Shown here: positions 1 through 60,470 of the stretch, in pieces
How positions within the stretch are numbered: position 1 is the stretch's first letter
Layout: every line of letters begins with the position of its first letter
NCBI RefSeq assembly: GCF_938010505.1
Contig: NZ_CALLVP010000065.1
Coordinates: 1 to 60,470 of the forward strand
Length of the DNA stretch: 60,470 nucleotides
Direction of reading: 5' to 3'
DNA from: an uncultured Veillonella sp.
GTDB taxonomy: Bacteria; Bacillota; Negativicutes; Veillonellales; Veillonellaceae
Position numbers and translations under genes: made by a program
Notes under the pieces: generated by a model
Seen by the model: the letters and a program-made list of their open reading frames with translations, nothing else
Databases searched by the model: none
What the model was told of the DNA's origin: nothing

Positions 1-5
1 TTTTT

Positions 6-53
6 ACTGACCCCCAGTTTAACTGGGGGTTTAGTCATGCCTATTCGGCGTAC
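6..53. mobile_element. Probable IS200/IS605-family end (subterminal hairpins); the element would extend off the left edge
   Basis: GC-rich hairpin ACCCCCAGT-TTA-ACTGGGGGT, then a second small hairpin and ACAATA next to a terminator. Same layout as the IS200 remnant end at 18655-18725. Confidence 0.4.
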
Positions 54-56
54 AAT

Positions 57-100
57 AAAAACCAAAAGAGCTCCTTCAACGAGGAGCTCTTTTGGTTTTT
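57..100 (-). terminator. Intrinsic terminator (bidirectional)
   Basis: AAAAACCAAAAGAGCTCCT / AGGAGCTCTTTTGGTTTTT inverted repeat with flanking A/T tracts. Confidence 0.85.
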
Positions 101-236
101 GTGTAGTTACTGTGTGTAAGAGAGAGATTCTGATACAAATGTATTACATAGAGTGTGTGGCTCTACGGTGGCCATGAATGCACTTTCATGACCACGTACT
201 CTTAAAGTATTCTGCTAGAAAGGGACTAATAGAATA
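57..236 (-). ncRNA. Candidate 3'UTR-derived structured RNA with CU-rich loops
   Basis: Consecutive minus-strand hairpins (loop UCCCUUU; GUGGUCAUGAA/UUCAUGGCCAC; UAGAG/CUCUA), single-stranded UCUCUCUCU, then the terminator. Confidence 0.4.
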
Positions 237-656
237 CTATTGGTTTTGTGTAGTTTGTGGTGCACCTTGACCAGTTGGTTGTTGTGGTACATTACCATTA
301 GGTTGACCACCTGGAAGTGGTTGACCTTGTGGAGGTATTTGACCATTTGAGTCCATACGCCTCCCATTATTTGGTCTCATACCATCTTGATGCATCATTT
401 GATTTTGACCATTTTGGTGCATATGCTTACCATTGTTTGGTCCCATACCACCTTGAGGCATCATTTGATTATTTCCATCCATCATATGTTTATCCATATA
501 CTTATTAGGACCATCATGTCTATGTGGTTTTCTAAACTGTTGTTCATTCGTTTTCATCCATTCACCGAAATTAGGTAAATCGTTAACTGCAAAAGATGTA
601 ACTGCTCCAACAGCACAGATGACTGTAAGAATAGCTGTTATTATAATTCGTCTCAT
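237..656 (-). CDS. Secreted low-complexity Met/Gln/Gly/His/Asn-rich protein
   Basis: SD AAGGAGG; signal peptide MRRIIITAILTVICAVGAVTSFA; internal NQMMxQxGMxPNNG repeats. Confidence 0.85.
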   Translation of the reverse strand: MRRIIITAILTVICAVGAVTSFAVNDLPNFGEWMKTNEQQFRKPHRHDGPNKYMDKHMMDGNNQMMPQGGMGPNNGKHMHQNGQNQMMHQDGMRPNNGRRMDSNGQIPPQGQPLPGGQPNGNVPQQPTGQGAPQTTQNQ

Positions 657-665
657 AGTTCCTCC

Positions 666-1241
666 TTAATCTACATTATGGAAGTAACGTTCACGCACAC
701 CGCGAAGCTCAAGCCCTACAAAGATACATACAAGTCCTCCGAAGAGCCCTACACCGCCTAATGCTACTAGAGTCATAGTAGACATTGCAGGGAATGCAGT
801 TATATGTTCAAAAGGTTGCCATGAACTACCTAATAAATATAAGATAGCTGGCGTAATGATAAATACAAGAACTCCTACAATATATGATAAAGTACTACCA
901 ATTGATAGTAATGTTTTAGAAGCCTTCTTAGCCATTCCAGGCAATTGTGGCAATAAACGTTCTTTATAATCATCAAATCTAGCATAGATTTCTTGCATAT
1001 TAACGGATTTACTTTCACCACCATCTTGACTGGATGAATCTGTAATAATGCCTGCATCTACATAGGATGCATAGATTTCCTCTGGTGTTCCTAAGGATTT
1101 AATAATTTCACCATCGGTAAGGCCTTTTTCATAACCTACCGCAAAGTGTTCCTCATAAACCTCTATAATATTCTCTACATCGGCAACATGCGCCTTTTTA
1201 AAGATATTACGCAAAGCCTCCAAAAAGCTATTTTTGTTCAT
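666..1241 (-). CDS. HAAS/DUF1700 domain membrane protein
   Basis: MNKNSFLEAL...YEEHF..G..G......I..LGTPEEI HAAS motif; two C-terminal TM helices; SD AAAGGAG before ATG 1241; coupled to PadR. Confidence 0.85.
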   Translation of the reverse strand: MNKNSFLEALRNIFKKAHVADVENIIEVYEEHFAVGYEKGLTDGEIIKSLGTPEEIYASYVDAGIITDSSSQDGGESKSVNMQEIYARFDDYKERLLPQLPGMAKKASKTLLSIGSTLSYIVGVLVFIITPAILYLLGSSWQPFEHITAFPAMSTMTLVALGGVGLFGGLVCIFVGLELRGVRERYFHNVD

Positions 1242-1557
1242 TATAGTCAACTCCTTTCAACAGGATATTGATAACACCAGAAAACTCATCCCATTCTTGG
1301 CGCATCTTATTGTATGCTGCACGACCATCGGCCGTAATGTGATAATATTTCCGAGATGGCCCCGTAGAGGACTCCTTCAAATACGTATCAACATACTTTT
1401 CTTTCTTTAATCTATTAAATAATGGATATATCGTTCCTTCTGAAATCTCAATATATTCCGAAATTGTACTTACGATTTCATATCCATAGCGATCGTCTTG
1501 TGTTAATAATGCTAGTACTAGCATGTCCATAACACCTTTTTTCAATTGAACTTGCAT
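1228..1557 (-). CDS. PadR-family transcriptional regulator
   Basis: QLKKG..., YGYEI, EGTIYP, GPSRKYY motifs; SD GGGAGG before ATG 1557. Confidence 0.95.
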   Translation of the reverse strand: MQVQLKKGVMDMLVLALLTQDDRYGYEIVSTISEYIEISEGTIYPLFNRLKKEKYVDTYLKESSTGPSRKYYHITADGRAAYNKMRQEWDEFSGVINILLKGVDYNEQK

Positions 1558-1634
1558 AGTTCCTCCCTTTAGGCCGTGCCTATCTGCCAATGTGAAAGCT
1601 CTCTTACGGTCACTATCATGTACTAACAAATATA

Positions 1635-1672
1635 TAATATCACAAGGTACCTAGCAATGCAAGGTACCTTGT
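1635..1672 (-). promoter_or_regulatory. Sigma70-type promoter overlapped by a probable PadR operator
   Basis: Minus-strand TTGCAT-N17-TATTAT with TGn; palindrome ACAAGGTACCT-N9-AGGTACCTTGT at 1642-1672. Confidence 0.75.
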
Positions 1673-1712
1673 AAAAATAAAATCCCCATCTGAGGATGAG
1701 GATTTTATTTTT
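1673..1712 (-). terminator. htrA terminator
   Basis: AAAATAAAATCC(C)CATC / GATG(A)GGATTTTATTTT hairpin. Confidence 0.7.
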
Positions 1713-1730
1713 CTTCTGAGCATAGAGCAC

Positions 1731-2828
1731 TTATTTCGAAGATGCTTGTCCTAATTTAAGCTGTGTGCTCTTCATTTTTCCGTTATGAGTATAGGATATT
1801 AAAATTGTATCTCCAGGGCTCTTAGCATCAATTTGCTCTTTTAATTCGAGTAATGTGGTAATATCCTTACCATCAATTTGCGCAATTGTATCCCCTTCTA
1901 CTATACCTGCTTGTGCTACCGGACCATTAGGATCCAATTGTACAACAAGAAGTCCGTCCCCTTCATAACTTACATTATTACGAGCTGCTGTTTGACGATC
2001 TATCGCCCACACACCAATATAAGGACGAATAACTTTACCATTTTTAATAATAGAATCAACGATTGTCATCGCAGAATTAATTGGAATGGCAAAACCCATT
2101 CCTTCAATCCCCTCTTTAGAGATTTTGGCGCTATTGATACCAATTAACTCTCCGTCTGCATTAATGAGAGCACCACCTGAGTTACCAGGATTAATAGCTG
2201 CATCAGTTTGAATCAATGGGAATCGTTGGCCTTGTTCATCAATTGTACGTGCTAACGCACTAATAACACCAGCGGTAACGGAACCTTTAAACTCTAACCC
2301 CAAAGGATTGCCAATAGCAATTGCGGGCTCACCCACTTGTACGGAATCGGAGTCCCCAATTTTTATAGGTTTAATATCTTTTGGAGGTTTAATTTTTACA
2401 ACCGCTAAATCCGTCTGTGAATCCGAACCTATAACAGTACCCGTCACGGTACTGCCGTCAGATAATGATATCGTAACCTCTCCATTTTTAGCCCCTGCCA
2501 CAACATGTTTATTCGTTACAATATGGCCTTCATTGTCGATAAGGACACCAGATCCAACACCTTCTCCCGCATAGATAGTGCGATTAAAAATATCCTTTTG
2601 GAATACTTGTGTTGTAATCCCTACAACAGCTGGACCAGATTCTTTAACCGCTTGCACTACATAGGTATTACGCGTTTCAGTGATTGGCTTAGTCTGTTTT
2701 GATTGTTCTCTCACATTTGTTGGTTGCGTATTAACAGGGCTACCAAAGAAATAGTATCCGCCCCCTACACCAATTCCCAAAGCAAGAATACAAGCAGCCG
2801 CTGTTTTCTTATATTTTAAAAATTCCAT
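1731..2828 (-). CDS. htrA: HtrA/DegP-family serine protease with PDZ domain
   Basis: N-terminal TM; GSGV, TNKHVV, DLAVVK, GNPLG, QTDAAINPGNSGG motifs; C-terminal PDZ. Confidence 0.95.
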   Translation of the reverse strand: MEFLKYKKTAAACILALGIGVGGGYYFFGSPVNTQPTNVREQSKQTKPITETRNTYVVQAVKESGPAVVGITTQVFQKDIFNRTIYAGEGVGSGVLIDNEGHIVTNKHVVAGAKNGEVTISLSDGSTVTGTVIGSDSQTDLAVVKIKPPKDIKPIKIGDSDSVQVGEPAIAIGNPLGLEFKGSVTAGVISALARTIDEQGQRFPLIQTDAAINPGNSGGALINADGELIGINSAKISKEGIEGMGFAIPINSAMTIVDSIIKNGKVIRPYIGVWAIDRQTAARNNVSYEGDGLLVVQLDPNGPVAQAGIVEGDTIAQIDGKDITTLLELKEQIDAKSPGDTILISYTHNGKMKSTQLKLGQASSK

Positions 2829-3186
2829 GTATATCTCCTTATGTCTGTTCTTATAGTAAGTTACATATCTATTATAACGATTAACACTCTTTATAAATGT
2901 ATTATACTTGTGTATCTATTGTAAATATATACTATAATATAGTATTACTTCATATATTCTAGTATTACTACTACATAACTCACTAGATTAATCACCCTCA
3001 AAAATCAATTTTATAAAATTGATTTTGATGAACCTATTATAGTACTCTAATCTACACAATGCAAGATAACAATTTATAACGAAACCCATAATGATATAAC
3101 TACTGTAAACAATATATTTCGCTCAATAAAAACTTAGAGAATTCAGGAGAAACCACATAAATATGTTCACATCTACACAAATACAT

Positions 3187-3235
3187 AAAAACATAAAGGG
3201 CATTCGCTAGCCGTCGCTAGCAAATGCCCTTTATG
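3187..3235 (-). terminator. Intrinsic terminator
   Basis: CAUAAAGGGCAUUUGCUAGC-GACG-GCUAGCGAAUGCCCUUUAUG followed by UUUUU. Confidence 0.85.
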
Positions 3236-3362
3236 CATATAGTTTGAGAGTGTAAGGACTGTTGAGAGAGAGAGTATATGTGATCTAGATAAGCTTAAGA
3301 GAGAACTTATTAAGAGAGAGAAGTTTAAATATTACTTATCTAGAGTCATAGTCAGCCTTACT
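3187..3362 (-). ncRNA. Candidate ~175-nt sRNA with four UCUCUC motifs
   Basis: -10 TATACT at 3369-3374; nested stems GUAAGG/CCUUAC and UCUAGAUAAG/CUUAUCUAGA; CU repeats in unpaired regions; strong terminator; no listed ORF. Confidence 0.65.
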
Positions 3363-3516
3363 TAAATAAGTATACATGGAATATCTAAACTATCAAAGTA
3401 ACTATATAAACAATTCTTAAATCTTTGATTATATTTCTATAATAAATCTCTACAAACTCATATCCTATCAACAGTCACGAACAACGTGAGTCTAATGTGA
3501 ATATACATTTCAGTTA

Positions 3517-4206
3517 TTAAACAAATTTATAACCTACACCCCATACTGTAATAATATGTTTACTATCGGATGGATTATCTTCAATTTCTTCACGTAAACG
3601 ATTGATATGTACCGCTACAGTAGCATAGTCACCATAGGAATCGAGACCCCATACACGAGAGTATAATTCTTCCTTACTAAATACGATGTCACGGTTACGC
3701 ATCAAGAATTCTAATAATTGGAATTCTTTCTTTTTGAGATGAACTTCTTTTTCATTCACCCATACTTTCATCATCTTAGGATCAAGGCGAATTTCATCGG
3801 ACTGAATAGCATTAGTTTCCATTGCATCGCGCTCTGTCAAACGTTTATATTGCGCCAACATAGCTTTGATTTTTGCAATTAAAACAGATGGAGAAAATGG
3901 TTTTTCAATATAATCATCAGCGCCTACGCCTAAGCCACGGATTTTATCGATATCATCAAGACGAGCGGTTACCATAACGATTGGTACACGAACTTTGTCG
4001 CGAATTTGACGACAAACTTCAAAGCCATCCATTTCTGGCAGCATAACATCAAGAATAATAAGGTCCACAGGAGTATTCAATGCAGCCTCGATACCATCTG
4101 TACCATTAGTCATAATAGTTACATCATAGCCTGCCACCATTAAATAATCACGCTCAATATTGGCAATATCCAAATCGTCTTCAATAATTAAGATATGTTC
4201 ACTCAT
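3517..4206 (-). CDS. OmpR/PhoB-family response regulator
   Basis: Receiver IIEDD...LDVMLP...GADDYIEKPF; wHTH ending HIITVWGVGYKF. Confidence 0.95.
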   Translation of the reverse strand: MSEHILIIEDDLDIANIERDYLMVAGYDVTIMTNGTDGIEAALNTPVDLIILDVMLPEMDGFEVCRQIRDKVRVPIVMVTARLDDIDKIRGLGVGADDYIEKPFSPSVLIAKIKAMLAQYKRLTERDAMETNAIQSDEIRLDPKMMKVWVNEKEVHLKKKEFQLLEFLMRNRDIVFSKEELYSRVWGLDSYGDYATVAVHINRLREEIEDNPSDSKHIITVWGVGYKFV

Positions 4207-5543
4207 GATTCTTCTCCTTGTTTAGGAAACTCTAATATAATGCGTAGACCATGTGGCCTTACATTTTCAATTACAACTCGGCCTTCAAAGATTTCCATAA
4301 TTCGACGAATAATCGACAATCCTAGACCACTTCCTTCTTGTGGGTTCGTACGAGACGAATCCACACGATAGAATGGGCGCATCAGACGCTCTAGAGATTC
4401 TGGTGGTACCCCTGGGCCATCATCACTGATGACACAGTATACAAAATCATCATCACTTGTTACATCGATAACGCAATGACCAATATCGGCCATTTTATAC
4501 TTAGCACTATTATTCAACACATTTTGTAAAACACGTTGTAATAATTGTGGGTTAGCATTGATAAAAGGTGTTTCTGTAGCTATTCGGGCCTTAATCTCAA
4601 GCCCCTTCGATTGATACGGAGCTAAATGATCTTCTACAAAATCACGTACATACTGGCCTAATTCAATTCGCTCAGATGGACGAGATTCTTTTTTGTAGTT
4701 CAACGTTGTTATGAGGAATAGCTCCTCCAACATAGAATCTAAATCATTAGCGCGCTTCAAAATGATACCCATGTATCGTTTTTGTTGCTCTTCCGTTGGT
4801 GCAATACCATCGCGAACACCTTCAGCATAAGCTTTTATAGCCGTTAATGGCGTTCGAATATCATGGGATATACCAGCAAGTAGCTCTTTTTGTTGTTCTT
4901 GTTCCATTTCAATCTGACGATTTGCCATTTCTAACGATTTTGTCATATTTTTAACGTGAATCATGATAAAGCGTGTAACAAATCGATTGATAGCAAAGAA
5001 TGTAACAATAAAGAGCAATATGGAAACTACAATAATATAGAAAGATACGGATTCCATTAAGCTATCACTACCATGAGTAGCGCGCTTAATCGCAATATGG
5101 TATACGTAGGCGTGACGCCCATCATATTTCCGCATTTCATAAACAAAAGTATTGTTGGATTGATACACGATACCCTGTAATTCAGGGTTAACATCGATAA
5201 GACCAACAATGGCAGAAGCACTATAGATTTGTGGGTTGCCATAGTTATACACCATGTTCCCTTGATCAAGTACCTCTACATATACCTCCTTTGGATCGAG
5301 AAGACTATAGCTAGGTTTAACCAAACTATTAATCAAATCATTTTCTAACCCATAAAAGGTAATGGTTTCAGTTATTCGACTGACGCTTTTAAACTGCTGT
5401 TCCTGCTCAATACGCAAATAGTAACCGGCATTAGCCAATATGCGCAAACCTGTAAAGTATAGCAAAAACAAGATAATTGCTATTAAAATAGGTACAACAA
5501 ACAGCACAACATTGGATATCCAAATTCGTATTTGTAAATTCAC
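4203..5543 (-). CDS. Sensor histidine kinase
   Basis: Two TMs; H-box SHDIRTPL; N-box; DDGPG; GSGLGL; ATGA overlap with the regulator; GTG start. Confidence 0.95.
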   Translation of the reverse strand: MNLQIRIWISNVVLFVVPILIAIILFLLYFTGLRILANAGYYLRIEQEQQFKSVSRITETITFYGLENDLINSLVKPSYSLLDPKEVYVEVLDQGNMVYNYGNPQIYSASAIVGLIDVNPELQGIVYQSNNTFVYEMRKYDGRHAYVYHIAIKRATHGSDSLMESVSFYIIVVSILLFIVTFFAINRFVTRFIMIHVKNMTKSLEMANRQIEMEQEQQKELLAGISHDIRTPLTAIKAYAEGVRDGIAPTEEQQKRYMGIILKRANDLDSMLEELFLITTLNYKKESRPSERIELGQYVRDFVEDHLAPYQSKGLEIKARIATETPFINANPQLLQRVLQNVLNNSAKYKMADIGHCVIDVTSDDDFVYCVISDDGPGVPPESLERLMRPFYRVDSSRTNPQEGSGLGLSIIRRIMEIFEGRVVIENVRPHGLRIILEFPKQGEES

Positions 5544-5582
5544 AGGATTACCTCAATATCATTAATAGTAGATACTTCTTAT

Positions 5583-5612
5583 AGTTTACGCTATTTTTAA
5601 TACTTAACGCAA
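5583..5612 (-). promoter_or_regulatory. Putative promoter of the two-component operon
   Basis: Minus-strand TTGCGT-N18-TAAACT about 40 nt upstream of the kinase start. Confidence 0.45.
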
Positions 5613-5628
5613 GTATAATACTCAAAAA

Positions 5629-5670
5629 TTCAATATATTATTCACATTTTCTTCATACACAGTTTATAAT
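5629..5670 (+). promoter_or_regulatory. Putative divergent promoter with 11-bp-phased direct repeats
   Basis: TTCACA-N5-TTCATA-N5-TTTATA overlapping TTCACA-N18-TATAAT. Confidence 0.5.
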
Positions 5671-5675
5671 TGGTA

Positions 5676-5984
5676 GATTATACAAGGGTTCCTCCTCCCT
5701 TTTAATATCTAATATTTCCCATAATAATAATATTTTCACACGCATCCAGGTATCTTATAACGATATGAAACTTGGTCATATCTAACGTTTCATAGATACT
5801 TAGTCTCCTCGCTTAATCAGACTCTCTCTATACTATTTATAAAATAATTTAAAATATAATATATAAAATAACTACTAAATCTCTTCATTTAATACAACGA
5901 AGCACATGCTAGATTATACTATTTCTCCATGAGAATAGTTTAAATTTAGACATAAAAAAAGAGGATTCCTAAGAATCCTCTTTT
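5676..5984 (+). ncRNA. Candidate sRNA with anti-Shine-Dalgarno loops (3' end uncertain)
   Basis: Hairpin loops UUCCUCCU (AAGGG/CCCUU stem), UCCCAU and CCUCGC, followed by CUCUCU; upstream promoter; bidirectional terminator at 5954-5984. Confidence 0.45.
5954..5984. terminator. Bidirectional intrinsic terminator
   Basis: A7-GAGGATTC-CTAA-GAATCCTC-T4. Confidence 0.85.
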
Positions 5985-5994
5985 AGAGTTTAAA

Positions 5995-7347
5995 TTAACG
6001 ACGATTAGCATCGAAGAAGTTAATAGCAACTTCTGGGAACATAGCGTAAGTCAATACGTCTTCGTCAGTGATACCATTGTAGCCTTTAGAAGCTAAATCT
6101 TGACGGTAACCTTCCAATTCAGGTTCGATAAGATCTGCTGGACGGCAAGTGATAGGTTGTTCGTCACCAATAACAGTTTGACGAATTTCGTCAGAAATAG
6201 TACCAGGCAACGCACCATATTTACCGCGTACAAGGTCTTTAACTTCGTTAGGAACCATTTTGTAACGGTCGCCCATCATAACGTTCATCATAGCCATTGT
6301 ACCAACGATTTGGGATGTTGGAGTTACCAATGGAGGGAAACCTAAGTCTTCACGAACGCGTGGCATTTCATCCATAACGTCGAAGAAACGATCGCCCATA
6401 CCCATTTCGTTCAATTGGTTTTGAGTATTAGACAACATACCGCCAGGAATTTGGTAACGACGAACAGCTGGGATTACATCACTAGCTGGTTTCAAGTTAA
6501 ATTCTTCAGCGATTTGTTGTTTAACTTTACGGAAGTGATCAACTAATGGAATGAATTTATCAAGGTCAAGACCAAGATCATATTCAGTACCTTTGAACAT
6601 TTCAATCATAGTTTCAGTAGCTGGTTGGCTAGTTGCATGAGCGAATGGGGAGATAGCAGTATCGATGATATCTACGCCAGCTTTAGCAGCTTCCCAGTAT
6701 GCAGTGCTTGCAAGACCGCAAGTGAAATGGCTATGTAAATCGATTGGCAATTCGCCGAAACGTTTTTTGAAAGTAGAAACCAAATCATACGCATCAGCAG
6801 GGCCTAACAAACCAGACATATCTTTGATACAAAGGGAATCAGTACCCATTTCAACCAAAGTTTCAGCTACTTTCAAGAAGCTTTCAGTTGTGTGAACTGG
6901 AGAAATTGTATATACCATAGCGGATTGAACGTGCGCACCAGCTTTTTTAGAGTACTTAATAGCAGCTTCCATGTTGCGTGGGTCATTCAATGCGTCGAAA
7001 ATACGGATACGGTCGATACCATTTTTAACAGCTGCACCACAGAATGCTTCTACTACATCATCAGAGTAGTGTTTATAGCCCAATAAGTTTTGGCCACGAA
7101 GTAACATTTGTAATGGAGTGTTTTTCAAGTTGGATTTCAATTTGCGAAGGCGTTCCCATGGATCTTCATTCAAGAAACGAAGACAGCTATCATAAGTAGC
7201 ACCGCCCCAACACTCAAGAGCTTCGTAACCGATATCGTCTAAAAGACCAAGTACTGGTTCCATTTGCTCATAACGCATGCGTGTTGCCAAAACAGATTGA
7301 TGACCGTCACGAAGAACGGTTTCGCAAATTCTTAATTTTTTAGCCAT
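5995..7347 (-). CDS. Pyruvate/oxaloacetate carboxyltransferase (OadA/PycB/transcarboxylase 5S-like), no biotinyl domain
   Basis: ETVLRDGHQS, ECWGGATYD, IKDMSG, HSH, QIPGGM, PPLVTPTSQIVG; ends at YAMFPEVA with no EAMKM domain. Confidence 0.9.
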   Translation of the reverse strand: MAKKLRICETVLRDGHQSVLATRMRYEQMEPVLGLLDDIGYEALECWGGATYDSCLRFLNEDPWERLRKLKSNLKNTPLQMLLRGQNLLGYKHYSDDVVEAFCGAAVKNGIDRIRIFDALNDPRNMEAAIKYSKKAGAHVQSAMVYTISPVHTTESFLKVAETLVEMGTDSLCIKDMSGLLGPADAYDLVSTFKKRFGELPIDLHSHFTCGLASTAYWEAAKAGVDIIDTAISPFAHATSQPATETMIEMFKGTEYDLGLDLDKFIPLVDHFRKVKQQIAEEFNLKPASDVIPAVRRYQIPGGMLSNTQNQLNEMGMGDRFFDVMDEMPRVREDLGFPPLVTPTSQIVGTMAMMNVMMGDRYKMVPNEVKDLVRGKYGALPGTISDEIRQTVIGDEQPITCRPADLIEPELEGYRQDLASKGYNGITDEDVLTYAMFPEVAINFFDANRR

Positions 7348-7824
7348 GTTAATCCTCCAAATCGAAATAGTCTGTGTATGTAACTTTATACACCCATCAA
7401 ATAACTATCTCATACCTATTTTTTTTACGATTTTTTTGATGTCTGCTCACACAAGCTAAACACACTGCAAATCGTTAAGACATACTTATATTAGACTACT
7501 TATAGAATTCTTTGTCAACAACTACATTATGCCATTTACTCATAAATTCATGTGTAAAATGATGATTTTTTCGTGATGAAAATCACAAAAAACTGCTAAA
7601 AAGCTAGATTTTAACGTGTATTTTTAATCAAATCATATTCTTTGTAATTTTTCTTTTTAATAAGAAATCAAGGATTATATAGCAATAATTTTTTACTATT
7701 ATCAAAATAATCATCAAACTATATCGGTATTTATAAATGTAGTAATTCGATAAACATCGGTACGCTTATAAGCTCATCAATTTTATTAATAACATAGGTG
7801 ATATGTTTAAATGTATAAACATGC

Positions 7825-7855
7825 AAAAGAACCTGTCCATTTATGGACAGGTTCT
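7825..7855 (-). terminator. Intrinsic terminator
   Basis: AGAACCTGTCCA / TGGACAGGTTCT with A-tract. Confidence 0.75.
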
Positions 7856-7895
7856 GATGTGATCTTTAAAATTCAAGAATCTCCGGATATACAGC

Positions 7896-8222
7896 TTATT
7901 TCTCAGGCTTAACCTTTTTAGGCGCAGTTTCAAGGACAATATTTTTACCATCCCGTTTTACTTGAATGGAAAAGGCCCCTTCCCCTTCTTTAAAATACTC
8001 CATCTTGATATCGAGGAGCATTTTACCAATCATAGTCTCTACCTTTTCCGTTAAGAACTCACGGTAAAATGCATCTTCCTTTTGCTTTGGACTTTGATGA
8101 ACAACCGGTTTCTTAGCAGCCCGTTCCATATCGAGCATAGTATCTTCAAAATTATCTGTATCTTTAAAATTTTTCATCATATCCGCATCGGATAAACCTT
8201 TTTGAATTTTAAACTTTGCCAT
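7896..8222 (-). CDS. Hypothetical protein
   Basis: SD AGGAGA; overlaps the end of the GT9 gene; followed by a terminator. Confidence 0.75.
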   Translation of the reverse strand: MAKFKIQKGLSDADMMKNFKDTDNFEDTMLDMERAAKKPVVHQSPKQKEDAFYREFLTEKVETMIGKMLLDIKMEYFKEGEGAFSIQVKRDGKNIVLETAPKKVKPEK

Positions 8223-9381
8223 GTGTATCTCCTATCAGTTCGAAAATTGCTTTCTTTACACGTACTGGTTCAATACCAGACATACAATATTGATTAGGCT
8301 TAGGACAACGTCGTTTACGACACCCTAAACAATCTAATTCATCATTTACGAGCACCTTAAAGTCCCCCGTCAGAGGGCCCCATAATTTAGGATCTGTAGG
8401 ACCAAAAAGTGCTACTACAGGCTTATTTAAAGCTAAAGCAATATGCAGAGCTCCAGTATCAGCAGTAACTACTACATCGCAACTTTCAATTAAAGCCCCT
8501 AACTCTTGAAGCGTCGTTTTCCCTAACATATTCAGTATAATTTTATCAATGCCCTCATCTGTTAGCGAGTCCATCAATGGTTTGTATTGAGTAGCCTCTT
8601 TAGGGCCACCTAAGCAAACAAAATTTGCTCTATATTGAAGGGATTTAATGAGGGAGTACCATTTTTCCTGAGGCCATTCTTTCGTTGCCCAAGACGTGCC
8701 TAATACAAGCCCAACTCGTAGAGGTGTATCCACCTCCCCACGATTCAAGGAAATGTCGTTATCAATCGTTTTCCACTGTTCTTCTGCCCAGCTCTGTAAA
8801 TTTGATGACACCTGAAAATCCATATGGTACAGCTTATTAGCACTAGATTCATTTAGCGTGCAGTTCTCAACACCATCTTTAGCTAGATTAAGCGGTGTAT
8901 CTAAATGTACATGTTCAGCAACAGCCATTGTTAACAGTTGAGCTACCTCAACATAGCGCTTAATCACATGATCTGTACTAGGCTTTGTTTTATGGTTAGT
9001 AAATAACCAATTCAACTCTTTTGTACCACCAAGGCCAAGTCGAATCGGGGCGTCTGAAGCCAATAGTACCAAACCTGTTATGAGTCGCCCTTGTACATCA
9101 ATGGCTACGTCAAATCTATAAGGTTCTAATTTAGCCTTAAGCTCCCACCACATGCGCCACATTGTAGGGATATGTAGTTTTTTAGAATGTGCCTCGTATA
9201 CATCCCGTTCCCAGGGAATTATTTCATCTACATAGGGATTGCCCTGTAAAAGCTCTACCATACTAGGCGTTACAATCCAATGCAACTTAGCATCAGGATA
9301 CTGTTTCTTAATCCACCGCGCAGCAGGTGTAGCATGCAAAATATCACCTATGTAACTAAGGCGTACAAATAATATATTCAT
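8209..9381 (-). CDS. Glycosyltransferase family 9 (LPS heptosyltransferase-like)
   Basis: ILFVRLSYIGDILHATP, KEWP, DTGALHIA, ALFGPT motifs. Confidence 0.9.
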   Translation of the reverse strand: MNILFVRLSYIGDILHATPAARWIKKQYPDAKLHWIVTPSMVELLQGNPYVDEIIPWERDVYEAHSKKLHIPTMWRMWWELKAKLEPYRFDVAIDVQGRLITGLVLLASDAPIRLGLGGTKELNWLFTNHKTKPSTDHVIKRYVEVAQLLTMAVAEHVHLDTPLNLAKDGVENCTLNESSANKLYHMDFQVSSNLQSWAEEQWKTIDNDISLNRGEVDTPLRVGLVLGTSWATKEWPQEKWYSLIKSLQYRANFVCLGGPKEATQYKPLMDSLTDEGIDKIILNMLGKTTLQELGALIESCDVVVTADTGALHIALALNKPVVALFGPTDPKLWGPLTGDFKVLVNDELDCLGCRKRRCPKPNQYCMSGIEPVRVKKAIFELIGDTHGKV

Positions 9382-9453
9382 AGATATCCTTAGGGTACAT
9401 ACTATTATAGGAATAAAGCCTTTATAATGAAAGAACATTATAAAGGCTTTTTC

Positions 9454-10401
9454 TTAAGATTTCTTTTTACTACCACTACTATTGGATGATTTAGAAGATG
9501 TAGTATCTTCTGTTACCTTAGTAGTTTCTTCACTACCATTCTTAATGATGTTTTTTACATCTGATAATGTCAACTCATTAAATGTAGTAGGGTGATTGTA
9601 TTTGTAAACTGGATTGAAGCCTACACCTAGTTTACCAGTGTAGACGGTCAATGCATTATTATCCTCATCAACACGAGCGATATAGATAGTTTTGTCCATA
9701 TCAACACCGATAAAGCGGAAGCGCCCTTCAGGGTTGATAACACGCCAACCACCTTCAATGCCATTAAACATGAAGACATCCCCAGTTCTCACATTATCGT
9801 AGAAGAAGTTATCCTCATCGTAGAATACGCCGATATGACCGATATCAGTAGCTTGCATGTAAACACGACGTGTATCGTAGTTAGCATCGGTACGATAAAT
9901 GCGATATGTATGTTCTTGAACTTTTACCTTCATATAAACCACATTCGTCGCTTCAGAGTACGCAGCATCTACGATTTTACTGCCCCGAGGCAAGTCTTCA
10001 AGTTTCGTATCAACTTCATGTTCTGGATCATCCGCATTAAGACGAGCCATGACAACATCTCTGGAGTCATATAAACCCATGATAGCATAGTTACGGTCTG
10101 GCATCCAGTTGAAGTAACTAATCGAACGCCCCTTCAAATCAATATTCGTAGGGGTACTTTCATTAGCCTTGTAAATTTTCAAAGAGTTTTCTGTAACAAC
10201 GGCCATGAATTGACGGTCATAGGATACATATTTAGTGCCTTCCTTCACATCAGGGAAGTTTTTAGTATCATCTTTTGATGCGCCTGCTACGTTAAACTCT
10301 GTAGTCGGCGCAAACATATATTGATCAAGGTATAGGTATACCCCACCTTGCAGAAGAATACCTACCGCAAAGGCGCTCAGTACACGCGTAAAAGGTTTCA
10401 T
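9454..10401 (-). CDS. Membrane-anchored hypothetical protein
   Basis: N-terminal TM, beta-rich soluble domain, SD GGAGG, operonic spacing. Confidence 0.8.
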   Translation of the reverse strand: MKPFTRVLSAFAVGILLQGGVYLYLDQYMFAPTTEFNVAGASKDDTKNFPDVKEGTKYVSYDRQFMAVVTENSLKIYKANESTPTNIDLKGRSISYFNWMPDRNYAIMGLYDSRDVVMARLNADDPEHEVDTKLEDLPRGSKIVDAAYSEATNVVYMKVKVQEHTYRIYRTDANYDTRRVYMQATDIGHIGVFYDEDNFFYDNVRTGDVFMFNGIEGGWRVINPEGRFRFIGVDMDKTIYIARVDEDNNALTVYTGKLGVGFNPVYKYNHPTTFNELTLSDVKNIIKNGSEETTKVTEDTTSSKSSNSSGSKKKS

Positions 10402-10409
10402 CTGTCCTC

Positions 10410-11348
10410 CTATTTCACGATAAACGCCGTTGGGATCATGCGTTCCCCTAACAAATCAGCTGGTTTATTTACTACTTTACCGTTGAGGTACAAAGTAGAA
10501 CTAGAACCGCCATCTAAGTTTGCTGCAATGTAGCAACCTTTTTCAAAAAGAATATCTTGTACGTCACGCAAGGTAGCACCAATGGAATACCCTGGTTGGC
10601 GACCATCGATTACGAGGAATAGCACTGTACCATCTTTCTTTTGACCGATAGCAGTACGAGGACCTACACCCCAGCCACCATCACCTTCGGTAATCATCTT
10701 CTTACCATCGACGATAAGTGGTGGACCAAAGGTAATACCTTCCATGGCTTTCATATCACCTAGCTGAGTTTTATTATAATTACCAGCAATAAGGTTACCA
10801 GCTTTAGAGAAACCGACGAAGTCTACATCTTCATCAGGGCCTACATCCTTGCCGATAACGTACTCACCATCATGTAAAATAAAACCATATGGCAAACGGC
10901 CTGTACCAGTACCATTTGGATCATGGAAACCACCGCCATTAATAGCTGCTACAGCATTATTCATTTTTGCAATATTACTAGTGGTATCGCCTTTTTCTTG
11001 AATATTAGCCGCTGTACCAACTTGGATACGACGAGGGTCTGGAATTTCTAAAATATAGCCTACATAACGAGCAGACTGGATTTTTTCAAGATTTAAGCTC
11101 TTATCTTCACGAGCATTAAACTTGAATAAATCTTGACTTTTAACGACCCCAACAGTCCCCAAAATCGATTGTAATTCTTCGTCATTGAACAACCATGTAA
11201 TGTAATGAGGATGACGAGATTGTAAAATAGCACCAATAACGGCACGCTTTACATTATTAAATGGTCCAAAGAGCACCACGAAGGGTGATGTGACAACGGT
11301 AAATAAGAACACCATAATGATGAACTTTACCCAATTCTTTTTGAACAA
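10410..11348 (-). CDS. Phosphodiester glycosidase (NAGPA/DUF2233) family protein
   Basis: AAINGGGF, PRTAIG, IDGRQ, NLDGGSS motifs; TTG start with SD AAGGAG. Confidence 0.9.
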   Translation of the reverse strand: MFKKNWVKFIIMVFLFTVVTSPFVVLFGPFNNVKRAVIGAILQSRHPHYITWLFNDEELQSILGTVGVVKSQDLFKFNAREDKSLNLEKIQSARYVGYILEIPDPRRIQVGTAANIQEKGDTTSNIAKMNNAVAAINGGGFHDPNGTGTGRLPYGFILHDGEYVIGKDVGPDEDVDFVGFSKAGNLIAGNYNKTQLGDMKAMEGITFGPPLIVDGKKMITEGDGGWGVGPRTAIGQKKDGTVLFLVIDGRQPGYSIGATLRDVQDILFEKGCYIAANLDGGSSSTLYLNGKVVNKPADLLGERMIPTAFIVK

Positions 11349-11359
11349 TGTATTTCTCC

Positions 11360-12163
11360 TTATAAATCAGTGAAATGTTCAGTGCTAATGCGTTCTTCAA
11401 AATGCTTGATATCTACCGCATTACCTACCCAAACACGCAAAATATTATATGGATTATCACCCGTATGAGCCCAGCCAGACTTCATAGCCATGCCCATCTT
11501 GATACCAGCTTTCTTAGATGCCGAATCGGTGAATTCATTTTTATCTCCATATGGATAGCAGAACCAAGGATTATCCTTAATGCCTACTTCTTTAGCAAGT
11601 GCCTCTTGGGCCTTTGTGATATTTTCAATTTGTTTCACTTCGGACAATTGACCCATTTCTATATGTTGGAAACCATGATTGGAAATAGTGATACCATTTT
11701 TATGCATTTCACGCACTTGATCCCAAGTTAAACGCGTACCAATGTCGCCAGGATTGATAAAAACAGTTGCAGGGAATCCATATTCTTTCATGATTGGATA
11801 TACGATAGAATATGTATCTGCATAACCATCATCAAAGGTCAAAACAACTGGTTTTTCAGGCACTGCAGCACCATTTACAACATATTCATACAATTGTTCC
11901 ATCGTCAATGGATTGTAGCCGTTATCCTTGAGGAACTTCATTTGTTCTCTGAATAAATCCTCCCGAATAACTGCATCATTATCTTTGTCGTCGCCAACTT
12001 TATGATACATAAGGACAGGAATGCCCGATGGATGTACCATCTTAACTTCTTTTACAGGCGGTACTGAACTAGTAGGTTCTGTTTTTTGTGAAAGCACGCC
12101 ACAACCTGCCACAACCATTGCCAATACCAAAACTAACAGTGTTACCAACGGAATCCGTTTCAT
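11360..12163 (-). CDS. Polysaccharide deacetylase (CE4) lipoprotein
   Basis: Lipobox VAGC; VLMYH, LTFDDG, NHxxxH, YPYG motifs. Confidence 0.9.
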   Translation of the reverse strand: MKRIPLVTLLVLVLAMVVAGCGVLSQKTEPTSSVPPVKEVKMVHPSGIPVLMYHKVGDDKDNDAVIREDLFREQMKFLKDNGYNPLTMEQLYEYVVNGAAVPEKPVVLTFDDGYADTYSIVYPIMKEYGFPATVFINPGDIGTRLTWDQVREMHKNGITISNHGFQHIEMGQLSEVKQIENITKAQEALAKEVGIKDNPWFCYPYGDKNEFTDSASKKAGIKMGMAMKSGWAHTGDNPYNILRVWVGNAVDIKHFEERISTEHFTDL

Positions 12164-12396
12164 AGGTCCTCCTCTATCAGAACACAATTATATACAGAAT
12201 ATTATAACATTTCCATGAAGAATAGTAAAAATTCCTCCATATAGGTATCATCTGAACAATGATTTATACTCTAAAGAGATTTATCACTTACTTATACTTT
12301 ATGTTGTAATCTAGAAAAGAATGATTTAATATTTTAATTATAATGTTTCTTATTTAAACTATACGATTATTATATAAAGAATATAAAGGATTTCTT

Positions 12397-13188
12397 ATGA
12401 AAAAACGCTTAAGCCTTATACAAATGGACGTCCATGTAAACGACGTGGAATACAACTATAATCGTGTTCAAGAGTTGCTCACGCAAGCTTTAGCTGAAAG
12501 TCCAGATATTATTGTTTTACCCGAAACATGGAACACAGGATTTCATCCATCTAAGGATTTAATCAATATTTCTGACAGAAACGGAGAAAGAACAAAAGAT
12601 TTATTAAGTGCATTCTCTAAAGAGCACAATGTAAACATTGTGGGCGGCTCTGTAGCCGTAGCAAAAGAGGATTTAGTATTTAATACATCCTATGCTTACA
12701 ACCGCGAAGGCAAGCTCGTAGGGGAATATTCCAAAATGCACGGATTCAGCCCTGCTAAAGAGGATTACTACTTTGCTAGCGGTACCCATACCACCCATTT
12801 CGAATTAGATGGTATTCCTTGCAGTACTGTCATTTGCTATGACATTCGTTTCCCTGAACTCGTTAGAATGGCGGCATTGCCTGGTACTGAACTGTTATTC
12901 GTACCCGCTCAGTGGCCAACCATGCGTTTACGTCACTGGCAAGTATTAAACGAAGTACGAGCCATTGAAAATCAACTCTTCCTATGTGCCGTAAACGGCT
13001 GTGGGACAGTGGGTCGTGTTCAAAGTACTGGTCATTCTGCCATATATGACCCATGGGGCACAAACCTTCTTGAAATGGATACCGTAGAAGGCATCTCATC
13101 TGTAGATATCGACCTCAACGTAGTAGAAGATATTCGCAATAAAATTAATATCTTTAGAGATCGTAAACCAGAGCTTTACAATCTATAA
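12397..13188 (+). CDS. Carbon-nitrogen hydrolase (MtnU/YafV-like amidase)
   Basis: Catalytic triad LPE / YSKMH / ICYDIRFPE; RAIENQ. Confidence 0.9.
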   Translation: MKKRLSLIQMDVHVNDVEYNYNRVQELLTQALAESPDIIVLPETWNTGFHPSKDLINISDRNGERTKDLLSAFSKEHNVNIVGGSVAVAKEDLVFNTSYAYNREGKLVGEYSKMHGFSPAKEDYYFASGTHTTHFELDGIPCSTVICYDIRFPELVRMAALPGTELLFVPAQWPTMRLRHWQVLNEVRAIENQLFLCAVNGCGTVGRVQSTGHSAIYDPWGTNLLEMDTVEGISSVDIDLNVVEDIRNKINIFRDRKPELYNL

Positions 13189-13190
13189 AA

Positions 13191-13270
13191 TAAAGGCACA
13201 TTGTTACTAAAACACCTTCTAAAATAGTCTTAATTTTGGAAAGCATTAATATGTAACAATGTGCTTTTTA
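13191..13270. terminator. Long bidirectional hairpin between convergent genes
   Basis: AAAGGCACATTGTTAC ... GTAACAATGTGCTTTT. Confidence 0.65.
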
Positions 13271-13294
13271 ATTATATTGTTTTAAATTCATATA

Positions 13295-13516
13295 CTAAAA
13301 CTCTATAAGCTTCCACATATCTTCTGGAACCTGTTCAAGAGGTTTATTTTTAGCTATTGCTTCTTTTAGAATGTCAATAGTATCTTGCACCTCTTGTTTA
13401 TCCTTTGTATCTGGATCATGAAGGATGACACGATTTAAAGAATCTTTACCAAATTGCTTTAAATACTCTTTTTCCACTTGATTAAGTTCACGGCGTAAGT
13501 ATTTCATAGCTATCAC
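13295..13516 (-). CDS. Small hypothetical protein
   Basis: SD AGGAGG; 73-aa charged protein; AT-rich flanks. Confidence 0.7.
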   Translation of the reverse strand: MIAMKYLRRELNQVEKEYLKQFGKDSLNRVILHDPDTKDKQEVQDTIDILKEAIAKNKPLEQVPEDMWKLIEF

Positions 13517-13635
13517 ACCTCCTATATAAAAATCTAAAATATTTTATCATTCTAATCATTCCAATAGACCAACATAGTTTTTTATAACAATAATTATAAA
13601 ATGATTTAAAGATTACCTCTATAAAAAACGGCGTA

Positions 13636-15138
13636 TTAACGCCATTTTTTTGTTGCTTCTATATAGTAGTCGATAATAACTGGTCTAGTAATGCTGCTAA
13701 TTTCTACATCGTCTACCTTTTCATCACGACCAAATGTAAATAGTTTGGCCATAATATCAGGTGTAATATATCGCGTATCTACGGCAGTGATTGGTTTAAT
13801 TTGTGAAAGTTCATGTTTTGTAGCCATGTTAAAGCCCCATTCTCCAAAGGTGGGAACTTGAACATGATAGGGATATACAAAAAAACCTTCACTAGCCAAT
13901 GTTTTATTGATACTCCAGAACACCTTAGGCGCATAGTACGGACTGGTAGATTGGACTACAAGAACACCACTTTCAGAAAGAGCATTGTAACATAAGCGAT
14001 AGAAAATATTGCTATATAATTTACCAAGTGCTGCATTATTAGGATCTGGTAAATCAACGATAATCAGATCATATCGTTCTGAAGTACGCTCTAAAAATTT
14101 AAAGGCATCATCATTGATGATATGTACTCGCTCATCAGATAGTGAGCCTTGATTTAGTTCTACAATGAGCGGATTTGTTTTTGACACATCTGTCATAACC
14201 GCATCAAGGTCGACGAGCGTAATATTTACATCTCCATATTTCAAAAGCTCACGAGCGGCTAGGCCATCGCCACCACCAAGGATGAGGATGTTTTTAGGAT
14301 ATACTACCTGTGCCATAGGAATATGTACCAAGGCCTCATGGTAGCGATATTCATCCATCGACGAAAACTGTAAATTGCCATCGATAAATAAGCGAATATC
14401 ATCTTTATGACGTGTAATGATAACCTTTTGATACTGTGATTGTTGAGAAAAAACTATGGTATCTCGATACAACCCATTTTCAATGTATTTTGATATGCTT
14501 TCAGAGGTAACCAAACCTACCGTTAAACTAAGGGCAATACCTATAGTGGCAAGTTTCAAGGCACGTCTAAAATGCAAATGATGTCGATAACGAATCACCA
14601 CAATAGCTGCGGCCGTAATATTCAACAAACCACATAAAAAGGCAGAAGCCATATAACCGAGATAAGGTAATAACAGCAATGGAAACGCCACTGCCCCTAC
14701 TAAACCACCGATGTAGTCAAAAGCAAAAACAGAGGACAACGTAACTCGTACATCCTTAGTATCCAGCTCTATAACACGTGCTAACAAGGGGATTTCCATC
14801 CCCACTAAACAACCTATGATAATCACCAACAGATACATAATAATCTGATAGGACACGATGTATAGATTGCCCAAGAATATAGCAAGTGCACTAATACCAC
14901 CAACGACACCCACGGCTAATTCAATACCGATAAACCAGTCATACAAATGGGTTTTAATATATTTACTAAGATAGGAACCAAGCCCCATAGCGGCCATATA
15001 TAGGCCAATAGTAATGGAGTATTGCCACACCGTATCGCCCGATATATAAGAGCTAATAGCGCCTATGATGAGCTCATAGCACAGTGAACAGCCCGATATA
15101 ATAAAGGCCGTCAACAATAATAATCGGTGTGATTTCAT
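13636..15138 (-). CDS. speE: Membrane-bound polyamine aminopropyltransferase (spermidine synthase-like, about 7 N-terminal TMs)
   Basis: TM region, then QSQYQ, DGNLQFS.DEYRYHEALVH, ILGGGDG, VDLPDP; TGATG coupling with the DUF350 gene. Confidence 0.9.
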   Translation of the reverse strand: MKSHRLLLLTAFIISGCSLCYELIIGAISSYISGDTVWQYSITIGLYMAAMGLGSYLSKYIKTHLYDWFIGIELAVGVVGGISALAIFLGNLYIVSYQIIMYLLVIIIGCLVGMEIPLLARVIELDTKDVRVTLSSVFAFDYIGGLVGAVAFPLLLLPYLGYMASAFLCGLLNITAAAIVVIRYRHHLHFRRALKLATIGIALSLTVGLVTSESISKYIENGLYRDTIVFSQQSQYQKVIITRHKDDIRLFIDGNLQFSSMDEYRYHEALVHIPMAQVVYPKNILILGGGDGLAARELLKYGDVNITLVDLDAVMTDVSKTNPLIVELNQGSLSDERVHIINDDAFKFLERTSERYDLIIVDLPDPNNAALGKLYSNIFYRLCYNALSESGVLVVQSTSPYYAPKVFWSINKTLASEGFFVYPYHVQVPTFGEWGFNMATKHELSQIKPITAVDTRYITPDIMAKLFTFGRDEKVDDVEISSITRPVIIDYYIEATKKWR

Positions 15139-15569
15139 CAGTGGATAGCTCCGGCAATTATGAGGGCACAACCCACAAAGATACCAAAGATCATAATGCC
15201 TGCCGCCGTATTCCCACGCATAATCTCTTCGGCTAAGGAATATTTACGGTGAAACGCATTAACCAAGAAAAATCCTACTAAGAATATAGCTATGCCAATA
15301 ACAGAATACAAAAGGCTAGACACCAAGCCCTGTAAAAGATATTCCTCCACCGCTTGCGCTGATGGTGATTGAATAGCAGCGCGAACGATTTCGCCGATAC
15401 CAATAAAGGATCCCGCACAAAGCCAAGCTACGGCACGATTGCCGCGCTTAATTTCAGTAGGGAAATCACCGGGAATAAAGACATCAATAATCCAATTACC
15501 AATAATCATCAGTATGATACCGATAAGGGAAAAGACAACCACATTTATAATATCTACGATATAAGGCAT
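15138..15569 (-). CDS. DUF350 membrane protein
   Basis: Four TMs with duplicated EI.RGN.A motif; conserved context with speE and DUF4178. Confidence 0.85.
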   Translation of the reverse strand: MPYIVDIINVVVFSLIGIILMIIGNWIIDVFIPGDFPTEIKRGNRAVAWLCAGSFIGIGEIVRAAIQSPSAQAVEEYLLQGLVSSLLYSVIGIAIFLVGFFLVNAFHRKYSLAEEIMRGNTAAGIMIFGIFVGCALIIAGAIH

Positions 15570-15638
15570 AATACCCTCCTACTATGTTTTAATAGCTTTT
15601 TTTAAACTGAAAATAATCGTGATTTACCTTAACAAATA

Positions 15639-16889
15639 TTATTTGCCGGAGCTCGTACCCCCGCTATAACCGCCGCGACTGCCAGAACTACCATTACGAA
15701 TACTGGTTGCATAAGATTCATATGGTGAATAACTATAATTATTCGCCTTAGATAAACGTGCTGCATCTGTAGTACCCGCACCATGACCCGTCGAATAGTC
15801 AGACTTATATGGATTCTTCGTTGGATCATAATCGGTATATGTGGATGAGGACTTATATTTTGTTTCATCTTGTCCATATCCGTTATACCAATACGAATTG
15901 CGATAGAACCAATAAGAGCGTGCACTTGAACGATAACCGCCATCATTATTATGATTGTACGCAGCTTCTCTACTTTCAATACGAACTAAAACTGTATTAT
16001 CCGTAGAGATATAGACCGTAATATATTCATATTTAGTCAATAATGTTACTGTTTCCGTAGGAACCTTTTGCATCCCCTGTTGTTCTGATTGATATTTTGA
16101 AGCAACTGATATGTTATCATCTGTAATGTCTGTAAAAGCCGTGTTACCGTCTTGTGTAACTCGTTCAACCTCACCATCCAAGCCTTTAATGATATCTTGA
16201 GTCGTTTCATCAAGATTTAAAGATGATTGATAAATATCTGATTTCAGATTATTTGTGCCCGTAATGGATGTTACATATGTATATCGAGACGGATTGTCCT
16301 TAATATATTCAGATGCTGTATAAGGATGATTGAAAAAAGCACGTACATTATGCCACATGTGTATATCTAAATCAGGCGTATAAGCAAGAAAAATCACAAT
16401 CATCCAAAAAGCAGGATAAAACCACTTTTTATAACGTTGTTGTTTCATGCGTTTCTGAATAACTTCACTAAACTCGGGATCAGTGTCTAAAGTCACATAG
16501 TCCTTGCTAATATAAAAGCCTTGCGAATACTCTGTTTCGTCATCCCACACTTCTATTGAAAATGTACTCGCTCCACTTTCAGTTTCATACTCTTCATAAT
16601 CCGCCGAGTCACTTGTATCTACGTCTACATCACCCCAAACACCTCTAACTCGTTCACGTCCACTATCCACGAGCTTCATACCATCCGTGCTCATCCTACC
16701 ACAAGGCTTTGTAAACTGATATTCGTTGCGGATTTCATCCCAGCTTAGCCAATATTCATCTTCACCAACATGTTTTAAAAGTTTATACTCAAACCATGTA
16801 TCGCCATAGTCATCTTCGTATTTTATCTTCCCCAGAATGGTGTATAAATCGTTCCTGATACGCAACGTATCACCATAATTAAACTCCAT
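15639..16889 (-). CDS. DUF4178 protein with TM and DUF4247-like C-terminal domain
   Basis: N-terminal G..L.I....Y.ILG...Y......W.EY motif; TM; Y/S-rich tail ending SIR..S...GGTSSGK. Confidence 0.8.
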   Translation of the reverse strand: MEFNYGDTLRIRNDLYTILGKIKYEDDYGDTWFEYKLLKHVGEDEYWLSWDEIRNEYQFTKPCGRMSTDGMKLVDSGRERVRGVWGDVDVDTSDSADYEEYETESGASTFSIEVWDDETEYSQGFYISKDYVTLDTDPEFSEVIQKRMKQQRYKKWFYPAFWMIVIFLAYTPDLDIHMWHNVRAFFNHPYTASEYIKDNPSRYTYVTSITGTNNLKSDIYQSSLNLDETTQDIIKGLDGEVERVTQDGNTAFTDITDDNISVASKYQSEQQGMQKVPTETVTLLTKYEYITVYISTDNTVLVRIESREAAYNHNNDGGYRSSARSYWFYRNSYWYNGYGQDETKYKSSSTYTDYDPTKNPYKSDYSTGHGAGTTDAARLSKANNYSYSPYESYATSIRNGSSGSRGGYSGGTSSGK

Positions 16890-16958
16890 AAATAGACCTC
16901 ATAAAACACCTATACAAACGAAAATCATTAATTCAAAATCTAATTATTACAACATACC

Positions 16959-16995
16959 TTACTATGATTGTACACGGATTGTGAAAGCCTGCCAA
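16959..16995 (-). promoter_or_regulatory. Sigma70-type promoter, copy 1
   Basis: TTGGCA-N17-TACAAT; 36/37 identical to 17736-17772. Confidence 0.75.
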
Positions 16996-17045
16996 ACAAC
17001 CAGATAAAAGAAAAGCTGTCAGCAATAATAATTGTTGTGATTACA

Positions 17046-17687
17046 TCAACGGATAATTCTTCTAATAATAAGAACAGATACCACAATGATCCCAAGGACT
17101 ATATTCCCAGCTACTATATAAGGCCATGTAAGGTCATCACGTATATCATGCAATATTTTTATATCAAAGATTGGCATATAAACTAGTAAGTTTGCAAAAA
17201 TCCAAACTATGGGCCCTATAAACTTCATCTTCTTAGCAATATCCATTTTATCTAGAATAGACTCGGTTACCTCTACATCCTTTTCAACCGATACATATTC
17301 TTTATTGATATAAAAGCCTTTTAAATATTCCTTCCTATCGGACCATTCTTTAACAGAAAACGTATGTGTACCATTATTATTTTCATACTCTTTATAACGA
17401 GCAACATCAGAAGTATCTATATCCGTATCACCCCAAGTGCCTATTGCCATCTGATAACCACTATTCACAATTTTCATATCCGATGGTAACGCTTTTCCAC
17501 ACGACTTTGAAAACTGGTACGCCTCTCGCCTCTTATCCCAACTGAACCAAAACTCTGCGTTATTCTTATGTTTAATTAGCTTATACTCATACCAAATATC
17601 TCCATGAGTATCAATGTATCGTATCTTGCCTAGAATAGTATATAATTCCCTTCGGATACGTAGCGTCTCGCCATAATTAAAATCCAT
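17046..17687 (-). CDS. DUF4178 paralog with truncated/alternative two-TM C-terminus
   Basis: N-terminus aligns with 15639-16889 (MDFNYGETLRIR vs MEFNYGDTLRIR). Confidence 0.8.
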   Translation of the reverse strand: MDFNYGETLRIRRELYTILGKIRYIDTHGDIWYEYKLIKHKNNAEFWFSWDKRREAYQFSKSCGKALPSDMKIVNSGYQMAIGTWGDTDIDTSDVARYKEYENNNGTHTFSVKEWSDRKEYLKGFYINKEYVSVEKDVEVTESILDKMDIAKKMKFIGPIVWIFANLLVYMPIFDIKILHDIRDDLTWPYIVAGNIVLGIIVVSVLIIRRIIR

Positions 17688-17735
17688 AACCGTCTCTCAT
17701 ATTGAAAATCATACATGTAAAATGTATATTACTTA

Positions 17736-17772
17736 TTACTATGATTGTACACGGATTGTAAAAGCCTGCCAA
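17736..17772 (-). promoter_or_regulatory. Sigma70-type promoter, copy 2
   Basis: TTGGCA-N17-TACAAT, duplicated with the gene. Confidence 0.75.
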
Positions 17773-17835
17773 CACTTCTCAAATTTAAAAGAGAAGATAA
17801 ACTCATTAAATGTATTTTAATATCAAAATAATGAC

Positions 17836-17867
17836 AAAAAAGGACCTACAGTAAACTGTAGGTCCTT
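17836..17867 (-). terminator. Intrinsic terminator
   Basis: AAGGACCTACAG / CTGTAGGTCCTT with A-tract. Confidence 0.8.
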
Positions 17868-17927
17868 ATATCTTGCTATATTTTTGTTTGATTTGATGTC
17901 ATATATATCTATTATATATGAATCGCA

Positions 17928-18260
17928 CTAATCTTCTATTTCTCGAATGTCATATTCAAGATTAAAAAATTTAATAAGCTTTAAAACATTATCTCGATTA
18001 TAATTAGACGGAACTGGAATCAGTAATGTTTTATCACTATTAATATATACCGCTTTTACGTCTTCTCCCCAAACAAAATCAGGAAAACACTCAGCCAAAC
18101 TAAGGTCTTCCCAAGTCTGGCTGCCAACAAGAAGAATTCCTTGACCTAATTTTCTTTGCATAGAACATATTACGTCCCACGCTTCGGCATAATCTGCTAC
18201 GGGCACTGAATCTCTCATAAAATGTGGATTATGATTTAAAACTTTTAGCATTTCATCCAC
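17928..18260 (-). CDS. Hypothetical protein
   Basis: 110-aa ORF followed by a terminator; AGAGGTG SD-like site near the start. Confidence 0.65.
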   Translation of the reverse strand: MDEMLKVLNHNPHFMRDSVPVADYAEAWDVICSMQRKLGQGILLVGSQTWEDLSLAECFPDFVWGEDVKAVYINSDKTLLIPVPSNYNRDNVLKLIKFFNLEYDIREIED

Positions 18261-18329
18261 CTCCTATTATGTACCATAATTACACCATATTTTTAAATTG
18301 TATGCAATAGATTATTAACCAATCAGAAC

Positions 18330-18569
18330 CACCCTTAAAAGATGAAACTGCTATTTAGAGTGGAATAAATACTAACGTATTCACATGATCTGCCATAATC
18401 TCCCCCTCAATAATCTTGCCCACTTATATTCACATAAACGCCTTAATATTTCACGTAAACTATTTCTGTATTGATTATATATAACTTTACGTCTATACTT
18501 AGGTGTAAATACTATGTGGTATTTGCATAACCATTTTGTGTGCGCAAGACTCTGTGTCTTTGTTGCCAT
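18330..18569 (-). pseudogene. tnpA: IS200/IS605 TnpA (Y1 transposase), frameshifted and truncated
   Basis: SLAHTKWLCKYHIVFTPKYRRKVIY...LCEYK; continues in another frame as KIIEGEIMADHVNTLV (decayed HUH) and then stops. Confidence 0.85.
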
Positions 18570-18710
18570 ATAAAATCACCTTTCTTTTGCATATAATGCG
18601 GCTTGAACACCTACATTATACTTAAGCAAGGTGATTTTTTATATAGCTTTCATTGCCACACCCGCATAACGGGTAGTTTTATGGCTCGCGACTACGTCGC
18701 GAACCAGTCT
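18330..18710 (-). mobile_element. IS200-family remnant including the left-end hairpins
   Basis: tnpA fragment; long leader inverted repeat AAAATCACCTT...AAGGTGATTTT covering the RBS; hairpins ACCCG-CATAA-CGGGT and TCGCGAC-TAC-GTCGCGA. Confidence 0.75.
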
Positions 18711-18722
18711 AAAGACAATAAT

Positions 18723-18756
18723 AAAATAAGCCACCGCATCATATGCAGTGGCTATT
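18723..18756 (-). terminator. Terminator-like hairpin downstream of the tRNA operon
   Basis: AGCCAC(C)GCAT / ATGC(A)GTGGCT with A-tract. Confidence 0.55.
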
Positions 18757-18771
18757 ATAACCCTCATATAA

Positions 18772-18816
18772 AAGGGGCAAATATTTATTATTTAAAGGGG
18801 CAAATAAGGGGCAAAT
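18772..18816. repeat. Three direct AAGGGGCAAAT repeats (integrase arm-type-like sites)
   Basis: Copies at about 18772, 18795 and 18806, roughly 105-150 bp from the tRNA-Leu 3' end. Confidence 0.6.
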
Positions 18817-18921
18817 TGTTGTTGCAATGCGTTACTCTTTATCTTTCAAATATCCTTGTAAATGCTTTATCTGTTACGATTTATTACAACTCGTTACAAT
18901 CTGTTAATCAGCAAGTAGAAA

Positions 18922-19007
18922 TGGTGCGGTTGGAGGGACTTGAACCCTCACGAGCGTACGCTCACCACCCCCTCAAGATGGCGTGTCTGCCATTCCACCA
19001 CAACCGC
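18922..19007 (-). tRNA. tRNA-Leu(GAG)
   Basis: Cloverleaf with long variable arm, anticodon GAG, GGTTCAAGTCC, CCA end. Confidence 0.95.
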
Positions 19008-19019
19008 ATGGAATACAAA

Positions 19020-19095
<76 letters not shown>

Positions 19096-19100
19096 ATAAA

Positions 19101-19176
19101 TGGCGACCCCGATCAGATTTGAACTGACGATCTTCGCCGTGACAGGGCGACATGTTAACCGCTACACCACGGGGCC
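19101..19176 (-). tRNA. tRNA-Asp(GTC)
   Basis: 76-nt cloverleaf, anticodon GTC, CCA end. Confidence 0.95.
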
Positions 19177-19205
19177 GCGTATCAACTCTCGTTGACTACT
19201 TGTAC

Positions 19206-19234
19206 ATAATATCATGGATTTAAGACCATTGCAA
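19206..19234 (-). promoter_or_regulatory. tRNA operon promoter
   Basis: TTGCAA-N17-TATTAT with TGn. Confidence 0.75.
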
Positions 19235-19461
19235 CTATTTTTTCAAAAAAATATTATTACAAAAGTATTAAAATTATTGATTATATTTGATAATCCCTAC
19301 TTTATGGCTTTTATAAGGGAGTTTATCTACTAAATTAAACGTATTCATACTTTATCGCCACAATTCATCAGTTTTCGCATAAGTGCAAAATATCACAATA
19401 TACTTTACTTCATATGCTACAATATGTATATAATCGGTATAAAAAATAACTATCTAGAAAC

Positions 19462-20097
19462 ATGAAAGGATTCGCTGTGAATAAGTTCAATTCAAAAGGT
19501 GTTATTATCGCCCTTATTATCGCTATTGTAGGCGCACTGGCTGCAGCATGGTACTTCTTGTGGTATGTGCCACATACACCGGCTTACACATTAAAAATCA
19601 TTCACAAAGCAGTACAAGATAAAGATGCAGACGAAGTATTGCGCCACGTAGATATAAAATCCATCGTAAAAAATATCGTAGAGCGAGAAGGCAATAAGTA
19701 TGTCGATACGTCTAATCCACTTGGTAAAGCTACAATAGCAGCCACAAAAACATTTGGACCTGCGCTTATCGAAGATGTATTGCGAAAGTATATCGAAGAT
19801 CCAGATAGCTTTAAATCTGAGCCACCTACCAATAATACTACAACTCAAAACGATGATAATAAGTCCATGGTAGATCGCCTCGTAGAAGGTCGTCTATTTA
19901 AACAACACGATGTAGAAATTAAAGACTTAAAATCGGAAGATAATGGTAATACGGCTACCGTAACTGTAACGATACAAAACAATAAAAAGAATATGACAAA
20001 AGATGTAAGAGTTTTGATGCGTTACTTAGGGGACGGAACATGGGTTATTTACGATATTCCTGACATCGAGGACTTATATACGATCACCTGTAAGTAA
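19462..20097 (+). CDS. Membrane-anchored hypothetical protein (DUF2939-like)
   Basis: N-terminal TM, then TPAYTL..I..AV...D......HVD; the start may be GTG 19477. Confidence 0.75.
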   Translation: MKGFAVNKFNSKGVIIALIIAIVGALAAAWYFLWYVPHTPAYTLKIIHKAVQDKDADEVLRHVDIKSIVKNIVEREGNKYVDTSNPLGKATIAATKTFGPALIEDVLRKYIEDPDSFKSEPPTNNTTTQNDDNKSMVDRLVEGRLFKQHDVEIKDLKSEDNGNTATVTVTIQNNKKNMTKDVRVLMRYLGDGTWVIYDIPDIEDLYTITCK

Positions 20098-20131
20098 ACA
20101 TCACTCAATATATAATTTAAAATACATCTAT

Positions 20132-20199
20132 AAAGGATACCAGCCCTACAAAATCTCCAAAGCGAGCCAAGTTGATTTTGTAGGGCTGGTATCTTTTTT
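20132..20199. terminator. Bidirectional terminator
   Basis: GATACCAGCCCTACAAAATC / GATTTTGTAGGGCTGGTATC with T-tract. Confidence 0.8.
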
Positions 20200-20223
20200 A
20201 TATCACTTCATACCATATATTAG

Positions 20224-20601
20224 TTAACGATTAAAGTCTACGATTGCCAAGGTTACAGTTACTTGCGAAATAAGGCGTTGTGCATCATCAATCATATCAA
20301 AGCGCCAAACGTGGGAGGTTTTGCCTTTCAATAGTAGCGTACCTAAAGCTGTTAAATCTCCTTCGCATTTTACAGGGCGCAAGTGGTTCGCAGTTATAGA
20401 CTGGCCTACACCAAATTTATGAGAGCCTACCAATTCATTGCTCATCATTCCTGCAATAATTTCTGCAAAAGCTAATGTAGCACCACCGTTTAAATAGCCT
20501 TGTGGTTGTTTGTGAAACTCAGTTAAATTCATTTTTGCAATACATGTGGTATCACTCGTCATACGAGGAGCATCAATTTGTAAGGATTCAATTAAATTCA
20601 T
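20224..20601 (-). CDS. menI: PaaI-family thioesterase, probable DHNA-CoA hydrolase
   Basis: HKQPQGYLNGGATLAFAE hotdog motif; last gene of the men operon. Confidence 0.8.
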   Translation of the reverse strand: MNLIESLQIDAPRMTSDTTCIAKMNLTEFHKQPQGYLNGGATLAFAEIIAGMMSNELVGSHKFGVGQSITANHLRPVKCEGDLTALGTLLLKGKTSHVWRFDMIDDAQRLISQVTVTLAIVDFNR

Positions 20602-21749
20602 AGTGTTCGTTTCTCCACACAATACGCGTCTAGTCTATCATCAAAGACTGTTACACCTAGTCCATCTCCATTGGGAACATGCATAACACCATTTTTAAAT
20701 GTTAAATCTGGATAGATAAGATCTCGTTCAAAATATCTATTTGAGTCAGATAAATCACCTGCCATATAGGAATCTCCCAATGCAGCTAGTTGGACGTGAA
20801 GCATTTTAGAAACACCTGACTCAACCATGCTCCCTATCCAATATGGAATGTGACGTTCTCTACATAGATTAATAGCCGCCTTTGTTGGAATAAGGCCGCC
20901 CATTCGCCCTACTTTTACATTCAACACATCGATTAAGTCATATTCAATAGCATAGGACAAATCATCATACCCTAAGATGGACTCATCCAAACAAATTGGC
21001 GTATAGATTTTCCAATCACCATTATTAAGACGCTCCCACTTCCAATCTTTATAGGATTGAAGGGTTGTCATAGCAAAGGGTTCTTCAATACAAGTCAAGT
21101 TTAAATCATTATATTGGCGGACCTTTTCTATTTCATCATAGGAATAGCTTTGATTCGCATCAGCCGCTAAGACTAAATCTGGGTAATGTTTGCGAACTAA
21201 AGCTAGACGTTCATAACCATCTACAGGATTTACCTTTAATTTAATCCGCTTACAACCACTTATAACATGGCGCTCTACAATATCGAGTAATTTATCTATT
21301 GGTACATCACCGACAACGACACCACTTTCAATAGTATCTTGTAAAGCTTGTCCCATAATATAAGAAACAGAGTTTACACCTACCCGTTCGCAATGAAGAT
21401 GAATGAGCGCATTTTCTAGAGCCGCAATGGCCATAGGCATATTATCTCGATTGAGCCAAAACTGTAATTGTCGAACATAGGTCATGAGCGGTTTAGGGCG
21501 CATCAAGCGCAAATTAAAGATATAATCATCTACTAAGGTTTTCCAACAGGTTTCTACGGTCTCAAATGTATAGAATGGCTCTGTGAAAGCTACGCATTCC
21601 CCATACCCTACATAACCTTGTTGATCCTCGATACGGATTACGATGGTTTCCCGCTCTTTTACCTCCCCCTTGGCGGTCTTGAAGTTAAAGTTCAGCGGCA
21701 ATTTAAGGCGATATGTAGTTATACTTTTAAAGTTTAAAATATCATTCAT
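20598..21749 (-). CDS. menC: o-succinylbenzoate synthase
   Basis: Enolase superfamily: KLKV, DAN, IEEP, LDES, GSMVESG. Confidence 0.9.
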   Translation of the reverse strand: MNDILNFKSITTYRLKLPLNFNFKTAKGEVKERETIVIRIEDQQGYVGYGECVAFTEPFYTFETVETCWKTLVDDYIFNLRLMRPKPLMTYVRQLQFWLNRDNMPMAIAALENALIHLHCERVGVNSVSYIMGQALQDTIESGVVVGDVPIDKLLDIVERHVISGCKRIKLKVNPVDGYERLALVRKHYPDLVLAADANQSYSYDEIEKVRQYNDLNLTCIEEPFAMTTLQSYKDWKWERLNNGDWKIYTPICLDESILGYDDLSYAIEYDLIDVLNVKVGRMGGLIPTKAAINLCRERHIPYWIGSMVESGVSKMLHVQLAALGDSYMAGDLSDSNRYFERDLIYPDLTFKNGVMHVPNGDGLGVTVFDDRLDAYCVEKRTL

Positions 21750-21756
21750 AGGCGCC

Positions 21757-23241
21757 TCAATTTTCTAATTTCAGTTCATTGCGCAATATTTTTCCTGTTC
21801 CATTTCGAGGCAAAGCAGTCAAGACTTTTACATATTTTGGAACCTTATATTTTGCTAAAGAATTAGTCATAAAGTCTATAATGTCATCTGTAGTCATGCT
21901 TTTACCATCATGAAAGGCCACAAAGAGCGCTGGCACTTGCCCCCATTTATCATCCGGTACAGGAACAACCGCACATTCTTTCACTGCTGGTAATGTATAC
22001 ACTAAATCCTCTAGTTCCTTAGGGTAAATATTTTCACCCCCAGAAATGATGAGATCCTTACGGCGATTCAAAATATAAACAAAGCCATCCTCATCGATGT
22101 AACCAATATCATCTGTATTAAAGTCTCCATCGATAGGTTCCTTGTTGATATACCCAGACATAACCATCGGGCCAGTCAAATGAATTTCGCCTACCCCATC
22201 CGCATCAGGGTTATCGATGCGAACCTGCATACTAGGCAATGGCTTACCTACAGATTCTCGTTTATCAGGATAATCCAATACCGAGAAGGTCACGCTTTGA
22301 CTAAAGGTTTCCGTCATACCGTAAGTCTTATAGATAGGCAAGGATTTCTTTTCACAAGCATCGATTAGCGCCATCGGAATGAACTCTCCACCAAGCAAGA
22401 TAACACGTAATACATGGTGCGTAATATGCGGCTCTAATTGAGTCAAAATGGTAGGCACTAAGGACATCATATTGATTTGCTCAGTTTCTATGAGTTTTAG
22501 AACTTGAGCTTCATCATATTTAGACAAAATAGTGACAGCCATCCCATTATAAAGAGACCTCATCAAGATAGATAAACCACTCACATGAAACAGAGGCAGT
22601 ACCATTAGCCAATTATCCTGCTCTGTTTTCCCTAGTACCTCTTGGGATGCTTGTACATGAGCTTTAATTTGTCCCCATCGAAGCGGTACAGCCTTAAATT
22701 GCCCCGTAGTAGCGCTCGTATTCATGATAGCAGCTATGTCTGTGTCCGCAAAGGTCCAATCAAAGGAGTCCTCGACTGCTAAATCTGATAGAATTCTTTC
22801 TAGAGTTTCAAACTCAATTGTAACAATTGAATTAGAGACCTCCGAATCAACGGAATGAGATAATTGATTTTCAACAGAATCTGATACTATAGGATCAACT
22901 AAATTTGATACTTGAGTTTCGATGGTATCAGGCAATTGATTACGTCGTTCTTTACTATGTAATACGGTGGTGATACCTAATTGATCCAATTGGTTCGCTA
23001 TTTCGTTTGGCTTAAGATGTACATTGAGTAAAAGTACCTCTTTATGAACTAGCATAGCGCCCAACACATACATTGCCATGGTCACAGAGTTATCGGATAC
23101 GATAGCCACACGAGATGCATCTAAAGGCGCTAAATTACGAGCTACATGAAGTACACCGCGGTATATATCGTTATAAGTATATTCATTTATACATTTACGA
23201 TTAGGATAGTGCTGTGCACCATGGCGTAACCACTCCATCAT
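21757..23241 (-). CDS. menE: o-succinylbenzoate-CoA ligase
   Basis: TSATTG, YGMTET, SGGENIYP, GKI adenylate-forming motifs; operon context. Confidence 0.9.
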   Translation of the reverse strand: MMEWLRHGAQHYPNRKCINEYTYNDIYRGVLHVARNLAPLDASRVAIVSDNSVTMAMYVLGAMLVHKEVLLLNVHLKPNEIANQLDQLGITTVLHSKERRNQLPDTIETQVSNLVDPIVSDSVENQLSHSVDSEVSNSIVTIEFETLERILSDLAVEDSFDWTFADTDIAAIMNTSATTGQFKAVPLRWGQIKAHVQASQEVLGKTEQDNWLMVLPLFHVSGLSILMRSLYNGMAVTILSKYDEAQVLKLIETEQINMMSLVPTILTQLEPHITHHVLRVILLGGEFIPMALIDACEKKSLPIYKTYGMTETFSQSVTFSVLDYPDKRESVGKPLPSMQVRIDNPDADGVGEIHLTGPMVMSGYINKEPIDGDFNTDDIGYIDEDGFVYILNRRKDLIISGGENIYPKELEDLVYTLPAVKECAVVPVPDDKWGQVPALFVAFHDGKSMTTDDIIDFMTNSLAKYKVPKYVKVLTALPRNGTGKILRNELKLEN

Positions 23242-23259
23242 CTCACCTCGTATCTAGAT

Positions 23260-23350
23260 CTAATCACTAATAAGTAATCACTAATTACCAATAAGTAATA
23301 AGTAATAAGCAATAAATTAATAAATAATAAGTAGTAAGTAATAACTAAAA
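23260..23350. repeat. Degenerate 7-bp tandem repeat (TAATAAG-like)
   Basis: taatcac taataag taatcac taattac caataag taataag taataag caataaa ... in the menB-menE spacer. Confidence 0.75.
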
Positions 23351-23469
23351 TGTAATAATTGAACTATGATAAATAAAGAGATATTACAAGAAAGGCGCCT
23401 CATGTAGAGGCGCACTTGTCGTTTTAACAGTTAATATAATCCGTAATATAGGACTGTATCGACTCCCTA

Positions 23470-24312
23470 TTAAGGGAATTTAGGGAATTGTTTGAAGTTA
23501 GGTTTGCGTTTTTCCTTGAACGCGTCGCGACCTTCTTTAGCTTCATCGATTGTGTAGTACATCAATGTAGCGTCCCCTGCAAATTGTTGTAAACCTGCAA
23601 GACCATCTGTATCGGCATTGAAGGCACCTTTCAACATGCGCAATGCCATTGGGGATAATTCAAGGATTTCGCTACACCATTGTACTGTTTCTTCTTCCAA
23701 TTTATCGAATGGTACCACAGTATTAACCATGCCCATTTCATAAGCTTGAGCTGCAGTGTATTGTCGGCACAAGAACCATACTTCGCGAGCGCGTTTGTGA
23801 CCGATCATGCGAGCCAAATAACCTGCCCCATAACCAGCATCGAAGGAACCTACACGAGGACCAGTTTGACCGAATTTAGCATTTTCAGAAGCGATGGTAA
23901 GGTCACATACGATGTGCAACACATGACCGCCACCGATAGCATAACCATTAACCATAGCGATAACAGGTTTAGGAATAACGCGAATCAAGCGTTGTAAATC
24001 GAGAACGTTCAAGCGAGGTACATTATCGTCACCTACATAACCACCGTGACCACGTACGCTTTGGTCACCGCCGGAGCAGAACGCTTCTTTATCTTCGCCT
24101 TTTCCGTGGTTAGCACCAGTCAATACGATTACGCCTACTTCGTTATCTTCACGAGCTACTGTGAAAGCATCAATTAACTCTATTACCGTTTTAGGACGGA
24201 ATGCGTTGCGCACTTCTGGACGGTTAATAGTAATCTTTGCAATGCCATTATATGTTTCGTAAATTACATCTTCATAATTACGATCCAATACTTTCCAATC
24301 AAATTTGCTCAT
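23470..24312 (-). CDS. menB: 1,4-dihydroxy-2-naphthoyl-CoA synthase
   Basis: [33 protein letters not shown]. Confidence 0.97.
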
Positions 24313-24316
24313 GGAC

Positions 24317-25177
24317 TTAACCTTTCTTCTGTAAAAAATCTAACACCGCTCGTTCAAAAATCTGCGGTTTCTCTATATGTACATTATGCCCCGCCCCTTC
24401 GACGATGACATGATTAAATCTTGGCAACTTGCCAAATACATCTCTTCCTATTGTAGTATATTTTGTATCTAATGCGCCACTCACATATAAACCATTAACA
24501 GAGAATTTTTCTAATTTATCGCCTACATAAGACATTACGCCCTGCCCTGAGCCACGCAATGTACAGGCTAAGGCGTACGTGCTATTATTGGATCGACGTA
24601 GATAGATTAATTCCTCTACCCCTTCTGAAAGTTGTTTTTGACTTTCAAAAATAGGAACCTCTGCCCATCGTGTAGCAAACCAAGCGCCATCATGCTCTTC
24701 GATGTGACTCGCTAAGTCTTCATCAGCCTTACGGCGTTCAGCTCGCTCAACATCAGAAGCGATACCTACAGAGCCACTTTCAAGAACGATACCTTTGATT
24801 TCACGTTCGTAGTGCAAAGCATAAGAAAGCGCAATACGCGCACCCATGGAATAACCCATGAGGTAATAGCTTTCACCAACCATATGATAAATAACTGTAT
24901 GCAAATCCTCTATCATTTGAGGAATTGTATAGGCCTTATCCTCATCAGGAATATCTGAATCACCATGGCCGATCAAATCGATACGGACCACACGATACCC
25001 CGGCAGATTAATAGAATCCCAAGTGTAGCTTGATTCAGAAAAACCATGGAAACATACAATGGGTTCACCGTCTCCAACCACAGTCAAACCGTAGCGGTAC
25101 TCACCCAAGTCAAAATACATACGCTGAGCTGGATTACATAAAGCATTATCTACAATACTGCAAAAATACTGACTCAT
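24317..25177 (-). CDS. menH: SHCHC synthase (alpha/beta hydrolase)
   Basis: HGF, DLIGHG, GYSMGAR, GHNVH. Confidence 0.9.
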
Positions 25178-27036
25178 AGTAATGCCTCCATATCAACTGA
25201 AACTTTTGTATATTTCTTATGTAACTGTCGACTATATTCCCGGTCTGTAGGTATTTCAATGATATGAACACCAGATTCCGTGCTAACGTTAGCTAATACA
25301 CGACTCAATTCATCAGGACTAGAGATTTTAGTGTGCCCACAGCCATAGAGTTTAGCGGCCCCACTATAATCTAAACCTTGTGACGTAGAGAACAAGTAAT
25401 CAAAATGCTTTGTCCCCTTTTGTGGTAAGTATTCAAAAATGCCGCCTCCATCGTTATTATGCAAAATAATCGTCAAATTTAGATTATGCGTTTTAGCGAC
25501 CGCTAAGCCGTTTAGATCATGGAACAAAGACAAATCTCCCGTTACAAGATATGTAGATTTACCATTTGTGGCAAGACCTAGTGCAGTTGAAACGGTACCA
25601 TCAATACCATTAACACCACGATTACCGTAAAGAATAGCATCGGATTCACCAGAGAACCAGAAATAATCAAAGTCGCGAATGGTCATACTATTAGCCACTA
25701 GCACTTGGCTATTGTCAGGGATATGTTGTTGCAACTCGCGTATCGTGCGCCCTTCAAAACAGCTTGGTTCTTCTATGGCTGTACTTAGTTGAGCTTTACC
25801 AGCTGCTTCTAAACTTTGCCATCTATTAAGATATGCATTAGATTCGTTCTTTTCAGCGTACAAATGCGTAAACATATCGATGCTTGCTTGCATGTGTATG
25901 GTGGTTTTCCCCGTTGGATTCATGGAGTCCATTGTAGGATTTATCTCTATATACTCCACATTATCCCAACTTGCCACCATCTGTTGCACGCGTTTAGACA
26001 CAACCATTTGGCCAAACTGAATCACGCAATCCGGCTTTAGTACAGGCCATAGGTCTTTATCGGCTAAAAATGCATCATACGTTGAAATCACAACATCAGG
26101 AGACTGTTTTTCCTGAGTCATATCTGTATCATTGCTACGATTGATATTAAATTCATGATTGGCATCAATAGCATCAGTCTTATGATAGCGTCTTACATTG
26201 GACAATGGATCCGCCAAGATAGGTGCTTGTAAGTTCTCCGCAAAGGAGTGAATAGATTCAACCTCATCTACATCGATTTGTGGACCAGCTAAAATAAGGA
26301 CTTTCTTATATTGTGCAAGCAATGGATTAGTGTTATTAGTACTATTATCAGTAGTATTTTTAGTATAGCTTACATTTCTTATATTACTTGCTTTACTTAC
26401 GTTACTTGGATTACTTGTATTATTACTTTTATTCTGGTAGCTGAATACATCACCGTAATTAGGTTTAAATACTTTGTAAGGGCTACGTCCCGCTTCAAAG
26501 TGTTTACCATCCAGTTCAGGCACTAAGGGCTCAAAGAGAGGTACATTGATATGAACGGGCCCTTTTTTAGTATCCATAGCTTTCATATACGCCTTGCGAG
26601 CTACTTGGCGTGGATATGTGTAGTAATGATCCTCTTGAGGCACCGCTAGTTCTTCGTAGTAATTTACAGCTGTACCAAAAATCTTTTGTTGATCTACTGT
26701 TTGTGGAGCCCCTACATGTAACAAAGTATGAGGTCGATCAGCAGATAATACGATAAGAGGTACCCCACTATATTGAGCCTCTAATATAGCGGGCAAATAA
26801 TGAGCCTCTGCCGAACCAGATGTACAAACTAGTACAGTTGGTTTTTTATGAGCCTTTGCAATGCCAAGCGCCATAAAGCTAGCAGAGCGCTCATCTATAT
26901 TCATATATGTTTCAAAGCCTTCATACTCCGTGAAAAGCATAGCCATCGTCGTAGAACGCGATCCAGGGCTAAACACTGCATGACGGACGCCGAGTTGGTA
27001 AAACTCATCTACCAAGGCAGCAATATATTCGTTCAT
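25174..27036 (-). CDS. menD: SEPHCHC synthase
   Basis: SPGSRS, DERSA, CTSGS, NRGVNGIDG, GDLSLFHD, NNDGGGIF. Confidence 0.95.
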   Translation of the reverse strand: MNEYIAALVDEFYQLGVRHAVFSPGSRSTTMAMLFTEYEGFETYMNIDERSASFMALGIAKAHKKPTVLVCTSGSAEAHYLPAILEAQYSGVPLIVLSADRPHTLLHVGAPQTVDQQKIFGTAVNYYEELAVPQEDHYYTYPRQVARKAYMKAMDTKKGPVHINVPLFEPLVPELDGKHFEAGRSPYKVFKPNYGDVFSYQNKSNNTSNPSNVSKASNIRNVSYTKNTTDNSTNNTNPLLAQYKKVLILAGPQIDVDEVESIHSFAENLQAPILADPLSNVRRYHKTDAIDANHEFNINRSNDTDMTQEKQSPDVVISTYDAFLADKDLWPVLKPDCVIQFGQMVVSKRVQQMVASWDNVEYIEINPTMDSMNPTGKTTIHMQASIDMFTHLYAEKNESNAYLNRWQSLEAAGKAQLSTAIEEPSCFEGRTIRELQQHIPDNSQVLVANSMTIRDFDYFWFSGESDAILYGNRGVNGIDGTVSTALGLATNGKSTYLVTGDLSLFHDLNGLAVAKTHNLNLTIILHNNDGGGIFEYLPQKGTKHFDYLFSTSQGLDYSGAAKLYGCGHTKISSPDELSRVLANVSTESGVHIIEIPTDREYSRQLHKKYTKVSVDMEALL

Positions 27037-27076
27037 TATATTCCCTTTCAACAACTTCTAAGGGTTTGGAAATGTA

Positions 27077-28219
27077 TTATAACGCATCCAAAATAGTGCG
27101 CATTTTATTATTAGTTTCTGCATATTCTTCATCCGCATCAGAATCAGCGACAACGCCGCATCCAGCATAGGCATAAAGAATATTATTCATGATGAGTGCA
27201 GATCGAATAGCCACAACGACGATGCCGTCTCCCATGTCCTTCATAAAGCCAAAAGGCGCTGCATACATACCACGCTCATGAGCTTCGTACTTTTGTAGCA
27301 ATGCCAACGCCTTTTCTCGCGGTTCACCGCCGAGAGCTGGTGTAGGATGTAGCAATTTTGCCCATTCCACGAGGGATTTTGTGCTATCCTTTGCGGTAAT
27401 AATAGTGCGCAAGTGATAGAGATGAGCCAGCTCCATGATGCCCGTTTCACCTATGGTAACATCAGGTGTTATAGACTCCATTGTTTTCACGATACGATCG
27501 CGCACGATATTATGTTCAAAGAGATTTTTCTTATCTGTTAACAGTTGTTCCTTAGTCCACGCATTTGATCCATGTTTAGGAGCTGTCCCCGCCAAGGCAT
27601 AACTGAGAATTTCACTACCTCGATGGCGAACTAGAATCTCTGGCGATGCGCCCACAAAGGTACGTCCATTCTTTTCGTAACCAAAGATAAAGCAATTTGG
27701 ATTATTATCTACCAAATTTGCCAAAATACTCGCCACATTGTATGGTGTTTCGCTAGTGAACTGTACCTCTCGAGAAGAAACGACCTTTGTCATTTCACCA
27801 CTGCTAATGCCGTCAGCGATAGCATTCATCAAACTATCCCAAGCAGCCTTATCATCACTAGTTTCCTTGTAGGTATGGCGAACTCGAGGCACCTCGAAAT
27901 CTGTAATAGGGACGCTTTCACCAGCGTGCAAGTAGAAAGATTTCCCATTTTCTACGATGTAGTAATGGGTGAAAGCAATCATTTCATGGCCCATGCCAGC
28001 CCATTTGGGGTCCTTGGAGTTCTCAAAAAAAGTATCCCCATAAAACACGTAAGCGTAATTATGGCGGTCCTCATCATCTTTAACCGTCACCAGACGTTTA
28101 GCGCCTACAACGATGCGGTCACTTTGACGATCTACCCAGAATACGCGTTCTTCGTTGGGGAAATTCAGCCAAAAGGCTACCGGACTATTCAGTTCTAACG
28201 GTTCTTTATTATATATCAT
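27077..28219 (-). CDS. menF: Isochorismate synthase
   Basis: GASPE, ALAGT, EHNIV, LHPTPALGG, VAIRSA, AGCGVV. Confidence 0.92.
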   Translation of the reverse strand: MIYNKEPLELNSPVAFWLNFPNEERVFWVDRQSDRIVVGAKRLVTVKDDEDRHNYAYVFYGDTFFENSKDPKWAGMGHEMIAFTHYYIVENGKSFYLHAGESVPITDFEVPRVRHTYKETSDDKAAWDSLMNAIADGISSGEMTKVVSSREVQFTSETPYNVASILANLVDNNPNCFIFGYEKNGRTFVGASPEILVRHRGSEILSYALAGTAPKHGSNAWTKEQLLTDKKNLFEHNIVRDRIVKTMESITPDVTIGETGIMELAHLYHLRTIITAKDSTKSLVEWAKLLHPTPALGGEPREKALALLQKYEAHERGMYAAPFGFMKDMGDGIVVVAIRSALIMNNILYAYAGCGVVADSDADEEYAETNNKMRTILDAL

Positions 28220-28257
28220 AGTTGTATATCGCTATAAAAAAATAAAATAGACTATAG

Positions 28258-28387
28258 TAAAAACACCTAACGTTTAGAAGATTTACTTCTACACGTCAGG
28301 CGTCATCAATAAGTTTCCAAATTTTTGAGATGAGCCTAACGCCATCACACGTCGATGGGCCCTCTTTATATCTAATTTATTATATCA
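28258..28387 (-). promoter_or_regulatory. men operon leader: extended -10 promoter and terminator/antiterminator
   Basis: TGaTATAAT at 28379-28387; terminator ACGCCUGACGU..ACGUUAGGUGU-UUUU; competing upstream arm GCGUUAGGCUCAUC. Confidence 0.6.
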
Positions 28388-28413
28388 CAGGTAACCATTA
28401 AAATGTAGAAAAT

Positions 28414-28458
28414 AAAAACCTCTACACCGCATGCGTTATGCATGAATGTAGAGGTTTT
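28414..28458 (-). terminator. pur operon terminator
   Basis: AAAACCTCTACA...TGTAGAGGTTTT. Confidence 0.8.
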
Positions 28459-28482
28459 CATTATATTTAAAATGTTGTTACT

Positions 28483-29745
28483 TTATTTGAAAGCCTTAGC
28501 CCCAATATCTGTACGATATTGCATGCCTTCAAAGTCGATATGCGCTATACGTCCATAGGCTCTATCAAGTGCCGTTCTAAGGTCTTTGCCAAGACCGACA
28601 ACACCGAGCACACGGCCGCCATTAGTGACATAGTTTTCACCAACAAGCTTTGTACCAGAGTGGAATACGATGGTTGTGTCATATTGTTTAATATCCCCAC
28701 TGATGATATCGCCCTTTGATGAAGTTTCAGGATAACCCTTAGAAGCAAGGATAACGCAGGCCGCCGAGGAGTCTTTCCATTTCACCATATCAGCTGTCAA
28801 TGTGCCCTTAGCACAAGCCATCATGATTTGACCTAAATCACTATCTAGTAGAGGCAATACAACTTGCGTTTCAGGGTCTCCAAATCGTGCATTGAACTCT
28901 ACCACCTTAGGACCTTCGTCAGTAATCATAAGCCCAGCGTAGAGGCAGCCTACATACGGCATACCTTCCTTTTCCATAGCTGCTACCATAGGTTCCAAGA
29001 TGGTTTTCATCGCTTCGACCCGCAATGCATCCGTAAGAACTGGTGCCGGCGCATAGGTACCCATGCCACCCGTATTAGGGCCTTTATCACCATCAAAGAT
29101 GCGTTTATGATCTTGAGAGGCAATCATTGGAACAACGGTCTTACCATCTACAAAGGCTAATAAACTAGCCTCTTCACCTTCCATAAACTCTTCGATAACA
29201 ACGGTGCTGCCTGCATCACCGAATCGATTACCGCTGAGCATATCTTCCACAGCTGCATTCGCTTCGTCGACGGTCATGGCTACTACAACACCCTTCCCTG
29301 CCGCCAAGCCGTCAGCTTTAACAACTATAGGAGCTCCTGTTTGAGCGATAAAAATTTTCGCTTCATCTACCTTGTGAAACACACCATACGCAGCAGTTGG
29401 AATGTTGTATTTTTTCATGAGATCCTTGGCAAACACCTTTGAGCCCTCTAGTTGAGCGGCGGCTTTGGATGGTCCAAAAACTGGAATTCCCACCTTATTG
29501 AGTACATCTGCTAAACCTGCTACCAAAGGGGCCTCAGGCCCAACAACAACTAAATCAACTTGATTCTCTTTTAAAAAGCTAATCAAATGATCGCTTTGTT
29601 GCCAATCGATGCCAACTAGCTCTGCACAATCTGACATGGCCGCGCTGCCAGGAATGGCGTATACCTTTGTTACGTTAGGGCTGATGGACAATCGCCACGC
29701 CAATGCATGTTCGCGGCCGCCGTTACCGATTACACATACTTTCAT
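28483..29745 (-). CDS. purD: Phosphoribosylamine-glycine ligase
   Basis: GGREHA, KADGLAAGKGV, GPNTGGMG, RFGDPETQ. Confidence 0.97.
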   Translation of the reverse strand: MKVCVIGNGGREHALAWRLSISPNVTKVYAIPGSAAMSDCAELVGIDWQQSDHLISFLKENQVDLVVVGPEAPLVAGLADVLNKVGIPVFGPSKAAAQLEGSKVFAKDLMKKYNIPTAAYGVFHKVDEAKIFIAQTGAPIVVKADGLAAGKGVVVAMTVDEANAAVEDMLSGNRFGDAGSTVVIEEFMEGEEASLLAFVDGKTVVPMIASQDHKRIFDGDKGPNTGGMGTYAPAPVLTDALRVEAMKTILEPMVAAMEKEGMPYVGCLYAGLMITDEGPKVVEFNARFGDPETQVVLPLLDSDLGQIMMACAKGTLTADMVKWKDSSAACVILASKGYPETSSKGDIISGDIKQYDTTIVFHSGTKLVGENYVTNGGRVLGVVGLGKDLRTALDRAYGRIAHIDFEGMQYRTDIGAKAFK

Positions 29746-29891
29746 AAGTCCTCCATCGGCGCCTAAACGCCATCAAGTTCATAATAATATAAACACATAA
29801 CGGGACCACGCCAAGCATCAATACTTCTTGACCGTACAATGGATATTTTACCCTGATAGTGTTTAACAATCCGCTAACAGTTCTTAACCAA

Positions 29892-31421
29892 TTAATGTTT
29901 AAAGTGACGAATATTTGTAAATACCATGGCAATACCCGCTTCGTCAGCCGCTTTGATGGATTCTTCATCGCGAATAGAGCCACCTGGTTGAATAATAGCT
30001 GCAATGCCATGTTTTGCCGCTGTTTCTACGGTATCGCCAAAGGGGAAGAATGCATCGGATGCCAAAACAGCACCTTTTGCGGCTTCTCCGGCTTGTTCAA
30101 GAGCAATTTTTGCAGAGCCTACGCGATTCATTTGACCAGCCCCAACTCCAAGGGTACTCTTTTCATTAGAAATCAAAATAGCATTGGACTTTACATGTTT
30201 TACAAGTTTCCATGCAAATTCAAGGGCTTTCCATTGTTCCTCTGTCGGTTGTACCTTCGTAACAACTTTATAGTTAGCACGATCTTCTACAAGATCATCT
30301 TCTGTTTGCACTAATAAACCACCTGACACCTTTTTCACTGTCACTTGGCCAGATTCCGGCTTAGATAGCTCGATGAGGCGAATATTTTTCTTTGCTTCAA
30401 GGATTTCTAATGCTTCTTTTGTGAAAGTAGGTGCCATAATAACTTCTAAGAAAATTTTGCTCATTTCCTCCGCTGTACTTGCATCTACTTCACGATTTAA
30501 GGCTACGATGCCACCAAAGGCAGATACGGAATCTGCTTCGTAAGCATTTACATATGCATCATGTAATGTAGCTGCAGTAGCGGCACCACATGGGTTCGTA
30601 TGCTTAATAATACATGCAGCTGGATTAGTAAACTCCCATACCATATTCCATGCCGCTTCCATGTCTACAATATTATTATAGGAAAGTTCTTTGCCATGTA
30701 GTTGTTTCAAAGCCCCCATGCCATGAGCTGTACCAATTTCTTTGTAGAATGCTGCTTGTTGATGCGGGTTTTCGCCATATCTAAGATTTGTCACCTTTTC
30801 ATAAGCGCTCAAATATTCAGGAGGTGTAGGCCCTTCATTCAAGATTCCACTCATATAATTAGCGATAGCCACATCATAAGCCGCTGTATGAGCAAAGGCT
30901 TCTTTGGCAAGACCAAAGCGATATTCCTTAGTTAATTCTCCTTGGTCTTTGAGCATCTCCAAGATTTCATCGTAATGATTTGGATTTACTACGATGCCTA
31001 CGTAAGCATGATTTTTTGCTGCAGAACGAACCATCGTAGGGCCACCGATATCGATATTTTCAATAGCTTCCTCCAAGGATACATTTGGTTTTGCAATGGT
31101 TTCACGGAATGGGTAAAGATTGACCACCACAAGATCAATTGGCTCAATACCATGATCAGCCATAGCTTGTTGATGTTCCGTATTATCGCGAATAGCTAAA
31201 ATGCCTCCATGTACCTTTGGATGTAAAGTTTTTACTCGGCCATCCATCATTTCTGGAAAACCCGTTAAAGACTCAACAGCCTTTGCAGAAATGCCTGCAT
31301 CGGTAATCGCCTTAAGCGTACCACCTGTAGAATAGATGGTTACACCTAAATTAGCTAAGCCTTTCGCAAAGTCTACAATCCCCTTTTTATCAGAAACACT
31401 TAGTAGTGCATTTTTAATCAT
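29892..31421 (-). CDS. purH: AICAR transformylase/IMP cyclohydrolase
   Basis: ALLSVSDK, GRVKTLHP, IDIGGP, RYGENPHQ, SDAFFPF, RHFKH. Confidence 0.97.
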   Translation of the reverse strand: MIKNALLSVSDKKGIVDFAKGLANLGVTIYSTGGTLKAITDAGISAKAVESLTGFPEMMDGRVKTLHPKVHGGILAIRDNTEHQQAMADHGIEPIDLVVVNLYPFRETIAKPNVSLEEAIENIDIGGPTMVRSAAKNHAYVGIVVNPNHYDEILEMLKDQGELTKEYRFGLAKEAFAHTAAYDVAIANYMSGILNEGPTPPEYLSAYEKVTNLRYGENPHQQAAFYKEIGTAHGMGALKQLHGKELSYNNIVDMEAAWNMVWEFTNPAACIIKHTNPCGAATAATLHDAYVNAYEADSVSAFGGIVALNREVDASTAEEMSKIFLEVIMAPTFTKEALEILEAKKNIRLIELSKPESGQVTVKKVSGGLLVQTEDDLVEDRANYKVVTKVQPTEEQWKALEFAWKLVKHVKSNAILISNEKSTLGVGAGQMNRVGSAKIALEQAGEAAKGAVLASDAFFPFGDTVETAAKHGIAAIIQPGGSIRDEESIKAADEAGIAMVFTNIRHFKH

Positions 31422-31447
31422 GTAACCTCTCCATTTGCTTTCGCATA

Positions 31448-32071
31448 TCAATCTTCAATGTAAACAACTCTATCTTTTATAGTGAGCTTATCCTCACAAA
31501 ATAGTCGTAACGCCTCTTTATATGTTTTATGTTCAATAGGCAATAATCTATCACTCAAGGTATCTTCTGTATCGTCTGGTAATAGAGGAACTGTATTCTG
31601 CATGATAATAGGACCTGTATCCATTCCGGCATCAACAAAGTGTACCGTACAACCAGTTACCTTTACGCCCGCATCGATGGCTTGTTGATGCCCATGTAGT
31701 CCCGGAAAAGATGGCAACAAGGCAGGGTGGATATTTAAAATTCTATGCTCATAGTGCTCAATCAGTGGAGCCCCTACAATACGCATATATCCAGCCAAAA
31801 CGATACCATCTACCTTATAGGGCTCTAACGCATCTAACTGGGCTTGTTCAAAGCTAGTTTTAGAATCATAGTCGCTACGCTCGATGACAATGAGTGGAAT
31901 ATTCCAAGGTTTAGAACGTTCAACAATCCCTGCATCACCGTGATCTGTAATGATAACTACAAACTCACCATTAATATATCCATCTTGCATGGCTTTATAA
32001 AGGGCTTCCCCATTGGAGCCTCTACCGCTTGCGAATAGAGCTAGACGTTTTCTAGCTACGGAACTAGTCAT
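31448..32071 (-). CDS. purN: Phosphoribosylglycinamide formyltransferase
   Basis: SGRGSN, LAGYMRI, NIHPALLP, GCTVHFV, DTGPII. Confidence 0.97.
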   Translation of the reverse strand: MTSSVARKRLALFASGRGSNGEALYKAMQDGYINGEFVVIITDHGDAGIVERSKPWNIPLIVIERSDYDSKTSFEQAQLDALEPYKVDGIVLAGYMRIVGAPLIEHYEHRILNIHPALLPSFPGLHGHQQAIDAGVKVTGCTVHFVDAGMDTGPIIMQNTVPLLPDDTEDTLSDRLLPIEHKTYKEALRLFCEDKLTIKDRVVYIED

Positions 32072-33125
32072 TAAATACCGCCCCTTTTACAACAACTGGA
32101 CCTTCGCCTTTAACGATATGACCAATTTCATAAACCGCTTCATTACGACTTTCAAGATTTGCCTTTACTCGATCCACATCCGCAGCGTCCACTACGAGGA
32201 TCATGCCAATGCCCATATTAAAAGTACGGTACATTTCATGCCAATCTACATTGCCCCATTCTTGTAGCTTTTCAAAAACTGGAAGGCGAGGCCATGTATC
32301 ACAATCGATCTCTGCCGTTACTCCCGTAGGTAAGACGCGAGGAATATTTTCATAGAAACCGCCGCCCGTAATATGAACCATACCTTTAATTAAATCTTCT
32401 TTAATCAACGGTAATACAGCTTTAGGGTATAAGCGCGTTGGCGTTAATAATTCTTCTCCCAGTGTTTTGCCAAATTCAGGAATATCTTGATCAATAGAGA
32501 AACCCTTGTGATCAAATACAATTTTACGAACTAAAGAGAAACCGTTAGAGTGAACCCCAGAAGAAGGTAACCCAAGAATAACGTCTCCTGCCTTGATACT
32601 TTCACCAGTAATCAATTTAGGACGATCTACGATACCAACGGCAAAACCAGCTACATCATAATCCTCATCATCGTAGAAGCCTGCCATCTCAGCAGTTTCA
32701 CCGCCTAGTAAAGCGCAGCCTGATTCTTCGCACGCCTCAGCTACACCACGTACGATATCCGCCACTTTTACAGGCTCTAGTTTGCCAACCGCAATATAAT
32801 CAAGGAAGAATAAAGGTGTAGCACCTTGTACGAGGATATCATTAATACTCATAGCTACACAGTCTTGACCGATAGTATCATGTTTATCCATCATAATAGC
32901 GAGACGTAATTTGGTGCCCACCCCATCTGTACCAGATACGAGCATAGGATCAGACATAGCATGACCAGCTAAGGAATAGAGTCCCCCAAAACCACCTAAA
33001 TCACCAACAACACCCGGTGTATACGTGCGTTTAACAGATTCTTTCATCAGTTCTACGGCGCGATTACCTGCATCGATATCAACACCTGCATCACGATAGG
33101 TTAAACTAGTTTTATTCGAGCACAT
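32064..33125 (-). CDS. purM: AIR synthetase
   Basis: YRDAGVDI, TDGVGTK, GGETAEM, HITGGG, TFNMGIG. Confidence 0.97.
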   Translation of the reverse strand: MCSNKTSLTYRDAGVDIDAGNRAVELMKESVKRTYTPGVVGDLGGFGGLYSLAGHAMSDPMLVSGTDGVGTKLRLAIMMDKHDTIGQDCVAMSINDILVQGATPLFFLDYIAVGKLEPVKVADIVRGVAEACEESGCALLGGETAEMAGFYDDEDYDVAGFAVGIVDRPKLITGESIKAGDVILGLPSSGVHSNGFSLVRKIVFDHKGFSIDQDIPEFGKTLGEELLTPTRLYPKAVLPLIKEDLIKGMVHITGGGFYENIPRVLPTGVTAEIDCDTWPRLPVFEKLQEWGNVDWHEMYRTFNMGIGMILVVDAADVDRVKANLESRNEAVYEIGHIVKGEGPVVVKGAVFND

Positions 33126-34530
33126 ATTTGACCCCTTCCTCTTGGTCCGCAGGAACCGCTACACTATAATCACCATTGAAACATGCAAAACATAAATCAT
33201 CTGGCTTTACATCAGATACAGCACGACATAGGCCTTCACGAGACAAGTAATGTAATTTATCAGCCTTGATAAAATCTCTAATTTCATCCACTGTATGAGT
33301 AGCTGCTATAAGTTCTTTACGCACCGATGTATCAATGCCATAATGACAGGAATACTCAATAGTTGGAGAACTAATACACATATAAATCTCTTTAGCACCC
33401 GCCTCTTTTAGCATTTTTACAATGATACCACTCGTAGTACCGCGCACAATAGAATCATCAATAAGGACGATACGCTTACCTCCAACAATATGTGGTAATG
33501 CATTTAGCTTCATACGAACAGCTAATTCTCGTTCCTCTTGATTTGGTTTAATAAAGGTACGACCGCTATAACGGTTCTTAACTAAACCTTCTGCAAAAGG
33601 GATACCCGATGCACGAGCATAACCTAATGCAGCTGTTGTACCGGAATCCGGAATGGACATTACGATGTCCGCATCATACTTAGTTTCGTTATATAGTTCG
33701 CGGCCCATATTTAGCCGAGATTGATATACGGATTGACCATCGATATGACTATCGCCACGTGCAAAATAGATGTATTCAAAGACGCAAAGTTTTTTATCGA
33801 TTTTTTCTGGTTCCGCATAGATAGTACTACGCACACCAGAGTCATCGATGATAACCATTTCACCAGGATCTATATGACGAATAAACTCTGCCTTAATCGC
33901 ATCAAAAGCACAGCTTTCACTAGAGAGCACATAACCATTTTCAGTTTTACCTAAACAAAGTGGTCTAAATCCTTGAGGGTCTCGTACACCTACTAAAGAG
34001 TCGTTCGTAGTAATGACTAAAGAGAACGCCCCTTCAATTTGACGCGCCGCATCGGCAATCCGTTCCGCTTGTGTTTCTGCTTTAGAACGGGCTATCAGGT
34101 TTACGATAACCTCAGAATCCATCGTCGTTTGAAAGATGGAACCATCGGCTTCAAGACGTTTTCGAATAGATAAGGCATTCGTTAAGTTTCCATTGTGAGC
34201 CACCGCAATTTGACCGCCTTGGTAGTGAATAACCAAAGGTTGAATATTACGCGGATTATTGGACCCGGTCGTAGAGTACCGCACATGACCAGTCCCCATA
34301 TAGCTTGGCAAAGATGGTAATTCTTTGATAGCCTCGGTCAACAAGCCCATGCCTTTTTTCAGTTCTACATCATGACTATCGGTAACAGCAATGCCCGCAC
34401 TTTCTTGACCACGATGTTGGAGAGCAAATAGCCCCCAATATACATAGCGTGCTACATCAACGGTCCTATCATAGATGCCGAACACACCACACTCTTCGTG
34501 CCATTTATCAAAAACAGAATCGTAGTTCAT
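33112..34530 (-). CDS. purF: Amidophosphoribosyltransferase
   Basis: Propeptide + EECGVFG, QHRGQE, DDSIVRGTT, C-terminal CFACF. Confidence 0.97.
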   Translation of the reverse strand: MNYDSVFDKWHEECGVFGIYDRTVDVARYVYWGLFALQHRGQESAGIAVTDSHDVELKKGMGLLTEAIKELPSLPSYMGTGHVRYSTTGSNNPRNIQPLVIHYQGGQIAVAHNGNLTNALSIRKRLEADGSIFQTTMDSEVIVNLIARSKAETQAERIADAARQIEGAFSLVITTNDSLVGVRDPQGFRPLCLGKTENGYVLSSESCAFDAIKAEFIRHIDPGEMVIIDDSGVRSTIYAEPEKIDKKLCVFEYIYFARGDSHIDGQSVYQSRLNMGRELYNETKYDADIVMSIPDSGTTAALGYARASGIPFAEGLVKNRYSGRTFIKPNQEERELAVRMKLNALPHIVGGKRIVLIDDSIVRGTTSGIIVKMLKEAGAKEIYMCISSPTIEYSCHYGIDTSVRKELIAATHTVDEIRDFIKADKLHYLSREGLCRAVSDVKPDDLCFACFNGDYSVAVPADQEEGVKYVLE

Positions 34531-34541
34531 CTTCCCCCCTA

Positions 34542-35270
34542 TTAGGCACGCTCACCTGTAAGACGGAATAACATTTCCTTATACGCTTCTTCAATATTAC
34601 CAAGATCTCGACGGAAACGGTCTTTGTCGAGTTTTTCACCAGTTGTAGCATCCCAGAAACGACATGTATCAGGAGAGATTTCATCACCTAATAATACCTC
34701 GCCTTTATGAGTGCCAAATTCTAATTTAAAATCTACAAGAGTTACGTTTTTAGTAGCCAAGAATTTTTTTAAAATATCGTTTACCTTTAAAGTAATAGTA
34801 GAGATTACGTCAAGTTGCTCTTGAGTAGCCCAACCAAGTGCAGTGATTTGGGATTCGTTGGCAAACGGATCGCCTAATTCATCGTTTTTATAGCAAAACT
34901 CAAGTATTGGATGTTTAAGTGGAGTTCCTTCTTCAATGCCAAAGCGTTTAGCCATAGAGCCAGCCGCAATATTACGAACGATAACTTCAAGAGGAACTAT
35001 TTTTAATGTAAGTACTGTTTGGTTGCGATCATCTTCACGACGAACGAAATGAGTTGGTACGCCTTCTTTTTTCAACAATTCAAAGAAGAAAGAGGAAATT
35101 TTGTTATTCAACACGCCTTTACCAAGGATGGTGTCATGTTTTTCACCATTAAATGCAGTGGCATCATCTTTGTAATGAACGATGTACTCATCTTTGTTAT
35201 CTGTTGCATATACTTGTTTTGCTTTGCCTTCGTACAATAATGTTAATTTTTCCAAATCGATGTTAGCCAT
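34542..35270 (-). CDS. purC: SAICAR synthetase
   Basis: [33 protein letters not shown]. Confidence 0.97.
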
Positions 35271-35371
35271 GATCTTTCTCCTTTATCATAATTAATGATA
35301 CAAACTATGTAATAGATATCTAAATAAACGGTTTTTCTTAACCAATATTTAATCAGTGATGATTTAGATGA

Positions 35372-35863
35372 TTAAATTTGAACAGCACCTTGTAGTTCTG
35401 CATTGTCTGCTAAGACTTTATCTGCCATATCTTTACGATATTGTTGATATTGTTCTTTCAGGTCTTTATTGAAAGCTGCCCCAATCTGCACTGCAAAGAG
35501 CGCCGCATTTTTAGCACCGTCTACAGCCATTGTAGCTACAGGCATACCAGATGGCATTTGAACGATAGCAAGCAGAGAATCAATGCCCATTAAAGCCGTT
35601 GCATTAAGAGGGATGCCGATAACAGGTAGTGTAGTGAAACTCGCCACCACACCAGGTAAGTGAGCCGCCGCGCCAGCACCCGCAATAAAAGCGATAACCC
35701 CTTCATCTTCAAGTCGTGTGACAAAGTTCTTCACAGCCTCTGGTGTACGATGAGCTGAGGCAATAACCATTTCATAAGGAATATTAAACTCATCAAGTAC
35801 AGATGATGCCTTTTTCATTGTGTCTAGGTCAGACTTGCTGCCCATGATAATACCGACCTTCAT
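35372..35863 (-). CDS. purE: N5-CAIR mutase
   Basis: IIMGSKSD, SAHRTP, AGAAAHLPG, VQMPSG; SD AGGAGG before ATG 35863. Confidence 0.97.
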   Translation of the reverse strand: MKVGIIMGSKSDLDTMKKASSVLDEFNIPYEMVIASAHRTPEAVKNFVTRLEDEGVIAFIAGAGAAAHLPGVVASFTTLPVIGIPLNATALMGIDSLLAIVQMPSGMPVATMAVDGAKNAALFAVQIGAAFNKDLKEQYQQYRKDMADKVLADNAELQGAVQI

Positions 35864-35871
35864 AGATCCTC

Positions 35872-35964
35872 CTAATAAAAAAGCCCAGCCGAAACAGACT
35901 GGGACAAATGCGCACAAGTAGCCTCCGTAGACTTGCTTTGAATTTGTTGATTTGCATAGTTCAC
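35872..35964 (-). CDS. Putative 30-aa leader peptide MNYANQQIQSKSTEATCAHLSQSVSAGLFY
   Basis: AAGGAGG-N7-GTG; the ORF runs through the terminator and its TAG overlaps the purE SD. Confidence 0.4.
   Translation of the reverse strand: MNYANQQIQSKSTEATCAHLSQSVSAGLFY
35877..35903 (-). terminator. Leader terminator (attenuator) upstream of purE
   Basis: CCCAGUC-UGUUUC-GGCUGGG-CUUUUUU ending about 13 nt before the purE start. Confidence 0.7.
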
Positions 35965-35989
35965 GGCGCTACCTCCTTCTTGTACTCAA

Positions 35990-36066
35990 ATTGTAACACC
36001 TAACATTTACAAAAGCAATACAATTTTCGAATAATCTTATATTAAATATTTTTATTATTCGCCATA
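35990..36066 (-). promoter_or_regulatory. pur promoter with a Bacillus-type PurR operator-like inverted repeat
   Basis: TTGCTT-N17-TACAAT (TGn); CGAATAAT...ATTATTCG giving GAAT-N24-ATTC spacing, similar to GAAC-N24-GTTC; extra CCGAAC boxes at about 36069 and 36261. Confidence 0.6.
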
Positions 36067-36211
36067 TTCCGAACTATTATAATAAAACAGATTACATTAT
36101 ATAGATTATGTTTAAATTAATCTGTAAAATATAATAACGTTTTTTACAATTTTAGAGTAACTCAAAGTAATTCTATTAATCAAATATTTGTATGATTTTT
36201 CTTATCCATAT

Positions 36212-36250
36212 AAAAAAGCGGATAACCCGGTTAAAAACAGGTTATCCGCT
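36212..36250 (-). terminator. xpt operon terminator
   Basis: AGCGGATAACC / GGTTATCCGCT with A6. Confidence 0.8.
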
Positions 36251-36297
36251 CTTCATAATTCCGAACATTAGACCACTTAACTTGTATCTATTATTGA

Positions 36298-36738
36298 TTA
36301 GTGAGTACCGCTTTCAAAGGCAGCTTTCAATTCACCTACAGATTCAGGAATATAATCTACAATAGAAGACATCAACGCATACATCAATGCCGGCTCGAAC
36401 GCATCATCACCACACATATATACACAATCCAAGTATAAACTAGAATCTTGTTCATCGATATATAGTTTGTAATTTTTATACGTCGCATTATCCCGATTGA
36501 TTAAGGCATTCAAAGCGTTCATATTTTGTGCCGTTACCTTTTCAGGGCCCAACACCAAACGAATTACGCTATAAATACTGTTATCGAGAATGACGAACAA
36601 AGGCATATCCCATAATGGGGATTTGATATAAGAACGATATACTACAGTACCGTCTTCATCATCAAAATCCTTGCGTTCAAAAGATATGATTTCTTCTTCT
36701 TTCAAGAACTTATCAAATAATAAGGATTTAGGATTCAT
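36298..36738 (-). CDS. YbjN-like / T3SS-chaperone-fold hypothetical protein
   Basis: Acidic ~150 aa; LFVILDNS, N.LIN..N..YK..K.YID pattern; paralog of its neighbour. Confidence 0.6.
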   Translation of the reverse strand: MNPKSLLFDKFLKEEEIISFERKDFDDEDGTVVYRSYIKSPLWDMPLFVILDNSIYSVIRLVLGPEKVTAQNMNALNALINRDNATYKNYKLYIDEQDSSLYLDCVYMCGDDAFEPALMYALMSSIVDYIPESVGELKAAFESGTH

Positions 36739-36749
36739 AACAACCTCTA

Positions 36750-37196
36750 TTAAGCTAAACCAGCGACTTTAAGAATATCTTTATGTACAGCATCTAAATG
36801 CGGTTGAATTACTTCGAGCAAAAGATTTACTACTACGGTAGGATCAAATTGTTTATTTAAACATGGCATAGACACATCCATATAAATATTATTGTCTTCA
36901 ACGCTCACATAATATTTTGACACTTTATAATCTTGATTTAACGTGTTAAGCTCTTTCAACACGGCAGGAATCACTTTTTCATCAATAGATGTTGTTGTGA
37001 TAGCAATGCGTGCATAAGTAAACGCGGAATCGTCTACAACGATGAACACAGGTAGGCTATGGTCATGAACATCCAAACGACCATGATATACAACTGTATT
37101 AAGATCATCTGTCATTTCTTCCTTTGTAAACCAAGTGTTGCCGCCTTTGTTAAGATCAGCAACGAGTAAGTCGAATTTTTCTGCTTTTTTATTCAT
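36750..37196 (-). CDS. YbjN-like hypothetical protein
   Basis: PVFIVVDDS, ELNTLNQDYKVSKYYV; similar to 36298-36738. Confidence 0.6.
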   Translation of the reverse strand: MNKKAEKFDLLVADLNKGGNTWFTKEEMTDDLNTVVYHGRLDVHDHSLPVFIVVDDSAFTYARIAITTTSIDEKVIPAVLKELNTLNQDYKVSKYYVSVEDNNIYMDVSMPCLNKQFDPTVVVNLLLEVIQPHLDAVHKDILKVAGLA

Positions 37197-37223
37197 AATT
37201 CCCTCTAACAATAATCAGACTAA

Positions 37224-37799
37224 TTAGTCTTCGATAAACACACAACCATTATCTTTGAATTCTTTAATGCGAACTAAAGACTCTACACGGTAGCCCGCAT
37301 TTTCGAGGCGTTCACGACCAGGTTGGAAGGATTTTTCGATAGCAATAGCCATTCCTACCACTTCATCACCTGCGTCTTGAACCAATCTAGCAAGGCCCAT
37401 AGCAGCCTCACCAGATGCCAAGAAGTCATCGATAATCAACACTTTTTCGCCAGCTGGCAAGAATTTTTTAGAAATAGTGATATCATAATTCTCTTCTTTT
37501 GTATAAGAGTACACAACACTATGATATACATCATCTACCATAAGGATGGATTTTTTCTTACGCGCAAATACCAATGGCACGTCTAGTTCAAGCGCGGCCA
37601 TCAACGCCAACGCAATACCAGATGCTTCGATGGTAACAATACGTTGTACACCTGCATCACGGTAACGATCCGCGATTTCTTTACCAATTGCCTTAAACAA
37701 TTGTGGATCGATTTGATGGTTTAAGAAACCATCTACTTTCAGCACCCGATTATTGAGGACAATCCCCTCTTCACGAATGCGTTCTTTTAATAATTCCAT
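37224..37799 (-). CDS. xpt: Xanthine phosphoribosyltransferase
   Basis: LKVDGFLNHQID, TIEASGI, IIDDFLASG, IEKSFQ. Confidence 0.95.
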   Translation of the reverse strand: MELLKERIREEGIVLNNRVLKVDGFLNHQIDPQLFKAIGKEIADRYRDAGVQRIVTIEASGIALALMAALELDVPLVFARKKKSILMVDDVYHSVVYSYTKEENYDITISKKFLPAGEKVLIIDDFLASGEAAMGLARLVQDAGDEVVGMAIAIEKSFQPGRERLENAGYRVESLVRIKEFKDNGCVFIED

Positions 37800-38053
37800 G
37801 TGCTCATACCTCCGCATAACTATCTTTAAATTTTAACGTAAACAACCCCTTAGGGTCAACCTATATCTAGTAAAAGTCTTATAATATAACCCATAAATGT
37901 CATTGCCAATATGACTTAAATATTTTGTATATGAATTATATAACTCAACTGCTTTATAAGAATATAATATAGCACGGCAAAACTTATACTAATATATAAA
38001 AAGACACACTTTAAGAAAGTTTCCTAAAGTATGTCTTTAAACATGTCTTTTTC

Positions 38054-38968
38054 TTATAAAATTTTATCTCGAGTACTTTCACGATTAACTAGCAAGGAAG
38101 TAAATCTCGCAGCCCCTTCAGATTGAGGAACCAAGCGTGAGCGCACAAGCACAATGTCCCGTGTTGGTACCGGAATATCTGTATCGATGCGCACAATCGT
38201 CCCTTCTTGCATTTTTTGTTGCACCACATGATTAGGCAACATGGAAATACCCATATTGATTTCTACAAGGTCTAGTAATACATCGACGCTACCTAATTCA
38301 AAGCGAGGCTTACGACAAGCGCCATGAGTCACATCGTCAAAGAATGTACGACTAGCAGAGCCTTTATGCAAGAGCAAAATAGGCTCGTTAAGAAGGCGCC
38401 CTTGATCAAAGAATCCCGCCCCTTTATAGTCAGGACCGCCAACAAAGACGTCTTGAATTGTAGCTAGCGTAGTTACCTCTAACTGAGGATTATCTCTCAA
38501 TCCCTCATAATCATTAACCACAGCTAATTGCGCCTCTTTATTGAGTACCAATTCTACACAATCAGGAGACGGACGATTGATAATATGTAAGCCAATTTCA
38601 CTTTCTTGTAATTGCCATTTATGGAAATAAGGCAATAAGAAATGGCGACACAAAGTATCTGTGGCAGCCAAATTTAAACTTTCATAAGCTTGGTTAACGC
38701 GTTCTTGTAATTGGGTAACACCATTATCAAGAATGGAAAAAGCTTTAGCTACCGTATCAAACAATTCTTTGCCTTCTGGCGTGAACCCTACAGATTTTGT
38801 AGTGCGCACGAAAAGAGGCATATTAAGTTCCCCTTCTAATTGTTTAATACTTTGACTGATGGCGGATTGGGACACGCCTAATTCTTTTGCGGCACGAGAA
38901 AAGGATAAATATAAGCCTACCCCTAAAAAGGTTCTATATAAATCTGCAGATACTGCCATTTTATTCAC
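38054..38968 (-). CDS. LysR-family transcriptional regulator
   Basis: SFSRAAKELGVSQSAISQSIKQLE...LFVR HTH; about 300 aa; divergent from purL. Confidence 0.93.
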   Translation of the reverse strand: MNKMAVSADLYRTFLGVGLYLSFSRAAKELGVSQSAISQSIKQLEGELNMPLFVRTTKSVGFTPEGKELFDTVAKAFSILDNGVTQLQERVNQAYESLNLAATDTLCRHFLLPYFHKWQLQESEIGLHIINRPSPDCVELVLNKEAQLAVVNDYEGLRDNPQLEVTTLATIQDVFVGGPDYKGAGFFDQGRLLNEPILLLHKGSASRTFFDDVTHGACRKPRFELGSVDVLLDLVEINMGISMLPNHVVQQKMQEGTIVRIDTDIPVPTRDIVLVRSRLVPQSEGAARFTSLLVNRESTRDKIL

Positions 38969-39109
38969 CTCTGTTATATACTAATAGTAACGTCTTACTT
39001 TTAAATATACATATCATTACTCTATTATAACTATAGACTCTCAATATATAATGAATATGTAGAAATCTTCATGAAAGTTAGGTCTTATGACCTTCATGAA
39101 CTTTTCATA

Positions 39110-39177
39110 TTCATTAGTATTTCTAATCTTTTCATTAGTAAGATTATCTTTACTTATAAGTCTAGACCGACTATACT
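39110..39177 (+). promoter_or_regulatory. purL promoter with LysR-type boxes
   Basis: ATTAG-N5-CTAAT (T-N11-A) at 39113-39127; second TTCATTAGTA repeat; TTTACT-N17-TATACT at 39149-39177. Confidence 0.6.
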
Positions 39178-39226
39178 TAATTTGTCAATATCCCATAGGG
39201 AATTATATACATTACAGGAGGCTACA

Positions 39227-42200
39227 ATGGCTATACAACGATTATTCGTAACAAAACGAGAATCTTTCAACCAAGAAGCACAACGCATGTTACATACCTT
39301 ACAACAGGAATTATCTATGCCTGCTACAAATGTAACTATCTATGAACGATACGACATTGAAAATTTAGATGCAAAAGATTTAGAGTCTGCAAAAAATCTA
39401 ATTTTCTCCGAACCTCCTGTAGATACAGTATTAGAAGAAATTCCAAATGTTCAAGGCTTTGTATTCGCTGTTGAATATGTGCCAGGTCAGTACGATCAAC
39501 GTGCTGACAGTGCAGAGCAATGTATTTCTATGCTCACCCTCACATCTGGCCACATCGTACGCTGCGCTCGCGTATACGCTATAGAAGGTACTTTCACAAA
39601 AGAACAGGAAAATGCCATCAAAGCATACTACATTAACCCTGTTGATTCCCGCGAAGCGAGCCTTGATGTGCCAAATACATTAGCTCTCAATTTAGAAGAT
39701 CCAAAGCCAGTGGCAACAATCGATCGCTTTACTACGATGAGCGATGCTGATTTAGAAGCGCTCATCAAAAACTACGGTCTTGCTATGACATTAGCAGACC
39801 TTCAAATGATTAGACAACAATACGCAGAGGTAGAACACCGCGATCCTACGATTACAGAAATTCGACTCTTCGATACATATTGGTCTGACCACTGCCGTCA
39901 CACTACCTTTATGACGGAATTGACGGATATCACTATTGAAGACAGTCGCTTCACAGGCTCTATAAAGGAAGCCCTCGAAGAATATATGGACGGCCGTACT
40001 GAGCTCTACACGACTAAGAAAAAAGCTCGCTCCCTCATGGACATGGCTACATTGGCTGTAAAAGAATTGCGCCACGCTGGCGGTCTAACAAATCTCGATG
40101 AATCCGATGAAATCAATGCATGTACCATCATCGTACCTGTCGATGTAAACGGCAAAACCGAAGAATGGTTATTATTGTTCAAAAACGAAACCCATAACCA
40201 CCCTACCGAAATCGAACCATTTGGTGGCGCAGCTACCTGTTTAGGTGGCTGTATTCGCGACCCATTGAGTGGCCGCGCTTATGTATACCAAGCTATGCGC
40301 ATCACAGGCTCTGGCGATCCACATACAAGCCTTGAAAATACGTTAGAAGGAAAACTACCACAAAAGAAAATCACCCAAGAAGCGGCTCGTGGCTATTCCT
40401 CTTACGGCAACCAAATTGGCCTTGCTACAGGTGAAGTAAAAGAATATTACCATCCTGGCTACGTAGCGAAACGCATGGAAATTGGTGCTGTTATCGGTGC
40501 CGCGCCTCGCAACCAAGTTCGCCGCGAAGAGCCGACTGCCGGTGATGTTGTAGTATTGCTGGGTGGTAAAACTGGTCGTGATGGCTGTGGTGGCGCTACA
40601 GGTTCCTCTAAAGAACATACCGTTGACTCTCTAGCCACATGCGGTGCAGAGGTTCAAAAAGGCAATGCTCTTACAGAGCGTAAAATCCAACGTTTATTCC
40701 GTCGTGGCGAAGTAACGACACTTATCAAACGTTGTAATGACTTCGGCGCAGGCGGTGTATCTGTCGCTATCGGTGAATTAACTGATGGTTTATCAATCAA
40801 TCTCGACTTAGTCCCTAAAAAATACGCTGGCCTCGATGGTACAGAGTTAGCCATTTCTGAATCACAAGAGCGCATGGCCTGTGTCATCGCCGCTTCTGAT
40901 GTAGAAGCGTTCAAAGCATACTGCGACGAAGAAAACTTGGAATGCACAGTTGTAGCTGAGGTAACTGATACAAATCGCCTTGTTATGAACTGGAATGGCG
41001 AAACAATTGTAGATATTAGCCGCGACTTTTTAAATACAAATGGTGCTAGCCAACAACAAGAAGCTATCGTAAAAGCTCCGGCAGATCGCTCTTACTTCTT
41101 ACGCGGTTCTGCTAGTGCAGATAACTTCAAAGAAAAATGGCTCGCAGCCGTATCCGATTTAAATGCAGCCTCCCAACAAGGCTTAGCAGAACGCTTTGAC
41201 AGCACTGTGGGTGCTAATACGGTGCTCATGCCATTCGGTGGTAAGTTCCAAAAAACGCCTACCCAAGGCATGGTAGCCAAATTACCTGTTCTAAACGGTG
41301 AAACTACAACAGCCAGCATCATGACTCATGGCTTTGTACCTGAGTTATCTGCATGGAGCCCTTATCATGGTGCACAATATGCAGTGCTTTTATCTGTAGC
41401 AAAATTAGTAGCTCTTGGCGGTCGCCGTGAAGATGCATACTTAACATTACAAGAATATTTCGAACGCCTCAACTCTAAAGAATCTTGGGGTAAACCAGTA
41501 GCTGCACTTCTCGGTGCTTATAAGGCACAAAAAGAACTTGAAATCGGCGCTATCGGCGGCAAAGACTCTATGAGCGGTACATTTATGGACCTTACGGTTC
41601 CGCCTACCCTCGTATCCTTTGCGGTTGGTACAGCTAATATAGATAATATCGTGAGCCAAGACCTTAAAGGCGTAGATCACCGCCTTGTATTCTTTGATGT
41701 ACCTCGTACATACGATGACACTCCTGATTGGGATCGATTCAAAGAAAACTGCGATACACTACAAGAACAAATTGAAAAAGGTCGCGTTTACTCCGCCTAT
41801 GTAGTTGATCAAGGCGGCATTCCTGAAGCAGTAACAAAAATGGCGCTCGGCAATAATATCGGTGTTAAATTCGATAAATACGCTGAACGTGGTATCTTCC
41901 AACCAGCTCTCGGTTCCTTCATCGTTGAAGTAGATATTACAGCTGTTAACTATCTTTTAGAGTTGCCTGATGTGAAAGTTATCGGTGTAACCCAATCAAA
42001 TCCTGTTATCAAATGGGAAGGTCAATCCGTATCGCTCAAAGAAGTGCAAGCGGCCTATGAAGCACCTCTAAGCGATATCTTCCCAATGTACGCACCAAAC
42101 GGCTTTGGTGAAGCAGTCGCTTACATTCATGACCAACACGCTAAGCCTCGCAGCGCATCCTTAGGTGCAAAACCAAAAGTTCTCATCCCAGTATTCCCTG

Positions 42201-42967
42201 GTACAAACTGTGAATTCGACTCTGCTCGTGCCTTTGAGCGGGCTGGTGCAGAAACAGATATCGTGCTCATCCGCAACCAAACTCCAGAACAATTAAAAGA
42301 ATCTATCGACGTAATCAAAGCTAAATTAGCAGAGTCTCAAATTCTTATGTTCCCAGGAGGTTTCAGCGCTGGTGACGAGCCAGATGGTTCTGGTAAATTC
42401 ATGGCTACCCTCTTCCGCAATCCATACCTTGCAGAAGGCTTAGAAAACCTCTTGTACAAACAAGATGGCCTTGTATTAGGTATTTGTAACGGCTTCCAAG
42501 CACTTATCAAGTTAGGCTTGTTACCTGGTGGACACATTGAAACCTTAACCGAAGATCATCCTACATTGACATACAACACGATTGGTCGTCACTTGTCTCG
42601 CATGGTCAACACGAAAGTTATTTCCACTAAATCTCCGTGGATGAGCGATGCCAAGGCAGGTGAAATTTACACAGTACCAATTTCCCACGGCGAAGGTCGA
42701 TTTATTGCTTCCCCTCAACAAGTGTTAGAGTTCAATAAAACTGGCCAAATCGCTACACAATATGTAGACTTTGATGGTATTGCCTCCATGGATAGTCGCT
42801 TCAATCCAAATCAATCTGTAGCCGCTATCGAAGGTATTTATAGTCCTGATGGTCGCGTATTCGGCAAAATGGCACACTCCGAACGCTGTGGTGCAGGCAT
42901 TAGCAAAAATATTCCTGGACAACTAGAAATGCCAATCTTTACATCTGGCGTAAAATACTTTAAATAA
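39227..42967 (+). CDS. purL: Large (fused) FGAM synthase
   Basis: YWSDHCRH, KNETHNHPT, DFGAGG, GGKDSMS, FPGTNCE, GICNGFQ, SHGEG; SD AGGAGG before ATG 39227. Confidence 0.96.
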   Translation: MAIQRLFVTKRESFNQEAQRMLHTLQQELSMPATNVTIYERYDIENLDAKDLESAKNLIFSEPPVDTVLEEIPNVQGFVFAVEYVPGQYDQRADSAEQCISMLTLTSGHIVRCARVYAIEGTFTKEQENAIKAYYINPVDSREASLDVPNTLALNLEDPKPVATIDRFTTMSDADLEALIKNYGLAMTLADLQMIRQQYAEVEHRDPTITEIRLFDTYWSDHCRHTTFMTELTDITIEDSRFTGSIKEALEEYMDGRTELYTTKKKARSLMDMATLAVKELRHAGGLTNLDESDEINACTIIVPVDVNGKTEEWLLLFKNETHNHPTEIEPFGGAATCLGGCIRDPLSGRAYVYQAMRITGSGDPHTSLENTLEGKLPQKKITQEAARGYSSYGNQIGLATGEVKEYYHPGYVAKRMEIGAVIGAAPRNQVRREEPTAGDVVVLLGGKTGRDGCGGATGSSKEHTVDSLATCGAEVQKGNALTERKIQRLFRRGEVTTLIKRCNDFGAGGVSVAIGELTDGLSINLDLVPKKYAGLDGTELAISESQERMACVIAASDVEAFKAYCDEENLECTVVAEVTDTNRLVMNWNGETIVDISRDFLNTNGASQQQEAIVKAPADRSYFLRGSASADNFKEKWLAAVSDLNAASQQGLAERFDSTVGANTVLMPFGGKFQKTPTQGMVAKLPVLNGETTTASIMTHGFVPELSAWSPYHGAQYAVLLSVAKLVALGGRREDAYLTLQEYFERLNSKESWGKPVAALLGAYKAQKELEIGAIGGKDSMSGTFMDLTVPPTLVSFAVGTANIDNIVSQDLKGVDHRLVFFDVPRTYDDTPDWDRFKENCDTLQEQIEKGRVYSAYVVDQGGIPEAVTKMALGNNIGVKFDKYAERGIFQPALGSFIVEVDITAVNYLLELPDVKVIGVTQSNPVIKWEGQSVSLKEVQAAYEAPLSDIFPMYAPNGFGEAVAYIHDQHAKPRSASLGAKPKVLIPVFPGTNCEFDSARAFERAGAETDIVLIRNQTPEQLKESIDVIKAKLAESQILMFPGGFSAGDEPDGSGKFMATLFRNPYLAEGLENLLYKQDGLVLGICNGFQALIKLGLLPGGHIETLTEDHPTLTYNTIGRHLSRMVNTKVISTKSPWMSDAKAGEIYTVPISHGEGRFIASPQQVLEFNKTGQIATQYVDFDGIASMDSRFNPNQSVAAIEGIYSPDGRVFGKMAHSERCGAGISKNIPGQLEMPIFTSGVKYFK

Positions 42968-42988
42968 TTTGTTACTATACTTTCATGT

Positions 42989-43016
42989 GAAAGCCTACTA
43001 CTCACAGTAGGCTTTT
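42989..43016 (+). terminator. purL terminator
   Basis: AAAGCCTACT / AGTAGGCTTTT. Confidence 0.8.
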
Positions 43017-43265
43017 CTCATTTTATAAAATATTATATCTATACGAATTAAAATCATAATACGCCAAATAAGCCCTACCTATTCCCCTCAAAACTATATA
43101 GGTAGCTACTATGCAAATGATATCTTTCACATTTTCCATATTTGCAAAGCCTATCATATTGATTTTTTTCGAAAATATTAGTATTATTAATTGATAACAT
43201 ATTTACAGACATGAGTTTTATGTAAACCTATACATACCTAGTGTGAGTTAAGAAAGGATTTTATT

Positions 43266-44501
43266 ATGCATTGTGCTCAGAAAATGACTCATAATATCTA
43301 CTGGATTGGTAGTAATGACTGGACAACAGAACGTTTCGAAAACTTATTCCCTATTCCAAATGGTGTTAGCTATAACAGCTATTTCATCGACGATGAAAAA
43401 ACTTGTGTCGTAGACTCTGTAGATGCTGAAATTCGCGAAGAGTACTTCGACAACTTGACTCACCTCTTAAATGGTCGTGAACTTGATTACATCGTTGTAA
43501 ACCATATGGAGCCAGATCATTGCCAAACATTGTTGGAAACATTGGAACGTTATCCAAATTGTAAAATGGTTGGTAACGCAACAACATTCCGCATGTTCGA
43601 ACAATTCTACAACACTCCAAAGCCAGAACAATACCATCAAATTAAAGAAGGCGACGAAATCTGTTTAGGTAAACATACACTTGTTTCCTACACTATGCCT
43701 ATGGTTCACTGGCCAGAAGTAACTTGTACATTCGAAAAATCTACAGGTACATTGTTCTCTGCAGATGCTTTCGGTACATTTGGTACTATTAACGGCAACA
43801 TTTTTGCTGACCAAACTGATTTCGTAGCAACTTACGAAGAAGAAGCTCGTCGCTACTACACAAATATCGTTGGCAAATACGGTCCTCAAGTACAAAATGC
43901 AATTCGCAAGGTTTCTTCTCTTGAAATCAAACGCATTGCTCCGCTTCATGGCCCAATCTGGCGTACACCTGAAACGATCGAATATATCTTACACAAATAC
44001 TTGCACTGGTCCAGCTACACAGCTGAGAAAAAAGGTGTTGTAATTGCCTTCGGTTCCATGTATGGTAACACTCGTGACATTGCTCAACAATTGGCAAAAC
44101 AATTGTCCCGCCGCGGTATTACTGATATCAAAATTTACGATGTTTCCAAAACAAATGCTTCCTACATCATTTCTGATGCTTGGAAATATACTAACTTGGT
44201 AACTATCGCACCAACATACAACTTGAGCTTATACCTAACTATGGAAAACTTCATCCACGAGTTGAAAGCCCTTAACTTCCAAAACCATAAGGTATCCATC
44301 ATCGGTAACCACTCCTGGGCTTCCGCTGCAATGAAAACAATGGTTTCCCACTTCGAAAACGACTTCAAAGATATTGAAATCGTATCTGAACCACTAGACA
44401 TCAAATCCTCTTTGAAAGAAGAAGACATTCCATTGATCGAAAAAATGGCAGACGATATCAAAGCTTCCATCGAAGCAGCCGAAATCAAAGACGTATTCTA
44501 A
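43266..44501 (+). CDS. fprA: Flavodiiron protein (FprA, class A)
   Basis: SYNSY, NHMEPDH, HWPE, SADAFG, HGPIW; flavodoxin SMYGNT. Confidence 0.93.
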   Translation: MHCAQKMTHNIYWIGSNDWTTERFENLFPIPNGVSYNSYFIDDEKTCVVDSVDAEIREEYFDNLTHLLNGRELDYIVVNHMEPDHCQTLLETLERYPNCKMVGNATTFRMFEQFYNTPKPEQYHQIKEGDEICLGKHTLVSYTMPMVHWPEVTCTFEKSTGTLFSADAFGTFGTINGNIFADQTDFVATYEEEARRYYTNIVGKYGPQVQNAIRKVSSLEIKRIAPLHGPIWRTPETIEYILHKYLHWSSYTAEKKGVVIAFGSMYGNTRDIAQQLAKQLSRRGITDIKIYDVSKTNASYIISDAWKYTNLVTIAPTYNLSLYLTMENFIHELKALNFQNHKVSIIGNHSWASAAMKTMVSHFENDFKDIEIVSEPLDIKSSLKEEDIPLIEKMADDIKASIEAAEIKDVF

Positions 44502-44661
44502 TACGAATTACAAAGCCGCCTAAACAGGCGGCTTGTTTTTTTATATACCAGATTTACACAACTAAAACCAATCCCTAACCTTCGATTTATACCGGTTTAT
44601 CGCAATCAAAACCTATATTTCATAAGCCTTGTAAATATGCAATAATTCTACTATTTTTTGC

Positions 44662-44690
44662 TTGACATAAATCTAACTTTTTCATATACT
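44662..44690 (+). promoter_or_regulatory. tRNA-Ser promoter
   Basis: TTGACA-N17-TATACT. Confidence 0.85.
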
Positions 44691-44721
44691 ATACAAGTAC
44701 CTGTTACACAACAGAATACAT

Positions 44722-44812
44722 GGAGAGGTGTCCGAGCGGCTGAAGGAGCATGATTGGAAATCATGTGTGCGGTTATCCCGTACCCAGGGTTCAAATCCCT
44801 GTCTCTCCGCCA
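44722..44812 (+). tRNA. tRNA-Ser(GGA)
   Basis: Cloverleaf with long variable arm, anticodon GGA, CCA end. Confidence 0.95.
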
Positions 44813-44816
44813 TAGT

Positions 44817-44845
44817 AAAAGCAGTGCTTATGCACTGCTTTTTTA
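44817..44845 (+). terminator. tRNA-Ser terminator
   Basis: AAAAGCAGTGC-TTAT-GCACTGCTTTTTT. Confidence 0.85.
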
Positions 44846-44989
44846 TTTTCTACGATAAAAAAGTGATTTGTATAACGCTACTTTTATATCATTGTCGCAT
44901 GATTTTATAAATAAAAATACTATTCCAGCACACAAAACGGCTATTCAAGTTAAACTTGAATAGCCGTTTTATCTATGTATCACATCATA

Positions 44990-46006
44990 TTAATTATGAA
45001 TTTTTTTAGCAATATCACCGATAATCTCAGGTGTCGTTCTACAACAGCCACCAATGATTTCAGCCCCAGCTTTTCGCCATACTTCAACGTAGTCTACAAA
45101 TGATGCAGGATCTCCAAACCAAGTCTTAGTTTTACTATCATAGCTTTCACCAAGATTAGGATATACAGCAATCGGTTTATCTGTAACCGTTCGAATATCT
45201 TTAATCAAAGATTCTACATGTTCAGGTTTACTACAATTAATACCAATCCCCGTAATAGAATGTACCTTATCAATCATTTGTGCGCATTTAATGATGGTTT
45301 CACCACTAGAAACATGGTGACTATCCTTACAAGAAAAAGCAATCCACCCGGGAATACCTTTTGATGTAAACGGATCAGACATAGCTCTTGCGATAGCAAT
45401 AGCTTCAGCATAAGACGGTATAGTTTCAAAGGATAATATATCTGGATTTTCTTCACAGAATAATGCTAATCGAGGAATGTGGAATACCTCTAGATATTCT
45501 GTTTGCACATCAGGATAACCACGGTATTCAGAACCATCCGCCAAGAAAGCGCCATAAGGTCCTACAGAAGCTGCCACCAACGGTTTAGGTAAAGCACCTT
45601 CAGAAAAATATCTAACCCCCTCAGGAGTCTCTTCACCAAGCGTAATACCACGCAATGTAAGTGCCCCACTCGCCTTGGCTTCTAAAAACTCATTACGAGC
45701 TTGCACAGCTAAACGAACAGATAATTTAACTAGCTCTATCGCCTCTTCCGTGCCATAACCTAAGCCTTTAAAGCCTGCTACTGTCGCTTGATAGCCAGAG
45801 CTTTGAATGATATCGGCGCCAGCAGCCAAATAAGAAATATGTATTTTCTTAATAATATCTGGCTGATCCATGAGAACTTTAGCAGACCACAACTTATGTT
45901 GGATATTACAGCCATAACGCTCTAATTCGGTCCCTAAAGCTCCATCTAAGACGAGGGCGCCCTTTTCCTTAATAATATCTAAAAATGCACTTCGTTTAGC
46001 CATCAT
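44990..46006 (-). CDS. mmuM: Homocysteine S-methyltransferase
   Basis: LDGALGTEL, SVGPYGA.LADGSEY, ETIP, GINC, YPNLG, IGGCC. Confidence 0.92.
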   Translation of the reverse strand: MMAKRSAFLDIIKEKGALVLDGALGTELERYGCNIQHKLWSAKVLMDQPDIIKKIHISYLAAGADIIQSSGYQATVAGFKGLGYGTEEAIELVKLSVRLAVQARNEFLEAKASGALTLRGITLGEETPEGVRYFSEGALPKPLVAASVGPYGAFLADGSEYRGYPDVQTEYLEVFHIPRLALFCEENPDILSFETIPSYAEAIAIARAMSDPFTSKGIPGWIAFSCKDSHHVSSGETIIKCAQMIDKVHSITGIGINCSKPEHVESLIKDIRTVTDKPIAVYPNLGESYDSKTKTWFGDPASFVDYVEVWRKAGAEIIGGCCRTTPEIIGDIAKKIHN

Positions 46007-46091
46007 ATCACCCATTCTATACATACCTCATATAACCTGAGGCTTACCTAGCATATTATATCAAATAATACATTCTGGTACTATCTACAAA

Positions 46092-46877
46092 CTATTTTAA
46101 TACCTCTGCTGGAGGCTCCTTACCAAACCATTTCTTATAAATTTCTGCGTATTTGCCATTTGCTTTGATTTTAGCCAAACCATCATTGATTTTATTAAGC
46201 AACTCTGTATTGCCTTTTTTCACAGCAATGCCTAATGGCGCCGCATCATAATCTTCTCCAGTGACCTTTGCGATACCTTTGCCCTTACCATTAACATAAT
46301 ACTCGTTTACCGGTGTATCATTGATAACTACATCGACGCCTTTATTTTGTAGTTCTAAGAAAGCATCGACGATGATATTAAACTGACGTACCTCGGCATT
46401 TGGAATCTTACTAGCAATCTCTGCACCAGTAGAACCAATAGACACACCAATGCGTTTCCCTTCTAGATCCTTAAAGCTGTTAATATTGGTGTTATCAATG
46501 TTAACAACGAGACCATTACCTGCAATATAGTACGGTTTACTAAAATCAACGGATTTTGCTCGTTCTTCAGAAATAGTCATATCCGAAATGGCGATGTCGA
46601 TTGTATTACTTTGTAGTGCTGGTAAAAGCGCATCAAAGTTCAAATTTTGAATATCTGTTTCTATGCCCTCTTCTTTAGCGATAGCATTGATAATATCAAT
46701 ATCAAAACCAGCTAGTTTACCACTATCTTTATCTTTAAAACCAAACGGTGCATAGGTCGCATCAGTACCTACGCGCCATACCTTCTGACTATTACCTGTA
46801 TTACCACAGCCAGCGATTAATAAACTACTAGCAATGGTGAAAGCTCCCAATAGAGCTGCTATTTTCTTAAATTTCAT
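46092..46877 (-). CDS. Polar amino-acid ABC substrate-binding lipoprotein
   Basis: Lipobox IAGC; DATYAPF, GFDIDI, MTISEER, VDFS.PY. Confidence 0.92.
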   Translation of the reverse strand: MKFKKIAALLGAFTIASSLLIAGCGNTGNSQKVWRVGTDATYAPFGFKDKDSGKLAGFDIDIINAIAKEEGIETDIQNLNFDALLPALQSNTIDIAISDMTISEERAKSVDFSKPYYIAGNGLVVNIDNTNINSFKDLEGKRIGVSIGSTGAEIASKIPNAEVRQFNIIVDAFLELQNKGVDVVINDTPVNEYYVNGKGKGIAKVTGEDYDAAPLGIAVKKGNTELLNKINDGLAKIKANGKYAEIYKKWFGKEPPAEVLK

Positions 46878-46970
46878 GTTACTACCCTTATTTGGCTCCG
46901 TTCTATCTAGAAACAGAGCTCTTCTTAATCAACTAATATATTTATACTTACACTTATGAGCATAATAAAA

Positions 46971-47077
46971 ATAATACCTCTAGAGGTATTATAGTTTTAT
47001 GATAACATTCGATATAGTTATGGTCAATAAATCCGACTATACCAATAGGTATTATATAAGTATAGCTTTTAACTATA
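46971..47077 (-). promoter_or_regulatory. Promoter with palindromic operators
   Basis: TTGACC-N17-TATCAT; perfect 22-bp palindrome ATAATACCTCTAGAGGTATTAT at about +1; TATAGCTTTTAACTATA (MetR/CmbR-like) at 47061-47077. Confidence 0.6.
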
Positions 47078-47226
47078 TCAAAAAGAATATTTCTATGTAT
47101 ATAAAAAGACCGCCTTTACCAAGCACAGATGAAACTTGATAAAGGCGGTTATCCCCAAGATGGAGAATTCCAAGCTATTTAAAATAAATAAGGAATTCAC
47201 TTTATTGAGGATTTACTATATTTAAT

Positions 47227-49164
47227 TTATTTAGCATGTTTAGTTTTTATATACATAGCTACCTTGTACAAGAACGTACAGAGTAACAAGTACATTACGA
47301 TACTAAGGTATGTCGCTTCAGGTGTTTCTACCCAAGCCTCTGCAAATACATCAACACCTGCAATGCGAAGTACCGCACTGAACAAGGAGCCAATAGCACC
47401 ACCGGCTACTAGGCCAGAGGCAATTGTACTACCTTTGGAGAAGCGAAGATCTGTCAATTCTTTATCTTTTGTACTATTTTGTACAAAGTACGCAATCAAA
47501 CCTCCGATAAGTAATGGTGTATTAATTTCCATTGGCAAGTATGTGCCCAAGGCAAATGCCAACGGCGGAACTCTTACCATCCACAAGATAATTGCAAATA
47601 ATGCACCAGCCATGTAAAGAGGCCATTGAGCACTACCACCAGTCATCATTGGCTCAATGATGGCGGCCATAGCGTTCGCTTGAGGTGCATTTAATGCGTG
47701 ATCTCCTACAAATCCATAAGCATCGTTCAAAAGAATCATAACACCTACAGAAAGTACGGCACAAAGAATAGTACCAACGATTTGCCATTGTTCCATTTTC
47801 TTAGGGGTAGCACCTGTCATATGTGCCACCTTAAGCTCAGACATGAAGTTACCAGCCATCCCAATAGTAGTACCGATAAAGGATGCCATCATGAGGACTG
47901 CAATCATACCGATCTTACCAGTCATACCTGCTGCGGTTAAGCATACAGCGGAGATGATAATCATAAAGATTGTCATACCTGAAACTGGTTCTGTACCTGT
48001 ATAAGCGATAGAGCTAATCCCCACTACAGATAATAGGAAGGACATAATAAGAACAATTAAGAACGCTACAATTGTTTGTCCGAAGCTTTCAGCATACATA
48101 AAATGGAAATATGCTGCAAATAAAACTGTACATAACAAGATGCCAGCACCAATCCAAGATGTAGGTACATCACGTTGTGTACGAAGCAAATTAACATCTA
48201 CAGTTTTAGAACTAAAGATATCAAGCACTGCATTTTTAACAACGCTAGCTACTACTTTGGACATCGTAATTAGACCGATGATACCTGCCATAGCGAGCAT
48301 GCCGATACCAATATGGCGAACATAATCGAGGAATACCTTGCGAATTGGGGCCTCGCCCAATGGAACTGCATGACCGCCAATTTGCATAATATGTTCAGGT
48401 GCTAAATAGTACACAATCGGAATACATACAAACCAAGAGAAGAAAGAACCGGCTGCAATGATAGCCGCATAGCGAAGGCCCGTGAAATAACCAAGGCCAA
48501 GCAATGCTGCATCAGTATCTACCGCTGCAGTTAGCTTAGTTTGATCTGCAAGAGCTGCCCCCCACTTAAAGGTAGCAGTGCGAATAACCTCTTGCCACCA
48601 CCCTAAACTATTAAGAATAAAGTCATACACGAGAGCAATTAAACCAGAGCCAAGCATAAGTTTTGCTTTGCTACCTTCATTACTCATCAATACTTCCGCT
48701 GCAGCACGACCACTGGGGAACGGATACACATAGTGCATTTCTTCAACGAAATAGCGGCGAAACATAACGCATAATAAAACACCTAAAACGCCGCCAAGAA
48801 TGATAGGGATCGCCATTTGTACAAAGGATACATCTGTTACATTCCAGATGTAAAGGGCTGGCAAAAAGAACATAGCCCCTGCTAATGTGTTCGTACTAGA
48901 ACTAGCGATAGCTTGAATGTGTACGGTTTCAGCAAAAGCATTTTGTCGCTTTAAAATAACTGCTGTACCCATAGCAAGTACAGATACTGGTGCAAAGGCA
49001 TCTACTGTTTGACCGATTTTCAAACATAAATAGCCAACAGCCAGTGTGAAAACTGCCGCATAGAACAAGCCCCAGAAGACTACATATGAGTTGATCTCTA
49101 CGTAATCCTTCTTAGGATCTAACACCGGTTCTACGGGCGGAATGGTATGAACTTCGTCCGACAT
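47227..49164 (-). CDS. OPT/YSL-family oligopeptide transporter
   Basis: Many TMs; FPSG.AAAEVL, ELK..H..GATP..., APQANAMA, LYLP-like motifs. Confidence 0.9.
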   Translation of the reverse strand: MSDEVHTIPPVEPVLDPKKDYVEINSYVVFWGLFYAAVFTLAVGYLCLKIGQTVDAFAPVSVLAMGTAVILKRQNAFAETVHIQAIASSSTNTLAGAMFFLPALYIWNVTDVSFVQMAIPIILGGVLGVLLCVMFRRYFVEEMHYVYPFPSGRAAAEVLMSNEGSKAKLMLGSGLIALVYDFILNSLGWWQEVIRTATFKWGAALADQTKLTAAVDTDAALLGLGYFTGLRYAAIIAAGSFFSWFVCIPIVYYLAPEHIMQIGGHAVPLGEAPIRKVFLDYVRHIGIGMLAMAGIIGLITMSKVVASVVKNAVLDIFSSKTVDVNLLRTQRDVPTSWIGAGILLCTVLFAAYFHFMYAESFGQTIVAFLIVLIMSFLLSVVGISSIAYTGTEPVSGMTIFMIIISAVCLTAAGMTGKIGMIAVLMMASFIGTTIGMAGNFMSELKVAHMTGATPKKMEQWQIVGTILCAVLSVGVMILLNDAYGFVGDHALNAPQANAMAAIIEPMMTGGSAQWPLYMAGALFAIILWMVRVPPLAFALGTYLPMEINTPLLIGGLIAYFVQNSTKDKELTDLRFSKGSTIASGLVAGGAIGSLFSAVLRIAGVDVFAEAWVETPEATYLSIVMYLLLCTFLYKVAMYIKTKHAK

Positions 49165-49409
49165 AGTAAAACCTCCTAACAAAAAAGTACAAACGTATAA
49201 CTATTCACCTTTATACTAACACGGTACTATACATGGTTCAATGGTTTTCTATGCACTATGCGAATATAATATCTCACGCCCTATAAATAATTATTTTGCA
49301 TTTTTAGCGCCCCTGTTCTACAATGAAAGTATATTAAGAATCTCTATTATGTAACAGCATTGAATACTGCACTGTATAATACGTATGTTTACTTACGAGG
49401 AGGCTCATT

Positions 49410-50633
49410 ATGGAATCAATGGTCGAACGTTTTGTACGCTATACAAGCATAAATACACGGTCTAATGAGGAAAGTACAACCATTCCTAGTACTCAAACTC
49501 AAGTAGACTTTGCTATGAATGTGCTCGTTCCTGATTTAAAAGCAATCGGTTTAGATGAGGTTATTTACAATCGTGAAAATGGTTTTGTCATCGGTACGCT
49601 CAATGCTAATACAGATGAAAAAGCTCCTGCTATCGGCTTTATTGCGCATATGGATACAGCCGATTACAACGCTGAAAATATTAAGCCTCGCATCGTAGAA
49701 AACTATGATGGCGGTGATATTTGCCTTAACGAAGAACATCAAATCTTCACCCGTCGTGCAGATTTTCCAAATCTAAAAAATTATATTGGCAAATCCTTAG
49801 TTGTAACCGATGGTCTAACACTTCTTGGCGGTGATGACAAGGCAGGTATCTGCGAAATCATGGAAGCTCTCGCCTACCTCGTGGCTCACCCAGAAATTAA
49901 ACACGGTAAGATTATGTGTGCTTTCGGTCCAGACGAAGAAATCGGTACTGGTGCAGACCACTTTGATGTTAAACAATTCCCTGTGGACTATGCTTACACT
50001 ATCGATGGTGAAAGCTTGGGCCAACTTGAATACGAAACCTTTAATGCTGCAGGCGGTACCGTTACCCTTAAAGGCGTTTCGGTTCACACAGGCACAGCTA
50101 AAGGCATTATGATCAACTGTGCTAAATTAGCTATGCAATTCGATACTTTATTACCAGGAGCAGCCGTTCCTGAGCACACCTGTGGTCGCCAAGGTTTCTT
50201 TATGCTCATGAGCATGGAAACACAAGTAGATACTGGTAAAATGAATTACATTATCCGCGACCACGACAAGGAATTGTTCGAAGCGAAAAAAGCCTTTTTC
50301 CTACAAGCTGGCCAAACATTAAACGAAATTTATGGTCGCGAAGTATGTGAAGTGACTGTAAAAGACCAATACTACAACATGTACGATGTCATCAAAGACA
50401 ATATGGAATGCGTAAACGTAGCCAAAGCAGCTATGGAAAAGGCTGGCATTACACCTCTTTGCGATCCTATCCGCGGCGGCACAGATGGTTCCAAAATCTC
50501 CTTCATGGGTATTCCTACGCCAAATATTTTTACAGGTGTAGAAAATCTACATGGTCGTCATGAATTTGCATGTATCGATGATATGAAGAAAGCCGTTGAA
50601 GTTATCGTCAATATCGTAAATATTGAAAAATAA
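49410..50633 (+). CDS. pepT: Peptidase T (M20B tripeptidase)
   Basis: AHMDT, LLGGDDKAG, PDEEIG, ETFNAA, IRGGTDG. Confidence 0.95.
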   Translation: MESMVERFVRYTSINTRSNEESTTIPSTQTQVDFAMNVLVPDLKAIGLDEVIYNRENGFVIGTLNANTDEKAPAIGFIAHMDTADYNAENIKPRIVENYDGGDICLNEEHQIFTRRADFPNLKNYIGKSLVVTDGLTLLGGDDKAGICEIMEALAYLVAHPEIKHGKIMCAFGPDEEIGTGADHFDVKQFPVDYAYTIDGESLGQLEYETFNAAGGTVTLKGVSVHTGTAKGIMINCAKLAMQFDTLLPGAAVPEHTCGRQGFFMLMSMETQVDTGKMNYIIRDHDKELFEAKKAFFLQAGQTLNEIYGREVCEVTVKDQYYNMYDVIKDNMECVNVAKAAMEKAGITPLCDPIRGGTDGSKISFMGIPTPNIFTGVENLHGRHEFACIDDMKKAVEVIVNIVNIEK

Positions 50634-50772
50634 TAACATTAGTAAAGCAGTACTAAAATACATTTGTCGAATATTATATTAAACCCAAATGCTTTAACAA
50701 GCTTAAATCCTAAAATGAGCGCTAACATAAGAATAACTTCAGATGTTCAGACGTTAGAAAAAGTTAATACTC

Positions 50773-50811
50773 AAAAAGGACTATACGAATATCATTTCGT
50801 ATAGTCCTTTT
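50773..50811. terminator. Bidirectional terminator
   Basis: AAAAGGACTATACGAA / TTCGTATAGTCCTTTT. Confidence 0.8.
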
Positions 50812-50821
50812 AAGTTACATT

Positions 50822-52072
50822 TTACGCAAGCTTACTATTGCGTTTAAGATTTCTAATTTCTTCCTCTTCAGCACGAGCTTTTAGAGAAAGATCTTTTTCA
50901 GTCCCTACATAACGACCGTAAAATAAATAGTAAGCTACAAGCGCAAGGAGTGCTACTACAACAGTTACATGGAACATGCTAGTATAACCTACAACCTCTT
51001 TTATAGCACCTAAAATATATGGCCCAAAGCCAAGCCCCATATCCAATGCAATGAAATATGTAGATGTAGCGACCCCAATTCGGTGAACAGGCACAATTTT
51101 TACGGTTACCGCTTGACCGTTAGACATGAATGTACCATAACCAAGTCCAACAAATACAGCAGACAAAAGGACTAACCATGTAGAATGAGCAATTGATAAT
51201 AAGAAAATACCAAGCGCCAAAGATACAAAACAAGGATAAAGAACAAAGTTTTCCCCTTTCATATCAAAGAGAATGCCTAATAAAGGTCTTGTTATAGTAA
51301 TAACCACCGCATATACAACGAAGAAGAAGGTTCCCGCCATAATAAGATCTAAATCTTTTGTGTAGGCCGCCATAAATCCAATAACACCTGAGTACGCAAA
51401 GCCTACAAGTGCAGAAACAAGACTAATCGAGTTCATACGCGGTTCAATATAATCGGAAATTTTAATTCCCTTATGTACTTCGGAATCAATATTAAGCTTA
51501 GGTTCGTTAAACTTCATAATAACAGAGCCGATACCACAAAGAACAATGAGGCCTACACAGAACGCAATAATAAAATCATAACCAAAGTTATGAAGCATTA
51601 AAATACCTAAGAATGGACCTACAGCAGCAGCAAGAGATGTAGATAAGCCATAATAGTTAATACCTTCCCCACGGCGCGATATCGGAATAATAGCTGCTAC
51701 GATAGTACTTGTAGCTGTAGATGTAATACCATAAGCAAAGCCATTTAGGAAACGAACACTATCAAGAATCAACAAACTTGGTGTGTAAAAATACATCGCC
51801 GTCGAAATTAAGTAAATCAACAGCCCTAAATACAACATCTTACGACAGCCTAAAACACTTATAAACCGTCCCGCCAATAAGCGAGCTACAACGGTACCGA
51901 TAATATAAATACCAACCGCTAAACCAGCTTGGCTCGCCGTAGCATGCAGATTATCTTTTGCTACAACAGCAATAATAACGATCAGTAAATAGTAAATCAA
52001 AAATACTAAGAAATTAATCAAAGTATCGAGAACAAAAGATTTTGTCCATAAGGCATCGTTAGCCTTATCCAT
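50822..52072 (-). CDS. MFS transporter
   Basis: LWTKSF start, about 12 TMs, RRGEGINYY, G.ATSTY...D.G.G.GP. Confidence 0.9.
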   Translation of the reverse strand: MDKANDALWTKSFVLDTLINFLVFLIYYLLIVIIAVVAKDNLHATASQAGLAVGIYIIGTVVARLLAGRFISVLGCRKMLYLGLLIYLISTAMYFYTPSLLILDSVRFLNGFAYGITSTATSTIVAAIIPISRRGEGINYYGLSTSLAAAVGPFLGILMLHNFGYDFIIAFCVGLIVLCGIGSVIMKFNEPKLNIDSEVHKGIKISDYIEPRMNSISLVSALVGFAYSGVIGFMAAYTKDLDLIMAGTFFFVVYAVVITITRPLLGILFDMKGENFVLYPCFVSLALGIFLLSIAHSTWLVLLSAVFVGLGYGTFMSNGQAVTVKIVPVHRIGVATSTYFIALDMGLGFGPYILGAIKEVVGYTSMFHVTVVVALLALVAYYLFYGRYVGTEKDLSLKARAEEEEIRNLKRNSKLA

Positions 52073-52330
52073 AATATCAACTCCAGTTTCTGAAATAATT
52101 GTCAACCACTTTATGACAATGGTTAATTATAGACCTCTCATTTCAAAAAACAAGAATTAAATTGTTATATATCTTATAAATTTTATTAATAATAATCGCT
52201 ATGCAATTATATAGAACAAGTTATATGCCATTTTAAAAACTTATATAATTTTACGATAATAAAACACCTCTAATAATTAAGATGAGTCCAGAAGACCCAA
52301 AACTAACTATCAAAGGTGTTATTATTACAA

Positions 52331-52924
52331 TTATTTTGTTATTAATCCACAAGCTTTAAAAAAGTTCTTATACGCTTCAGCCTTTTTCGCTAGGCTCAAT
52401 GGATAAGCCCGCGATGTAGATGGCAATCGTGTTAACGTTAACTCACGACCGTTAAACACATAGGGTATAGTTTCACCAGTTTTAGGTAACTTTACCTTCT
52501 CCTGTAAAAGGCTTAGCAATACTTCTGTAGCCTTACCACCAGTAGTGCCGATATGTTTACATTCTGGAACTTGTTTTAATACCTCAGCGAGAGGTACAGG
52601 CTCAACTACTTTCAAAAAGGCATCGGATGCATTCCCCTTTTCTCGGATTGCTTTTAAAACCGTAGGACATGAGGCGATGCCAATTTCAGATAAAAAAGAT
52701 TTTATCTTGTCCGCATCAAAAGCCTTTTCCTCTCCTTTTCTAAAGTAATCCTTATCGTCAAAGAATACGATACCATACACACGCCACATATCATTTAGAA
52801 AGTTAGGATAGTGAAATTCCATAGATCGTTTTTCAGAAGCTGGCGGGAATGTTCCCATCGTCATTACCGTCGCATTCTTCGGTAAGAATGGCGGAAATGG
52901 CCGTGTTTCAATTATGTCTGCCAC
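52331..52924 (-). CDS. Uracil-DNA glycosylase-like superfamily protein
   Basis: PF.PF...., GTFPP, HYPNF.NDMWR, LPSTSRAY motifs. Confidence 0.8.
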   Translation of the reverse strand: MADIIETRPFPPFLPKNATVMTMGTFPPASEKRSMEFHYPNFLNDMWRVYGIVFFDDKDYFRKGEEKAFDADKIKSFLSEIGIASCPTVLKAIREKGNASDAFLKVVEPVPLAEVLKQVPECKHIGTTGGKATEVLLSLLQEKVKLPKTGETIPYVFNGRELTLTRLPSTSRAYPLSLAKKAEAYKNFFKACGLITK

Positions 52925-53084
52925 TGATCATCAACTCCTTTCACAATCTATTATGAACTGAACGTTCAATATAACAAATGAGCTATGTCACATATAGCAA
53001 ATACCATAACCAAACCATATTAATGACTAGTTTACGCTAATTACAAAGGCATTCTAAAGGCCAAAGCAATGTAACTATAACCTA

Positions 53085-54023
53085 TTATTGACCAATTGGT
53101 CGAGATACCAATGTATTGATATGGTCAAAACCAACTGGTGTTGGGGATACGAGGTACAAACATACTACAGCCGCCACGGCAAAGCCAATGGCCAAGTATG
53201 AGAAGCTACCATTACGAGGGAATTCATACAAGCCAAACATACGAATACCGATAGCTGCACCAATGGCCGTAATCAAAGACGGTATAGAGAAAATGTTATA
53301 AAAGCCGAACACTACCATAAGCCCTGCGTAGCCACCTACTACAGTAACCATAGGCAACATGCGATCCATTGGATTTGGAATAGATCGCGTAAGTGCAGCT
53401 GGATAATACGAAGCTTCTACACCAAACATGCCTAAAAATATATTAAAATCAGCCCAAATGATGTCCCATGCACTTCTAAAAGCATCTCTATGATTACCGG
53501 CATACCATGTAAAACCTGTAATGATTAAAATAGCTAAGCCTGCACAGATAAAGTAGTATTCACTAGGAATTTTAGGACCTGCATAAGCACCTACAGCTGT
53601 TACAACAGCACTCAAAATAGATGTTACTATTACGCGTTGTAAACGAGGACGTTTATTTTCAGGAATGCGCTTATACACAGTAGCCAATAATTCTAAAACG
53701 AAGCAAGCCATAAAGATAGCAATGCCTGCAGCAGGAACAAAGAAGGCACTCACCAAACTCAAAATGAAGGGAATGCACAAACGCCATTTAGGGAATAATA
53801 CAAGATCTTTATAATCTAAACGAACATCTTGTGTCTCCATAGTGAAGTTGTTGTACACCACAAAGAGCAGCATGAAGGCGATTGCATCAATGGCAGTAGC
53901 CCCCCAAATCAATAAGGTTGGCACTACAACCATAGACAAGGCTACCCCAGAAAGGCGAGATAAGCCAGCAGCCACTAAGCCCAGTAATAAAAATGGTGTT
54001 AAAGCAGATATAATTTCGAGCAT
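53085..54023 (-). CDS. Polytopic membrane protein (possibly TauE/SafE-like)
   Basis: About 9 hydrophobic segments; SD GGGAGG; N-terminal G..A..LS..SG......VP.L pattern. Confidence 0.7.
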   Translation of the reverse strand: MLEIISALTPFLLLGLVAAGLSRLSGVALSMVVVPTLLIWGATAIDAIAFMLLFVVYNNFTMETQDVRLDYKDLVLFPKWRLCIPFILSLVSAFFVPAAGIAIFMACFVLELLATVYKRIPENKRPRLQRVIVTSILSAVVTAVGAYAGPKIPSEYYFICAGLAILIITGFTWYAGNHRDAFRSAWDIIWADFNIFLGMFGVEASYYPAALTRSIPNPMDRMLPMVTVVGGYAGLMVVFGFYNIFSIPSLITAIGAAIGIRMFGLYEFPRNGSFSYLAIGFAVAAVVCLYLVSPTPVGFDHINTLVSRPIGQ

Positions 54024-54077
54024 AATATTCCTCCCATCATTGTATAAATTTAAGTATATAGTATCTACTACACTACA

Positions 54078-54809
54078 TCAAGGAGAGATATATTTTTTCA
54101 TAGCTAACCGCTTTCGCACGGCAGAGGTAGAGCAGCCCATCACCTGTGCAATCTTTGCAACTCCACACCCTTGAGCACGGAGCTTTTTTATCTTATTTTC
54201 GTCTAGATCAAGAGAATTCGCTCTGATTTCTACACCTTGTTCTCGCAAATACATTGCCACTGTAGAACCACGAATCCCATAAGCTAGACCAATGTCATCT
54301 GTACTCATGCGATGATGAGTATATAAATATGCCATTTCCTCTACTCGTAAAGGCTTTCGAGCTTTAGGTGTCAAACAAATCCCCATATGCCGCAATACAT
54401 GGTGAACTTTCCATCGCGATATACCATACATGTGTGCAATGGTATCTGTACTATTTCCACTTTTATAGGCCCTACATATACGCACCACATCTATGGAGAC
54501 ATTCTTATTAGACCGCTGACAGGCCAATCCATATTCTTTCAATCGGTTTGCCATCGTCGTAATAGACACGTCATAACGTTTTGCTAGTGAATGGAGCGAC
54601 CACTTACCGGTCTCATATAAAGCTTGTACGTGGACCATATTGATTTCTTTCTTCAGAGGCCTCCTCTTGATATCATACGCTTTCATACGGCGCATTATAG
54701 TATCAACACTGCATTGAAAATAGTCTGCCACATCCCGAACGCTCCACTGCTTCTCTATATATAATTGTTTCAATAAATCTTTTGGTATAACACGCACATT
54801 ACGATACAT
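54078..54809 (-). CDS. Protein with five tandem HTH repeats
   Basis: Repeated LY...G.S...IA..YG.S..T....L...G units of about 46 aa; SD AAGGAAAGG. Confidence 0.8.
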   Translation of the reverse strand: MYRNVRVIPKDLLKQLYIEKQWSVRDVADYFQCSVDTIMRRMKAYDIKRRPLKKEINMVHVQALYETGKWSLHSLAKRYDVSITTMANRLKEYGLACQRSNKNVSIDVVRICRAYKSGNSTDTIAHMYGISRWKVHHVLRHMGICLTPKARKPLRVEEMAYLYTHHRMSTDDIGLAYGIRGSTVAMYLREQGVEIRANSLDLDENKIKKLRAQGCGVAKIAQVMGCSTSAVRKRLAMKKYISP

Positions 54810-54880
54810 AATTTTACCTTTCCTTATGAACGAACTCCTTTCTCTATTATTGTGAAAGTTTCATCAAGAAAAAACAACAG

Positions 54881-54927
54881 AAAAGAGGTTCCTAATAGTC
54901 ACATAGGTGACCAATAGGAACCTCTTT
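54881..54927 (-). terminator. floA operon terminator
   Basis: AAAGAGGTTCCTA / TAGGAACCTCTTT long hairpin. Confidence 0.75.
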
Positions 54928-55064
54928 CAATATGTAATTATATGCACCACATTAGGATGTGTGTCAGTATGGTTGCTATACCACATCAATGTACAATCCG
55001 CTATTATTATTTATTTTCCAATAAAACCATAATCAATTTATATGTTTATAAATAGATTACTTCA

Positions 55065-55706
55065 TTAGCGGTATCTACGTTCAAGAGCCTTAGGTTTACT
55101 TAAAATAATAGACCATTTCATACCCTCTTTTAGAGCATGATTGGTTTTTCTAACACGAGTCGGAGTTACAGCCGAAGCAGTTGTAACACTTACATTATCG
55201 AGAAGAACATGGCCCTCTTTAGAGGCCTTATCTCGTTTAAACTCAGCTAGTCTTTCACTTAAGGTCGGACCCGTAACAGCTTCTCTATCTAAGCGAGTCT
55301 TATTTGTAGTATAACTTGGAGTGCTACTGGAACTTTTCGTTGATAAGGCTTCAATATCTCGTTGAGCTGCTGCAGCCTCTTCATTGAAATGTATGTCCTC
55401 CATAGTTTGTGATGGAGCTTCTGGTTGATGATTTAGAATCGGTTTATCTTCATAAAGGTCCCGATAAAAGTCATCAGCCTTAGACAAATCATCCACAGAA
55501 GGTTCATCTACCTTGCGCTCTATAGATATGCCATATTCGCGTTCCATGTCTTCCCAAGTTCCCACTGTTCCTGAGCTGACCTGCTCATCTGACTCTTCTG
55601 TTTTCTTGCCTTTCAAAACAGAAAAAGCAATATACGCGATGATACCTAACACAAATATAGGATTATGCTCAAAGATGGATAGCACTGAAGACAAAATAGA
55701 GTCCAT
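55065..55706 (-). CDS. YqfB-like hypothetical protein
   Basis: N-terminal TM; C-terminal EGMKWSIILSKPKA motif; directly downstream of floA. Confidence 0.7.
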   Translation of the reverse strand: MDSILSSVLSIFEHNPIFVLGIIAYIAFSVLKGKKTEESDEQVSSGTVGTWEDMEREYGISIERKVDEPSVDDLSKADDFYRDLYEDKPILNHQPEAPSQTMEDIHFNEEAAAAQRDIEALSTKSSSSTPSYTTNKTRLDREAVTGPTLSERLAEFKRDKASKEGHVLLDNVSVTTASAVTPTRVRKTNHALKEGMKWSIILSKPKALERRYR

Positions 55707-55714
55707 AGCTACTC

Positions 55715-56683
55715 CTATTCACTATCTGCTAAGTTTTCACGCATTTTAGTGTCTGCAATAATATTGTTCATATTGTAGTAATCCATAACGCCAAGATTAC
55801 CATTTCTAAAAGCCTCTGCCAACGCTTTTGGAACTTCAGCTTGTGCTTCCACAACCTTAGCTTGCATGTCTTGTGTTTTAGCACGCATTTCTTGTTCTGT
55901 AGCAACAGCCATTGCACGGCGTTCTTCGGCACGAGCTTGAGCGATTTTCTTATCGGCTTCGGCTTGGTCAGTTTGCAATTGAGCACCGATATTACGTCCT
56001 ACGTCTACGTCAGCGATATCAATGGATAAGATTTCAAAAGCAGTACCTGCATCAAGACCCTTACCCAATACAGTACGAGAGATATGATCTGGATTTTCCA
56101 ATACATCTGTATGCTCTTCAGAGGAACCTACGGTCGTAACGATACCTTCACCTACGCGGGCGATAATTGTAGCCTCACCTGCACCACCAACGAGGCGATC
56201 GATATTAGCACGTACAGTTACACGAGCACGAACTTTCAACTCGATACCATTTTTTGCTACCGCAGAGATAATTGGAGTTTCAATAACTTTAGGATTAACG
56301 GACATTTGAACCGCTTCCAATACATCACGACCTGCGAGATCGATGGCTGCGGAACGTTCAAAGGTCAAAGGAATAGATGCGCGTTCAGCGGCAATCAAAG
56401 CGTCTACAACGCGGTCAACGTCACCACCGGCAAGGTAATGCGCTTCCAACTGATTTACATTCACATCAAGACCCGCTTTATTAGCTTTAATCAAAGGCAT
56501 TACGATTTGAGACGGATTTACACGACGTAAGCGCATACCTACAAGTGTAAAAATACCAACGTTAACGCCTGCTGCTAGAGCAGATACCCAAAGTCCTAAT
56601 GGCACAACATATAAGAATACCATAATACCAATCAGCAAAATGGGAATCAAAATTAAAATACCTACATCCATAATAACCTCCAT
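55715..56683 (-). CDS. floA: Flotillin-like protein FloA (YqfA)
   Basis: [42 protein letters not shown]. Confidence 0.95.
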
Positions 56684-56707
56684 TATTTACAACGATGTTG
56701 TGAAAAC

Positions 56708-57172
56708 TTAATCACGCTTTCTAACAATATTGCGGCCACCTACAACGCGAAGTACCACAATAGGTGAACCGGCATCGATGAAGTCACCTTCGGTTACAAC
56801 ATCTACCAAATTACCATTAATTTTAGCAATACCTGCAGGGCGCAGTGTTGTATGAGCTACGCCTTCCTTGCCAGCCAAATCTTCTAATACATCATTAGAT
56901 ACATAACCAGCTTTTGTCGTAGATCGTTGCCCTAAGGTAAACAACTTACCTATCCAAGTCTTTTCAAAGTGATTAAAGAACACGATGATAATGACAATTA
57001 ACAAGGCTGTTAATCCTAGCACGGCATACAATGCTACTGTGCCTTCCCCAAGAGCTACATAAACGCCCCACAGGAATGCGCAATAACCGATAAGACCTAA
57101 AATACCGCCTGGTACTACGAGTTCTACCGCCATCAAGGCAACGCCGATAGCCATCCATATCAAAAACTCCAT
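56708..57172 (-). CDS. NfeD-family protein (short form)
   Basis: ELVVPGG TM region; C-terminal OB fold T.LRPAG...DVVTEG.FI. Confidence 0.9.
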   Translation of the reverse strand: MEFLIWMAIGVALMAVELVVPGGILGLIGYCAFLWGVYVALGEGTVALYAVLGLTALLIVIIIVFFNHFEKTWIGKLFTLGQRSTTKAGYVSNDVLEDLAGKEGVAHTTLRPAGIAKINGNLVDVVTEGDFIDAGSPIVVLRVVGGRNIVRKRD

Positions 57173-57368
57173 AGGCCCTCCTCTCTTGAATTAATTTTAT
57201 ACAACTTATATGTTCATTATACAATATTGAGGATAAATTATAAAGACACTAAATAAAAACGACTACTTACTTAGGTACAACCTAATTCAGTAGTCGTTTA
57301 TTTTGTGTACAAATCAACTTACTTTATAATCTCAAGATTCTACTCCAAGATTTTAAAGACCTATGATA

Positions 57369-58652
57369 TTATACTTCTGTTTTTTTCAATTGATCGTTGC
57401 CAACACCTGTTTTTTGAAGGATTAACAAGCTAATGCTCATAGCCATGCCTACTACGGTGGCAAGGCCCATCCCTTTTAATACAACAGGACCAACCGCGAG
57501 TTCTGCACCGCTAAGACCTACCACAAGGATGACGGATGTAAGAATCATATTAACAGGATTTGTGTAGTCTACTTTACGTTCTACAAGCATACGCAAGCCA
57601 GATGCTGCGATGATACCGAACAATAAAATAGATACACCACCCATAACAGGTACCGGAATAGCATGAATAAGAGCTGCTACTTTACCTACAAAGGACACAA
57701 TCATCGCTAAAACTGCAGCACCACCGATTACCCATACACTGAAGCAACGAGTGATAGCAAGTACGCCGATGTTTTCACCATATGTCGTATTTGGTGTAGC
57801 ACCGAAGAAACCAGAAAGAATATTTGCAAGGCCATCACCAAGCAATGATCTTTGTAGACCAGGTTCTTTCATCAAATCTCTGGCAACGATGTTACTAGTT
57901 ACAACCAAGTGACCAACGTGCTCAGCAAATACTACAAAGAGTGCCGGCATAATCATGATGATTGCATTGATATCAAATACAGGCATACCGTAGAACTGTG
58001 GCAAGGAGAACCAAGGAGCAGCTTCTACACTAGAGAAGTCAACAACCCCCATCACAGCGGACAATACATAACCGGAAACAACACCGATAAGCACAGGAAT
58101 AACCGCTAAGAAGCCACGGAACACAACTGTGCCAAGCAAGGTAACAACTAAGGAAAACATAGAGATAATAATAGCTTGGCTATGGCTCATGCCTAAGTCT
58201 TGATTGCCGATAAGGCCAGACATACTCATCGCTACTGGTGCTAATTCCAAGCCGATAATAGCTACGATAGCCCCCATAGCTGCGGGTGGGAATAGCTTAT
58301 CAATCCAACGCGTACCAATATAACGGACGAGAACTGATAAAATTACAAAAGATAGACCAAATATAACGAAGGCGCCCTTTGCTGCTTCATAACCAAGGCC
58401 TGCAGATAATACACCTGCTACAGGCGCGATAAAGGCGAAGCTGGAACCAAGATATGCAGGAATCTTACCTTTACACACGAACAAATATAGTAATGTACCG
58501 ATACCATTCATAAACAATGCCGTTGCAGGATCTACTTTCAATAAATATGGCACCAATACAGTAGAACCAAACATAGCAAATAAATGTTGAAAGCTAAGTG
58601 GCAACATTTGGCCCCATGACGGGCGTTCTTGAATATCAATATAATCTTTCAT
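57369..58652 (-). CDS. uraA: Uracil permease (NCS2)
   Basis: QHLFAMFG, YLGSSFAF, EHVGH, TTYGENIGV. Confidence 0.93.
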   Translation of the reverse strand: MKDYIDIQERPSWGQMLPLSFQHLFAMFGSTVLVPYLLKVDPATALFMNGIGTLLYLFVCKGKIPAYLGSSFAFIAPVAGVLSAGLGYEAAKGAFVIFGLSFVILSVLVRYIGTRWIDKLFPPAAMGAIVAIIGLELAPVAMSMSGLIGNQDLGMSHSQAIIISMFSLVVTLLGTVVFRGFLAVIPVLIGVVSGYVLSAVMGVVDFSSVEAAPWFSLPQFYGMPVFDINAIIMIMPALFVVFAEHVGHLVVTSNIVARDLMKEPGLQRSLLGDGLANILSGFFGATPNTTYGENIGVLAITRCFSVWVIGGAAVLAMIVSFVGKVAALIHAIPVPVMGGVSILLFGIIAASGLRMLVERKVDYTNPVNMILTSVILVVGLSGAELAVGPVVLKGMGLATVVGMAMSISLLILQKTGVGNDQLKKTEV

Positions 58653-58760
58653 CTTTTTTCCTCACACAATATAACGATACTGAGCTCATATGGTACACCC
58701 CTTAGGTATACCATATAAATTCACACAATTAGAATTAGCTTAAGATATATACGTTAAACC

Positions 58761-60104
58761 TCAACGTTCAGTTCTAGTTGTTCTACGAGCCGGTCTTTTA
58801 TTCGCTCGTGGTTTGAACGGGCCAGGCATATTTGGCTTATTAGTACGCTTTGGAGCAGCAGGCTTAAAACGACTTTGTGTTTCTTCACGTAAAGACGGCA
58901 AATCCTCAACTGTACCAACTTGCTTTACACCCTCTACATTGCGACGACCTATGCTCGCTAATAAACCGATAGCCATGAAATTCATCAACAATGAAGAGCC
59001 ACCATAGCTAACAAATGGCAATGGCACACCCGTTACAGGCATAATACCGCAAACCATGGCAATATTAAACAAGGCCTGTCCACTGATGAGCAATGTTATA
59101 CCCATCGCTAACCATTTTCCAAATTCATCACGAGCCTTATTAGAAATGCGGAATCCAAAATAGGTAAAAGCAGCAACCAAAACGACAACAAACACTGCGC
59201 CAAGGAAGCCCATTTCTTGAGCCCATACAGCAAAGGCAAAGTCCGTATGTGCTTCTGGCAAGTAAAAATACTTAGACGTACCTTGCATGAAGCCCTCGCC
59301 AAGAATACCACCAGAGCCTACCGCTAATAAACCTTGAACTGTTTGGTAGCCCATATCTTGCGCATGAGGCCAAGGATCAAACCAAGACTGAATACGTTCC
59401 CAACGATACGGCGACATACGGGCCGCAATAAAACCTAGAAAACCAGCTACTGCAAAAGCTCCGCCAAAAAATTTTCCATCAAAGCCTGCTAAATAAATCA
59501 GCACAAAGGAAAAGCCAAAGATTAGTACAGTAGTACCCATATCTGGTTGCAAGATCGTTAAAATTGCGAATATAATTGGCCAGATTAGCATTGGTAGCAT
59601 ATAGCCTACACGCTCACTAAAATATCCTTGTAAATTAATGAGTGGATTAGTATGCCTTGGTTTTCCCCATTTTCGCATAGTACTCAATTTAGCCGACGTC
59701 CATATTAAGGCTGCTAATTTCGCAAATTCTGAAGGCTGTATCGATACGGGGCCAATAACAATCCAACGACGTGCACCATTAATAACAGCACCAACCGCGA
59801 GAACCAAGATCATACCAATTAGTGTAGCAATCATAATTCTTTGCAACATGTGAGGTTTCTGTAACTGACGATAATCATATCGATACAAAATAACGCCTAC
59901 CGCCATAGACAAAAGCAAAAACGTCATGTGCTTTAAAAAGTAGCCTAATAATCCCGTATTTTCATAGATAGAACTGATATAAGTAGCACTAAAGATATTT
60001 ACACTGCCTATAATTGTAATGAGAAGAATAGATAAGAGCATACCTTGTAAGTCATTTTTAAAGAGTGAGCCCCACCGACTATCCCCCTTATTCGGTGTTT
60101 CCAT
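58761..60104 (-). CDS. ftsW: SEDS-family peptidoglycan glycosyltransferase (FtsW/RodA)
   Basis: GARRWI, QPSEFAK, QPDMGT, LPEAHTDF, P.TGVPLPFVSYGGSS. Confidence 0.85.
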   Translation of the reverse strand: METPNKGDSRWGSLFKNDLQGMLLSILLITIIGSVNIFSATYISSIYENTGLLGYFLKHMTFLLLSMAVGVILYRYDYRQLQKPHMLQRIMIATLIGMILVLAVGAVINGARRWIVIGPVSIQPSEFAKLAALIWTSAKLSTMRKWGKPRHTNPLINLQGYFSERVGYMLPMLIWPIIFAILTILQPDMGTTVLIFGFSFVLIYLAGFDGKFFGGAFAVAGFLGFIAARMSPYRWERIQSWFDPWPHAQDMGYQTVQGLLAVGSGGILGEGFMQGTSKYFYLPEAHTDFAFAVWAQEMGFLGAVFVVVLVAAFTYFGFRISNKARDEFGKWLAMGITLLISGQALFNIAMVCGIMPVTGVPLPFVSYGGSSLLMNFMAIGLLASIGRRNVEGVKQVGTVEDLPSLREETQSRFKPAAPKRTNKPNMPGPFKPRANKRPARRTTRTER

Positions 60105-60105
60105 G

Positions 60106-60470
60106 TTAAGCCTCCTTTTGTACTTTTGGCTTAATTGCTTCTAAGCGGAAAATAGGTTGACCTTTTTTACTAAATTTTTCTTCATATTCAGTTTTTACAT
60201 TTGGAAGATCTGTACTATGTAAATCATAAGTTACATTTTTAAGCTCCCAACCGCATTCTTTGAACTCTTCGAGCGAGAACATAAACAAACCTTCATTGTC
60301 TGTCTTGAAGTGAACTTCGCCACCATCTTTCAAAAGACGAGCATAGCGGTCAAGAAATGTGTGATATGTAAGGCGGCGTTTTGCATGTTTCGCCTTAGGC
60401 CAGGGATCACAGAAATTAATATAGAAACGATCAACTTCACCAGGTGCCACTATCTCTTCGATACCTGCAA
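60106..60470 (-). CDS. trmB: tRNA (guanine-N7)-methyltransferase, 5'-partial
   Basis: INF.DPWPK.KH.KRRL, FKTDN, TEYEEKF; the ORF continues past the window edge. Confidence 0.93.

Follow-up and report, generated by a model that had tools for sequence, protein, structure and literature searches.

The window, which is the whole stretch of 60,470 nt analysed from an uncultured Veillonella sp. (contig NZ_CALLVP010000065.1), harbours near its start a two-component system composed of a kinase (HK, 5543-4203) and an OmpR-type regulator (RR, 4206-3517), followed by HtrA (2828-1731), PadR (1557-1228), a HAAS protein (1250-666) and p139, a secreted Q/P/N-rich protein of 139 aa (656-237). All of them lie on the minus strand, and the gene context described in an earlier sequence-only reading of this DNA (two-component system, HtrA and PadR/HAAS) was borne out. 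Three segments had been proposed there as CU-rich sRNAs, namely candidate 1 (57-236, minus), candidate 2 (3187-3362, minus) and candidate 3 (5676-5984, plus), the last one being a neighbour of an OadA-like carboxylase gene (5995-7347). The HK-RR operon promoter, TTGCGT-18-TAAACT (5583..5612, minus), was kept in each of the 7 species compared, even where the spacer is minimal, and the htrA promoter, TTGCAT-17-TATAAT (3036..3064, minus), was kept in 8 out of 9 species; in G104, among those nine, TATAAT was retained and a clear -35 was absent. Just 3′ of the htrA -10 appeared a perfect palindrome, AAAATCAATTTTATAAAATTGATTTT (3001..3026, minus), found once in the window against 0.03 occurrences expected; the V. 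atypica-like clade had a different, AATTG-based palindrome at this position, and the element could serve as an operator or fold into a 5′ hairpin. The module HK-RR-sRNA-HtrA was conserved in Veillonella, with the order RR-sRNA-HtrA found in 12 out of 12 divergent loci and HK identity down to 64%, and 63 of the 64 kinase-orthologue loci belonged to Veillonella records. The linkage of PadR-HAAS to this module varied among loci, and beside htrA in three genomes (G104, G044 and G064) the PadR-HAAS-p139 genes and candidate 1 were missing.

Long ORFs were absent from the three segments, which folded better than shuffles, with z-scores of -8.0, -8.7 and just -3.1 for candidates 1, 2 and 3, respectively, to which the terminators contributed much. 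Their status as sRNAs differed: candidate 2 was solid, candidate 1 was probable, as a 3′-end element, and candidate 3 was rejected. Candidate 2 is a structured RNA of ~175 nt in which an outer stem, an inner stem that covaries and CU-rich loops are combined with a terminator. Compensatory changes were found in 21 of its 48 pairs on 29 distinct homologues (13 of 48 on a smaller set of 15 sequences), the alignment of the 29 being fitted to the covariance model and many of its sequences being close kin. Paired cells reached 97.0% on these homologues compared to 88.7 ± 0.5% in shuffles, with none of 500 shuffles attaining the observed value, while 35-49% of cells were paired in slid controls. Helix 6, which is the terminator, had 9 pairs with compensatory changes. 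Covariation had been suggested beforehand as a check on all three segments; in the candidate 1 core, 4 of 39 predicted pairs were compensatory, and the body of candidate 3 was unconserved. A scan of positions 1-6300 against Rfam 15 gave no matches at the gathering threshold; the best sub-threshold matches fell on terminators and scored far below the cut-off, two other CU-rich loci likewise matched no family, and a literature search found no paper describing candidate 2. By covariance model, it appeared in 74 out of 81 Veillonella genomes, in a single copy in the window's own genome, and in none of 27 genomes of the same family outside the genus, another 12 giving one weak match (37 bits). In no genus except Veillonella was it convincingly detected. 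Furthermore, all five sRNA-less genomes tested also lacked the kinase orthologue; candidate 2 and the kinase were gained and lost together. As a real non-coding RNA gene, candidate 2 is solid.

Among the 29 distinct homologues, the loops of candidate 2 were invariant while the stems drifted, leaving ~80 nt of invariant single strand in which three CU-rich stretches were invariant or nearly so; in total, four loops or linkers contained CUCUC. Seed 1, AACUUCUCUCUCUUAAUAAGUUCUCUCU (3298..3325, minus), occupied an apical and an internal loop and was invariant in these homologues except for one U/C column. Seed 2, AUAUACUCUCUCUCUCAAC (3261..3279, minus), was unpaired in the consensus structure, and its core, CUCUCUCUC, was kept in the 29 homologues, the number of CU units alone being variable. 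Taken with the preceding CAC, its reverse complement is GAGAGAGAG-UAU-AUG, which makes seed 2 both anti-SD and anti-start. By sequence, the reverse complement of the unpaired stretch CACAUAUACUCUCUCUCUC reads GAGAGAGAG-UAU-AUG-UG, a putative pairing. Seed 3, CCUUACACUCUCAAACUAUAUGCA (3234..3257, minus), formed a single-stranded linker 5′ of the terminator and was nearly invariant. The pyrimidine motifs highlighted previously were present in their places, but two of them were not conserved, namely the UCCCUUU loop of candidate 1, which varied among species, and the UUCCUCCU loop of candidate 3.

Candidate 2 is preceded by a sigma-70-like promoter, TTGATA(3396)-16-TATACT(3369) (3369..3396, minus; -10 at 3374-3369), in which GTATACT was invariant across 19 distinct orthologous promoters, and it ends at an intrinsic terminator that also serves the HK-RR operon (3192..3235, minus), in which a T-run comes after a 20-bp stem. 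A conserved spacer separates the RR stop codon from the sRNA promoter (3422..3516, minus), holding TTCAC-N6-CTCAC and a second TATAAT, and no terminator-like site was found in it. RNA contigs from three studies bridged RR and candidate 2 and stopped inside the terminator at 3211, 3222 and 3243, a single contig extended from 5576 in the HK promoter region to 3211, and none covered positions 2945-3190 between the candidate 2 terminator and htrA; since neither strand nor ends can be read from RNA-library contigs, they are only a weak hint of transcription. Such continuity, the missing terminator and the constant attachment of candidate 2 to the HK-RR operon are what would be expected if it acted only in cis, as the 3′UTR and terminator of HK-RR that stabilises the mRNA and insulates htrA from read-through. 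This role on its own is unlikely, as a hairpin suffices for a 3′ stabiliser, yet ~80 nt of single strand stayed invariant while the stems drifted, and a separate conserved promoter precedes the RNA.

Runs of (CT)n were rare in the genome, where CTCTCTC occurred 72 times compared to ~168 expected from base composition, and 131 merged runs were found in 2.07 Mb, five of which fell within positions 1-6000 of the window. On the mRNA side, GGAGAGAG-type SDs were common, and GAGAGAG appeared in the RBS of ~30 predicted genes, including a TpsB, a TpsA and a DD-carboxypeptidase. Seed 3 was predicted to pair over 12 bp with the start region of a gene for a trimeric autotransporter adhesin (TAA); among the 4 relatives in which this region was found, the site was identical in 2 and one base off in a third. 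The target prediction proposed at the outset did not favour the seeds, whose pairing with start regions was no better than that of composition-matched shuffled seeds (169 out of 1884 start regions qualified for seed 1 at ≤ -16 kcal/mol vs. 162 for shuffles), so the target predictions are weak; htrA, HK and other local genes were poor predicted targets (ranks 0.03-0.89). The trimeric autotransporter adhesin and the TpsB/TpsA pair are proposed as candidate 2 targets with low confidence. A search for Hfq (PF17209), which an Hfq-dependent sRNA presupposes in its host, gave matches in control genomes but none in the window's own genome, which is 99.99% complete; nor was CsrA found in this genome.

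The absence of start-region specificity beyond base composition, together with a short motif that recurs across loops and linkers and whose flanks were invariant too, would suit a sponge in which the four CUCUC loops or linkers sequester a pyrimidine-binding protein and no mRNA is paired. We consider it quite unlikely: a bacterial global regulator that binds CU is not known to us, and no homologue of CsrA or Hfq was found in the genome. Moreover, the sequence of seed 2 is precisely an anti-SD-spacer-AUG, and seed 3 has its 12-bp start-region match, kept in two relatives and one base off in a third.

Regarding candidate 1, its core (57..196, minus) consists of three short hairpins, an unpaired AAUCUCUCUCUUACACACA... 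stretch and a two-way terminator (57-100), placed 3′ of the p139 stop codon (237). It was present in 49 out of 61 Veillonella genomes and was nearly invariant among 28 distinct sequences, with the seed AAUCUCUCUCUUACACACA invariant or nearly so, whereas the p139 protein upstream was just 56-72% identical. Directly 3′ of the stop codon lies a variable hairpin (208..236, minus), the stem of which changed in sequence between species yet paired, while its loop, UCCCUUUCU in this genome, was not conserved. No promoter of its own was found for candidate 1, nor any conserved -10 before the core. The two-way hairpin was common to candidate 1 and a convergent gene located 3′ of it in relatives, and candidate 1 is therefore not a 5′ leader. 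In two runs of one study, RNA contigs of the operon ended at 195 and 209, at the 5′ edge of the core, and none covered the core, although contigs cannot show RNA ends. The heptamer CUUACAC was common to candidates 1 and 2. With its position between stop codon and terminator, its conserved seed and no promoter of its own, candidate 1 resembles 3′UTR-type sRNAs, and it is probably a 3′-end element of the PadR-HAAS-p139 operon of this type.

By contrast with the other two, candidate 3 could not be sustained as a conserved sRNA. Its positions 5776-5940 were not conserved in more distant species, and the entire segment was missing in several species in which the OadA-HK spacer was 157 nt. The hairpin at 5957-5984 had a long T-run on the minus strand and just TTTT on the plus strand, and therefore terminates the OadA-like gene; hence, the claim that each segment ends at a terminator held for candidate 2, with its own, and for candidate 1, with the two-way hairpin, but not for candidate 3. 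A promoter-like element was found before it, TTCACA(5641)-18-TATAAT(5670) (5641..5670, plus), with three 11-bp phased hexamers TTCACA/TTCATA/TTTATA(AT), which was kept in 20 aligned relatives and absent from G044, G105, G104 and G041. Thus, of the two promoters originally assigned, that of candidate 2 was confirmed and that of candidate 3 was kept in only part of the genus. In the reading preferred here, candidate 3 stands outside the system.

The 11-bp phased TTYAHR repeats that had suggested a common regulator do exist at both promoters (3421-3405 on the minus strand, 5641-5657 and 5652-5668) but were not enriched, with 8 occurrences in the 60-kb window compared to 4.65 ± 2.2 in shuffles, 11 out of 100 of which reached 8. 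In particular, the direct repeat TTTAAG-N5-TTTATA (3405..3421, minus) lies 5′ of the candidate 2 -35, and a TTTAWR-N5-TTTAWA pair was found at the same place in 8 divergent species aligned; the genome-wide count of this pattern was 27 compared to ~18 expected, also not enriched, and the repeat may be a regulator site. It has further been considered that the three candidates, htrA and the PadR-HAAS operon might form one regulon governed by the adjacent RR through these repeats. The co-occurrence of the sRNA and the two-component system would agree with it, as would the phased repeats at the two promoters and the TTTATA-N5-TTTATA found in G044 and G105 5′ of the kinase -35 and again 5′ of the sRNA. 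Against it, several species keeping the module have no candidate 3, and the PadR-HAAS-p139 genes with candidate 1 can be missing beside htrA, as described above. Furthermore, the htrA promoter is built differently, its -10 being followed by the palindrome and no TTYAHR repeats being present, no box common to the sRNA, htrA and HK promoters was found in this genome, and a profile of the 19 orthologous sRNA promoters matched the genome only at its own site (E-value of 4.8e-15; next match, 1.3). Linkage alone makes the regulon idea plausible, and a single regulon embracing all these elements is very unlikely.

Candidate 2 was directly 5′ of htrA in the 12 loci, with just ~20 nt from its terminator to the htrA -35 in some species, but its acting as a cis leader or attenuator of htrA, whose conditional terminator gates read-through, is extremely improbable given the htrA promoter retained in most species, the 20-bp terminator stem with no competing antiterminator visible in the consensus fold and, as a weak point, the contigs that stopped at that terminator and left 2945-3190 uncovered.

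The explanation that we prefer, and hold with middling confidence, is that candidate 2, at ~175 nt, is a regulatory RNA specific to Veillonella, with candidate 1 as a second sRNA-like element and candidate 3 outside the system. Candidate 2 would be made in two ways, by transcription from its own promoter and as the tail of the HK-RR transcript, and its invariant CU-rich single strands would pair with GA-rich ribosome-binding sites, which it probably blocks, preventing translation without Hfq as streptococcal csRNAs do. Since kinase, regulator and htrA are inherited along with it, it would most likely form the post-transcriptional arm of a response to envelope or secretion stress, in which HtrA would clear misfolded exported proteins and the sRNA would lower the synthesis of exported or outer-membrane proteins. 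The PadR-HAAS-p139 operon would release candidate 1, which is of similar design, from its 3′ end. A bolder version, which is tentative and rather doubtful, pictures an envelope-stress circuit of Veillonella's own: a genus-specific two-component system would drive a multi-seed CU-rich sRNA, from the operon tail and a second promoter, that keeps genes for outer-membrane adhesins and secretion (trimeric autotransporter and TpsA/TpsB) from being translated while HtrA clears misfolded cargo, and a second sRNA, cut from the PadR-HAAS operon 3′ end and carrying the CUUACAC seed, would converge on the same targets. If true, this circuit, set in a Firmicute with an outer membrane and without Hfq, would be a convergent counterpart of CiaRH-csRNA-HtrA and of sigma-E-MicA/RybB/MicL.

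Three groups of known sRNAs invite comparison. The C-rich or UCCC-motif sRNAs of Firmicutes, of the RsaE/RoxS type, pair through pyrimidine-rich loop motifs with G-rich SD regions and do not need Hfq. RsaE appears in PMC6435200. Candidate 2 also exposes pyrimidine-rich motifs in loops, but its motif is (CU)n and not CCCC or UCCC, it gave no Rfam match to RsaE, and its regulation and gene neighbourhood differ. As for the enterobacterial envelope-stress sRNAs, CpxQ is derived from a 3′UTR. The same origin is reported for MicL in PMC4102768. Candidate 1, and in part candidate 2, are similarly placed at the 3′ end of an envelope-related mRNA, sharing its terminator and with a conserved single-stranded seed just 5′. 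However, MicL and CpxQ need Hfq, which was not found in the Veillonella genome, and RNase E or an internal sigma-E promoter for their release; they have no sequence similarity to candidates 1 and 2, whose release by processing is putative.

A resemblance to the CiaR-dependent csRNAs of streptococci had been proposed earlier, and of that analogy the conserved module, its synteny and the CU-rich single strands stood, while the shared regulator box could not be shown. To our knowledge, streptococci lack Hfq, as does the host of candidate 2. Both RNAs are linked to an OmpR-family two-component system and htrA, which in streptococci is reported to be regulated by CiaR (PMC10197876). PMC3091779 describes csRNAs as intergenic genes with a terminator no more than 250 nt from the -10, unpaired anti-SD/anti-start sequences between stem-loops and an intrinsic terminator at the end, and candidate 2 likewise has such unpaired sequences and an intrinsic terminator, at 3235-3192 for a -10 at 3374-3369. 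According to the same paper, the csRNA promoter is NTTAAG-N5-TTTAAG placed 10 bp 5′ of the -10, the final G being essential; the TTTAAG-N5-TTTATA repeat of candidate 2 is alike, but it stops 30 nt short of the -10 at 3374 and its second repeat ends in A, without that G. The recognition helix of the adjacent RR, TVAVHINRLREEI (read ...YATVAVHINRLREEIE...), also differs from the CiaR helix VVEVYVSKVRKKL, given there as VVEVYVSK(V/I)RKKL. This RR reached none of the NCBIfam equivalog cut-offs, its highest scores being to the VanR, YycF, RpaB and MtrA models. In addition, candidate 2 belongs to a diderm Negativicute, a different genus and phylum-level lineage, has no sequence or Rfam similarity to csRNAs, is present in a single copy instead of 2-6 paralogues, and is longer, with four CU stretches and a position at the physical 3′ end of the two-component system operon. 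On these grounds, candidate 2 is, by analogy, a csRNA-like RNA and not a member of that family, with a putative mechanism modelled on theirs.

Candidate 2 (3187-3362, minus strand) is a real, new and well-supported RNA gene. It is preceded by a sigma-70-like promoter (TTGATA at 3396, a 16-nt spacer and TATACT ending at 3369) and closed by a terminator with a 20-bp stem (3235-3192), and its predicted fold reaches -59 kcal/mol (z -8.7). In a BLAST search, 18 of 24 genomes of the same genus had the region and none of 16 genomes from three other families of the order did, while in an alignment of 19 loci the block from the -35 element to the terminator was far better conserved than the adjoining upstream region of htrA. 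RNAalifold predicted 48 pairs from 15 distinct sequences, 13 of them with compensatory changes, and a covariance model built from this set scored one copy strongly in the genome of the window (214.8 bits), with no paralogue; the next matches there were the antisense reading of the candidate's terminator (39.5 bits) and one of 36 bits on contig C21. Among the 81 other genomes of the genus, the model recovered candidate 2 in 74; three other genera of the family gave no match (0/25, 0/1 and 0/1 genomes), and a fourth, with 12 genomes, gave a single weak one (37 bits).

The structural conservation in related genomes expected by the sequence-only reading was borne out by this occurrence and by a wider covariation set of 29 distinct sequences, to which 12 divergent loci were added. 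In this set, 97.0% of cells were paired (88.7 +/- 0.5 in shuffles, with 0 of 500 shuffles reaching the observed value) and both sides had changed in 21 of the 48 pairs (12.7 +/- 1.1 in shuffles), these two figures coming from an alignment fitted to the covariance model in which many rows are close kin. Slid controls gave 35-49% pairing and 2-4 pairs changed on both sides. The single-stranded parts stayed constant while the stems drifted, the conserved stretches being seed 1 (AACUUCUCUCUCUUAA(U/C)AAGUUCUCUCU, 3325-3298), seed 2 (AUAUA(CU)nCUCUCUCAAC, 3279-3261) and seed 3 (CCUUACACUCUCAAACUAUAUGCA, 3257-3234), all on the minus strand; variable stems with fixed loops, as read from these alignments, are the pattern shown by a trans-acting RNA. 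Moreover, the small ORFs inside candidate 2 and in the spacer before it did not keep their frame in the alignments. No Rfam family matched the RNA: the region gave no match at the gathering threshold or at E<=10, and the sub-threshold matches in the candidate 2 region sat on hairpins.

The sRNA lies between a two-component system, formed by a histidine kinase (HK, 5543-4203) and an OmpR/PhoB-type response regulator (RR, 4206-3517), and the protease gene htrA (2828-1731), followed by padR (1557-1228), a HAAS-domain membrane protein gene (1250-666) and p139 (656-237), which encodes a secreted, Q/P/N-rich protein of 139 aa that belongs to no Pfam family, all of them on the minus strand. An OadA-like carboxylase gene (7347-5995) is located upstream of the kinase. 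The order HK-RR-sRNA-HtrA on one strand was found at all 12 divergent loci, with kinase identities as low as 64%, and PadR-HAAS-p139 followed htrA in five of them; at three loci (G104, G044 and G064) it was not found in the at least 2.7 kb fetched downstream. The regulator and the kinase scored below all NCBIfam equivalog cut-offs, and the relatives of the kinase in named genome records were from Veillonella at 63 of 64 loci (84-99% identity), which gives Veillonella as the genus. Furthermore, the kinase orthologue was missing in all five tested genomes of the genus without the sRNA, where kinase-core matches of 22-31% identity or nothing appeared, and no orthologous kinase was found outside the genus, as two other genera of the family gave kinase-core matches only (27-39% identity). 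Given the synteny at 12 of 12 loci, the joint loss of sRNA and kinase and the restriction to kinase-core matches elsewhere, kinase, regulator, sRNA and htrA can be said to behave together as a single Veillonella-specific module. In some relatives p139 appears as two tandem copies (e.g. at 575-1561 of locus L039 in genome G072), and its length and sequence vary widely. The padR promoter (TTGCAT-17-TATTAT) is overlapped by an inverted repeat, ACAAGGTACC-N11-GGTACCTTGT (1642-1672, minus strand), which may be a site of PadR autoregulation.

Regarding transcription, the start of the kinase operon was placed at 5576 from a conserved promoter, TTGCGT (5612-5607)-18-TAAACT (5588-5583). Since the stretch from the RR stop codon (3517) to the sRNA showed no terminator-like site, transcripts of the HK-RR operon would have to enter candidate 2 and would end at its terminator; the 150-nt spacer between both is itself strongly conserved in the alignments. 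Contigs from RNA libraries of three studies spanned RR to sRNA (3211-5576 in run X13, 3222-5898 in run X6 and 3243-3603 in run X1), and all of them stopped within the sRNA terminator, which weakly hints at operon transcripts ending there, because these Logan contigs carry neither strand nor end information (strand, starts, ends and expression level are not readable from them). No contig cover was seen over the core of candidate 1 or over 2945-3190, although contigs cannot show absence. In run X2, a contig had sequencing-adapter letters joined directly to position 3301, which falls in the second CU loop of candidate 2, and this junction could be a fragment end, a processing site or an artefact.

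The regulator box that had been proposed as shared across the locus was not upheld. Upstream of the sRNA -35 element lies TTTAAG-N5-TTTATA (3421-3405), and a TTTAWR-N5-TTTAWA pair was kept at this position in the 8 divergent species aligned. The phased TTYAHR repeats described in the sequence-only reading are indeed present at the promoters of candidates 2 and 3, but TTYAHR-N5-TTYAHR was not enriched in the window (8 occurrences vs. 4.65 +/- 2.2 expected, with 11 of 100 shuffles reaching 8), nor was TTTAWR-N5-TTTAWA in the genome (27 vs. ~18 expected). The exact TTTAAG-N5-TTTATA motif had 6 sites compared to ~1.8 expected by simple arithmetic, and their contexts were mixed, including an MFS transporter and an ORF-free stretch. 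An nhmmer profile of 19 orthologous sRNA promoters matched only itself (E 4.8e-15; next E 1.3), and the htrA promoter, which begins ~20 nt past the sRNA terminator in some species, differs from that of the sRNA: its TTGCAT-17-TATAAT is close to consensus, and a perfect palindrome of 26 nt comes after it. In addition, the recognition helix of the regulator (TVAVHINRLREEI) is unlike that of CiaR, the streptococcal regulator, as given in PMC3091779. Control of the sRNA by the neighbouring regulator is thus no more than a reasonable guess drawn from linkage.

Some further promoter features were observed. At two loci (L160 in G044 and L165 in G105), TTTATA-N5-TTTATA occurs 7 nt upstream of the kinase -35 element and the same repeat also precedes the sRNA, a hint of autoregulation in this clade. 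At G000:C54:15341 (plus strand) of the window's own genome, TTTAAG-N5-TTTATA is followed 8 nt on by TATACT, ~340 nt without any ORF of at least 60 aa and a terminator-like hairpin; this may be a further non-coding transcript with a csRNA-like promoter layout. The palindrome AAAATCAATTTTATAAAATTGATTTT (3001-3026, minus strand), directly after the htrA -10 element, is conserved in V. parvula-like species, and a different AATTG-based palindrome takes the same position in the V. atypica-like clade; that at 3001-3026 may be a repressor operator or form a hairpin at the 5′ end of htrA mRNA.

As for the mechanism, neither Hfq nor CsrA was found in the window's own genome (99.99% complete). Runs of (CT)n were rarer in this genome than expected (72 vs. 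~168), yet five of them fall within this 6 kb. Many ribosome-binding sites in the genome are of the GGAGAGAG type, and the reverse complement of seed 2 with its flank reads exactly GAGAGAGAG-UAU-AUG. A duplex scan over 1884 start regions, with genes called by a crude ORF finder, gave the seeds better binding to start regions than to internal coding segments, but no better than that of shuffled seeds, so that no specific regulon emerged. The start regions of htrA, HK, RR, padR, HAAS and p139 were outside the best predicted sites, as regards local feedback, while these sites included a TpsB outer-membrane transporter, TpsA, a DD-carboxypeptidase and a trimeric autotransporter adhesin with an SLH domain. 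For the adhesin, UGAGGGUGUAAG directly before the AUG has a 12-bp predicted pairing with seed 3, and the site was identical in two of the four relatives in which that start region was found and differed by one base in a third. These four genes are leads only, as predicted targets.

Two further ORF-free loci with promoter-like sites, terminators and conserved CU loops were found in the same genome, conserved in relatives and likewise without any Rfam match at the gathering threshold or at E<=10. The first (L142, G000:C129:1110-1295, plus strand), flanked by genes for a methyladenine glycosylase and a DUF554 protein, presents a promoter-like site, a hairpin with a ACUCUCUCUCUCUCC loop, an unpaired AGUUCUCUCUCAACGCUAUAAAC and a terminator, and was conserved in two of five relatives tested. 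The second (L143, G000:C66:690-860, plus strand), flanked by genes for a PepSY-domain protein and an alanine racemase, presents a hairpin loop UUGACUCUCUCCUAUG and a UUCCCUCC stretch, both invariant in all four relatives having it (out of five tested), together with AUAUACUCUCUCUCACAA and a terminator. Thus, CU-rich sRNAs seem to be a general theme of the genus rather than a peculiarity of this locus.

Of the three sRNAs initially proposed, candidate 2 proved solid, while candidate 1 (57-236, minus strand) is probably a 3′UTR-derived sRNA. Its last ~140 nt (196-57) were nearly invariant among 28 distinct sequences, and the p139 protein just upstream had an identity of only 56-72%. In this core, three short hairpins are followed by an unpaired AAUCUCUCUCUUACACACAAUAACUACAC and then by a terminator, and 4 of the 39 predicted pairs are compensatory. 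The core was present in 49 of 61 genomes of the genus; it was not found in G044 and G064, species without PadR-HAAS-p139 beside htrA. The hairpin right after the p139 stop codon (236-208), with a UCCCUUU loop, was variable in both stem and loop. No conserved -10 element was seen ahead of the core and, in relatives, a convergent gene ends at the terminal hairpin, which therefore belongs to a 3′ element, not to a leader. RNA contigs of the operon end at 195 and 209, where the core has its 5′ edge, which weakly hints at processing. Moreover, CUUACAC is common to candidate 1 and seed 3 of candidate 2. The first ~60 bases of the contig (window positions 1-60) belong to a repeat with numerous copies across many Veillonella genomes (93-100% identity), often placed exactly at contig ends; this is probably the edge of an insertion sequence or other dispersed repeat; relatives carry a convergent 195-aa gene instead of it on that side.

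Candidate 3 (5676-5984, plus strand) was rejected as a conserved sRNA, since its body and loop are unconserved and the segment is missing in some species. It folds weakly (z -3.1), its UUCCUCCU loop is not conserved, and conservation in more distant species is limited to ~5500-5775. The T-run of the hairpin closing it is on the minus strand, and this hairpin acts as terminator of the carboxylase gene. The entire carboxylase-kinase spacer measures 157 nt in G044 and G105 and consists of a terminator followed by the kinase promoter; the sequence at this place in G104 and G041 is unrelated. Conservation in part of the genus was seen for a promoter-like element on the plus strand, whose three hexamers are phased as TTCACA-N5-TTCATA-N5-TTTATAAT. 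The contig from run X6 extends past the kinase gene and over candidate 3 up to 5898, and may reflect a long leader or overlapping transcripts.

Veillonella is an abundant commensal of the oral cavity and the gut, and V. parvula is the genetic model of diderm Firmicutes. Candidate 2 offers a clean, testable entry point: the gene has one copy, its ends are defined and its seeds invariant, and its position between the sensor system and the protease suggests its biology. In the literature searched, no sRNA or envelope-stress pathway was found described for Veillonella, and nothing was found on sRNAs of Negativicutes or on a sensor system linked to HtrA in Veillonella. A Veillonella genome was screened for structured RNAs by Brewer et al. 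2021 (PMC8632094), whose main text gives only the gltD, ldh2, ilvD and potE motifs for it, while the supplements might list candidate 2. If the link holds, an envelope sensor, HtrA and anti-SD sRNAs would have been coupled independently in an outer-membrane lineage without Hfq, and the regulation of adhesins, which matter for biofilm formation, would be tied to envelope stress. Compared to the csRNAs of streptococci, the system found here is an analogue by design and neighbourhood, not a member of the same family.

Follow-up and report, generated by a model that had tools for sequence, protein, structure and literature searches.

A predicted small RNA with unpaired CU tracts, encoded between a two-component system and htrA in Veillonella

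The window, that is, the whole stretch of 60,470 nucleotides that was analysed, carries on its minus strand a two-component system (TCS), an intergenic element and a protease gene of the htrA type, in this order of transcription. Conservation delimits the element at 3187..3362, and the analysis also established its structure, distribution and linkage to the TCS; it is predicted to be a strongly conserved, discrete and structured small regulatory RNA (sRNA) gene with a stand-alone layout. The features of the locus are as follows.

4203..5543, minus strand: sensor histidine kinase gene, 446 aa, first in the TCS operon (Pfam HisKA and HATPase_c)
3517..4206, minus strand: OmpR/PhoB-family response regulator gene, 229 aa (Pfam Response_reg and Trans_reg_C)
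3405..3421, minus strand: direct repeat TTTAAG-AATTG-TTTATA with 11-bp periodicity, candidate site for a regulator dimer, centred at about -51 from the putative start
3369..3396, minus strand: predicted promoter, -35 TTGATA (3396..3391), 16-nt spacer, -10 TATACT (3374..3369), 10 of 12 consensus matches
3384..3389, minus strand: TTTAGA (3389..3384), conserved, inside the promoter spacer, 9 nt before TATACT
3187..3362, minus strand: predicted sRNA, 176 nt (about 175), fold z -8.7, covariance-model match at 3187..3361 with 203 bits
3361..3353 with 3261..3252, minus strand: outer stem, GUAAGGCUG with CAG-U-CCUUAC, from the fold
3334..3348 (5' arm) with 3294..3281, minus strand: inner stem, 11+3 bp, from the fold and covariation
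3312..3323, minus strand: CU tract 1, CUUCUCUCUCUU, apical loop, mean unpaired probability 0.76
3297..3306, minus strand: CU tract 2, GUUCUCUCUU, mean unpaired probability 0.70, invariant core
3261..3275, minus strand: CU tract 3, ACUCUCUCUCUCAAC, with CACAUAUA just before it, mean unpaired probability 0.92
3237..3253, minus strand: tract 4 and linker, ACACUCUCAAACUAUAU, mean unpaired probability 0.87
3187..3236, minus strand: intrinsic terminator, 20-21-bp hairpin at 3236..3191 followed by a U run, from the fold and the terminator scan
3036..3064, minus strand: own promoter of htrA, TTGCAT-17-TATAAT, conserved, outside the sRNA and given for context
1731..2828, minus strand: htrA (HtrA/DegP-family serine protease), 365 aa, downstream neighbour (Pfam Trypsin_2 and PDZ)

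The kinase gene overlaps the regulator gene by 4 nt. The kinase falls under every NCBIfam equivalog cut-off, and the response regulator reaches no NCBIfam equivalog; the recognition-helix region of the latter is ATVAVHINRLREEI. In all 18 aligned loci, the 3' end of the regulator gene lies directly upstream of the sRNA. An orthologous kinase was found in none of the five sRNA-less Veillonella genomes examined, and htrA is kept in four of these five. In two of the four htrA is located directly after oadA, so that the kinase, regulator and sRNA genes form a single insertion/deletion block, which is either there or missing as a whole between oadA and htrA.

The calculated minimum free energy of the sRNA is -59.1 kcal/mol, compared with -28.2 +/- 3.6 in shuffled sequences, and none of the 200 shuffles was as stable. 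The outer stem, the inner stem and the 20-bp terminator stem that had been proposed in the original prediction are all in their places on the minus strand, the last having 20-21 bp and a GACG loop. Ten inner-stem pairs were retained as a block by RNAalifold. In the region 2700..3700, two terminator-like sites were observed (0.2 expected), both of which are the element's own. Conservation starts at the sRNA promoter and ends at the U run of the terminator, which is also where BLAST alignments between species break off. In six loci compared with the window copy, identity was 0.64-0.93 in the sRNA, 0.77-0.92 in the coding region of the regulator and only 0.37-0.53 in the 100 nt past the terminator. 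The sole open reading frame in the element (21 aa) crosses the terminator hairpin, has no Shine-Dalgarno (SD) sequence and varies between clades at residues 5-13 in the alignment; coding potential was rejected.

The stems are supported by covariation. In the alignment of 27 distinct sequences, double changes were observed at 20 of the 47 pairs, and 97.7% of the cells were paired. This level of covariation was reached in none of 500 shuffles, and slid controls gave 2-3 double-change pairs; in a 14-sequence alignment, 12 of the 47 pairs were compensatory. The inner helix is changed on both sides at 8 of its 10 pairs (27 distinct sequences), and the terminator at 9 of 20 pairs, with 99.8% of its cells paired. 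The outer stem covaries little: four of its nine pairs are invariant, and of the three pairs at its top, two do not form in 6-7 of the 27 distinct sequences. The stand-alone structured sRNA of the original prediction is supported by these features, namely, a conserved unit from promoter to terminator, covarying stems, invariant unpaired CU tracts and an htrA gene with its own promoter.

Homologues were found in Veillonella genomes. The covariance-model search gave one strong copy in 74 of the 81 other genomes of the genus and essentially none elsewhere in the family, and the sRNA appears to be confined to Veillonella. The same model found no paralogues in the own genome. The Rfam search assigned the element to no family at the gathering score, which in the window is reached by tRNAs alone. 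In the region 2800..3600, at E values up to 10, the best match had 21 bits and no streptococcal family was among the matches; all of these were at chance level, Enterococcus sRNA_1300, for instance, scoring 14.9 bits against a cut-off of 48.8.

As for the CU tracts, three of the four UCUCUC motifs that had been counted are present (3323..3312, 3306..3297 and 3275..3261), and the fourth is a shorter CUCUC inside 3253..3237. CTCTCTC has six matches in the window, four of them within the element. Tract 1 belongs to a 28-nt core, AACUUCUCUCUCUUAAUAAGUUCUCUCU; the tract is constant in the 27 distinct sequences, and the spacer of the core has one U/C difference. The exact core was found in 67 stretches of the species-genome collection, 66 of which are titled Veillonella and one "uncultured bacterium". 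Tract 4 and the linker, which connect the outer stem with the terminator, are predicted to be single-stranded. The 25-nt stretch UCCUUACACUCUCAAACUAUAUGCA of this region is identical in 63 of 67 loci, and the other four have one substitution each. Tract 3 differs in length: over 67 loci, its (CU)n is 9 nt in 38, 11 nt in 25, 7-8 nt in three and 13 nt in one. Variation of the microsatellite type, which had been named beforehand as a point against the sRNA, is thus found in tract 3 alone (7-13 nt), and this tract is never lost. Tract 3 is preceded, at a distance of 3 nt, by a CAU, and the two are a possible anti-SD plus anti-AUG site; (CU)n is complementary to GAGAG-type sites, not to the canonical AGGAGG. 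It should be mentioned that an invariance of 25-28 nt exceeds the 6-9 nt needed for a seed; it is also compatible with a surface for protein binding or with a single long partner that is conserved.

The same CU motifs are found in a second, unlinked sRNA of this genome (G000:C129:1146-1295), where a hairpin loop displays ACAUAUACUCUCUCUCUCC and the terminator is preceded by GUUCUCUCUCAACGCUAUAAA. This sibling is present in 60 of the 81 genus genomes, contains six covarying pairs, follows a different gene and has a -10 of the TGTAYACT type. Its resemblance to the sRNA lies in the CU motifs, not in a covariance-model match.

It is plausible that the CU tracts pair with purine-rich ribosome-binding sites and thereby silence the mRNAs. 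The element is read here as a Veillonella-specific, trans-acting base-pairing sRNA that is TCS-linked, Hfq-independent and of a multi-seed anti-SD type, working like LhrC and the csRNAs and belonging to neither family; this reading is held with slightly better than even confidence. Alternatively, the CU tracts might dock a pyrimidine-preferring protein (the KH-domain proteins KhpA/KhpB, ribosomal protein S1 or a cold-shock protein), which the RNA would titrate or deliver. The four similar motifs shown in loops and linkers, an invariance longer than a seed, the sibling with the same motifs and a KhpB/Jag homologue encoded in the genome are in line with this explanation. The RNA also resembles the CsrB/RsmZ sponges in that one short motif is repeated at unpaired positions. 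However, those sponges carry GGA for CsrA. The search for CsrA (PF02599), the classical partner, gave no match in this genome, which is 99.99% complete, whereas control genomes were matched, and the 176-nt RNA contains no GGA motif; as far as CsrA is concerned, the CsrB-like sponging offered in the original prediction is not supported. Hfq (PF17209; five control genomes matched) and ProQ were likewise not found in this genome, and the sRNA does not fit the class of Hfq-dependent sRNAs. No protein of the specificity in question was found here. In addition, the flanks of the tracts are conserved as much as the tracts themselves, and the copy number is fixed; CsrB-type sponges vary in repeat number. 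A protein-binding function is therefore considered unlikely.

The base-pairing reading presupposes a transcript of its own, and the promoter bears on this point. The elements of the promoter proposed earlier, including TATACT, are in place; its -35, TTTAGA-N9, was replaced by the sigma-70-like TTGATA, 16 nt away. Promoter-like hexamer pairs are not enriched near the element (8 versus 7.1 expected), so that the promoter call rests on conservation. All 17 distinct promoter sequences have an unchanged TATACT; one clade has a degenerate -35, which would be expected of an activator-dependent promoter. Transcription would start at A3362 or G3361. Exactly 30 nt upstream of TATACT, TTTAxx-N5-TTTAxx is found in 65 of the 67 named Veillonella loci, the other two being cut or lacking it. 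This direct repeat holds its position across three diverged clades, although its sequence differs between them: the first half-site is TTTAAG in 30 of the 65 loci, and the second is TTTATA in 64 and TTTAAA in one. TTTAA-N6-TTTATA occurs twice in the window (0.25 expected), and its 17 loose matches across the own genome include none in a comparable promoter setting. The adjacent response regulator is a candidate activator of the sRNA promoter. A box common to the promoters of the sRNA, htrA and the sibling was sought, and none survived comparison between clades. In one clade, AATTGTT is present in the promoter of the sRNA as well as in that of htrA, but it is absent from the sRNA promoter of another clade and is partly found at htrA of TCS-less genomes, too; the TTTATA-like hexamer of the sibling is unconserved and lies 48 nt, not 30 nt, from its -10.

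The repeat had been described as a CiaR-like box. In the streptococcal csRNAs (Ccn), the response regulator binds a direct repeat of two hexamers that are spaced by 5 nt; the promoters have NTTAAG-N5-TTTAAG located 10 nt upstream of the -10, both final G residues are invariable and described as extremely important, and the recognition helix of CiaR is VVEVYVSK(V/I)RKKL (PMC3091779). The direct repeat in Veillonella is real and positionally conserved. However, its distance from the -10 is 30 nt instead of 10 nt, and the half-site G is not conserved: all 65 loci lack it in the second half-site, and only 30 of them have it in the first. Moreover, the helix of the adjacent regulator, TVAVHINRLREEI, is unlike that of CiaR: 3 of 13 positions are identical in an alignment made by eye. 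The assignment to CiaR was therefore not retained.

The element could instead be only a structured 3' untranslated region and terminator of the kinase-regulator mRNA, perhaps processed to a stable fragment, with no start at about 3362. Indeed, there is no terminator between the stop codon of the regulator and the element, whose hairpin is the sole terminator downstream of the TCS operon, and the distance from the regulator 3' end to the element is constant, 144-156 nt in seven of the seven loci measured. Nineteen public RNA runs cover part of the stretch; the four examined hold assembled contigs of relatives, 90-99% alike. In three of these four, unbroken contigs cross the regulator gene, the sRNA and the sequence beyond, which denotes sequence continuity only, and one 241-nt contig (depth 2.3) consists of 3187..3402 plus 25 further letters; such assembled contigs do not inform on transcript start, end, strand or level. 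Against this explanation are the constancy of the -10 hexamer and the upstream repeat at a fixed position, which is kept across clades while the surrounding sequence falls to 0.42-0.66 identity. Furthermore, the outer stem starts 6-9 nt past the -10 in all three clades, as expected of a primary 5' end, and the unlinked sibling has a TGTAYACT-type -10 behind a different gene. An origin solely as a 3' untranslated region is thus judged quite unlikely.

A third explanation looks downstream: the element would be a cis-acting leader or attenuator of htrA, with a transcription start at 3362 and with the protease gene controlled by conditional read-through past the hairpin. The shared strand and the strict synteny, an htrA-type ORF following the sRNA in 17 of the 17 loci examined, agree with it. 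On the other hand, the 20-21-bp hairpin has no evident alternative pairing, and an unconserved spacer of 100-360 nt separates the element from htrA. The conserved promoter of htrA itself, which is under the scan threshold because its -35 matches at only 3 of 6 positions, is also present in genomes without the TCS-sRNA block; there, htrA and its promoter are kept and the element is missing. These points make a leader function very unlikely.

A CRISPR-related role is hardly credible. In this explanation, the linker ACUCUCAAAC would base-pair with the type II CRISPR repeat of this genome, GUUUGAGAGU, over its first 10 nt and interfere with pairing of crRNA and tracrRNA. Several repeats match over 11 nt, and one spacer-repeat junction (G000:C38:11657) matches perfectly over 17 nt; an array of 25-26 repeats at 66-nt spacing and a linker oriented as an anti-repeat would also suit it. 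However, the repeat is found in only 17 of 82 genus genomes and the sRNA in 75 of 82, the 63 of 67 loci with an identical linker have it whatever their CRISPR content, and the true tracrRNA is probably encoded at C38:3980-4003, where 24 nt resembling the repeat lie next to cas9. A 17-nt match is expected about 0.03 times in 4 Mb (a rough estimate), and the repeat just multiplies the 11-nt match. Identity of the sRNA with a tracrRNA was also rejected: the linker is complementary to the repeat over 10-11 nt only, the stretch beside cas9 is on another contig, and the repeat is found in fewer genus genomes than the sRNA.

Returning to the base-pairing sRNA, its mode of action can be proposed as follows. 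The sRNA would have its own promoter just past the OmpR-family TCS operon and would probably be switched on by the regulator bound at the direct repeat, about -51. Transcripts that read through from the operon may also contribute to the amount of sRNA made, since its hairpin is the sole terminator at this place. The 5' stem and the long 3' terminator hairpin seem to keep the four pyrimidine tracts single-stranded: the apical loop has two of them, an internal loop has one, and the last is in the linker ahead of the terminator. As redundant (CU)n seeds, they might pair with SD regions of the GA type (GGAGAGA rather than AGGAGG) and block translation initiation without Hfq, ProQ or CsrA.

Redundant pyrimidine seeds that mask ribosome-binding sites under TCS control are already known in Listeria, Streptococcus and Staphylococcus. 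In Listeria monocytogenes, LhrC1-5 depend on the LisRK TCS and are induced by cell-envelope stress; of their three redundant CU-rich sites with UCCC, one is located in a loop, another in a single-stranded stretch and the third in the terminator loop. These sites pair with the SD region of a surface-protein mRNA, Hfq being dispensable, and the promoter element that mediates the response is found upstream of about -53 (PMC4132741). The Veillonella sRNA is similar in its redundant unpaired CU tracts, neighbouring TCS, lack of Hfq and conserved repeat near -51. However, it has no homology to LhrC in sequence or structure (no Rfam match), its seeds are (CU)n and not UCCC, its terminator loop is GACG, and it is about 175 nt long, compared with 111-114 nt. 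Instead of five near-identical copies, there are one copy and one sibling that shares the motif; the gene is embedded in a TCS-htrA locus, and the host is a diderm Firmicute. Where LhrC depends on LisRK, the tie to the adjacent TCS appears here as co-occurrence.

The csRNAs have anti-SD and anti-AUG sequences in unpaired regions (PMC3091779), and CiaRH also controls htrA (PMC10197876). The TTTAAG-N5-TTTATA repeat, the unpaired pyrimidine tracts, the CAU upstream of tract 3 and the adjacent htrA are reminiscent of these RNAs, whereas no Rfam csRNA family matches. Like RsaE/RoxS, the sRNA has a number of redundant pyrimidine-rich motifs that are distributed over loops and linkers. In RsaE/RoxS of Staphylococcus and Bacillus, such motifs mask G-rich SD sequences independently of Hfq, and their regulators and metabolic regulon differ from those of the sRNA. 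The RsaE/RoxS motifs are C-rich (UCCC/CCCC), in contrast to the alternating CU here, and again there is no Rfam match; the use of UCCC motifs by RsaE is mentioned in PMC4132741.

Among proteobacterial envelope sRNAs, the likeness is one of setting: a gene between a TCS and htrA, a host with an outer membrane and a TpsB/ShlB candidate target. No homology is found and the genome has no Hfq, on which MicA, RybB, MicL and CpxQ depend. In Proteobacteria, such sRNAs act post-transcriptionally in envelope stress and lower envelope protein synthesis, and proteases of the DegP/HtrA type are induced alongside (PMC4102768, PMC4817254). The sRNA might correspondingly be the post-transcriptional arm of an envelope-related response beside the quality-control protease HtrA, because GA-type sites are over-represented on genes of exported and membrane proteins. 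This link to envelope stress would follow from the gene neighbourhood and a modest enrichment, as described below.

Of 1459 crude gene calls, 26 have GGAGAGA between -25 and +3; the calls were made with our own SD-based rule, which picked 1465 ORFs. An N-terminal hydrophobic segment is encoded by 14 of these 26 genes (54%) and by 336 of the 1433 others (23%); the Fisher p value of 0.0009 is the best among the 38 purine 7-mers tested, and p varies from 0.001 to 0.13 with the hydrophobicity threshold. AGGAGG showed no such bias among the crude gene calls. Any pyrimidine tract pairs with purine-rich ribosome-binding sites. One candidate target is a 191-aa secreted protein (C38:3070), whose site, AAGAGAGUAGGAGAGAGAAUAUG, ranked sixth in the duplex scan; GGAGAGA is kept in three relatives, and the upstream GAGA also in two. 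Another candidate is a TpsB/ShlB outer-membrane transporter (C111:52866), the orthologues of which have GGAGAGG, not GGAGAGA, a weakly conserved site. An OppC-like permease (C35:11128) is a further candidate. An acyltransferase gene (G000:C133) contains a 12-nt perfect site for the linker. This gene was not found in five of five other genomes and therefore cannot account for the invariant linker; it was discarded as a target. Feedback on the leader of the TCS was also dropped: the GA tract at 5829 is missing from the approximately 310 nt upstream of the kinase in six of seven other loci. The SD of htrA itself is GGAGA plus a variable base, not a conserved GAGAG.

A more specific picture is that the kinase, the regulator and the sRNA constitute a self-contained envelope-stress cassette beside htrA, and that the sRNA, together with at least one unlinked sibling of the same (CU)n seeds, selectively silences mRNAs with GGAGAGA instead of AGGAGG as ribosome-binding site; these mRNAs would be enriched for exported, membrane and outer-membrane proteins, such as a TpsB transporter. 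This is put forward tentatively and is on the doubtful side. If true, the sigmaE/Cpx sRNA arms of Proteobacteria would have a counterpart in Veillonella that works without Hfq and has evolved independently, and an SD "dialect" would mark a regulon. The candidate is well bounded, covariation-supported and genus-wide, is tied to a TCS and adjoins the main periplasmic quality-control protease. It provides a handle on the signal of an orphan TCS, on chaperone-free sRNA regulation in a genome without Hfq, ProQ and CsrA, and on the GA-type SD as a possible regulon tag for exported proteins. The sibling RNA probably shares targets with the sRNA.

In the literature searched, there was no description of a regulatory sRNA of Veillonella and nothing on envelope control in diderm Firmicutes. 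Brewer et al. (2021) examined 74 intergenic regions of V. parvula and listed 11 unnamed "HRC-18" motifs (PMC8632094); one of these could be the sRNA described here.

The sRNA of 176 nt lies on the minus strand between the genes of a two-component system (TCS) and an htrA gene, with the following arrangement.

4203..5543, minus strand: histidine-kinase gene, which precedes the regulator gene with a 4-nt overlap
3517..4206, minus strand: OmpR-family response regulator gene
3421..3405, minus strand: direct repeat TTTAAG-AATTG-TTTATA, after the stop codon of the regulator gene
3396..3369, minus strand: sigma-70-like promoter TTGATA-16-TATACT, with 10/12 consensus matches
3362..3187, minus strand: sRNA, 176 nt, with a 20-21-bp hairpin and a U run at the 3' end
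1731..2828, minus strand: HtrA/DegP-type protease gene, which starts 358 nt past the sRNA terminator

By themselves, hexamer pairs resembling promoters show no enrichment in this region (8 found, 7.1 expected), and terminator-like sites are enriched (2 vs 0.2 expected). The TTTAGA-N9-TATACT of the original prediction is present in the promoter, but TTTAGA is not the -35 element. The -10 hexamer TATACT is unchanged in all 17 distinct promoter sequences, and the outer stem of the RNA starts 6-9 nt past it in all three clades; therefore, the 5' end would be A3362 or G3361. The -35 hexamer is degenerate (TTTATT) in one clade, which suggests that the promoter depends on an activator. The distance from a TTTAxx-N5-TTTAxx repeat to the downstream TATACT is exactly 30 nt in 65 of the 67 loci, the repeat being cut or absent in the other two; its first half-site is TTTAAG in 30, TTTAAA in 21, TTTAAC in 7, and TTTATA in 7. 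With its 11-bp phasing and a centre near -51, the direct repeat is of the kind that a dimer of an OmpR-family regulator would bind, and it is considered to be a candidate site for such a dimer. Farther upstream, a leader of ~360 nt (5544-5950, minus strand) precedes the kinase gene and follows a terminator at ~5982..5953. It contains TATAAT near 5912, a GA tract AGAGAGAG at 5829, which is not conserved in six of seven other loci, and very short ORFs behind strong SD-like sequences.

No family for the sRNA is present in Rfam 15; the sole Rfam matches within the window are tRNA genes, three clustered at 18925-19176 (minus strand) and one separate at 44722-44809 (plus strand). One copy of the sRNA is present in the genome of the window, which is 2.07 Mb in size and 99.99% complete. 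BLASTN detected it in 18 of the 24 other congeneric genomes searched and in none of 16 genomes of the order outside the genus. With a covariance model made from 14 sequences, one strong match was obtained in 74 of the 81 other genomes of the genus and nothing convincing in the rest of the family: 0/25, 0/1, and 0/1 genomes in three genera, and in a fourth a single match (1/12 genomes) of 33.6 bits. The exact 28-nt core AACTTCTCTCTCTTAAYAAGTTCTCTCT, which contains tracts 1 and 2 of the four CU-rich stretches, was found in 67 stretches of a 185,579-species genome collection, 66 of them titled Veillonella and one "uncultured bacterium"; the host is thus placed in the genus Veillonella.

Alignments between species begin in the regulator gene and end at the U run of the sRNA. 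Over six progressively distant loci, identity to the window copy was 0.77-0.92 for the final 600 nt of the regulator gene, 0.64-0.93 for the sRNA, and 0.37-0.53 for the 100 nt past the terminator. The most conserved portions of the sRNA are the unpaired ones: in 63 of the 67 loci the 25-nt stretch UCCUUACACUCUCAAACUAUAUGCA is unchanged, and in each of the remaining four it has a single substitution. It had been asked whether the CU tracts vary like neutral microsatellites. The (CU)n run of tract 3 does slip in length, being mostly 9 or 11 nt (38 and 25 loci, respectively), with 7-8 nt in three loci and 13 nt in one, but this tract is never lost and the other unpaired tracts are conserved. Parts of the stretch are represented in nineteen public RNA runs, assembled into contigs and derived from relatives; in the four runs examined, the contigs either extend across regulator gene and sRNA or have too little depth for interpretation, and they show no transcript end. 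The sRNA is very probably a real gene.

The 3' end of the regulator gene is directly upstream of the sRNA in all 18 aligned loci. Seven genomes of the genus are without the sRNA, and five of these, three of them 99% complete, were examined. The orthologous kinase is missing from all five; the best matches, 31-35% identical and confined to the catalytic core, occur in two. The htrA gene is retained in four of the five (58-78% identity), and in two it directly follows the oxaloacetate-decarboxylase alpha gene, which precedes the TCS in the window. Upstream of htrA in these genomes, the unfiltered covariance model found nothing. This means that the kinase, the regulator, and the sRNA form one block of ~2.8 kb that is gained or lost together while htrA stays. 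The proximity of htrA might suggest that the RNA is an htrA leader. However, htrA has its own promoter (TTGCAT-17-TATAAT), which is kept in genomes without the block; together with the joint gain and loss of the block, this argues against a leader and for a functional module of TCS and sRNA, although co-inherited neighbours are no proof of regulation. Just past this promoter (3064..3036), a perfect 26-nt palindrome AAAATCAATTTTATAAAATTGATTTT is found at 3001-3026 (minus strand). Similar palindromes occur in other loci, including two genomes without the block, and it could be an htrA operator or a leader hairpin.

The minimum free energy of the 176-nt RNA was -59.1 kcal/mol; none of 200 dinucleotide shuffles was as good (-28.2 +/- 3.6 kcal/mol; z = -8.7). 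The computed fold is the one originally proposed: an outer stem, an inner stem of 11+3 bp, and a terminator. The apical loop is large and contains a 5-bp mini-helix. Of the four UCUCUC motifs claimed, three were confirmed, and the fourth tract has a shorter CUCUC; mean unpaired probabilities of the four tracts are 0.70-0.92. RNAalifold (14 sequences) predicted 47 pairs, with compensatory changes in 12. In the model-aligned set of 30 sequences (27 distinct), 97.7% of cells are paired and both sides are changed in 20 pairs; none of 500 shuffles matched these two values, and only 2-3 double-change pairs remain when partners are slid by 1-3 columns. The double changes support the inner stem (8/10 pairs) and the terminator (9/20). 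The outer stem is weakly supported: four of its nine pairs are invariant, and 6-7 of the 27 distinct sequences lack pairing at two of the top three positions. The mini-helix is invariant and offers no covariation by which to judge its pairing. The sole ORF (21 aa) is not a peptide gene, since it runs through the terminator hairpin without a Shine-Dalgarno sequence and its residues 5-13, as read from the alignment, are wholly different between clades.

Searches for Hfq, CsrA, and ProQ found none in this genome, and the same searches matched control genomes; a KhpB/Jag homologue is encoded. CsrB-like sponging, suggested originally from the repeated single-stranded motifs, is out, because CsrA is absent and the RNA has no GGA motif. 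Hfq-independent base pairing therefore remains, and the sRNA would act in this way, as in Gram-positive bacteria. The complement of (CU)n is GAGAG and not the canonical AGGAGG, so the (CU)n seeds would pick out only a GAGAG-type subset of ribosome-binding sites. As a whole statement, that of a TCS-linked, multi-seed, anti-SD regulator is somewhat favoured.

Such sites were sought in a crude set of 1465 ORFs picked by an SD-based rule. GAGAGAG or AGAGAGA lies within -35 to +9 of 12 ORFs, and GGAGAGA within -25 to +3 of 26/1459. A hydrophobic 12-mer at the start, read as a signal peptide or membrane helix, was found in 14 of the 26 GGAGAGA genes (54%) and in 336 of the other 1433 (23%; Fisher p = 0.0009), although p varies between 0.001 and 0.13 depending on the hydrophobicity threshold. 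This association was the strongest among the 38 purine 7-mers found in 15 or more genes, and none was seen for AGGAGG in the same crude set (75/352 vs 275/1107). Pyrimidine tracts of any kind pair with purine-rich sites, and the candidate targets are to be taken as leads and not as findings. They are a ShlB/FhaC-type outer-membrane transporter, an OppC-like permease, a DUF805 membrane protein, and a 191-aa secreted protein of no family, whose leader AAGAGAGUAGGAGAGAGAAUAUG ranked 6th in a duplex scan. GGAGAGA of the last is kept in three relatives, in two of which the upstream GAGA is also kept. This protein (contig C38 of the same genome, 3070-3645) and its relatives (L203-L205) form a family without a Pfam domain; the leaders have GGAGAGA and mostly a second GA-rich site upstream.

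The closest functional parallels seem to be the LhrC RNAs of Listeria. According to PMC4132741, these are strictly dependent on the two-component system LisRK, induced by envelope stress, and Hfq-independent, with three redundant CU-rich UCCC sites (loop, linker, and terminator) and a responsive promoter element upstream of -53. The csRNAs of Streptococcus, according to PMC3091779, carry anti-SD and anti-AUG sequences where the RNA is unpaired and are driven by CiaR from NTTAAG-N5-TTTAAG, 10 nt upstream of the -10; according to the abstract of PMC10197876, CiaRH controls htrA too. The CiaR-like box claimed earlier is a real direct repeat at a fixed position, but its spacing is 30 nt instead of 10, and the half-site G, called invariable in PMC3091779, is absent from the second half-site in 65/65 loci. 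The recognition helix of CiaR (VVEVYVSKVRKKL) matches that of the adjacent regulator (TVAVHINRLREEI) at 3 of 13 positions, and neither regulator nor kinase reached an NCBIfam equivalog. Unlike LhrC, the sRNA has no UCCC, and it matches the RNA family models of neither LhrC nor csRNAs. By these differences it belongs to neither family; in our reading, it would work like both, yet represent a new family. No paper on a Veillonella regulatory sRNA was found in the literature searched, and the RNAs treated in the available part of PMC7160235 are other ones. Brewer et al. (2021; PMC8632094) screened V. parvula and listed eleven unnamed "HRC-18" motifs, one of which could be this sRNA; the discovery would then be less new, and the novelty of the interpretation would be unaffected. 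The sRNA offers a first concrete way into sRNA regulation of a diderm Firmicute without Hfq, ProQ, and CsrA, and possibly also into its envelope-stress signalling.

A search for GA-rich sites complementary to the sRNA revealed, on the opposite strand, a second, unlinked sRNA gene on contig C129 (1146-1295, plus strand; L078), downstream of a tag-like glycosylase ORF. It has a TGTACACT-type -10 with an invariant GTTAACAATAGTTTT upstream, and three hairpins: a 5' hairpin, a second with the loop ACAUAUACUCUCUCUCUCC, and a terminator preceded by single-stranded GUUCUCUCUCAACGCUAUAAA. In common with it, the window RNA has CACAUAUACUCUCUCUCUCAAC, AAGUUCUCUCU, and, before its own terminator, CUCUCAAACUAUAU. 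This sibling is present in 60 of 81 genomes of the genus, has 6/32 covarying pairs, and is without an Rfam match. The window sRNA model does not match it, so the two are called motif-sharing and not homologous. Two unlinked RNAs with the same seeds fit common targets or a common protein partner. In another genome, a paralogue of the 191-aa protein lies ~1.5 kb from the sibling.

Two further regions should be mentioned. A ~510-nt intergenic region (contig C66, 510-1020; L206) may be a third CU-motif RNA: it has AUAUACUCUCUCUCAC after a TATACT hexamer, a strong terminator at ~838-886, and no Rfam match. It matches 68 of 81 genomes of the genus, with 92-99% conservation in ~60 of them and partial matches of 80-83% in the rest. 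In the window, a terminator hairpin preceded by a CUCUCUCU tract (40-126, minus strand) lies just downstream of a 139-aa ORF (237..656); this might be an RNA derived from the 3'UTR and carrying the same seed.

The gene of the 191-aa protein is just upstream of the tracrRNA/cas9 part of a type II CRISPR-Cas locus (contig C38, 3900-11900). This has a 1406-aa Cas9-sized ORF (4042..8259), an array running from 10212 with 25-26 repeats of 36 nt at a spacing of 66 nt, and, at 3980-4003, a 24-nt repeat-like stretch, probably indicating the tracrRNA. The sRNA linker ACUCUCAAAC is complementary to the initial 10 nt of the repeat, and at one spacer junction the complementarity reaches 17 nt. The repeat is present in only 17 of 82 genomes of the genus, and this complementarity is therefore probably due to chance.
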